DNA of 27,347 nt. Origin: Candidatus Thorarchaeota archaeon (lineage in GTDB: Archaea > Asgardarchaeota > Thorarchaeia > Thorarchaeales > Thorarchaeaceae). Every line of letters begins with the position of its first letter. The stretch's first letter is position 1. The notes beneath the pieces were generated by a model. It searched no databases. It was not told the origin of the DNA and worked only from the letters and a program-made list of their open reading frames with translations. Shown one piece after another: positions 1-27,347 of the stretch. The position numbers and the translations under genes were made by a program. The stretch lies in assembly GCA_016839445.1 (NCBI GenBank), contig JAEOUG010000097.1, forward strand, positions 1 to 27,347, in the 5' to 3' direction.

Positions 1-273
1 CCTCAGACAGATGGAACTAACATCACTGTTCAGGCCACAGTAGTGGCAGGGGGAGTCACCCATGTTGGGTTCGAGATGGTGATTCCCGTCAGGGATTCGA
101 TTGGGTCAGTGATAACCACTACCAGCACAACGAGCTCCACGTCGACAGGGACTGGCACAGGCACCGGCACCGGCGACGGTGATATCGGTGAACTACTCGG
201 TCAGCTCCTGCCCTTCCTCGCACTGGCGGTAGTCGCTGCGATTGGCGGTCTATGTGCCAAGAAGCGCAAATAG
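1..273 (+). CDS. C-terminal fragment (5'-truncated) of a cell-surface/secreted protein with a Thr/Ser/Gly linker, C-terminal TM anchor and basic tail
   Basis: Frame is open from base 1 (PQTDGTNITVQATVVAGG...). It contains the linker TTTSTTSSTSTGTGTGTGTG, hydrophobic LLPFLALAVVAAIGGLC and tail AKKRK, ending in TAG. Confidence 0.85.
   Translation, partial: PQTDGTNITVQATVVAGGVTHVGFEMVIPVRDSIGSVITTTSTTSSTSTGTGTGTGTGDGDIGELLGQLLPFLALAVVAAIGGLCAKKRK
112..180 (+). repeat. Low-complexity coding repeat (Thr/Ser run plus (TG)n; ACN-GGN codon repeats)
   Basis: aca ggg act ggc aca ggc acc ggc acc ggc, a degenerate 6-nt period inside the CDS. Confidence 0.7.
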
Positions 274-321
274 CACCAACAGGGAACTGGCGCCACAGAG
301 CGCCGGTTCTTCTTCTCTTTC

Positions 322-927
322 TCAGAACTCGTCCTTTTCACTTCGTGCTGCCATCTCAGCGAATTTGAGGCAGCTCTCGGCGTCCTGCATTTCGCCCCGC
401 TTCTGGTGAAGGCTTGCGGCAATTCTATAGGCTCTCTGCACGGCCGGCCACTGCTCCAACGCATCATAGCACAGGGCTAGTGACTTCCATGCCTCAGGAT
501 TCTCTGAGTCATACTTCAGAGCCTCGTTGTAGGCCTCAACTGCCTCTTGGATTCTGAAGAGGCTCTCGAGTGCTCTGGCCTTCTTCATCCACAGGTCGGC
601 CTCTTGTGGACACCTCTTCAGTCCTACCTCTGCGGCGGTAAGAGCATCCTCGAATGCTCCTAGCGTCAGATGCGCCTCCGCCTTGTTGGAGTGGGCGCGT
701 GGGTCGTCTGCATCGACATCTATGGCATAGTCGAAGACAACAACGGCCTCGCCCTGTTCTCCTATGTGGATATGTACAAGACCCACCTCGTTAAGAGCAG
801 CTAGATTGTTCGGGTTAAGCTGAAGCACCTTCCGGTACGCCTCGATGCTCTTCTTGTTCAATCCTTGCTGGCGAAGTGACCGTGCCTTGCCAAGCCATTG
901 GTCTTCGCCTAGGCCTTCAAGAGACAT
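322..927 (-). CDS. Tetratricopeptide repeat (TPR) protein
   Basis: Successive ~34-aa TPR-like units: AYRKVLQLNPNNLAALNEVG, AIDVDADDPRAHSNKA, CPQEADLWMKKA, ALKYDSENPEAWKSLA. Confidence 0.9.
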   Translation of the reverse strand: MSLEGLGEDQWLGKARSLRQQGLNKKSIEAYRKVLQLNPNNLAALNEVGLVHIHIGEQGEAVVVFDYAIDVDADDPRAHSNKAEAHLTLGAFEDALTAAEVGLKRCPQEADLWMKKARALESLFRIQEAVEAYNEALKYDSENPEAWKSLALCYDALEQWPAVQRAYRIAASLHQKRGEMQDAESCLKFAEMAARSEKDEF

Positions 928-985
928 ACGGCCTCAACCCCTGAAACAAGATTTAATGATATCCCTGTTGAATGTCACGAAACGA

Positions 986-998
986 CAAGGGTTTTAAC
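986..998 (+). promoter_or_regulatory. Putative BRE/TATA element for the 1037 gene
   Basis: caagggttttaac about 40 nt upstream of the start, in a divergent intergenic region. Confidence 0.45.
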
Positions 999-1036
999 TG
1001 GCCCATAGACAACATGGCGCATCAAGTGAGGCTAAC

Positions 1037-1612
1037 GTGATGAGCAGCGAAGACGACTTCTTCGAGGATGATGAATACGACGAGGATGACTCCTTCCCGG
1101 ATGAAGATTATGAAGAAGAGGAGGAAGAAGAGGATGAGGAGCATCTGGATGAAGACGACTATCCCGAGGAAGACCAGGGCGAAGCATCCTTCAGGGACAG
1201 AGTCGAAGGCTTCATCGCTGACCCATGGCCCAAGACAGTGTTCTTCCTCATGCTGGTTGGGTTTGCCCTTGTTCTACTTACACCCTTTGGAGTCTGGGCA
1301 TGGCATCGCTACTCGATCATAGGCGTCTTTATCCTGCTTATCCTTGCTGCAGTTGGGGCAGTGTACTCCTTGTCCACATGGATAAGGGCTGGAGCTGACA
1401 AACTTCGCTATGCCGGAATCACCAATCTTGCCGTCGTGATTTTGGCGACGATACTGGGCACCCTGGATACATTGTTCTGGATAGTCCTTGGAGTGTCAGT
1501 GGTTCCAGGCTATGAAGTGTCTCTGCTCTTCATCTGCTATGTCCTGGTCATCTTCTCACTCTACTCTCTGTGGATGATACAGAAGAGCCTAGATCCACAG
1601 CCGCGGCGCTAA
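1037..1612 (+). CDS. Hypothetical 4-TM membrane protein with a highly acidic N-terminal tail
   Basis: First ~50 aa are dominated by D/E, followed by four hydrophobic segments; gtgagg SD-like motif upstream; start could be ATG 1040. Confidence 0.85.
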   Translation: MMSSEDDFFEDDEYDEDDSFPDEDYEEEEEEEDEEHLDEDDYPEEDQGEASFRDRVEGFIADPWPKTVFFLMLVGFALVLLTPFGVWAWHRYSIIGVFILLILAAVGAVYSLSTWIRAGADKLRYAGITNLAVVILATILGTLDTLFWIVLGVSVVPGYEVSLLFICYVLVIFSLYSLWMIQKSLDPQPRR

Positions 1613-1619
1613 TGGTCTG

Positions 1620-2006
1620 GTGGTCGGGTTGGGAACCCACTCCCTCTCCCTAGAAGAGATCATGTCCATGATCAGGGAGTTCGTCAAGGAGCGTGACTGG
1701 GAGAAATTCCACAAGCCCTCTGCGCTCGCCATGTCAGTGTCAATAGAGCTTGGTGAGCTTCTCGAGCTGTTCCAATGGAAGAGCGATGACGAGATACTCG
1801 AATCGCTCAAAGAGAAGGAGTATTCGGATGCAGTTCGCGCTGAGGTCGCAGATGTCCTCATCTACACTCTTCGACTTGCGGATGTTATGGGCGTCGACGT
1901 GGCGAAGGCAATCGCTGAGAAGATGGAGAAGAACATAGCCAAGTATCCTGTTGAACACTGGGATGGCAAGGCTCCGAGCAAGCTCAATCGTCGGGAACCT
2001 GAGTGA
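1620..2006 (+). CDS. MazG-like / DCTPP1-type nucleotide pyrophosphohydrolase
   Basis: F..ERDWEKFHKP..LA.S.SIE.GELLELFQW ... EVADVLIY ... KM.KN..KYPVE signature. Confidence 0.92.
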   Translation: MVGLGTHSLSLEEIMSMIREFVKERDWEKFHKPSALAMSVSIELGELLELFQWKSDDEILESLKEKEYSDAVRAEVADVLIYTLRLADVMGVDVAKAIAEKMEKNIAKYPVEHWDGKAPSKLNRREPE

Positions 2007-2787
2007 TTCTCGAATAGAGGCTGGGTCGCCTGTCAGTGAAGAGATGGTTCCTGTCGGTCATCATCTTATCCAAGGCCTCTTCTGGCTTGATCTCTGCCCA
2101 CCCGACTCCCGCCTTTTCTTCAGACATCTGTGTCAGCAGTTCTCCCCTCGGATTGGTAATCTGAGAGTTGCCGGTGAAGGTGACATCCCTCTCGGTTCCT
2201 ATTCTGTTGGCAGTAGCCGTGAAGACGCCGTTCTCGATTGATCTTGTTATCATTGCTCTCTGGCAATAGGGAAGTACGAGGTTGGCCGGATGGAGGATGA
2301 CCTCTGCTCCCTTCAGGGCGAGTATTCGCGCAACTTCAGGAAACGCCCAGTCGAAGCAGACCATGACCCCATACCTATGTCCGTCATAGCTCACAACAGG
2401 CGGCTCCTCGTTTCCGGGCTGGAACCAGTCCTTCTCGTTCTGAAAGAGATGGATCTTGCGATAGGTAGTGACGTGGTTCCCCTTGGCAAAGACAGCTGCT
2501 GAGTTGAAGATGCCATTATCAGCCCTCTCGCAGAGACCCGCAACGACGAGCCTGTCCTTCTCTGACCAAGCCAGGAGCAGTTTAGATGCTCTGCCTTCTG
2601 GGATTGACTCTGCCGCTTCCTCGACCTCCTCCTCAGTTTCGAAGACGTATCCAGAGTTTAGCAGTTCTGGCAGAACAAGAACATCGATGTCTTTCTCATC
2701 GGCCTCCTTCAGAATGGCTTTCAGCCTAGCGATGTTTCCTTCATTCTCAGTGACCCTAGGGGCCATCTGACCAACTCCAAGCTTCAT
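1984..2787 (-). CDS. Nitrilase-superfamily carbon-nitrogen hydrolase
   Basis: Catalytic Glu-Lys-Cys triad motifs LPEL, YRKIHLF and VMVCFDWAFPE; aggtga SD upstream. Confidence 0.93.
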   Translation of the reverse strand: MKLGVGQMAPRVTENEGNIARLKAILKEADEKDIDVLVLPELLNSGYVFETEEEVEEAAESIPEGRASKLLLAWSEKDRLVVAGLCERADNGIFNSAAVFAKGNHVTTYRKIHLFQNEKDWFQPGNEEPPVVSYDGHRYGVMVCFDWAFPEVARILALKGAEVILHPANLVLPYCQRAMITRSIENGVFTATANRIGTERDVTFTGNSQITNPRGELLTQMSEEKAGVGWAEIKPEEALDKMMTDRNHLFTDRRPSLYSRITQVPDD

Positions 2788-2840
2788 TTCATATCACCTG
2801 TCGGCTCGGCCTATGCCGAGTTCCCTATTCCTATAGACGT

Positions 2841-3701
2841 CTAGAAGAGACCGTGCTTCATAGATGTCTGGCAGTCACAGCCTGCGTCCTTCGGGATGTT
2901 CGTTATCATTTCAAAGGTGAGCTTCCTGACTCGGTCAACGTTCTGTGACATTGTTCTCAGGACCATCTCGTGCGTTACAACTTCGTCACCGTGAACGTCG
3001 TAGTCGGTTGGCATCGAGATGTTCACGAAGCAGATACCCGCCTCCCGCGCAAGAGCCGCCTCAGGATAAGCAGTCATGCCGATAACCTCCCAACCTTGTC
3101 CGTGGAAGAAGAGTGATTCCGCCCGCGTCGAAAACCTTGGACCGTTGATGCAGACGTACGTTCCCTTCTTGTGAATCTTGTACTTCAGTTCTTTCGCCGT
3201 GTCTGCGGCGACTCTCCTCAGTTCAGGACAGAAGGGCTCAGCGAAGGGAAGATGCGCAATTGGTCCTCCCTCAAAGAATGTGTCCTTTCTCGTTCCGAAT
3301 GTCCTGTCGAAGAGCTGGTCTGCGAGCACGAATTCACCAAGCTTGATCTTGTCGGGCTGCAGACTTCCACAGGCCGCAGGGCTGATGATTCGCTTAACGC
3401 CCAGTGCCTTCATTCCCCAGATGTTGGCTCTGTAGTTGATTGCATGCGGAGGAATTGTGTGTCCTCTACCATGTCTCGCTAAGAATGCAAATGTTCTCTT
3501 CTTGACAGAACCTACAATGAAATTGTCAGATGCTGCGCCGAAAGGCGTGAACACCTTGACCTCAATAGGGTTCTCAATCACGGTAGCGTCGTAGTTGCCG
3601 CTGCCTCCAAACATCCCAATTTCCGCTGGTAGTAGCCTGTGAAGCTCATCCGCTTTGCTTCGATCTACAGGGACTACCGACAGTTTCGCCTCGAATGCCA
3701 T
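2841..3701 (-). CDS. mtnP: S-methyl-5'-thioadenosine phosphorylase
   Basis: GGSG, TPFG..SD, ARHG.GH..PPH.INYRANIW, GPRFSTRAES, IGMT..PEA.LARE and TDYD motifs; ATG 3701 preferred over TTG 3707. Confidence 0.92.
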   Translation of the reverse strand: MAFEAKLSVVPVDRSKADELHRLLPAEIGMFGGSGNYDATVIENPIEVKVFTPFGAASDNFIVGSVKKRTFAFLARHGRGHTIPPHAINYRANIWGMKALGVKRIISPAACGSLQPDKIKLGEFVLADQLFDRTFGTRKDTFFEGGPIAHLPFAEPFCPELRRVAADTAKELKYKIHKKGTYVCINGPRFSTRAESLFFHGQGWEVIGMTAYPEAALAREAGICFVNISMPTDYDVHGDEVVTHEMVLRTMSQNVDRVRKLTFEMITNIPKDAGCDCQTSMKHGLF

Positions 3702-3789
3702 AGTCAACTCAACCTCGTGTTCTCTGATGGCCCTTCCCCATACTCCCTAAAATAGATGGTGACCGCGAGGTGTTCTGGCCAGCCTTTGT

Positions 3790-4455
3790 CTAGTTCTTGA
3801 GCTTCCAGTAGTTGTCAAGCGGGTAGACAATCTTGTTGAGGAAACCCATGTGTGCCTTCACCTTGGAGAGCGCATCATCGCTGAGCACAATATTGTTGTA
3901 CTCACGCAGGTGTTTCTTGAGCTCCATTGTGCTCATCTCGTCCACCTTCTCTCCTTCGAAGATCTTCAGAATGAGGGCGTTCAGGTCTTCGTAGAAGTTC
4001 CACGGCCATATCTCCCACGCCCAACTGACCTCCACTCCAAAGTAATCGGGCACAAACTTGGAGCCTGCTATGTGCATCAGAGTTGCACTCTTCACGTCGC
4101 TTGGGCCCTGCTCTCTTATGTGATTCACTGCCATGGTAAGGCTCTCACCGGTGTCAGTGATGTCATCCACGACCAGGACGCGCTTACCCTTCACGTCCCC
4201 AGTAAGAGGAACTGTCAGTTTCGCCTTACCATCCTTTGTGGCTGTGACGCCCCAGTGATCTACCTTCACGGAGTAAAGCTCCTTCACGCCGAGGAGGTCA
4301 CACTGAAGCCGCGCGTGGACCCATCCGCCACGCGCCACGCCAATGATCACATCAGGTTTCCAGCCGGACTGCCTGATTTTGATTGCAGTCTGGTAGGCGT
4401 AATTCCATATATCATCGAAGTCCAAGACGTAGCATAGAGGACCTTTGAGCTCCAT
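3790..4455 (-). CDS. Type I phosphoribosyltransferase (archaeal purine hypoxanthine/guanine/xanthine PRTase-like)
   Basis: IIGVARGG loop, PRPP-binding VLVVDDITDTGESL, PDYF...W..WPW. Confidence 0.9.
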   Translation of the reverse strand: MELKGPLCYVLDFDDIWNYAYQTAIKIRQSGWKPDVIIGVARGGWVHARLQCDLLGVKELYSVKVDHWGVTATKDGKAKLTVPLTGDVKGKRVLVVDDITDTGESLTMAVNHIREQGPSDVKSATLMHIAGSKFVPDYFGVEVSWAWEIWPWNFYEDLNALILKIFEGEKVDEMSTMELKKHLREYNNIVLSDDALSKVKAHMGFLNKIVYPLDNYWKLKN

Positions 4456-4560
4456 CTTTGGTCAGCACCGAGTCGGAACCGGAAGATTCGAGTTAAAAGT
4501 ATGCCCATTCGCTCCTCGCAAGAGTAATAGGCTGCGCAGTGCAGTCCACCGCCGATTTCC

Positions 4561-4875
4561 ATGTCTGACAAAAAGGAATGTGTTGGCAAGGAACCTCGTA
4601 AGGTGGTGGCTCGTGTCATCAGCCAGAAGGGGTACTGCGCCATCGGCCACAAGGTTGGTGATGTAATCGAATTCGACCACTTCGGCGTCAAGGGCGACAT
4701 CTGTATCAACGCTCTGTTCACAATGCTACCGGTTGTCTATGCCATGATGCACAACTCCTACTTCCCTTGGGCTGAGGATCAGTGCAAGGAGCTTCACGCA
4801 TGCCCCGACCCGAAGAATCCTGTCGTCTTCGAACTGGACCGGTCTCAACCCATGGATCGAAAGGCCTCCGGCTAG
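4561..4875 (+). CDS. TIGR04076-family small Cys-containing protein
   Basis: KG.C..GHKVGD.IEF....G.IC..A...P ... ACPDP.NPVVFEL signature; gttaaaag TATA-like motif near 4492. Confidence 0.85.
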   Translation: MSDKKECVGKEPRKVVARVISQKGYCAIGHKVGDVIEFDHFGVKGDICINALFTMLPVVYAMMHNSYFPWAEDQCKELHACPDPKNPVVFELDRSQPMDRKASG

Positions 4876-5705
4876 ACAGAGACCTCCAATACCAGGCTAT
4901 CGAAGACTCCTGGTTCGTACTCCAATAGGACGTCGAACTCATCGCCTCGCGAGACAGGCACTGGTGTGCCAAGAGGAAGAAGAAGTTCCCTCCAACCATC
5001 CTCCATGGACAGACGGATGTCCTCCGTTAGATGGGCCTCGAACATGGCGAGCATGCCATGAATGGTACCTGACTCAAGGATCTCGAATCGAAGTTGGCTA
5101 CTTACTCTCTCCATGCTCAGGGACTTGAAGTCAAACGAAACGACTCTGGCCAGGTTGCCAAGGTCTCGACAATCGCCTCTTGAGGCGGTCTGCACTGTCT
5201 TGGGGAAGTCAAGGTCTGCAACACCGAATCTCTTCCAAATGCGTGGACACTCTACAGGAAGGGCAAAGACAGTCGACGAGGCGGGGAGTAATACTCCGTT
5301 CGGTTTCAGGATCTTCTGAGTAGCATGGATTGACGCAGGCACCTGCTGTTCAATTAGCATCATAGAGGAGAGCATCTCGCATATCACAACGTCTGCCTTG
5401 TCGGACGGAACACAGTCTGCGTAATGGCTCTGTCTGAATTCTATTCGATGTTCAAGGTTGTTCAGTGCGGCTGCCTTCTTCGCGTACGCGATGGACTCGT
5501 CGTTCACGTCTATTGCCAGGACTCTCTCTGCGCCTGCTCTAGCCGCCATCATTGCCAAGACCCCAGTTCCTGTGCCAAGGTCCACGACGAAATCGCCCTC
5601 TTGCACAGTCTGCTCTATCGCCCGTCTGAACTTCTCAAGACGAGTCCTGTGACTGAGGAGACTGACAGCATGCAACATTGAGAAGGGCGTTGCGTATTCT
5701 TTCAT
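4872..5705 (-). CDS. Class I SAM methyltransferase with PRMT-like architecture (Rossmann domain plus beta-barrel)
   Basis: Motif I VVDLGTGTGVLAMMAARAGA, double-E loop VICEMLSSMMLIE, LKPNGVLLP, barrel motif GTIHGMLAMF, and DGWRELLLPL at the THW-loop position. Confidence 0.85.
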   Translation of the reverse strand: MKEYATPFSMLHAVSLLSHRTRLEKFRRAIEQTVQEGDFVVDLGTGTGVLAMMAARAGAERVLAIDVNDESIAYAKKAAALNNLEHRIEFRQSHYADCVPSDKADVVICEMLSSMMLIEQQVPASIHATQKILKPNGVLLPASSTVFALPVECPRIWKRFGVADLDFPKTVQTASRGDCRDLGNLARVVSFDFKSLSMERVSSQLRFEILESGTIHGMLAMFEAHLTEDIRLSMEDGWRELLLPLGTPVPVSRGDEFDVLLEYEPGVFDSLVLEVSV

Positions 5706-5809
5706 GGCAGAATTTCCCCTAGCGTAGGCTACTTATAACACAACTGACGCCAAACGCCTTGATGTGCAGTTCTGAAAAGATACCAGAGGATTGCGAGGTT
5801 CACTAATCA

Positions 5810-6970
5810 TTGCCGGAAGACAGCATCGATCAAGCTAGGAGGCTCTTGGAAGAAGGCAGACCCGAGGAGGCAATAGCCCTTCTTGAGCCAGTTGTAGCTG
5901 ATGACGATGAAGATGCAGAAGCACTTGTCATCCTTGGTATGGCCTATGTGCAAGCTGAGCTCTGCTCCAAGGCAATCGAGGTTCTGGAGCTAGCAGACGA
6001 ACTCGTCGAGGACCACTGCGTCGTGAAGATGTTTCTTGGGCGAGCCCTTTTGACTGAAGGGCAATTCGCCTATGCTGAGGAAATGCTTCGAGAGTCAATC
6101 AGACTGGACGAGTCGGAGCCAGCCGCATGGGCAGATCTTGGCCGCATCCACTATAGGCAGCAGGAGTACAGGAAGGCCCTCGAGCTTCTGAATGAGGCCA
6201 GTCACAGGTTTCCAGATGATGTTTCTGTTGCCGCCCTCCATGCATTGTCGCTGTATCGACTGGGTGACTACACTGCCGCGACGGAGGAGTGGGCCCGGGT
6301 CCATCGACTTCAACCTGAACTCATGGCTGCGATATCGAACTATGCGTATCTGCTATTGATTCAAGATAGATCGTTTGAGGCAACCCCCTTTGTCGGTGCG
6401 GCGAACACGCTTGATTCCGAAGACTATCGTTCTCGAATACTGCTAGGTGAGCTCCGCTTCAAATCGGGTGATCTTGATGGGGCCGCCGAGGCCTTTCTCA
6501 GCGTTCTCGAAAAGGACCCGGAGAACATCGAGGCGCTCGCCAAGATGGCTCTAATTATGCACCTTGCGACGGATGAAGCGATGAGTCGGGAGTACCTCAG
6601 CAGAGCCGAGATGCAACTCGGTGAGAATCCCGAGTCCTGGAGAGGGCTCTGTGGCATATACCCCCTCCTCGGCATGACGTCAGAGTATCTGGACTGCCTG
6701 CTTCTGTGGGCGGAGTCTGATGCCGGAGCTGCCACGCCTTGGGTCCTGTTGGCAGGAGAGTACCTGCGTATGGGCGACCATGAGAAGGCTCAAGAAGCAT
6801 GGGATACAGTCTTTGAGCTCAGAGGTTACGTCAAAGTCAGGTGTCCCCTCTGCAGTGAGGAGGAGCGCCTTCCGTATGACAGAAGTGAGGGGTTTGACGT
6901 GTTCAAAGACACTACATGTAGTCACTGCGGGCGCACCCTCTCCATGCCTAGGGGTCTGGCCCTTAACTGA
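5810..6970 (+). CDS. TPR-repeat protein with C-terminal zinc ribbon
   Basis: Multiple TPR units followed by CPLC-x21-CSHC near the C-terminus; TTG start with gaggt SD. Confidence 0.88.
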   Translation: MPEDSIDQARRLLEEGRPEEAIALLEPVVADDDEDAEALVILGMAYVQAELCSKAIEVLELADELVEDHCVVKMFLGRALLTEGQFAYAEEMLRESIRLDESEPAAWADLGRIHYRQQEYRKALELLNEASHRFPDDVSVAALHALSLYRLGDYTAATEEWARVHRLQPELMAAISNYAYLLLIQDRSFEATPFVGAANTLDSEDYRSRILLGELRFKSGDLDGAAEAFLSVLEKDPENIEALAKMALIMHLATDEAMSREYLSRAEMQLGENPESWRGLCGIYPLLGMTSEYLDCLLLWAESDAGAATPWVLLAGEYLRMGDHEKAQEAWDTVFELRGYVKVRCPLCSEEERLPYDRSEGFDVFKDTTCSHCGRTLSMPRGLALN

Positions 6971-6982
6971 GGGGTCTTCGAA

Positions 6983-7447
6983 ATGACAGAGAGGAGGTAT
7001 CCATCTCATCCTGTTCCGGGGGTAGGAGCAGTTGTGGTGGGCAAGAGAGGTGTCCTTCTTGTGCGTCGCGACAAGGATCCTGGCGAAGGTCTCTGGAGCA
7101 TTCCTGGCGGAGGAGTTGAACTTGGCGAAACGCAGGAGGAGGCAGTCCTTCGCGAGGTCAGAGAAGAAACCGGCGTGGACTGTGTGGTTGCACGATTCAT
7201 GACAACGGCAGATCTCATCACTCCAGACTCGTCTGGCTCGATAGAGTTCCACTTCATTCTGAACCACTATCTGGCCCGCGCTCTGTCAGAGAACACCAGG
7301 CCAGAGATTCCCGAAGCCGAGGTTGGATGGTTTCACCCTGATTCTCTACCCGACGACATTGTCAATCAAAGAATCGTCGACCTAATCCTCTCGGTAAGAG
7401 ACACCGCTCTGAAAATGATGGACGAGGCAGGCAATACGTCTGAATAA
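6983..7447 (+). CDS. Nudix hydrolase (ADP-ribose pyrophosphatase/MutT-like)
   Basis: Complete Nudix box GGGVELGETQEEAVLREVREETG; N-terminal RRYP..P..GVGAVV. Confidence 0.95.
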   Translation: MTERRYPSHPVPGVGAVVVGKRGVLLVRRDKDPGEGLWSIPGGGVELGETQEEAVLREVREETGVDCVVARFMTTADLITPDSSGSIEFHFILNHYLARALSENTRPEIPEAEVGWFHPDSLPDDIVNQRIVDLILSVRDTALKMMDEAGNTSE

Positions 7448-7474
7448 CAGCGGTATTATGCCGGTTAGAGGGCC

Positions 7475-7486
7475 AAGAATTATAAG
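7475..7486 (+). promoter_or_regulatory. Putative BRE/TATA element for the 7534 gene
   Basis: aagaattataag upstream of the CDS. Confidence 0.5.
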
Positions 7487-7533
7487 AGCACTCACGCATT
7501 CACGGTATACGAGAAAAGCTCCTGCTTAAGGAT

Positions 7534-8013
7534 GTGTATTCGCATATGTTTCGAACGATTCTTGCTTTGCTTCTTACACTAGTGATCGCAGTGGTCATTG
7601 GTGCTTTCCAGATTCTGGGACTTAGCCTTGCTGACCTACAAGCTCTGCTTGGAAGTGGTGACATCACTGGAGACTTGATGACATATGGTGGACTCATGTT
7701 CGGGGCCCTTATGACACCCTACACAATGGCCACCTCAACACCAGCAATCTACGCCCCATTGGTTGCACTTGGTGTTGCTGGCTTCGTTGCCGGTCTTGTT
7801 TCCAAGAGCGGTGTCCGGATGTTCTTCGTGTCAATCATTGCGATTGTCCTGTTCTTCCTGGGATTCTACATCCTCACCCTTGCTGGTGACCCGGGCGACC
7901 TGACCGCGATGTACAGTATTCTCAGGGCAATGGTCATTGATGTTGGCGTTGCATTTGGCCTGCTGTTCATTCCTGGTGTAATCGGCGCGTCTCTGACTGC
8001 CGAGGAATACTAG
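7534..8013 (+). CDS. Hypothetical polytopic membrane protein (4-5 TM)
   Basis: Hydrophobic throughout; start could be ATG 7546. Confidence 0.85.
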   Translation: MYSHMFRTILALLLTLVIAVVIGAFQILGLSLADLQALLGSGDITGDLMTYGGLMFGALMTPYTMATSTPAIYAPLVALGVAGFVAGLVSKSGVRMFFVSIIAIVLFFLGFYILTLAGDPGDLTAMYSILRAMVIDVGVAFGLLFIPGVIGASLTAEEY

Positions 8014-8021
8014 TCCCCATT

Positions 8022-8049
8022 GGGGGCATTGCCCCCTTCTACTCTTTTT
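8022..8049. terminator. GC hairpin plus T-rich tract between convergent genes
   Basis: GGGGGC-ATT-GCCCCC (8022-8036) followed by ttctactcttttt. Confidence 0.5.
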
Positions 8050-9550
8050 GCATTCTATTGCGTCCTGAGACAATAGAAGCGAAGTGTTCAGAGACGATGT
8101 CCAGGAATTCCTTTAGCTTCTCCTCCTGCACAAACGCACCTGCAGCCATAGGGTGTCCTCCTGCTTCTGCCATCAGTTCCTCATCATCCTCATTCAGGGT
8201 TGCTGAGGCAGCCACGAAGGCGTCCTTGAGATTCACTCCGATGTCGACCAAGCTCTTATGGGCGCGACCTGAGATCTTGATGAATTGCGTCTCTCCAGTG
8301 GTATTCCTGCTGACCCCAATCACTGGCTTGTCGATTGGGATGATGCGGGAGCCCTGAGCCATCCCAATCACTATACCAATTATCGTATCAGGCGTCTCTG
8401 GGTCGTCCACGAGATACATCCCTGGTCTCTCCACATAGCCATCGTCCTCGACCCGTCTCAGTGCCATGGCCAGATTGGTTCTATGGAGTTGGAGAAGCCC
8501 ACTCCCCTCACTGATTGCTTCTTCATCGCCCATGCAGATTCTAACTCCAACCTCCGGTTTCCTGTTTCGACCACAAGCGTTTAGGAGTGTGGAGAATTCC
8601 TTTGCGCTGCGCATCTCAGTCCTCTCTGGGCGGCCAGTCAGGACAATCACATCTCCTATGATCCCAGTGGCTACTCTCGGGTCGTCATAGGAGTCGAGCA
8701 CAACCTGTATCAGAGACTGTAGCACGCGCTGCTTCTCACTCTGGTCTAGGTCAGTCCAGAATCGCCATTCACCGTCATCTCCGCGCATATCGACACCAAC
8801 TTCATCGAAGAAGGCGTAGCATGCTTCTTCCATACCGGTGATTCCCGGCAGGTATGGGTCAGTGGCGTACTGAAGCAAGTAAGGTAGCGGTCTCGTGTTG
8901 ATTCCGAAGAAGGTGAGGTCTCTAGTGACCCTCAGAATGCCTGCGTCGGTGCCTATCTCTATGATAGACTTGTTCAGTCCTGAGAATCCCTTCCCATAGT
9001 AGTCCTGCAGGTCTCCAGAGGCACCGACCACGGCCAGTTCGGCTAGGTCTAGGTTTGACGGAGAGAGGGCTAGGGAGTAGAAGAACGCGGCGCCAGCCCC
9101 CGAGAGGTCGTAGCTTCCGCTGAGGCCGTGATGCCAGGGATTCACTTCAATGATCTTCTCTGACCGGTTTTCCTCTAGTGAGTCATCCTCCGAAGGAAGG
9201 TGATGATCCAAGATGATGATAGTATTCACGGAATCAATCGGTACGATGTGCTCTTCGATCAGGTTCCGCTGCCCAGTTCCGAAGTCGCTGAAGATGACTA
9301 GGTCGGGCCCATAGTCGAGGACTCTCTTGCGAATGTCCTGAATCGATTCGGAGTTGATCTGGTGTACATTCTCCCACTCATGCTCCTTGCTCTCTCGCTC
9401 AAGGGCTAGTGCCACAATAGCTAGAGCGGAGATGCCGTCCGCATCAATGTGAGAGAATGCTAGGACTCTCTTGGCCTGCCTAGTGGCCTCAGCAGCACGC
9501 TGAAGAAGATCGGACATGGCTGGTGGGACGACGTCAGACAGTTCGTGCAT
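8039..9550 (-). CDS. recJ: DHH/DHHA1 phosphoesterase, archaeal RecJ/Cdc45 (GAN-like)
   Basis: HIDADG, FSDFG, ILDHH, GDLQD, EFSTLLNACGR, ISGR and GGHPMAAG motifs; ATG 9550 preferred over TTG 9571. Confidence 0.92.
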   Translation of the reverse strand: MHELSDVVPPAMSDLLQRAAEATRQAKRVLAFSHIDADGISALAIVALALERESKEHEWENVHQINSESIQDIRKRVLDYGPDLVIFSDFGTGQRNLIEEHIVPIDSVNTIIILDHHLPSEDDSLEENRSEKIIEVNPWHHGLSGSYDLSGAGAAFFYSLALSPSNLDLAELAVVGASGDLQDYYGKGFSGLNKSIIEIGTDAGILRVTRDLTFFGINTRPLPYLLQYATDPYLPGITGMEEACYAFFDEVGVDMRGDDGEWRFWTDLDQSEKQRVLQSLIQVVLDSYDDPRVATGIIGDVIVLTGRPERTEMRSAKEFSTLLNACGRNRKPEVGVRICMGDEEAISEGSGLLQLHRTNLAMALRRVEDDGYVERPGMYLVDDPETPDTIIGIVIGMAQGSRIIPIDKPVIGVSRNTTGETQFIKISGRAHKSLVDIGVNLKDAFVAASATLNEDDEELMAEAGGHPMAAGAFVQEEKLKEFLDIVSEHFASIVSGRNRMQKE

Positions 9551-9621
9551 GGTACCTCTGTGTTCTGGCAAGCTCTGGAGTATAAGTAGGATTCTCTCTG
9601 TTTTCCAGAGATTGGATCACC

Positions 9622-9963
9622 TCATTCGGCCACTCTGAAGGCCCTCGAGAGGGCGAGGAACACGATGAGGAAAAGACTGGCCACAGCAGCCAAGCCCTTG
9701 GCTATTCTCTGCAGTCTGCTAGGAGGATTCTCAGTCTCGCGTAATTCGTTTGCGACTCGCTTCAAGTACACTCTTCTCTCTGTGAAGAGTGCCTCAGTGT
9801 CGTCTGAGTTTCTGGAGTACTCAGTCCAGCTCTCATGCAGGGGGGACTCTGGGTTTGTGTCAAGCCATGAGAACCAGAGCTTCAGGATGTCATCGCGGTG
9901 TGTCGAAGGGAATGATCGGATTGTCGATTCAATCTGCTCTTCCCAGGTGTCTTCTACGGTCAT
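9622..9963 (-). CDS. Hypothetical small protein with a single C-terminal TM helix (tail-anchored topology)
   Basis: Soluble Trp-rich N-terminal domain then GLAAVASLFLIVFLAL; gaggtg SD upstream. Confidence 0.8.
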   Translation of the reverse strand: MTVEDTWEEQIESTIRSFPSTHRDDILKLWFSWLDTNPESPLHESWTEYSRNSDDTEALFTERRVYLKRVANELRETENPPSRLQRIAKGLAAVASLFLIVFLALSRAFRVAE

Positions 9964-10080
9964 TCTGAATGTGCACCTCTTGTTTCCCGGCAGAGGAACA
10001 GAATTCCTCCATTTGCATCTCTATTAAGTATGTCTTGGGTCGCCTATTTTCGGTCCTGTGCCGCGCGGAATGGATTCCAG

Positions 10081-10106
10081 AGGTATTCGCTGAGAATACC
10101 TATAAG
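10081..10106. promoter_or_regulatory. Perfect 8-bp inverted repeat abutting a TATA-like motif (candidate operator or hairpin)
   Basis: AGGTATTC-gctga-GAATACCT (10081-10101), then tataag. Confidence 0.5.
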
Positions 10107-10140
10107 TCGTGAGAACTGAGCAGTGGTTCTTCCTCGGCAG

Positions 10141-10656
10141 CTATCTTGCCTTTGCCAGCTCCCTGCTCCACTCTTTCAGATCATCCCTGAGCTTGCCAAG
10201 GTCTGTTGGACTGATTGAGTCTACTCTACCGTAGGTCTTCAGAATCCTAGTCCATCTCTGCATCTTCACTACTATTTGCCCTGATGCCCCTCGACTCTCG
10301 AGCATTCCTGCGGCTTCACTTAGCTTCTGCGAGAGATCGCTGGCTATGACACCTTCGCGAATCTGGGTCTCCAGCGTGTCCAGCACTGCTTGGTGTGACG
10401 AGATTGCGCCCTTCTGTGCAAGACCGGACGAGCTAGAAGTAGCAGGTGCAGACTTGATCCCTTGTACCATGCTCATTATGTCGTCGAGCTTCTCTGAATT
10501 CGCATTTGCTATAATAGCGAGATCCGAAGTGGCGTCCTGAACCTCAGTTATCTTCGAGATGACCTCAATCATCCTATTCAACATCTGAGTAAGCCTGTCG
10601 ATTGCACTATTAATCTCTGTGAGTTTCGCCCGTAGGTACGTGTCTTCTTCACTCAT
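10141..10656 (-). CDS. Hypothetical protein: N-terminal coiled coil, Ser-rich linker, helical C-terminal domain
   Basis: Heptad pattern over residues ~8-68 and linker SAPATSSSSG; ATG 10656 with agggga SD preferred over 10722. Confidence 0.85.
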   Translation of the reverse strand: MSEEDTYLRAKLTEINSAIDRLTQMLNRMIEVISKITEVQDATSDLAIIANANSEKLDDIMSMVQGIKSAPATSSSSGLAQKGAISSHQAVLDTLETQIREGVIASDLSQKLSEAAGMLESRGASGQIVVKMQRWTRILKTYGRVDSISPTDLGKLRDDLKEWSRELAKAR

Positions 10657-10724
10657 TGTTATCCCCTTCTGGTGATGGGGCGTCTGCCCTGGCACACAAT
10701 GGTCGAAACCTGTTTGCGACACAG

Positions 10725-10736
10725 ATTAAGCTTTTT
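10725..10736 (-). promoter_or_regulatory. Putative BRE/TATA element for the coiled-coil gene
   Basis: Minus strand reads aaaaagcttaat. Confidence 0.5.
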
Positions 10737-10838
10737 GTGATACAAGGAAGGTGTGTACATAGGCGAATACTAATATTGCTCAGAACTGGAGCCGCCGTAT
10801 CTTAGAGACTCTCAGGGTTTCATTGGAGGATCGTACGA

Positions 10839-11189
10839 TTGTATATTGTGAACTACAAGGAACGAGAGGTGCACGAGGTCACTGTGGCCAACAGTCAGAA
10901 GACCACAATGAGATGGCTCGTTGGAAAGGCAACTGGTGCGCGTACATATGCAATGCGATTCTTCGAAATTGCTCCGGGTGGCATCATTCCCCTTCACAGT
11001 CATGACGAGGAGCACGAGATATTCGTGCTGAAAGGCTCTGCCAAGGTTCTCGGGGGACCTGAGGGGACTGTGGCCAAGAAGGATGATGTTGTATTCGTGC
11101 CACCCAACGAAGAGCATGGCTACGACAACACGAAAGGCAAAGAACCGTTCACTTTCATTTGTGTGATTCCGCTTCTTGAGAAGGAGTAG
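10839..11189 (+). CDS. Cupin-domain protein
   Basis: PGG.IPLHSH..EHEIFVLKG and DVVFVPPNEEHGY metal-binding motifs; ggagga SD. Confidence 0.93.
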   Translation: MYIVNYKEREVHEVTVANSQKTTMRWLVGKATGARTYAMRFFEIAPGGIIPLHSHDEEHEIFVLKGSAKVLGGPEGTVAKKDDVVFVPPNEEHGYDNTKGKEPFTFICVIPLLEKE

Positions 11190-11242
11190 ACTCGGGGACA
11201 GGTTTTTGTGAGACGACGGCTCTCCAATCCTGAGCTGACGTC

Positions 11243-12046
11243 ATGAAACTATCAGACAAGAAGCTATGGATCTTCGACGTTGACAACACTCTCATCCGTG
11301 ATGTTGAGCATCCGGAGCCCTTCTCAGATGCGCTCGGTCTATGGGCCAAGCTCAAGGAGAAAGGAGTCGCTCTCGCTATACTGACGAATGTGGGGCGGCT
11401 CTCCGCAAGACAGGTACACGCCGTAGTCAAAGCCGCTGGATTCCAAGTTGATGTGTCTCATGTGTTCACTGCGGGGGCCGCAGCAGCGGCATACATCCAC
11501 AATCGCTCACCAGGAGCGAGGTGTTTCGTCATTAGCGAAGGCGGGGCGCAGGAGGACTTCATCGCTCGTGGGCTTGATGTCACCAACAACCCTCCAGTTG
11601 ATTTTGTGGCTCTAGGGGCCGATAGAGGGATGACCTTCCAGGAGCTGAACTTCGCAACCAAGATGGTCATGAAGGGAGCAGAACTCATCTGTATCAGCGG
11701 AAGCCTGGAGTACCCCGGAATCTACCTTGGCCAAGAAGATGTCTACATTGGTGAGCGGTCAATCACAGCGGCGATCGAGCATGCAGCGGGTGTGAGTGCC
11801 CTAGTTGTTGGAAAGCCGCGTCCCGAGATAGTGCTCGAAACAGTTCGGGCACTTGGCTCTGTACCCGGAGAGGCGGTATTGGTTGGTGACAACCCGGCAT
11901 CTGACATAGCTGGTGGGAGGGCCGCAGGAGTCTTCACCATTCTAGTCAAGCGACCCGACAACATCGTTGAGTTTGAGTCTGGCGGCCTTGATACACGCCC
12001 CGATCTTACAGTGGCATCTCTTGAAGAGATTCTTGGAGACCTATAG
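11243..12046 (+). CDS. HAD-IIA family hydrolase (NagD-like phosphatase)
   Basis: FDVDNTL, LTN, VGKP and VGDNPASDI.GG..AG motifs. Confidence 0.93.
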   Translation: MKLSDKKLWIFDVDNTLIRDVEHPEPFSDALGLWAKLKEKGVALAILTNVGRLSARQVHAVVKAAGFQVDVSHVFTAGAAAAAYIHNRSPGARCFVISEGGAQEDFIARGLDVTNNPPVDFVALGADRGMTFQELNFATKMVMKGAELICISGSLEYPGIYLGQEDVYIGERSITAAIEHAAGVSALVVGKPRPEIVLETVRALGSVPGEAVLVGDNPASDIAGGRAAGVFTILVKRPDNIVEFESGGLDTRPDLTVASLEEILGDL

Positions 12047-12062
12047 TCTGGGGGCTCTATCA

Positions 12063-12746
12063 GTGTTAGAATCCTCCCTCAGGTTCGAAGTCGACCGCCC
12101 TGGTCTAAGGGTCTCCATATTGCTCTTGGATGAACTGAATCTGGGAAGGTCCTCCAGGGAATTCGAGGAATACGAGAAGGTCACCTTCCAGGAGATTAGG
12201 TCATCACTGACTTTGGAAGAGGCGAAGGATGACCCCACCTTCAGGTCTTATCGTGACCTTTACTGGAGCTTCGGCATGGACCCAACCAAGCTGCGGGTCT
12301 CAAGTGAAGCCCTTCTCAGACGAGTCCTGAAGGGGATGAATCTCTGGCGTATCTCTGATCTAGTAGATGTGGCCAACCTTGCTTCCGCATATCACAAGAT
12401 TCCCATAGGTCTCGTTGACGACTCGAAGCGAGTCGGAGACCTGGTTGTCAGGACTGCCAAGAAGGGGGAAACGTTTGTACGGATTGGCGGGGAAGCAATC
12501 GTTTGTCGGGGTCGCGAAATCGTGCTGGCCGACGATGAGAAAGTAATCTGCTTCGGCTATGCGACACATGATTCTGAGGGCACCAAGGTCACAAAGGATA
12601 GCAGGAGAGTCCTGCTTCTTCTCTATGGTGCTCCTGAGGTTTCCCACGAGATGATGGTGGATGCCTGTGAAACGACTGCTCACATGATTGACAGCTGGGT
12701 GGATTGCAGAATGTCCAGTCCATACCACTTCGTGGCCTCTCACTAG
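12063..12746 (+). CDS. Stand-alone B3/4 (PheRS beta editing-like) domain protein
   Basis: YRDLYWSFGMDPTKLRVSSEALLRRV ... LVDVANLAS....PIG..D ... TKVT signature; GTG 12063 avoids the overlap produced by 11967. Confidence 0.88.
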   Translation: MLESSLRFEVDRPGLRVSILLLDELNLGRSSREFEEYEKVTFQEIRSSLTLEEAKDDPTFRSYRDLYWSFGMDPTKLRVSSEALLRRVLKGMNLWRISDLVDVANLASAYHKIPIGLVDDSKRVGDLVVRTAKKGETFVRIGGEAIVCRGREIVLADDEKVICFGYATHDSEGTKVTKDSRRVLLLLYGAPEVSHEMMVDACETTAHMIDSWVDCRMSSPYHFVASH

Positions 12747-14722
12747 AACTCCAAGAATGGCTGACCCAGGACTATTCTCTCAAGCAAGCTGTTCTTTGAT
12801 GCCGTGCTGACCATCTTCTCGAACTGAGACTTCAGACGGATTTCGTCAACATATTCAGGTTCCTTGATACCCATGCTCTGAATGACCAAGGCAAGCATAT
12901 ACTCGAAATCATATTCGAGATAGTCCAGCTTGGATGTTTTTTCCTTGCGCGTCACCTCTTTCCGTATACGCTTGGCGAGACCCTGTCGAAGGGCCTCTCT
13001 GGTTTCAGTAAGATACGTGTACATCGACTTCTCATACGGAAGTCCGCCCTTCTGCACTAGTTCCTTCAAGAAGGGTAGACCATGGGTTCTTCTGGCAACA
13101 GCCTCAATCCGAGCAACAAAGGCGTTTACTATGTCTTCGTAGGACAGCATCCCTGCCCTTCCTCTGGTCTCGAAGACTTTCTCGGCGTCCTTGACTCCTT
13201 TGAACTTCTGCCTCTTCTCCTCGAGGAGTCTCTCCCGCTCGGCCATTGCCGCTTCATCCGCCTTCCTCTTCTCCTCTTCGAGTTTCCTTCTCTCAGCCTC
13301 GTCTTTTGCAGCCTCTATCGCCTGCTGTCTCTCTCGCTGCTTCCTCTCAAGTTCCTCATGCCGACGCCTCTCTTCAGCAAGGCGCTCCTCTTCGAGCTTC
13401 TTTAGGACCTTCTCCTGTTCTTCTCGAAGCTTCTGCATATGCTTCTGTACGTCTCTCTCGGTCAGCGTTATGTGGTTCGTCAGTAGCCATCTCACGCCTA
13501 TGTGGTTGACCTTTGGCTTGAGATCCGCTGACGAGAAGATGAAGCTAGCAGTCTGCTGTCCGGGTAGCTGCGTGATGATTTGCTCAGATTCCTTCTCACC
13601 CGCGATGGGTTCAAGGATTCTCTCGAGGACCTTCAGTGATTGCTCACTGCTGATTCGCCCTGCCGAGATGGTGTTGAATTGCTCGAAGGCCTTGTAGTCA
13701 ATATCCTTCGGGCTCTGTGTGGCAATCAGACACTCTATCCCGTACTTACGTGCCTGCCTGAACAGCAGTAGGAAGGTCTCCTTTGGTCCGGGTGCTCTCA
13801 TTCCTGCTGGGATGAAGGGAGCCGCCTCGTCCTGGAAGATGAGCATTCTAGGCTTCTCAGTGAAGCCCTGTCTAAGCATCCATGAGTAGAGCTGATTCAA
13901 GACTATGGAGATGAAGAAGTGCTTCTCCTCCTCGCTCCGGAGTGTCTTGAGGAAGATGACATTGATTGGCGTCTTGCCGTTGACTGGCTTAGTTAGCTCG
14001 TCGAAATCGATCTCTCCTTCCTCTTTGAAGAGAAGCTGAGCAGAACCAACCGTGAGGCTCCTGATTCTCGTTGCCAGCGTCGTACGCTCGGAGAGCTTCA
14101 TGAAGGGTTCAAGGTCTACTTTGATTGTTTCGGCATCGGCTACAAGCATGTCGGCCAGTTCAGATAGCTCGTCTATGTCTGTCATCTCGTTCTCCCAGAT
14201 GGATCGCATCGTTTCGTAGATTACGGCGAATGACTTCCCTTCCCACGACCGCGAGAGGCCTCCGACCTTTGTCAGCACCTTGACGAGTGTTCTTGCTGAG
14301 TTGTCCAGAAGTCTGATTATGTCATCGTGGTCGGCCTTCTTGTCGGGCAACTTCATAGGGTTGATTGATATGGCTAGGCCCTTACTGCTGGCTGGGGTGT
14401 AGACTCTAACGATTACCTTGTCCATGTACTCCTTGAGGAGCGCAGGAGGTACGCCCTTCTCCGCCAGTTCTTTCGGGTCTCCTGGCAGCATGAGTGATGC
14501 GATGTCACCCTGTGGGTCAAAGGCAAGAACCGGAATTCCTTCCATCGCCGCTTCCTCAAGTACACACTTGCTCAATACAGTCTTGCCCGATCCAGTAGAA
14601 CCGAAGACACCTCCGTGTCTACGAAGGAGGTCAACGCTAATCTCGAACCTCTCATCGGTTCTGCTTCCTTGATCATCCAGTTTGTATCCTAGCCAGAGCT
14701 TTCCATCCGACATGCGAACCAC
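12743..14722 (-). CDS. HerA/FtsK-superfamily ATPase (DUF87-like) with a charged helical linker and unknown C-terminal domain
   Basis: RHGGVFGSTGSGKT (Walker A), FDPQGD, IFQDEA (Walker B), ARKYG and ATQSP..ID; start could be ATG 14713. Confidence 0.9.
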   Translation of the reverse strand: MVRMSDGKLWLGYKLDDQGSRTDERFEISVDLLRRHGGVFGSTGSGKTVLSKCVLEEAAMEGIPVLAFDPQGDIASLMLPGDPKELAEKGVPPALLKEYMDKVIVRVYTPASSKGLAISINPMKLPDKKADHDDIIRLLDNSARTLVKVLTKVGGLSRSWEGKSFAVIYETMRSIWENEMTDIDELSELADMLVADAETIKVDLEPFMKLSERTTLATRIRSLTVGSAQLLFKEEGEIDFDELTKPVNGKTPINVIFLKTLRSEEEKHFFISIVLNQLYSWMLRQGFTEKPRMLIFQDEAAPFIPAGMRAPGPKETFLLLFRQARKYGIECLIATQSPKDIDYKAFEQFNTISAGRISSEQSLKVLERILEPIAGEKESEQIITQLPGQQTASFIFSSADLKPKVNHIGVRWLLTNHITLTERDVQKHMQKLREEQEKVLKKLEEERLAEERRRHEELERKQRERQQAIEAAKDEAERRKLEEEKRKADEAAMAERERLLEEKRQKFKGVKDAEKVFETRGRAGMLSYEDIVNAFVARIEAVARRTHGLPFLKELVQKGGLPYEKSMYTYLTETREALRQGLAKRIRKEVTRKEKTSKLDYLEYDFEYMLALVIQSMGIKEPEYVDEIRLKSQFEKMVSTASKNSLLERIVLGQPFLEF

Positions 14723-14801
14723 CAGTGTTTGAAAGGTCTTCTTCTGCTTTTATGAGCCTTTCCAGTACCAAGACATCTTCCTGTTGTGGAAACAGAATGG
14801 A

Positions 14802-14826
14802 GATGGACGAGTCACTCTCGTCCATC
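14802..14826 (-). terminator. Perfect 10-bp hairpin just downstream of the 14835 stop
   Basis: GATGGACGAG-tcact-CTCGTCCATC, followed on the minus strand by pyrimidine-rich tccattctgtttcc. Confidence 0.6.
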
Positions 14827-14834
14827 CAATGCGT

Positions 14835-15440
14835 CTATTCTCCTATTGGCTCGTATCTCCTCGAGAGGAAGACTACAATGAGAAGGACCAACGCGAAGGC
14901 AAAGGCAGTGAGAGTTGCAGCCGCCCAGCCGTACGAGCTCGTTACGTCTCGGATTAGATTCAACAGGAAGTTGACTCCGGCCATGATGGCCCCTAGTACC
15001 AGCGAGACCAGCATGAATCTCGAGGTCATCTCCTTCACCTGTCCCGTTTCAGCCCCAGCTGCAATCTTGCTTCCATACGCTACAAAGACGAACAAGAAGA
15101 TGTAGGCTATGACAATCATCGTACCCATGTCGAACAAGTAGCCCTGGATTATCTCATCGGTGATCAGTAGACCGTACACTAGTAGTGTGCCGATGGTCAT
15201 CATGAAGACCAGCATGTTGGCGTAGAGCTTGTCGTTAGGATGGATGTAGCCTTGTTTCTCAGTGAACGTAGTGACTATACTGATGATGAGGACTACTCCC
15301 AGGACTGCCAATGCAAGGAGCCATCCATACATTGGGTAGTCACCTGGATCCGCGATGGCATACTTCAGGAAGATGACGAATCCAAGCATCGCCAGCCCAA
15401 TTCCTGAGAGTACATTGCCAAAAGTGACGACTCGAACCAT
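14835..15440 (-). CDS. Hypothetical 6-TM membrane protein
   Basis: Six hydrophobic segments; ggagagga SD; aaacgttaatag TATA-like motif at 15492-15503. Confidence 0.87.
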   Translation of the reverse strand: MVRVVTFGNVLSGIGLAMLGFVIFLKYAIADPGDYPMYGWLLALAVLGVVLIISIVTTFTEKQGYIHPNDKLYANMLVFMMTIGTLLVYGLLITDEIIQGYLFDMGTMIVIAYIFLFVFVAYGSKIAAGAETGQVKEMTSRFMLVSLVLGAIMAGVNFLLNLIRDVTSSYGWAAATLTAFAFALVLLIVVFLSRRYEPIGE

Positions 15441-15511
15441 AGTTTCCTCTCCCTTACCTCGGAGTTGCTAGAGGCCCTGAGGCTCCCGTTTCTATTAACG
15501 TTTGCTGTCCC

Positions 15512-16738
15512 TTAGGCTGATGGCTGCTCAGCAACGGCAGTCTTCTGTGGAGCCGCCTCTTCAAGGAAGTAGGTGCCAACACACGCGATGACTATGAGCA
15601 GCGCCACAGCAGTTGCCAGCCCAGGGAATAGCCCCCAGGTACCGTAGGCGAACTGGCCCAGTAGGGGACCTATTAGCATACCCGTCCCGAAGAAGATGCT
15701 ATAGACTCCCATGGTGCTTCCGCGGGCCTCCTCTGTCGAGATGTCCGTGAGGTACGCCATGGCCGCCGGCGGAAAGGCACCCGCTATGAAGCCAAGTGCT
15801 GGAAGCACGGGCCATATGTTCCATACATCTCCGAAGCTATCTGCGTTTGCCACAAGCAGATACGAGAGCAGTCCGAACCCTATCAGGCCTAGGACAATGA
15901 AAGGCCTCCTCTTCATCAGGTGATCTGAGAGATGACCCATGACGATGATTCCTAGAATCAGCGAACCTCCAAGCATTCCGAAGAGAATCAGCATATTGGT
16001 GGCTGTGAGCGAGAAGTACACGTCAATGATATGTTCTGCCTTTGATATCACCAATCCGTACAGCGAGATTATTGGGATGTATACGGGGAGCATCTTCTGC
16101 ACTCTTCTGTCCGTGGCAACCTGCCTGAGCAGTCGCATCATGCTCACTTCGGCGCCACCTACGGAAGCAGTCTCTCGGATGAGAGTCAGTGCTACAATGC
16201 CACTAATGGCGCAGGCGCCTGCTGCCGCAAACAGAATCGTACTTGGTGTGAGGCCAAACTCGATGAGTATCACTGCCAGGCCATAGCCTCCAGCTAGGCC
16301 TGAGAGCGTGGAGAGGTCATAGTAACCCATCAGTCTGGCTCTGTCGACCTCCGAGGAGCAATCCGCAATCATCGACAGGGTTGTGGTGACCTTCGATGCC
16401 GCTCCGATACCGAACAGGGCTGCAAGAAGGAATGTAATGAACTCGAGACTCGCCACTCCGAAGAGGAATGCTGCAAGAGCGGTGGCGAAGAGGCTGAAGA
16501 CAAGAATGGGCTTCCTGCCAATCTTGTCACTGTAGGATCCGAAAAGAGAAACGGTGCTCAGTTCAGTCAGCGGATACACTGTCAGGACTATGGCGACGCC
16601 CCAGTCAGACATCATACCCCCCATGTAGGCAGAATCCTGTATGACCGCGATTGTCGCATAGAACGCGGCTCGCATTATCATTGTCACTAGGTATAGCATT
16701 ATGAGTGTCAGCGCATGGCCGGATTTTCTTAGTCCCAT
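15512..16738 (-). CDS. MFS transporter
   Basis: Motif A GSYSDKIGRKP and its repeat GHLSDHLMKRRP; RARLMG/RGSTMG; about 12 TM. Confidence 0.93.
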   Translation of the reverse strand: MGLRKSGHALTLIMLYLVTMIMRAAFYATIAVIQDSAYMGGMMSDWGVAIVLTVYPLTELSTVSLFGSYSDKIGRKPILVFSLFATALAAFLFGVASLEFITFLLAALFGIGAASKVTTTLSMIADCSSEVDRARLMGYYDLSTLSGLAGGYGLAVILIEFGLTPSTILFAAAGACAISGIVALTLIRETASVGGAEVSMMRLLRQVATDRRVQKMLPVYIPIISLYGLVISKAEHIIDVYFSLTATNMLILFGMLGGSLILGIIVMGHLSDHLMKRRPFIVLGLIGFGLLSYLLVANADSFGDVWNIWPVLPALGFIAGAFPPAAMAYLTDISTEEARGSTMGVYSIFFGTGMLIGPLLGQFAYGTWGLFPGLATAVALLIVIACVGTYFLEEAAPQKTAVAEQPSA

Positions 16739-16778
16739 CTTCGTTTGTCTCCGGAGTATGCATCCCGCCCTGCGTTAG

Positions 16779-16789
16779 CGTTTATAAGC
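16779..16789. promoter_or_regulatory. TATA element readable on both strands between divergent genes
   Basis: cgtttataagc on the plus strand, gcttataaacg on the minus strand. Confidence 0.5.
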
Positions 16790-16811
16790 TATGCAGGTTC
16801 TCCTGCTATTC

Positions 16812-17174
16812 ATGTCGGCCAGCAGAATACCTGGAGAGATTGGTGCCACCGAGTACGTCTATCTCATACTCTACAGGCTCAAGACGCTCACTGACGACGA
16901 GAAGCATGAATGGTTCAAGTCGTGGAGTGAGATCCGGAGGTCTCTGCCTGATGGCATGAAGATTGTCACAGAGGCGTCGAGCGCCTTTGGCACCGAGTAC
17001 ACTGGCTTCACAGTCTATGAAGGTCCGCTTGACAAGTTCGAGGCCCTCGTAGACATCCTTGAAGAGCACTCCAAGTGTTGCGTGGAGAAGACCCTTACCA
17101 TCATCGGTACTCGAGGATTCTCTCTGCCCACTGCCGAATTCCAGAAGATCATTGAAGGAAGACCTGTGGACTAG
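16812..17174 (+). CDS. Hypothetical protein, possible ferredoxin-like/dimeric alpha-beta barrel fold (GYD/chlorite-dismutase-like)
   Basis: beta-alpha-beta-beta-alpha-beta pattern (YLILYRL..., GMKIV, G.EY.GFTVYE, TLTIIG); start uncertain because 16791 is too close to the TATA box. Confidence 0.7.
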   Translation: MSASRIPGEIGATEYVYLILYRLKTLTDDEKHEWFKSWSEIRRSLPDGMKIVTEASSAFGTEYTGFTVYEGPLDKFEALVDILEEHSKCCVEKTLTIIGTRGFSLPTAEFQKIIEGRPVD

Positions 17175-17233
17175 ATGTTGCCGCAGAGGACGGTTTTATA
17201 GTAAGAGAAGAAGCGAGTCTGTCGAGCCCGGGA

Positions 17234-19009
17234 GTGTCCAAGCGAATGGTGTACAAGTTCTCGAGAAAGACTGCTGCCATACTCCTCTTCACAGTCGCAG
17301 CTGGGCTTGTGCTCTACAACATCGCTCCTCCAGAGATGGACCCCGGCGTCTATCCTGTCGATTTACGAATCACGAGTGCCGGCATCACAGTTGAAACGAG
17401 CTTCAATGTTACTCTCGTAGCAGAGGGCGATCCCATACGGACCACAACGCATCTTGTTGGCTCCGGTACGAATATCACCGTCACAGTACCCGTCCAGGTT
17501 GTCATAGCTCCCGACAATCCAGTGCGTTTTGTACTAGCGGCCACTGGGGCGTCGGTCCACTCCAGTGAGATAATCCTCTTCTTCCGTTCCTCAGAGGGCA
17601 TGAACATAACTCTCCGTCCCACGAGACAGGCTGGACAGACCTTCACTGTCGAGTATCAGCCCCTTGTGAACTCACAGGCCGCAGTCATGATACTGGCAGT
17701 CGTTGCCATACTGTGGTTCTCCGAAGGCATCAGCCTTGTAGCTACATCAATGCTCATACCTATACTCATCGTGCTCAGCGACATTCGCACTCCGAGTCAG
17801 GCCTTGGCTCCGTTCTTTGACCCCGCAGTAGCCCTGATCTTCGGAGGTTTCCTAATTGGACGTGCGCTCACGAAGTACGAGCTGGACAAGCGTCTGGCCT
17901 TGATGATACTCTCACGCAGCAGCGGTTCAGGCTCCACGCTCATCCTGACTGTTATGGGTGTCACGGCTTTCCTCTCGATGTGGATCAGCAATACTGCTTC
18001 TGCAGCTATCATGATACCGATTGCGCTTGCTGTAATCAGTCGGATTCGGAATGAGGAAATCAGAGGCAAGTACGGGAAGGCTCTGGTACTAGGCGTAGCA
18101 TACTCTGCCACTCTTGGAGGAGTGGCCAGCCTTGTTGGTTCTCCTCCAAATCCTCTAGCGGCAACCTACATCAACTCGTTTCTAGGTGTTGAGTTCTCCT
18201 TCATCAGTTGGATTCCGTTCGGGCTTCCTGTTGTACTGATTCTGCTGCCGCTAATCTGGCAGTGGATTCTGTTTCGGTTCAAAATCCCAAAGGAGATTGA
18301 GGAGATCGACCGTCTGCAAGAAATCTCCTTGAAGGAGTATCTGAAACTGGGCCCTATGCCCACGGAGCAGAAGCTTGTGGTTGGCGTTTTCATCAGCGTG
18401 ATAGTGCTGTGGTTCACCGAGCAGCTGCCTGATTTCATCGCCAACGCCATTGGTTGGTCTGGCCACGGAATCTCCAGCTCCATTGTGGCTCTGGTTGGTG
18501 GATTGACCCTCATGATCCTGCGGCTCTTGGATGAGAAGGATGTGTCTTCTGGAATAGGCTGGTCCTCTCTCCTCATTCTAGGGAGCGGCATTGCCCTGGG
18601 TGGTGCAATGATTGACACAGGTCTCTCAGCCTACCTAGCACTTCAGATGAGTGGCCTTGGCATGTTTCCGCCCATGGTCGTGGTCATGGTGGTTGGGCTA
18701 GTGGCGGTACTGGTCACCATGGTGGCGTCCAACACGGGAGCAGCTGTAATCCTTATTCCCATTGCCATTCCTTTGGCCACAGAGCTGGGCATAGACCCGC
18801 TTCTGATTACCATGGTGATTGCTATTGCAGTTTCGATGGACTTCGCATTACCCACGGGCACTCCCCCCTCAACGATTGCCTACAGCACTGGCAAGGTCCA
18901 GATGAGGGAGATGGTCACAACAGGTCTCATCGTGGATCTCATAGCCGTGCTCGTGGTCACCATCGTAGCAGTCCTCCTCTGGGCTCTCCTTGGTCTCGTG
19001 GTTCTCTAG
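17234..19009 (+). CDS. DASS/SLC13-family sodium-coupled anion (di/tricarboxylate or sulfate) symporter with an extra N-terminal extracellular domain
   Basis: LSMWISNTAS, GSPPN, ASNT and LPTGTPP motifs; ggttttata TATA at ~17192. Confidence 0.92.
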   Translation: MSKRMVYKFSRKTAAILLFTVAAGLVLYNIAPPEMDPGVYPVDLRITSAGITVETSFNVTLVAEGDPIRTTTHLVGSGTNITVTVPVQVVIAPDNPVRFVLAATGASVHSSEIILFFRSSEGMNITLRPTRQAGQTFTVEYQPLVNSQAAVMILAVVAILWFSEGISLVATSMLIPILIVLSDIRTPSQALAPFFDPAVALIFGGFLIGRALTKYELDKRLALMILSRSSGSGSTLILTVMGVTAFLSMWISNTASAAIMIPIALAVISRIRNEEIRGKYGKALVLGVAYSATLGGVASLVGSPPNPLAATYINSFLGVEFSFISWIPFGLPVVLILLPLIWQWILFRFKIPKEIEEIDRLQEISLKEYLKLGPMPTEQKLVVGVFISVIVLWFTEQLPDFIANAIGWSGHGISSSIVALVGGLTLMILRLLDEKDVSSGIGWSSLLILGSGIALGGAMIDTGLSAYLALQMSGLGMFPPMVVVMVVGLVAVLVTMVASNTGAAVILIPIAIPLATELGIDPLLITMVIAIAVSMDFALPTGTPPSTIAYSTGKVQMREMVTTGLIVDLIAVLVVTIVAVLLWALLGLVVL

Positions 19010-19031
19010 GATGCGAAACGGCGGGGAGCGC

Positions 19032-19044
19032 AAAGGGTTTAAAT
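19032..19044 (+). promoter_or_regulatory. BRE/TATA promoter
   Basis: aaagggtttaaat about 35 nt upstream of ATG 19079. Confidence 0.65.
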
Positions 19045-19078
19045 CGCAGGCCATACCGACCTCGCGCAGGTCACGAAG

Positions 19079-19843
19079 ATGAGTTGGATTGCCAAGATAA
19101 TCAAACAGACCCCCGATGAGTACTCCCAGGCCAGACTAGTCAAGTACGGGTTGGGCGAACATGTCGGCCCACGTGTGAAGCTGACATTCAGCAAGTCGAG
19201 TATCAAGTTCAAGGCAGACTTGGACATGGAGAAGGCTCTGCTGAGCGCTTATCTCGCAGGTGCGCCCAAAGGGTCTCACAAAGTCAAAGGCAACATCATC
19301 ACCTACGATGACCGTCGGGACGTCTTCTCAGGGCTGACAATGCCCTTGGATTGGAAGCGGTCTGCTGGCAAGTACAAGTCCAATGTAAGTGAGTCCGCTC
19401 CTCTAGAACACATCAGTGAGCTGCTCAAGGTTGCAGACCCTACAACCTTCTATCTTCTGTCCGTGAACCCCTCTTCAGGCGGCACGCCTTGGAAGATTGC
19501 GACAAAGACATCCTTTCCGAAGGGTGCTCCTTCTGGAGGAGAGGAGGAAGCGGACGAGAAGGACCCGAGTTTCAGCAAGGGGGCCTTCGCCAACACTCCT
19601 GAGATAATGGACTTCATGCTTGATACGTTCGTTCCTGACTTCCGGGACAAAGTAGGGCCAAAGACAAAGAAGGTCAATGTCTGGAATACTATTGTCATTG
19701 AGGACATCGAGATTTCGAAAGACCCGAAGCTCAGCATCGCAGACAAGAGACGCCTGGCGAAGAAGCGCGGGAAGCTGCTAAGGACAGTCCAGATTGATGA
19801 CGAGGAGTTCAAGCAGGAGTATTCCTTTACGGTCGGGGACTGA
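19079..19843 (+). CDS. Hypothetical Lys-rich soluble protein
   Basis: 254-aa ORF with its own promoter; basic C-terminal motif KRRLAKKRGKLLR. Confidence 0.85.
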   Translation: MSWIAKIIKQTPDEYSQARLVKYGLGEHVGPRVKLTFSKSSIKFKADLDMEKALLSAYLAGAPKGSHKVKGNIITYDDRRDVFSGLTMPLDWKRSAGKYKSNVSESAPLEHISELLKVADPTTFYLLSVNPSSGGTPWKIATKTSFPKGAPSGGEEEADEKDPSFSKGAFANTPEIMDFMLDTFVPDFRDKVGPKTKKVNVWNTIVIEDIEISKDPKLSIADKRRLAKKRGKLLRTVQIDDEEFKQEYSFTVGD

Positions 19844-19854
19844 AACGTTTAAAT
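19842..19854 (+). promoter_or_regulatory. BRE/TATA promoter of the OST5-like gene
   Basis: gaaacgtttaaat about 37 nt upstream of ATG 19891. Confidence 0.65.
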
Positions 19855-19890
19855 TGGGAACGAAGTGCGAGGCTAGTCGAGGCTGAAAAT

Positions 19891-20091
19891 ATGCTCCAAG
19901 GACTTGAGGCCAGTTACTTCGGTGTGTCAATTCTCTTCCTGTTTCTCGGTCTGTTCTCGATCGCATGGCTAGTCGTGCACATTGAGCATGGCCGACACAT
20001 CTCGAGGTTCCGGGTGGCATCCGCAATCATCCTGGGAGCTCTCTTCCTTGGCTTCGGCATCCACTTCCTCCTTCTCTCAAATGGTGTCTAG
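19891..20091 (+). CDS. ost5: OST5/TMEM258-like oligosaccharyltransferase small subunit (2-TM hairpin)
   Basis: G.F..AW..V in TM1 and LF.GFG..FLLL..GV at the C-terminus match the TMEM258 pattern as recalled. Confidence 0.75.
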   Translation: MLQGLEASYFGVSILFLFLGLFSIAWLVVHIEHGRHISRFRVASAIILGALFLGFGIHFLLLSNGV

Positions 20092-20105
20092 TCTAGGCCC
20101 ATCCA

Positions 20106-20930
20106 CTAATGCGACACTCTCTGAAACCAGTTAACTACGGTCTTCATGGTTACCTCGTAGGCTCTGGGATCCGAAAGAGCATGGTTTGCGCCTTCGACAA
20201 CTACTAGATTCTTCGGCTCTCCGGCACGTTCATACAGTCTCTTGACGCCGCCTAGGCCAATTCCCACATCCTCGCTTCCATGAACTATGAGCAGAGGCCT
20301 TGGAGCAATGTCAGCTATCCTGTCCATCGGATTGTGTGTTTCTGCATCAGTCACCATTCTTTGGAGGGCGTTCTCTCGTATTTCAGGGTCCTCAAGGCCA
20401 TGCAATTGGCCTGGCTCGTTCTCAATTAGATACTCGACATTCGGCCTGATCAGTGGCGACTTCGCGAACCAGAGTGTGTCGTAGACAGGAGCTCGAAGGC
20501 AGACCGCGCGTATCCTCGAGTCCTCAGCAGCGGCACATACTGCGACGGCACCACCATAGCTGGCTCCGTAGACACCTATCCAATTCTCCTTCACAAGCCC
20601 AGATTTCTGGAGGTGCGAAACAGCAGCTTCTGCATCGATAATCTCTCCTGAAAGCGAGAATGTCCCCTCACTCTCTCTGAACCCTCTGAAGTCAAATGTG
20701 AGAACGACGAAGCCCGCCTTGGCCAGAAGAGTCGCTACTCCTCCCGTCTGGTTCCTTCCTCCTGGAAGCCCATGAAACTTGCAGACTCCTGGAAACGGAC
20801 CCTCTGACTTCGGCCTGACGAAGTTGCCCTTGATGAGTTGCTCGTCAGAACGGAATTCAGTAGGGGTCACCAAGATGTCCATACTCATCGTTTCCAACCC
20901 GCTGGATTTGAGACTTCCGACAGGCTTCAT
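20106..20930 (-). CDS. Alpha/beta-fold serine hydrolase
   Basis: HGLPG, FDFRG..ESEG, nucleophile GASYG, HGSED and GANH; true start may be ATG ~20888. Confidence 0.92.
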   Translation of the reverse strand: MKPVGSLKSSGLETMSMDILVTPTEFRSDEQLIKGNFVRPKSEGPFPGVCKFHGLPGGRNQTGGVATLLAKAGFVVLTFDFRGFRESEGTFSLSGEIIDAEAAVSHLQKSGLVKENWIGVYGASYGGAVAVCAAAEDSRIRAVCLRAPVYDTLWFAKSPLIRPNVEYLIENEPGQLHGLEDPEIRENALQRMVTDAETHNPMDRIADIAPRPLLIVHGSEDVGIGLGGVKRLYERAGEPKNLVVVEGANHALSDPRAYEVTMKTVVNWFQRVSH

Positions 20931-21045
20931 GCTTCTGACTGGGTCTCTTTCAGAATCCCCGATGTCCTACGCACGAAATACCGTTATTTAGCAACCGACC
21001 TATCTCCTCGTGCTGTTCTCAGCGGATAGCAGATTTCAGAAGGAA

Positions 21046-22260
21046 ATGAGGCATTCCCACGTGCTAAGAGAGCCGGACATCCAGAAACTGGCAATCGAGA
21101 GCCGCCAAAAGCTTGTGCAGGAATTCGCCGAGACCTACGCCAACCTCAGAGAACGTGTAAAACGCGTCCCTGATGGAGATGCAAGACGAATATCCGAAGA
21201 GCTCTCATGTCCCCTAGAGGTGGCCATGATTGCCTACTTGATTGAGATGGATGGAATAAAGAAAGCACGCGAGGCTGTTGGTCTCATGGCGGAGGAACTC
21301 AACCGCCGTTCTGAGGTCGGCGAGGCTGTTCCCAATCTTCCAGGTAATGTAATGGAGTTCGCTCTTGTAGAAGGAAGATGGATTTCTCATGTCAACGGCC
21401 CCTTCCTTCGATCCGTTGAGCTTCAGGTCCGGGGTCTTGCCAATGAAGAGGAATCTGTGGGCCAGGGAGAGCTTGAGGTTGAGAAGGCTCTGTCAATTAT
21501 CGCGGCACGCACAAAGATCGCAGAGACCCTCATAGCCCCGGCCGTACAGGAGTGGCTACATGAGCATGTTGAATCACACAGCTCTAATGTTCTACGAGTC
21601 TTCGGAATGGCCATAACCAAGTGGAATCAAAGCACTCTGAATGGCAAGTTCAAACAGATGCAGAGGAGATGTGTCGCGTTCTTCAGAATGCTCCGCGAGA
21701 TACTGACTACTGCATCGGACTCCTTCACAATTGATGCCTCCATCTCGCGCTTGGACTCACTTATCGGTGAGTTGGAGGGGCCTTTCGACGCGATGTCTGT
21801 TCGGGCAGTCTCACACTTCCTGCTTCACTTGACTCCTCGCCCCACTTCAGTTCGGGGGGACCGTTCACAATTCGTGGATATTGGCATAGGGTCCACTAGG
21901 GGGAACAAAGCGGAGCCAGACCTCTCATCACCCTTTGACTTCCTGGAGCGCGATGTCAAACTTGCAGCTCGGAGGCAGGGAGAGGAGAGGGAGAAGTACC
22001 TTCAGGAGCGGATTGGACGAGTCGTGCGAGTCCTGAAGTATCAGGGCAACACCGTAATCGACTGCGTTGAGAGCTGCATGAAGGAACTCCAAGACAGGTT
22101 TGGCCTTGGAGACATGCCTTTGACCCACATGTTGGAGAGTAACCGCGAGAGAATGATCGAGGCACCGATTGCAGAACGTGACTCACTTGCTGTATCGCTT
22201 ATTCATGATTTCATCCTCATGAAGATCTATGGAGAGGAGGTCTTGACAGATGGCTCCTAA
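21046..22260 (+). CDS. Hypothetical all-alpha-helical protein
   Basis: Long ORF overlapping the next gene by 11 nt; start uncertain (21010, 21046 or 21061). Confidence 0.85.
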   Translation: MRHSHVLREPDIQKLAIESRQKLVQEFAETYANLRERVKRVPDGDARRISEELSCPLEVAMIAYLIEMDGIKKAREAVGLMAEELNRRSEVGEAVPNLPGNVMEFALVEGRWISHVNGPFLRSVELQVRGLANEEESVGQGELEVEKALSIIAARTKIAETLIAPAVQEWLHEHVESHSSNVLRVFGMAITKWNQSTLNGKFKQMQRRCVAFFRMLREILTTASDSFTIDASISRLDSLIGELEGPFDAMSVRAVSHFLLHLTPRPTSVRGDRSQFVDIGIGSTRGNKAEPDLSSPFDFLERDVKLAARRQGEEREKYLQERIGRVVRVLKYQGNTVIDCVESCMKELQDRFGLGDMPLTHMLESNRERMIEAPIAERDSLAVSLIHDFILMKIYGEEVLTDGS

Positions 22261-23020
22261 GCCGATGTTCTGGCTCATTGAGGTTGAGGCGTACGACTAT
22301 AGTGTAGGCTTCATGCACAATGCAGACATCTCTGGGAAGGTTCTGATTGTATCAAGCCAGCTGTGGTCAATAATCAGGGGATCGGAGGTGTTCTCCGTTC
22401 TGATTGGCCCGGGCATCTTCAAGGGACAGGCACAGAAGGGACACATCAAGGTTGATGTCACCGAGTTCATCTCCGCCCTGATATTTGACCCCACGCGGCT
22501 CAGGTGTGATGAACCCCTTCCTCAGGTTGACATCGTGTCCCCCGAGGTCATTGATCCCACGGGTGCCGGGAAGCAGGAGGAGATTGTCACTGTCATCAGG
22601 AACCTCATTATGGAACGTGGGAACATCTTGGCTGGAGATCCTCTTGCCACTGTTAGAAGCGAGGCTGGCGTTCCGCAGACAGCTCACTACGAAGAGGTCT
22701 TCGAGAAGATTAACGTGTCACACGTATCCGGTGTCCAGAGGGCTCGGTTCATTCTCGCAGGCACAAACGGGCCGATGTACCGCGCCTATGTTGAGCACTT
22801 CGAGAAGGGCAAGTTCGACAACTGCCGCAGGACGAAAGTGATGGCGACTCCATTCAGTCGCTTTGCCAGCTTTGTGGACATCGAAGTGATGGCGAACTGG
22901 CAGATTGTTGAGAAGGCCGGGATGGATATGAAGACAGGCATCGAGGCGGTAGGCGAGGAGTACGATAGAACCTTGGACATGCTGCGAAAGGACAAAGAGA
23001 TGTTCATGTTCCCGCCCTGA
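22250..23020 (+). CDS. Hypothetical alpha/beta protein, translationally coupled to the upstream gene
   Basis: ggaggt SD inside the upstream gene; 256-aa ORF. Confidence 0.85.
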   Translation: MAPKPMFWLIEVEAYDYSVGFMHNADISGKVLIVSSQLWSIIRGSEVFSVLIGPGIFKGQAQKGHIKVDVTEFISALIFDPTRLRCDEPLPQVDIVSPEVIDPTGAGKQEEIVTVIRNLIMERGNILAGDPLATVRSEAGVPQTAHYEEVFEKINVSHVSGVQRARFILAGTNGPMYRAYVEHFEKGKFDNCRRTKVMATPFSRFASFVDIEVMANWQIVEKAGMDMKTGIEAVGEEYDRTLDMLRKDKEMFMFPP

Positions 23021-23077
23021 CCAAACCAAAACAGTCTTTGCTTGACCAGCATCCCTTCGACCTCGAGGATACACTAG

Positions 23078-25705
23078 TTGGAAGTCGCCGATGCTGACAT
23101 TCAGAGTCGTCTATCTAAGCCCTACACGCTTGTCCTACGTGACGGTAGACAAGAGCTGACTGCGAGGATGGATGTCTTCTCAGGTGTACTTCGCGATAGG
23201 CAGAGAACGCTCTTCAGCGGGATGGTTGAATTCGGAAGGAAGAGCTCAACCGATCTGCTTGAGGTTCGCAGGTTCTGGTTTGTCCGTTACAACAAGCCTG
23301 TCTACTACCAGCCCAAAGAAGCGCATGAGATTCTGAGAAAGCCAACGAGCATAATCATACCACGGGAGCAGAAGCCCCCATTCGAGTCGGAACTGAAGGA
23401 GTTTCTATCGAGGATTCAGGCGCCTACGCCTAACGTAGTCCCGACCTGTCAACACTGCATGCGCGAAGAGCGCCTCACGGTTCTCTCACGCCGGAATGCG
23501 GTCAAAGTGTCTGCCAAACAGGTATCTTGCCTTTCCTGCGCGCAGGGTGACCTCAAAACGGAGCTGAAGACCCTAGGCATTCATCTGTCAAAAGCCATGA
23601 TGAACCAACTCGAGAGACAGGTTTCCCGGGTCAAGTCTGTACCAAGAATTGTTGACATGATGACACCGGGTTTTGACCCCACGAGCGAACCCGATCTAAC
23701 TCTCGTTGACACAATCTTGGCCGAGACTCCCTCCAAGTCCATGGGCATCTCCAGTCTAGACATACCCGAGGAAATGAAACAGATCCTGAGCAAGGATGGG
23801 CTCTCCACGTTACTTCCGATTCAGAGTCAGGTTGTTGCAGCAGGGCTCTTGAAAGGGGCGAACCTTCTGATAGTAGCTTCAACATCATCTGGGAAGACAC
23901 TACTTGGCGAGCTAGCCGGGGTGCCAAAGGCATTGAACGGCAAGAAGATGATATACATGGCTCCTCTTGTTGCTCTCACAAACGAGAAGTATGAGCTGTT
24001 CAGGAAACGGTACAAGAGCATGGGGCTTCGTGTAGGCATAAAGGTCGGAATGTCGCGACTCGATGTTGGAAGTGAGGGTCGCCCTATTGTGGACACAGAC
24101 ATCAAGAAGGCTGAAATTGTTTGTGCCACCTACGAGGCATTAGATCTAGTGTTCAGATCTGGTTCCATCAGTGACCTCGGCGATGTGGGGACAGTTGTCG
24201 TGGATGAGATTCAGAATCTGGCTGATCCAGAGCGAGGTCCCGAGCTTGATGGCATCATATCCCGGATGAAGCATCACTACCCTCGAGCGCAGTTCCTAGC
24301 ATTGTCTGCCACAGTGGGTTCTCCTGAGGTCTTGGCAGAAGAACTGGGCTTCAAGCTGGTCAGCTTCGAAGGTCGTCCTGTTCCGCTTGAGCGACACCTC
24401 GTTTTTGCCAGGAGTGACGAAGACAAACGCTCAATCATCAGACGTCTGGTGAATACGGAGTTCAAACACGTAAGCAGCATGGGCAACAAAGGTCAATCAA
24501 TCATCTTCACGTATTCGAGGAGAAGGGCTCACAATCTCAGTGACTGGCTTCGTGAGCATCGAGTCTCTGCTGCTGTCTACCATGGAGGACTCTCCTACAA
24601 CAAGAGGAGAGGTGTGGAACGGAGATTCGAGAAGCAGCGGTATGCATGCGTTGTCACCACTGCTGCACTTGGCGCAGGCGTTGACCTACCTGCTTCTCAG
24701 GTCATATTCGAGTCTCTTGCCATGGGAGCGGAGTGGCTATCCACTGCGGAGTTCGAGCAGATGCTTGGCAGAGCTGGTCGCCTTGGCAAACACGATCGTG
24801 GAAGGGTCTACATTCTTGTACAGCCTGAGCGCAAGTATCACAGTGGTCAGGACAAGACTGAGGATCAGATTGCGGTAGACCTTCTGAATGGAATTGTTGA
24901 GGATGTTGAGCCGTTTGCAGACAAGGAGACTAGCGCGGAGCAGATACTAGCAACCATCTGCTCTTCTGGTCTGACAGACCTCAAAGATGTGGCCAGGGCT
25001 TACAAGAAGATGCTCTCCATGTCTGTTCCGCCATCAGACGCGTTGAAGCATCTTGTTCGCACCTACATGGTCCGCGTCAAAGATGGCAAGATTCATCCAA
25101 CGGAGCTAGGCACTGCCACCTCCCTGTCGTTCCTGCCCCCGAGCAAGGGCTTGGAGGTCCTCAAACTGACCGCTTCCTATGATGTTCTGGACATAGCGAT
25201 TCTTCTGGAGCCCTTCGAGAATGTGTATCTCAGCGCCAAGCTTCAGGAAGAGATCAACAGCGCCTTCCGCACGTATATGCCCACCCGGCTCTTCTCTGGA
25301 GTGTTCAGCGAGATAAGCGATCTCACTCGGCCTCATAGTGGCGCAGGAAGACTTCCTCAGTGGGTCTTTGAGGTCTTCGGCAAGTGGACTACGTCCATCT
25401 TCAACTGTGGATGCCGTGAGTATCCGGAGTGTGACCACGGGAAGATTGCCTTGGGGAGGTGGCTAGTGGAGAAGCGGAAGAGCGGGCTGAACCCCTCGGG
25501 ACTGGCCGGGCAGCTACACAATGAGTTTGAGCTTTGGGCCTATCCGGGCGACCTCTTCTCATGGTTGGATTCACTAATCCACAATCTGAAGGCCGTGCAA
25601 CGCATCGCCAACACAGCAGGGAAAACGGACCTGAGCGTAGCCATCGATGAGCAGATAGAGCAGATCGAGAGTCCTCACGGTAATAGTGCTGAAGACACTA
25701 GCTAG
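23078..25705 (+). CDS. Archaea-specific Ski2-like SF2 helicase (COG1202/ASH-Ski2, DUF5814-type C-terminus)
   Basis: Q motif LLPIQ, STSSGKT, VVDEIQ, LSAT, YHGGL, QMLGRAGR; N-terminal CQHC...CLSC; C-terminal CGC..YPECDH and AYPGDLFSWL. Confidence 0.92.
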   Translation: MEVADADIQSRLSKPYTLVLRDGRQELTARMDVFSGVLRDRQRTLFSGMVEFGRKSSTDLLEVRRFWFVRYNKPVYYQPKEAHEILRKPTSIIIPREQKPPFESELKEFLSRIQAPTPNVVPTCQHCMREERLTVLSRRNAVKVSAKQVSCLSCAQGDLKTELKTLGIHLSKAMMNQLERQVSRVKSVPRIVDMMTPGFDPTSEPDLTLVDTILAETPSKSMGISSLDIPEEMKQILSKDGLSTLLPIQSQVVAAGLLKGANLLIVASTSSGKTLLGELAGVPKALNGKKMIYMAPLVALTNEKYELFRKRYKSMGLRVGIKVGMSRLDVGSEGRPIVDTDIKKAEIVCATYEALDLVFRSGSISDLGDVGTVVVDEIQNLADPERGPELDGIISRMKHHYPRAQFLALSATVGSPEVLAEELGFKLVSFEGRPVPLERHLVFARSDEDKRSIIRRLVNTEFKHVSSMGNKGQSIIFTYSRRRAHNLSDWLREHRVSAAVYHGGLSYNKRRGVERRFEKQRYACVVTTAALGAGVDLPASQVIFESLAMGAEWLSTAEFEQMLGRAGRLGKHDRGRVYILVQPERKYHSGQDKTEDQIAVDLLNGIVEDVEPFADKETSAEQILATICSSGLTDLKDVARAYKKMLSMSVPPSDALKHLVRTYMVRVKDGKIHPTELGTATSLSFLPPSKGLEVLKLTASYDVLDIAILLEPFENVYLSAKLQEEINSAFRTYMPTRLFSGVFSEISDLTRPHSGAGRLPQWVFEVFGKWTTSIFNCGCREYPECDHGKIALGRWLVEKRKSGLNPSGLAGQLHNEFELWAYPGDLFSWLDSLIHNLKAVQRIANTAGKTDLSVAIDEQIEQIESPHGNSAEDTS

Positions 25706-25964
25706 TCAATCGGTCCTTCTCAATCTCGAATAGAACCCTGATGTTTCCAACCGCCTCGGGAGGCATGGAGTCCAGATTCAGGTCCAACCATCTGTGAAGG
25801 TCTCGTCGGATTGCCTCCTTAGTGTCCAGAGGGTCCGGAAGCTCAGATCGGTCATTGGAGACAAGGTGGAAATGACTGCAGCCGCAACTGCAGGATCCCT
25901 CGAGCACCATGTCGATGTCGTCAGAGGACTTTCCACAATTCCTACATACGAACAGCAAGAGCAC
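25698..25964 (-). CDS. Small zinc-ribbon protein
   Basis: CRNC-x13-CSCG then a helical tail; start GTG 25964 or TTG 25958 after ggagtga; the 26141 extension is rejected. Confidence 0.75.
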   Translation of the reverse strand: MLLLFVCRNCGKSSDDIDMVLEGSCSCGCSHFHLVSNDRSELPDPLDTKEAIRRDLHRWLDLNLDSMPPEAVGNIRVLFEIEKDRLTS

Positions 25965-26088
25965 TTCACTCCACAGAAATACGTGCTCCACAAATCTATG
26001 AGCTTTGGTATCGCTTGGATAATACTGACTTACACTCATGGCTAGACTTATCTGGCGCGCTTGTCGCACCCCTCTCTGGTGGTGCGCG

Positions 26089-26346
26089 ATGGGTAGATCA
26101 TGCACAGTCTGTCGTGAGAAGTCGAAGATCAGATGCGACAAGTGCCGAAACGACTTCTGCCTAGATCACGCCATCAAGTGTCCTACCTGTGGTACAATCA
26201 CTTGTATACGAGACCTCGGACGTAAGGAGACCTGTCCGTCCTGCGGGAAGAGATTGAACATGTGTCCTGAGTGCCACTTGGATGGACGAATTGTCCGCAC
26301 ACTTGCCAAACCTGTCCAATGTCCTGAATGCGGATGGACTGGCTAA
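26089..26346 (+). CDS. Small multi-zinc-finger protein
   Basis: 85 aa with six CxxC, one CxxH and one CxxD; ATG 26089 preceded by ggtggtg. Confidence 0.8.
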   Translation: MGRSCTVCREKSKIRCDKCRNDFCLDHAIKCPTCGTITCIRDLGRKETCPSCGKRLNMCPECHLDGRIVRTLAKPVQCPECGWTG

Positions 26347-26594
26347 CCCAGCGTCAAGAGCAGCACTCCGAACAGAACTATCGCCACAACGAACGCTACG
26401 GCCCAGCCGGTTCTTCCATACCCCCAGACAATAGGGATAGGGCCAAGAAGAATGACTCCCTTGCTATCGGTCTTCTGCTCTGTGTCACCTGCCAACGAAG
26501 AGACCCTCATGAAGAATCCAACGAAAATCAGGACTATTCCCGCAAGTATTGCGAACCATGCCAGTAACTCCAGAGTCGTCTGCACTGTCCTCAC
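26343..26594 (-). CDS. DUF131/TIGR00304-family membrane protein
   Basis: GVILLGPIPIVWG signature between TM helices; GTGA overlap with the upstream stop. Confidence 0.85.
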   Translation of the reverse strand: MRTVQTTLELLAWFAILAGIVLIFVGFFMRVSSLAGDTEQKTDSKGVILLGPIPIVWGYGRTGWAVAFVVAIVLFGVLLLTLG

Positions 26595-27154
26595 CTTGTA
26601 TCCATCATCACGTTTGGCAATTCGAATTCCATTCTCTCATAGCCCCCGACCTCATCTCCTTCATCCGCCCAGAGCATCACTAGATCACCATAGATCTCGA
26701 AGCTCAACGCCGTGTCAATCTCGGTTACTCTAGTTCCAACAGGAAAACGCCAGATGATTTCGAAGTCGTACGGGGCCTCTTCCTCTTCCAGCCAAGTCTC
26801 AATCTGATTGACACCGTCATGGAATCGGCCTGCGAAGTCAATCAAGTAGATTACCGCGACAATCTCGCTGTGTCCCTTTGTGAAGATGTCACAGTAGTCC
26901 ACTCTTGACTTCACTCTCTCCTTGTTGATTTCCACGCGTTCCTTGTCCAAGAAGTACTGCATGTTCGATGCTAGCTTCTCGGTCTCCTTCTCAAGGAGAC
27001 CCTGGTCTCTGATGACCTTCCTGTAGTATCCCTCGGGGTCGAAGTACTCGAAGCTCAGACGCTCATGTATCTCACCCGAGAGCCCCACAGAAAAGAACGA
27101 GTCTGCATGAACAGGCTCTACGGACTCAGACAGGTATCTCTCCAATATCGTCAC
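26591..27154 (-). CDS. Hypothetical acidic beta-rich protein
   Basis: 187-aa ORF whose GTG directly abuts the upstream TAG. Confidence 0.82.
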   Translation of the reverse strand: MTILERYLSESVEPVHADSFFSVGLSGEIHERLSFEYFDPEGYYRKVIRDQGLLEKETEKLASNMQYFLDKERVEINKERVKSRVDYCDIFTKGHSEIVAVIYLIDFAGRFHDGVNQIETWLEEEEAPYDFEIIWRFPVGTRVTEIDTALSFEIYGDLVMLWADEGDEVGGYERMEFELPNVMMDTR

Positions 27155-27346
27155 CTACTCCAAAGGAACTGCATGGATTCCAATCTCACTAAGATGGTTT
27201 GAAAGAGTGATTCCGTTTCCGGTGAAGCAATGTGCTATCCGTGGGTTGACATCTTGGGCAAACTGAACAAGACCATTGAAGTCAGAGTGAGCGCTCAGAG
27301 GAAATCCGGGCTCTCGGAACTTGCCTATTGTCCACCCCGATAGTGA
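27155..27346 (-). CDS. C-terminal fragment of an MBL-fold beta-CASP nuclease (truncated by the window edge; not in the ORF track)
   Basis: Manual translation SLSGWTIGKFREPGFPLSAHSDFNGLVQFAQDVNPRIAHCFTGNGITLSNHLSEIGIHAVPLE* contains SGW and motif B LSAHSDF..L..F...VNP. Confidence 0.85.
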   Translation of the reverse strand, partial: SLSGWTIGKFREPGFPLSAHSDFNGLVQFAQDVNPRIAHCFTGNGITLSNHLSEIGIHAVPLE

Positions 27347-27347
27347 G

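Follow-up and report, generated by a model that had tools for sequence, protein, structure and literature searches.

A divergent gene pair and the motifs of its methyltransferase

The window, a stretch of 27,347 nucleotides from a Candidatus Thorarchaeota genome, carries two divergently oriented genes. One of them codes for a methyltransferase with the fold of the protein arginine methyltransferases (PRMTs) and is present in one copy in this genome; the other codes for a TPR protein. The features of the pair are collected in Table 1, in which the stop codon of the methyltransferase ORF (4872-4874) is counted within the coordinates of the gene. The ORF list and the translation bear out the ORF at the coordinates given in the initial annotation; it is a single ORF on the minus strand.

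Table 1. Features of the methyltransferase and TPR genes, in positions of the window
Feature	Coordinates	Strand	Basis and remarks
PRMT-fold methyltransferase gene (P0001), 277 aa	4872..5705	minus	ORF list and translation; ATG start
N-terminal helices, aa 4-30	5616..5696	minus	Regular expression; YATPF replaces YFxxY, and H12...LL....R22...F..AI replaces H..ML.D..R
SAM-binding motif I VVDLGTGTG, aa 40-48	5562..5588	minus	Regular expression; D42, G44, G46 and G48 invariant in 41 homologues
Double-E loop E110-MLSSMMLI-E119 (i/i+9)	5349..5378	minus	Regular expression and alignment to PRMT8 and AtPRMT10
LKPNGVLLP, aa 133-141	5283..5309	minus	Equivalent of PRMT 'LKPGG.IFP'; aligns with LKPGGLMFP of PRMT8
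C-terminal β-barrel domain, aa 143-277	4875..5279	minus	Strands of the predicted model aligned to PRMT barrels
Dimerisation-arm region, shortened (aa 153-185); a single short helix at 154-158	5151..5249	minus	Secondary structure; pLDDT 87-95
D236-G237-W238 loop, DGWRELLLPL, aa 236-245	4971..5000	minus	THW position by alignment to PRMT8
Spacer of 104 bp between the divergent methyltransferase and TPR genes	5706..5809		ORF coordinates; presumed shared promoter region
TPR protein gene (386 aa; C-terminal zinc ribbon, CxxC...CxxC)	5810..6970	plus	TPR Pfam matches

All the motifs listed in the initial annotation were recovered by regular expressions on the translation, although two of the spacings had been given one residue short: the actual patterns are H...LL rather than H..LL, and GTIHG....F rather than GTIHG...F, the latter occurring as GTIHGMLAMF at residues 213-222. 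A phmmer search against the PDB produced 199 matches at E<=1, the best 60 of which are all PRMTs (top E 2.5e-19), and the methyltransferase family profile aligns to PRMT8 end to end (21-270) with 97 bits. These PDB matches, taken with the invariance of E110, E119, G237 and W238, place the motif set far above chance. The conservation figures given here and below refer to 41 aligned homologues with 49-71% identity.

The N-terminal helix from H12 to I30, HAVSLLSHRTRLEKFRRAI, was located by regular expression, and the residues T6, P7, F8 and R22 of this region are invariant. When aligned to AtPRMT10 (3r0q), the segments Y4-A-T-P-F8 and H12...L16-L17..R22 correspond to YFCTY and H..DMLSDRVR, the Met of K-D-M-L-S-D being matched by L16 and its Asp by H19; the pLDDT of the first 20 residues of the predicted model is only 55-75. 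The aromatic residues, the His and the Arg of the PRMT pattern are retained, while Leu stands in for Met and His or Gln for Asp. The Rossmann methyltransferase matches from Pfam cover residues 28-143. Directly behind the motif II strand lies the double-E loop, and in the alignment its glutamates, at positions i and i+9, fall on the Glu pair of both PRMT8 and AtPRMT10. In PRMT structures, two glutamates with this spacing constitute the guanidinium-binding device. E110, M111, L112, S113, E119 and Q121 are invariant, with Q121, following the double E, found where type I enzymes have Met. In the LKPNGVLLP motif G137 and P141 are invariant, and L133 and K134 are found in at least 90% of the homologues.

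At the THW position, the profile segment 'dGWrelflPle' is paired with the PRMT8 segment 'tHWKQTVFYLE', such that the Trp is matched, the Thr is replaced by D236 and the His by G237. Here G237, W238 and P244 are invariant, and D236 is conserved in at least 90% of the homologues. In type I PRMTs the N-terminal Asp pairs with the THW His, and other PRMT types too vary at the first two positions of THW. Given the D-G-W loop and the presence of His or Gln instead of Asp at position 19, the active site is non-canonical. Both the double-E loop and the non-canonical D-G-W had been proposed in the initial annotation, and both are upheld by the alignments on the PRMT Glu pair and on the T-H-W of PRMT8, as well as by the invariance of the two glutamates.

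Fold and prokaryotic relatives

The predicted model is confident overall (pLDDT 90.4, pTM 0.86). In VIA-align comparisons 15 eukaryotic PRMT entries come out on top (Z 21.5-27.9, rmsd 2.5-3.8), with 258-275 of the 277 residues aligned; the PrmA structures (3grz, 1ufk) follow after a gap, with Z-scores of 16.4 and 15.9 over just 138 and 137 residues, corresponding to the Rossmann half. All 46 matches listed by Foldseek are PRMT structures (TMq 0.72-0.84). The strands of the C-terminal barrel in the model span residues 143-152, 172-174, 186-192, 201-209, 213-225, 240-251, 256-263 and 272-276, and the Pfam barrel models match below threshold (PRMT5_C: 27.1 bits, cut-off 30.3; PRMT_C: 14 bits, cut-off 27). 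The initial annotation had argued for a PRMT rather than a PrmA architecture and had named a model without the barrel as evidence to the contrary. The full-length superposition on PRMTs, as against half-length on PrmA, and the barrel strands found between residues 143 and 276 agree with it on both points.

The dimerisation-arm region includes the motif W157..F160...DLDF167, found by regular expression, and is about 12-13 residues shorter than its counterpart in PRMT8, whose sequence carries 6 and 7 extra residues here when set against the family profile. The arm had been described as truncated to a remnant; it is indeed shortened relative to PRMT8, but it is not reduced to a stub, as residues 153-185 are present and strongly conserved: F167 and Q172 never vary, and R159, F160, P168, T173, D181 and L182 are found in at least 90% of the homologues. 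In the predicted model, the protein is seen to possess a complete PRMT architecture, which comprises the N-terminal helices, the Rossmann domain, the double-E loop, the barrel with its shortened arm, and the Trp loop.

The whole-chain combination of Rossmann domain and barrel is shared with eukaryotic PRMTs such as PRMT3 (2fyt), TbPRMT7 (5eku/4m38) and CARM1 (5is8), and further full-fold counterparts include PRMT6 (5lv4/4c06), PRMT2 (9qca), PRMT5 (4g56), AtPRMT10 (3r0q) and PRMT1/8. As their Z-scores lie within about 2 of one another, no single PRMT type is closest. Common to the thorarchaeal enzyme and the eukaryotic PRMTs are motif I, the i/i+9 double E, LKP.G..P and the Trp at the THW position. 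The thorarchaeal enzyme is, however, smaller than the solved PRMT cores by about 30-60 residues, has D-G-W for T-H-W, H/Q19 for Asp, L16 for Met and Q121 for Met, and is only 16-25% identical to the eukaryotic PRMT structures.

Two groups of prokaryotic relatives can be distinguished. The THW-type homologues (P0129, P0131, P0141 and others), with named examples in Aminicenantia, Omnitrophica, Vicinamibacterales, Acidimicrobiia and Petromonas, resemble the thorarchaeal (Thor) family in overall architecture and in being likewise mislabelled as L11 methyltransferases. They differ from it in being longer (about 300-400 aa), in keeping the canonical H..ML.D..R, SE.LG.FG..E and THW.Q, and in passing the Pfam PRMT_C cut-off. 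They are the top scorers of the family profile outside the family, with 131-173 bits over the full length, whereas the solved eukaryotic PRMTs reach at most 105 bits; the enzyme, which had been called eukaryote-like, is so in its fold but not in its affinity. The second group is a compact prokaryotic PRMT-fold family (P0156, P0157, P0176, P0221, P0249 and others) from Nitrosomonas, Massilia, Undibacterium, Methylobacter, Planctomycetota and Methanobacteriaceae. Like the Thor family it has a double-E loop of the style C/M-E-M-x-x-T/S-x-L-I-x-E-x-Q and a short or absent arm, but its members are just 25-35% identical to the Thor enzyme, some bear N-terminal extensions of about 130-150 residues, and the loop at the THW position is SEW (P0156 type), TW (P0176) or devoid of Trp (P0157, P0223, P0249). 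Cluster look-ups supplied names for 6 of 30 metagenomic relatives, and a search started from P0157 gave 14 matches, with a function name on one distant match only. At seven loci of the bacterial and Methanobacteriaceae relatives the contexts are heterogeneous, with no TPR gene, no conserved operon and no NRPS or dioxygenase genes.

The phylogeny suggested in the initial annotation was to include eukaryotic as well as prokaryotic homologues; the trees are built from prokaryotic sequences only, those of the Thor family and its relatives. In them the Thor family groups with the compact, uncharacterised family of Proteobacteria, Planctomycetota and Methanobacteriaceae and is separated from the THW-type homologues. 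This is the best-supported deep split in both trees, with a support of 95 in one and an SH-aLRT of 96 against the THW-type sequences in the other. In these trees the Thor family appears as a branch, specific to Thorarchaeia, within a radiation of prokaryotic PRMT-fold proteins, and on present evidence it is not a direct ancestor of the eukaryotic enzymes.

Distribution and gene neighborhood

The gene is confined to one Asgard order. It is found in 71 of the 76 genomes of the family to which the window belongs, being intact, without stops and with E<=1e-109 in 68 of them and partial or split in three more, and in the one genome of the sister family; the Asgard families f12, f13 and f16 are without a Thor-type enzyme. 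Within the genus the median identity of the methyltransferase is 66.5%, compared to 87-91% for the PRTase and a small Cys protein. Comparison of the sequences suggests that, across nearly all sampled genomes of the order, the catalytic residues are under clear purifying selection.

Here and at 28 orthologous loci the neighbors are genes for MTAP, PRTase, Nudix and TPR proteins, and no biosynthetic gene cluster is present. The TPR gene is adjacent to the methyltransferase gene and divergent from it at all 28 orthologous loci (12/12 and 16/16), and the pairing persists at the locus of the sister family, where MTAP and PRTase no longer adjoin. Nevertheless, the whole neighborhood is syntenic, which makes the adjacency of the TPR gene less telling than it looks at first. 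All four cysteines of the zinc ribbon are invariant in 26/26 TPR orthologues. The methyltransferase and TPR genes both evolve faster than their neighbors, and in the lineage of the window there is an additional drop in identity, from 66.5 to 53.2% for the PRMT-like protein, from 79.7 to 59.6% for the TPR protein and from 87.1 to 81.9% for the PRTase. Three metatranscriptome runs compared with positions 3700-7100 yielded no matching contig for the methyltransferase gene and one contig of 170 bases (6484-6653) within the TPR gene, neither of which carries weight either way.

Association of a TPR module with a PRMT core is also encountered elsewhere. PRMT9 has TPRs, and in bacterial TPR-PRMT fusions such as P0252 (Oceanospirillum beijerinckii, WP_169449736.1) the TPR is fused N-terminally to the same core. 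The situation in Thorarchaeia differs from that of P0252 in that the TPR protein is encoded by a separate divergent gene and has a C-terminal zinc ribbon in addition. The TPR/zinc-ribbon protein is a candidate substrate adaptor.

Predicted function and alternative readings

We consider it fairly probable that the gene encodes a compact SAM-dependent enzyme of the PRMT fold, belonging to a Thorarchaeia branch of the prokaryotic radiation, that methylates protein arginine on a substrate recruited by the TPR protein. Most likely, one or a few proteins would receive the methyl group of SAM on a guanidino nitrogen of their arginines. In such a reaction E110 and E119, both invariant, would bind the guanidinium in the manner of the eukaryotic PRMTs, and the conserved, co-diverging TPR/zinc-ribbon neighbor might recruit the substrate. 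The more specific proposal, namely that Thorarchaeia possess a minimal two-gene arginine-methylation system in which a 277-residue, short-armed D-G-W PRMT is directed by a fast co-evolving TPR/zinc-ribbon adaptor that chooses its substrates, is put forward only tentatively, and we hold it more doubtful than otherwise. Literature searches for Asgard or archaeal PRMTs found nothing relevant.

A search of 11,740 six-frame ORFs from the genome for potential substrates, with at least four RG dipeptides within 30 residues, gave seven matches, of which one, a NifX-like protein (C51:2722-3255), has a genuine GAR tail. However, 16 of 16 orthologues of this protein from f12, f13 and f16, which lack the enzyme, are also RG-tailed. 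Since the tail is kept in these enzyme-less families, the NifX-like protein gives no co-occurrence support, and it was set aside as evidence for a specific substrate.

An acceptor other than protein arginine, be it a nucleophile of a peptide or small molecule, another side chain or RNA, is rather unlikely, though by no means negligible. The non-canonical THW loop and N-terminal Asp position would be compatible with it, as would the variation of the loop between SEW, TW and forms without Trp in the sister group, and RNA is suggested as an acceptor by the COG-derived name 'predicted RNA methylase'. Aravind and colleagues (PMC3417536) describe the bacterial PRMT homologues as a radiation of 'peptide methylases', some of them within antibiotic biosynthesis, in antibiotic synthetases, and their account allows for such an acceptor. 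On the other hand, both i/i+9 glutamates are invariant in the family and kept across the sister group, no biosynthetic gene cluster lies here or at the 28 orthologous loci, and the contexts of the seven relatives are without NRPS or dioxygenase genes. The fast evolution of the gene relative to its neighbors (66.5% against 87-91% median identity within the genus) and the same non-canonical loop might instead point to a catalytically silent PRMT-like scaffold that binds a partner, for example the TPR protein, comparable to the inactive 'prozyme' subunit of the Trypanosoma brucei PRMT1. This is quite improbable: all 41 sequences share the SAM-binding glycines, both glutamates and the loop Trp, which is not expected of a dead enzyme, and the gene is single-copy in a genome without a second PRMT-like gene that might furnish the active partner.

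Many database names imply a PrmA-type ribosomal protein L11 methyltransferase, and PrmA is the top Pfam match (3.2e-17). A hand count of 119 listed relatives found '50S ribosomal protein L11 methyltransferase' (NCBI) on 17 of them, 'predicted RNA methylase' (JGI), the name of COG4076, on 18, and a PRMT name (JGI) on just 5, so that the mislabelling by pipelines predicted in the initial annotation has come true. Two apple PRMTs are reported to carry the COG4076 superfamily domain (PMC11165092), so the COG4076 label does not contradict the PRMT fold. The enzyme does share with PrmA the class I Rossmann SAM-binding domain, on which the superposition noted above is centered. It lacks, however, the N-terminal domain of PrmA and adds the double-E loop and a PRMT barrel, which PrmA does not have. 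The PF06325 match spans merely profile positions 153-240 of 296, in the Rossmann part, and the scores of the NCBIfam PrmA equivalogs, 32.6-49.6 bits, fall far short of their cut-offs (183-327). PF06325 matches at seven places in the genome of the window, in each case inside profile positions 153-264, and also gives matches in all 14 control genomes. On these grounds of architecture we reject the PrmA identity, the chance of which is minimal.

PRMT-type arginine methylation is regarded as a regulatory hallmark of eukaryotes, where it acts on RNA-binding proteins, histones and Sm proteins. Here a full PRMT fold is encoded in nearly every sampled genome of one Asgard order, accompanied by a candidate adaptor and systematically mislabelled. 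The significance for eukaryogenesis is limited, because the closest relatives come from bacteria and methanogens and are not eukaryotic PRMTs. Were the two-gene system to be real, it would stand as the first protein arginine N-methyltransferase system from archaea and would place adaptor-guided arginine methylation in prokaryotic relatives of the eukaryotes, albeit with an enzyme of a prokaryotic branch. If arginine is indeed the residue methylated, the protein would represent a very small model PRMT with an unusual active-site loop, probably easy to express, and would open arginine methylation in archaea and bacteria to study, with hundreds of annotations to be corrected.

Fold and sequence affinities of the methyltransferase

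A single ORF encoding 277 aa from an ATG start fills the interval under study. AlphaFold2 modeling of its product with the 41-sequence family alignment gave a mean pLDDT of 90.4 and a pTM of 0.86, with every segment at 50 or higher, and a layout in which a Rossmann half is followed by a C-terminal half that is nearly all β. Foldseek searches of the PDB with this model recovered only PRMTs among the matches listed (E-values 6e-24 to 1e-20; query-length TM-scores 0.72–0.84), including TbPRMT7, mouse PRMT7, PRMT2, PRMT6, PRMT3, CARM1, PRMT1, PRMT8, PRMT9 and PRMT5. In an independent VIA-align comparison against 48,161 representative chains, the top 15 entries were likewise PRMTs (Z 21.5–27.9, rmsd 2.5–3.8 Å, 258–275 of the 277 residues aligned), after which the Z-scores fall off markedly to PrmA (3grz, Z 16.4, 138 residues aligned; 1ufk, Z 15.9, 137 aligned) and other Rossmann methyltransferases. 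As the PRMT entries align over nearly the full length before this drop, the modeled protein contains the PRMT β-barrel and its predicted architecture is that of a PRMT rather than of PrmA, in agreement with the initial annotation. Neither Foldseek nor VIA-align singled out a closest PRMT type.

The sequence libraries are consistent with this picture. The top Pfam match is PrmA (3.2e-17), but it spans only the generic Rossmann part (profile positions 153–240 of 296), while PRMT5_C (27.1 bits, cut-off 30.3) and PRMT_C (14 bits, cut-off 27) give weak, sub-threshold matches. No NCBIfam model came near its cut-off, the PrmA equivalogs scoring 32.6–49.6 bits against the required 183–327. The Rossmann-only Pfam match, the low NCBIfam scores and the short structural alignments together led us to reject a PrmA identity. 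A sequence search against solved structures gave 199 chains at E≤1; every one of the 60 listed is a PRMT, with Arabidopsis PRMT10 (3r0q, 2.5e-19) at the top. The alignments to TbPRMT7 and CARM1 extend to residue 223–227. The family profile aligns end to end with PRMT8 (profile positions 21–270, 97 bits) and scores 90 bits on PRMT1. Hence, judged from the model, the protein is a genuine compact PRMT-fold enzyme. The PrmA profile, PF06325, has a low cut-off of 22 bits; it matches at seven places in this genome, every one within profile positions 153–264, and also in all 14 control genomes. Wrong database names arise because this low-cut-off profile matches so widely: by hand count, 17 of the 119 relatives listed are named L11 methyltransferase and 18 "predicted RNA methylase", against 5 named PRMT, which is the kind of mislabeling that had been anticipated.

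Predicted active-site residues and the dimerization-arm region

Features of the methyltransferase, its neighbors and related loci (motifs located by regular expression)
Feature	Location	Strand	Remark
Methyltransferase gene	window 4872–5705	−
N-terminal helix, H12...LL....R22...F..AI30	aa 12–30
Motif I, VVDLGTGTG	aa 40–48
Double-E loop, E110-MLSSMMLI-E119	aa 110–119		spacing i/i+9
LKPNGVLLP	aa 133–141
W157..F...DLDF167	aa 157–167
GTIHGMLAMF	aa 213–222
DGWRELLLPL	aa 236–245
Cys-rich ORF	window 4561–4875	+	104 aa
TPR/zinc-ribbon gene	window 5810–6970	+
Metatranscriptome match	window 6484–6653		inside TPR gene
NifX/NifB-like gene	G000:C51:2722–3255 (= L036:2722–3255)	+	177 aa
PRMT-like gene, G297	L017:1757–3010		417 aa
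PRMT-like gene, G240	L018:1893–3218		441 aa

All motifs of the initial annotation are present, although its dot counts for H..LL and GTIHG...F were one short. Residues invariant in the 41 homologues (49–71% identity) include D42, G44, G46 and G48 of motif I, E110-M-L-S113, E119 and Q121 of the double-E loop, and also G137, P141, G217, F222, G237, W238 and P244. HMM alignments place E110 and E119 on both Glu of PRMT8 and AtPRMT10. They also align the profile segment "dGWrelflPle" on "tHWKQTVFYLE" of PRMT8; the DGW loop therefore corresponds to the THW loop, Asp standing in for Thr and Gly for His. L16 and H19 of the N-terminal helix (position 19 is H or Q across the family) lie opposite the Met and Asp of the AtPRMT10 K-D-M-L-S-D motif, and Q121 lies opposite the Met two residues past the second Glu. 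In type I PRMT structures the Asp of the N-terminal helix is the partner of the THW His, and both of the Met just named help to set product specificity. Going by the aligned sequences, both members of this Asp-His pair are altered in the Thor-type enzyme.

The arm region, flanked by the strand that ends at E152 and the one that begins at residue 186, comprises 33 residues with one short helix (154–158; pLDDT 87–95). In the same region PRMT8 carries two more insertions (6 and 7 residues) relative to the family profile. This remnant is among the best-conserved parts of the family, with F167 and Q172 invariant in the 41 homologues and R159, F160, P168, T173, D181 and L182 conserved in at least 90%. 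The proposed truncation of the arm thus holds in the sense of a shortening relative to PRMT8, but the remnant is not vestigial. The accompanying proposals of a monomer and of monomethylation are guesses.

Prokaryotic relatives and phyletic distribution

A search of 1.84 billion proteins with the family profile yields 254 representatives at E≤1e-30. The profile's best non-family matches score 131–173 bits, as against at most 105 bits for any solved eukaryotic PRMT; the term "eukaryote-like" is apt for the fold only, and the profile ranks prokaryotic relatives above solved eukaryotic PRMTs. Unlike the Thor-type enzyme, many of these prokaryotic matches pass Pfam PRMT_C and display canonical H..ML.D..R, SE.LG.FG..E and THW.Q motifs. 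The named kin of one best-scoring relative are bacterial MAGs (Aminicenantia, Omnitrophica, Vicinamibacterales, Acidimicrobiia and Petromonas), several also named "L11 methyltransferase".

In a FastTree phylogeny of 148 rows, from which representatives outside 260–450 aa and eight fragments were excluded, the 15 rows from the window's order form one clade (support 99), enclosed together with ten representatives without THW (support 95). An IQ-TREE quick search on 60 hand-picked rows comprised 12 Thor sequences (10 of the 41 aligned members plus the representatives P0121 and P0122), 13 from the compact group of prokaryotic PRMT-fold proteins without THW, 6 named of 80 loci, 27 of 62 THW-type homologues and 2 other Asgard sequences. 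It separated the Thor, compact and named rows from the THW-type and other Asgard rows (SH-aLRT 96). Both trees were built without eukaryotic PRMTs and their roots are arbitrary. Members of the compact group come from Nitrosomonas, Massilia, Undibacterium, Methylobacter, Planctomycetota and Methanobacteriaceae, and a pattern scan of species-representative genomes found 333 relatives of this group. A compact PRMT-fold family with a CEM..T.LI.E.Q double-E loop (L068–L146) is frequent among cultured Betaproteobacteria (Nitrosomonas, Massilia, Duganella, Undibacterium, Methyloversatilis), with further occurrences in Methanobacteriaceae; its gene contexts are heterogeneous, and in Methyloversatilis universalis it makes up the C-terminal portion of a protein of 805 aa.

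Named relatives of the Thor-type enzyme itself come from Candidatus Thorarchaeota or Promethearchaeota MAGs, which places the window in an Asgard archaeon, and the gene is single-copy in the window's genome (2.9 Mb, 89.8% complete). Among the 301 genomes sampled from the phylum, 159 have matches at E≤1e-10; full-length orthologues are restricted to the window's order. Of the 76 genomes in the window's family, 71 carry a match (68 at E≤1e-109; three, G155, G173 and G233, partial or split), the remaining five being 62–92% complete, and the one genome of the sister family also has the gene. Outside the order, only G297, G240 and G100 in this sample match beyond the Rossmann part (2e-31 to 8e-26). 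The G297 and G240 proteins represent a second, longer and unrelated-looking Asgard PRMT-like architecture: their SEPISN.LLEG motif holds a Glu pair spaced i/i+8, the loop is S/T-W, and some 130 extra residues extend the C-terminus. In the IQ-TREE tree this architecture groups with the THW-type homologues. No paper on a PRMT from Asgard or other archaea came up in our literature search; the Thor-type enzyme may be listed in supplementary tables of studies on Asgard genomes.

Genomic context and predicted function

The gene order in the window is CN-hydrolase, MTAP-like phosphorylase, phosphoribosyltransferase (PRTase), Cys-rich protein, methyltransferase, TPR protein, Nudix and membrane protein. 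The TPR gene is divergent from the methyltransferase across a 104-bp spacer, and adjoins it in 12/12 close-relative loci and 16/16 loci of further genera; the pairing holds in the sister-family genome, where the MTAP and PRTase genes are no longer neighbors. Synteny extends over the entire region, which makes adjacency by itself weak evidence. At its C-terminus the TPR protein has a CxxC...CxxC zinc ribbon, and all 26 orthologues compared retain the four Cys. Both TPR protein and methyltransferase evolve faster than the flanking genes (median within-genus identity 79.7% and 66.5%, against 87.1% for the PRTase and 91.3% for the small Cys protein). In the window's lineage they fall to 59.6% and 53.2%, while the PRTase (81.9%) and small Cys protein (89.4%) barely change; this parallel acceleration in a single lineage may reflect co-evolution. 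In Oceanospirillum beijerinckii P0252 (WP_169449736.1) a TPR module is joined to the same catalytic core within one protein. Taken together, the pairing, the invariant Cys, the parallel acceleration and this fusion suggest the TPR/zinc-ribbon protein as a plausible candidate for an adaptor.

The function that we consider most likely, and fairly probable, would be the SAM-dependent arginine methylation of a small number of proteins, with the substrates possibly chosen by the TPR/zinc-ribbon partner. The main rival, a PRMT-fold enzyme with an acceptor other than protein arginine, appears rather unlikely. In the search for substrates, scanning the six-frame ORFs of the genome for RG-rich segments turned up a single genuine GAR tail, the Gly-rich, RG/RGG-rich tail of a NifX/NifB-like protein (PF02579, 1.9e-25). 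After the gene for this protein come another NifX-like gene and two genes for MinD/4Fe-4S ATPase-like proteins. Its orthologues have RG-rich tails in 10 of 14 loci, as extracted, from the window's family and in all 16 examined from three Asgard families without the Thor-type enzyme (f12, f13 and f16). We rejected the tail as evidence of a substrate because such tails occur without the enzyme; it is a candidate assay peptide.

The O. beijerinckii protein P0252/P0385 (WP_169449736.1, WP_051228322.1) combines an N-terminal TPR array with a complete PRMT core; it scores 61.6 bits with PRMT_C, above the cut-off, and is annotated only as "tetratricopeptide repeat protein". The Cys-rich ORF is convergent with the methyltransferase, overlapping its end by 4 bases; Pfam gave no match for it, and counterparts 85–94% identical to it occur in 8 of the 12 nearest orthologous loci and, at 85%, in 1 of 16 further-genera loci (L032). 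Inside the TPR gene, a 170-base stretch is identical to a contig from a marine-sediment metatranscriptome library (X5), possibly through DNA carry-over.

Follow-up and report, generated by a model that had tools for sequence, protein, structure and literature searches.

The question raised by this locus is whether a frame of 66 codons in an archaeal genome encodes a genuine homologue of Ost5/TMEM258, a small subunit of the eukaryotic oligosaccharyltransferase (OST), and with which partners its product would act. The DNA analysed (the window, taken as the whole stretch) comprises 27,347 bases of Candidatus Thorarchaeota archaeon, whose genome of 2.91 Mb in 190 contigs is 89.8% complete with 6.45% contamination. 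The Ost5/TMEM258-like gene, located on contig C62 at 19891..20091 of the forward strand, is an ATG-started open reading frame for a protein of 66 amino acids with two transmembrane helices, and its residues are exactly those quoted in the original prediction. Its assignment draws on the Pfam Ost5 model, a profile search of the PDB, a structure model and a published list of Asgard proteins (Table S3 of Eme et al., 2023).

Among 5.8 billion proteins searched by word index, 52 candidates emerged, 16 of which were relatives at E ≤ 0.01 with 60-100% identity to the query, all with source names of Thorarchaeota or Promethearchaeota. One of these 16 is annotated by NCBI as "DUF350 domain-containing protein" and two others carry obviously wrong transporter names. 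When the profile of their alignment (A1) was run exhaustively against 1.84 billion representatives, a library without names, just 21 matches were obtained at E ≤ 0.001. The A1 relatives and the profile-search matches were used to build a family alignment of 32 sequences (A2), from which P0023 (altered C-terminus), P0024 (a 920-aa repeat protein) and P0036 (185 aa, unrelated) were left out, as were P0005 and P0015 of A1, which have long N-terminal extensions. In A2, G54 is invariant, and conservation is 90% or higher at W26, E32, S38, F55 and G56 (n = 32). A scan of one genome per species revealed 51 related loci; their titles were mostly Thorarchaeota, with five Promethearchaeota and the remainder "uncultured archaeon" or "archaeon". 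In a survey of genomes within the phylum, the A2 profile matched 256 of the 301 sampled genomes, 84 of the 90 high-quality ones and 58 of the 70 genera, while no A2 match was obtained in six of the 30 families (f11, f17, f20, f23, f26 and f28). The family is essentially restricted to the phylum that also has Ost1 homologues.

Sequence analysis of the upstream region revealed a TATA-box-like TTTAAAT at 19848..19854 (+), at a distance of 43 nt from the ATG and 4 nt past the TGA (19841-19843) that ends the preceding gene, here called up254, and a Shine-Dalgarno-like GAGG at 19879..19882 (+), 12 nt ahead of the ATG. TTTAAAT occurs just once more in the window, at 19038..19044 (+), 41 nt ahead of the ATG of up254, and that copy is probably the promoter box of that gene. 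Two copies against 0.71 expected is not a significant count, as 16 of 100 shuffled sequences had at least two. The placement of both motifs was compared across the 31 of the 51 loci whose match begins at residue 1, the other 20 being dropped because their start codon was not fixed, and the controls were random 80-nt windows from the same loci (n = 1478). The exact TTTAAAT preceded the ATG by 50-57 nt in 26 of the 31 loci (27 with one mismatch) versus 10 of the 1478 control windows, and GAGG preceded it by 11-14 nt in 29 of the 31 versus 123 of the controls. The remaining spacer is variable among the relatives, and that of the window is 7-14 nt shorter than theirs.

The archaeal BRE consensus is RNWAAW. 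The six bases before the box, which encroach on the end of the preceding gene's coding sequence, are GAAACG in the window and GTGACG in most relatives, agreeing with this consensus at four and two of six positions, respectively. Of the "clean BRE/TATA" described in the original prediction, the TATA-like box stands, with a conserved position, but the BRE is weaker, its fit being poor and its bases overlapping the coding end of up254. The claim that the gene has its own promoter is supported by the conserved promoter-like box in those 26 loci, and the Ost5-like gene is probably transcribed, as read from the sequence, from its own TATA-type promoter directly past the up254 stop. Archaeal TATA boxes are usually centred about 26 nt before the transcription start, from which we infer a start at about 19875-19880 and a leader of about 11-16 nt. 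Read-through from up254 into the Ost5-like gene is also possible, because no T-rich terminator fits between the up254 stop and the box.

The relationship to Ost5/TMEM258 was examined by domain models, profiles and structure prediction. The Pfam Ost5 model (PF05251) matched the protein over profile positions 10-71 of 73 with an E-value of 2.4e-6 and 28.1 bits versus a cut-off of 27.4, a marginal pass of 0.7 bits, and a six-frame genome search with the same model gave 26.9 bits, below the cut-off. When 26 relatives were scanned singly, 17 matched Ost5 at E ≤ 0.01 and nine did not, and only four of the 26 scored above the cut-off. The A1 profile, run against all PDB sequences, placed human TMEM258 (6s7o_C) at the top with an E-value of just 0.003, and the A2 profile, run against 177,635 PDB sequences, matched the same chain at 2e-7 (34.2 bits), while the next match was at 0.58; human TMEM258 is the only credible PDB match of this profile, with six orders of magnitude to the next. 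Yeast Ost5 was matched by neither the A1 nor the A2 profile among the PDB sequences. The AlphaFold2 model computed on A2 is a two-helix hairpin (pLDDT 93.6; helices H2-33 and H39-63), for which Foldseek ranked the TMEM258 chains 6s7o_C and 8b6l_L first and second (TM-scores of 0.77-0.78, rmsd 2.1-2.2 A, 27-28% identity), with E-values of 0.23 and 0.44 that are non-significant for so short a hairpin.

Two readings under which there would be no Ost5 homologue here were weighed against these data. That the frame arose by chance and is not a real gene would be in keeping with its length of only 66 codons and with the RNA data, in which no contig covers it: six metatranscriptome runs were found, one of which held 0.06 of the sampled words, and the assembled contigs of four runs, the only form in which these runs were searched, yielded a single 182-nt contig, inside the neighbouring hydrolase gene (20486-20667), a result that bears on neither expression nor transcript ends. 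We regard this as next to impossible, as the frame is kept open with conservative substitutions in the 51 loci and is matched in the 256 genomes, its start context is conserved and its structure model is confident; the reading is effectively refuted by conservation. The preferred explanation takes 19891..20091 for a true gene, a Thorarchaeal representative of Ost5/TMEM258 in the Asgard archaea. The other reading accepts the gene and takes its likeness to Ost5/TMEM258 as convergent, the product being a generic small two-helix membrane protein, DUF350-like for example, whose hydrophobic and glycine-rich helices score with the Ost5 model by accident. Short hydrophobic profiles are prone to accidental matches, the Pfam margin is as narrow and the Foldseek E-values as weak as stated above, and DUF350 (PF03994), the name that NCBI gives to one close homologue, was the second Pfam match (E-value of 1.8e-4, 22.0 bits). 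That match, however, falls short of the DUF350 cut-off of 26 and extends over no more than positions 10-59 of the 133 in the model; the likeness to these bacterial membrane proteins is weak and confined to one helical hairpin, and at E ≤ 0.01 DUF350 was found in six of the 32 A2 members versus 25 of the 32 for Ost5. The A2 profile moreover singles out TMEM258 among all PDB sequences searched, the TMEM258 chains also lead the fold matches at 27-28% identity, and the family is essentially confined to a phylum that carries Ost1 homologues as well. Convergence is accordingly judged improbable, and the 66-aa protein is very probably a true homologue of Ost5/TMEM258, as had been proposed, the marginal Pfam match, the A2 profile and the top fold matches being in agreement.

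This part of the finding was published before, including the very sequence. Ost5 homologues have been reported in most Asgard classes (Eme et al., 2023, Nature 618:992; PMC10307638), in accordance with the earlier statement that Asgard homologues of non-catalytic OST subunits are on record. In the portions of that work consulted here, Table S3 holds at least 235 rows labelled OST5 / PF05251, at least 28 of which contain HIEHGRH and are all labelled Thorarchae*, and its row 4344 is identical in sequence to the product of 19891..20091 (PMC10307638). The published Asgard Ost5 and the present one belong to the same family, were detected by the same route (PF05251) and, as far as these portions go, do not differ as proteins. 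The distribution obtained here, in 256 of the 301 genomes, agrees with the published distribution of Ost5. The same portions of the text and supplement contain no mention of the up254 neighbour, of the promoter motifs or of the Thorarchaeal loop described below.

Human TMEM258 (PDB 6S7O chain C; also 6S7T, 8B6L, 8PN9, 9N9J and 9YGY) is likewise a two-helix hairpin, of 79 residues versus 66 in the archaeal protein, and superposes on the model with an rmsd of 2.2 A over 63 columns at 28% identity. The alignment of the two, with which the human strings quoted in the original prediction agree, showed that they have in common a glycine in helix 1 and a tryptophan at its end and, in helix 2, the series GFG, then LLL, then a glycine near the end. 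The human protein resides in the endoplasmic reticulum (ER) and its membership of the OST complex is demonstrated, whereas the archaeal one would be in the cell membrane and is known here from sequence and model. Yeast Ost5, which belongs with Ost1 to subcomplex I (PDB 6EZN and 6C26), has a presumably similar role and no profile match to the archaeal family.

The two proteins differ most visibly in the segment that joins the helices. The human loop reads YEVTSTKYTRDIY, while the archaeal one, HIEHGRHISRF, is two residues shorter; with the following arginine it spans H30-I-E-H-G-R-H-I-S-R-F-R41 and is short and basic, with three arginines and three histidines versus one glutamate, and the termini have no positive charge. 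In the 16 close Thorarchaeal relatives the loop is the most conserved part of the hairpin: the invariant positions of A1 include H30, E32, R35, H36 and S38 in addition to G54-F55-G56 and H58, and H33 is nearly invariant. The His-rich loop noted at the outset as unlike the eukaryotic one is indeed a feature of this lineage, HIEHGRH being the form of the Thorarchaeal family (f1). Elsewhere in the phylum the loop reads YTKYGRE (f9) or YMVEKARQ (f12), and HVEYGRE, YIETTRD and FVETSKE also occur; most lineages have an acidic residue two positions past an aromatic residue or histidine, in place of which the f9 loci have Y-T-K or Y-T-R. TMEM258 has both termini in the lumen and its loop in the cytoplasm. 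By the same topology, both ends of the archaeal protein are most likely outside the cell and its short basic loop in the cytoplasm, since the charges fit the positive-inside rule, and candidate ligands of the loop would be the helical cytoplasmic tail of the Ost1-like protein described below, the up254 protein, lipid head groups or a metal ion.

The search of the genome for other OST subunits revealed STT3/AglB as a 909-aa open reading frame on contig C183 (PF02516, 174.7 bits). The Pfam Ribophorin_I model has no match in this genome and finds only five of the 41 genomes of the family, always in frames of about 990 aa. With a Pfam-positive protein of the same genus as the query, an Ost1-like orthologue of 985 aa was found on contig C133 at 59% identity, and such orthologues are present in 40 of the 41 genomes. 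They were aligned as A3, which holds 24 sequences from 24 of 30 loci; three near-duplicates of L066 and L068, one of L085, a 1231-aa frame whose start is uncertain and a truncated copy were left out. The A3 profile matched the PDB entry 8whn, "Ribophorin 1 superfamily protein", over residues 833-975 (E-value of 3.7e-9), and over residues 145-237 it matched many FKBP domains. The model of the protein (pLDDT 77.1) consists of a signal-peptide-like helix, a long all-beta ectodomain, a membrane helix at 794-816 and a helical cytoplasmic tail. Its eight best Foldseek matches (8b6l_O, 8pn9_E, 6s7o_E, 6s7t_E, 8agb_E, 6ezn_A, 7oci_A and 6c26_1) are chains of human and yeast OST entries, with E-values of 6.7e-23 to 9.3e-14, and generic Ig-like proteins rank below them; a sequence probe confirmed 6s7o_E and 6c26_1 as OST subunit 1 and located these sequences in the six remaining entries too. 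As all eight top matches are OST entries with subunit 1 confirmed, an Ost1 homologue therefore exists in this genome. Its N-terminal part of about 430 residues, including the FKBP domain (Pfam E-value of 5.3e-9), has no counterpart in the matched human and yeast Ost1 chains, and through it the Thorarchaeal protein exceeds other Asgard families' Ost1 frames in length by 250-400 residues.

The remaining subunits gave little. The single match to OST3_OST6 (PF04756) was rejected, being a soluble thioredoxin of 146 aa with a CSPC motif that covers only profile positions 46-104; the model also matches E. coli and other controls, and a proper Ost3/Ost6 would join a thioredoxin domain to four membrane helices. 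For DAD/Ost2, Ost4, Wbp1/OST48 and Swp1/ribophorin II no Pfam match was obtained in this 89.8% complete genome, and because the four models matched none of 14 control genomes, the absence of Ost2, Ost4, Wbp1 and Swp1 is not established; the result fits the report, in the part consulted, of subcomplex III only in Heimdallarchaeia (Eme et al., 2023; PMC10307638). The parts found of the proposed multi-subunit, eukaryote-like OST, which stays putative, are STT3, the Ost1-like protein and the Ost5-like protein. What had been said of their location was correct: no aglB/STT3 or ribophorin gene was found in the window by Pfam on 25 open reading frames of at least about 127 aa, and the genes are dispersed over contigs C62 (Ost5-like), C183 (STT3) and C133 (Ost1-like).

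Across the phylum, Pfam Ribophorin_I matched 150 of the 301 genomes but five of the 76 Thorarchaeal-family genomes. The counts for the Ost5-like gene and ribophorin I were 0/5 and 0/5 in f17 and 0/7 and 1/7 in f20, where the genes are lacking or nearly so, and in f26 ribophorin I was found in 3/3 genomes and the Ost5-like gene in 0/3; Ost1 and the Ost5-like gene are therefore not strictly coupled. A phyletic coupling with Ost1 was set aside as a line of evidence, the Ribophorin_I model being too uneven, as it misses most of the Thorarchaeal orthologues present in 40 of the 41 genomes.

In the structure of the yeast OST, as described in the part of the report available here (PMC7226087), Ost5's two helices are both packed on the one helix of Ost1, lipids bridge helix 2 of Ost5 to helices 1-2 of STT3, and Ost5 is non-essential yet required for full activity. 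The archaeal hairpin retains small-residue and aromatic positions, namely the glycine of helix 1, W26 and G54-F55-G56. Because residues that line the interface are kept and the genome has a single-pass Ost1-like protein and an STT3, a structural mechanism is best supported. By analogy with the yeast and human OST, the protein would be translated from the short leader with its GAGG motif and inserted with its termini outward and its basic loop at the cytoplasmic face; as a small structural subunit it would buttress the membrane helix of the Ost1-like protein beside AglB/STT3 in the cell membrane and stabilise a subcomplex with that 985-aa protein. We lean, by a small margin over an even chance, towards the Ost5-like hairpin working as an OST subunit, and the explanation taken as a whole, that is, an Ost5 homologue acting as a structural subunit with the Ost1-like protein and AglB and expressed from its own promoter, is considered reasonably probable. 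A complex prediction that combined the Ost5-like protein (A2) and the 620-835 segment of the Ost1-like protein (A3), run without controls, scored 0.01 versus a mark of 0.32, which weighs neither way on binding.

Genomic context was analysed by tblastn with the window proteins across the 51 Thorarchaeal loci. In 46 of them up254 precedes the Ost5-like gene on the same strand, the rest being cut by contig ends or undetected, and downstream there follow a 416-aa open reading frame in all 51 and a 256-aa open reading frame and a DEAD/DUF5814 helicase gene in 49 each. A Na/sulfate-type symporter gene occurs in 32. None of the conserved window neighbours is an OST gene by Pfam, and adjacency to STT3 or Ost1 occurred in none of the 51 loci. 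Beyond the Thorarchaeal family, 10 kb around the Ost5-like gene (less at contig ends) were examined in 12 genomes of other families, and the nearest open reading frames of 10 of these loci were searched with Pfam, L097 and L099 being left out as repeats of L096 and L098; 40 of the 101 neighbouring open reading frames were covered, and among them no STT3 or ribophorin gene was found. The neighbours varied, including RpoB and TFIIE-alpha, AdoMet synthetase, IF-2B, TFIIB and, in one locus, signal peptidase S26, while one kind of protein, 235-290 aa long and without a Pfam match, was seen repeatedly. A homologue of up254 was found in eight of the 12 loci by phmmer and a one-step profile (E-values of 1e-66 to 2e-86 with the profile). 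The synteny survey across Asgard genomes that the original prediction had proposed revealed, in short, the pairing with up254 and no OST neighbour, and the description of the gene as stand-alone holds with regard to OST genes but needs to be qualified because the gene is half of a widely conserved pair.

The up254 gene (19079..19843, +) encodes a protein of 254 amino acids with no hydrophobic segment, of cytosolic appearance and of no known family. An alignment of 19 members (A4), comprising the window copy, 10 of the 46 Thorarchaeal copies chosen for spread and the eight others, showed conservation to be highest in a T-K-x-x-x-P motif near residue 142 and in a basic stretch around R224-G231. 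No family was assigned by Pfam (window copy and 19 members) or NCBIfam, the best profile match in the PDB was a Bacillus hypothetical protein at E 0.051, two Atlas look-ups gave no usable match, and the 120 relatives listed out of 163 were unnamed or "hypothetical protein", none of them with a Pfam domain. Three short up254 motifs were absent from those portions of the Eme et al. supplement that were searched. The A4 profile matched 188 of the 301 genomes. Among the 52 non-Thorarchaeal genomes in which both genes were located among the matches listed, the two lie within 300 nt in 45, of which 33 are head-to-head (all f9 and f24) and 12 are in tandem with up254 first (f2, f12 and f30); of the remaining seven, four have the genes 301-1200 nt apart and three on different contigs, two of these being f19. 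In the genome G300 each gene is present twice, in two pairs. An adjacency that outlasts inversion while the other neighbours change is a classical sign of a functional link, and the pairing suggests such a link, so far unexplored, between up254 and the Ost5-like gene.

The pairing raises the alternative that the protein is an Ost5/TMEM258 homologue whose main partner is the up254 protein, the hairpin serving as a membrane anchor or receptor for this cytosolic protein, whether apart from OST or as a link from OST to a cytosolic factor. A conserved two-gene module would then extend across f1, f2, f9, f12, f24 and f30, in which up254 might dock on the hairpin and couple the OST/translocon region to a cytoplasmic partner or process; such a process, in turn, might have no described eukaryotic counterpart or might have been lost towards eukaryotes, a suggestion as tentative as the docking itself. 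In keeping with this are the adjacency in the 46 Thorarchaeal loci, the eight loci of other families and the 45 non-Thorarchaeal genomes, its persistence through changes of orientation and of the other neighbours, the two pairs of G300, and the position of the loop as the most conserved part of the hairpin in the Thorarchaeal relatives. The genomes within a family are kin, however, so that these counts amount to only about six independent lineages with two arrangements, and f13, f15 and f19 have both genes in non-adjacent positions. In addition, up254 was found in none of the genomes of f5 (0/28), f22 (0/21), f27 (0/11), f14 (0/11) and f16 (0/5), where the Ost5-like gene is present in 20/28, 20/21, 10/11, 3/11 and 4/5, respectively. 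The cytoplasmic loop differs among the lineages that keep the pair (f1, f9 and f12, as given above), no function can be attached to a protein of no recognisable family, and gene neighbourhood by itself is weak evidence of binding. The loop as a docking site for up254 was examined by comparing five genomes with no detectable up254 (f5, f16, f22 twice and f27) with 11 loci of other families, and was rejected, as no motif tracked the presence of up254. A main partnership with up254 is on these grounds unlikely, and the structural role beside the Ost1-like protein and AglB remains the preferred reading.

The presence of non-catalytic OST subunits in Asgard archaea bears on the origin of the eukaryotic machinery for ER glycosylation and of the translocon, a point already made in 2023. 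The pairing with up254 and the Thorarchaeal FKBP-bearing Ost1-like protein, neither of which was found in the portions of the literature consulted, offer two concrete handles on the membership of the archaeal OST. If the pairing reflects binding, it would hint at a function of archaeal Ost5 beyond what eukaryotic analogy predicts.

On its downstream side, the Ost5-like gene of the window is followed 14 nt past its stop codon by a convergent alpha/beta-hydrolase gene (20106-20930, -), which occurs in none of the 51 Thorarchaeal loci and has been inserted in this genome, or in it and its close relatives, alone.

Analysis of the genomic context revealed that the Ost5-like gene (window 19891-20091, + strand) keeps the gene immediately upstream, up254 (19079-19843, + strand), as its neighbour across several families of the phylum. 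The product of up254, 254 amino acids long, belongs to no known family and has counterparts at loci L091, L092, and L096-L101. The two genes lay no more than 300 nt apart in 45 of 52 non-Thor genomes, while their orientation differed, being tandem in some families and head-to-head in others. G300, a genome of family f9, carried two Ost5-like and two up254 copies on contigs C128 and C151, and both pairs were head-to-head, with spacings of 235 and 261 nt.

On the 3' side, the Ost5-like gene is followed by a 416-aa open reading frame with a weak MutS_III match (E 5e-4), a 256-aa open reading frame and a DEAD/Helicase_C/DUF5814 helicase gene (together 21010-25705, + strand). These three were retained downstream in 49-51 of 51 related Thor loci (one genome scanned per species), and form a conserved string without assigned function. 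A convergent alpha/beta-hydrolase gene (Peptidase_S9/DLH-like; 20106-20930, - strand) lies 14 nt beyond the stop of the Ost5-like gene; it is a local insertion, because it was missing at this position from all of the same loci (0/51). Within 18800-21300, coverage by RNA-library contigs was confined to 20486-20667, inside this hydrolase gene. Elsewhere in the window, a 193-aa open reading frame (10141-10722, - strand) weakly matched the syntaxin 6/10/61 N-terminal domain, with a score of 20.6 bits (E 6.7e-4), which falls below the threshold of 29.4.

The Ost1/ribophorin-I-like protein of the source genome (985 aa; contig C133, L061:1501-4455, + strand) has an extra N-terminal part of approximately 430 residues, within which an FKBP-type domain occupies residues 146-230, approximately. 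In human, FKBP11, a protein of its own, binds the OST-A translocon (PMC12804085); FKBP11 and TMEM258 are both present in the structures PDB 9n9j and 9ygy. The next gene on C133, on the opposite strand, encodes a family-4 glycosyltransferase (Alg7/AglH-like).

In family f22, the Ost5-like hairpin was found as the C-terminal part of open frames of 185-186 aa (L103, G218:C46; L104, G262:C1). T, N, and E abound in the N-terminal part, and these frames may represent a longer, extracellularly extended Ost5-like form. A gene for a signal peptidase (Peptidase_S26; L095:5557-6162, + strand) was located approximately 350 nt away from the Ost5-like gene in one genome of family f15.
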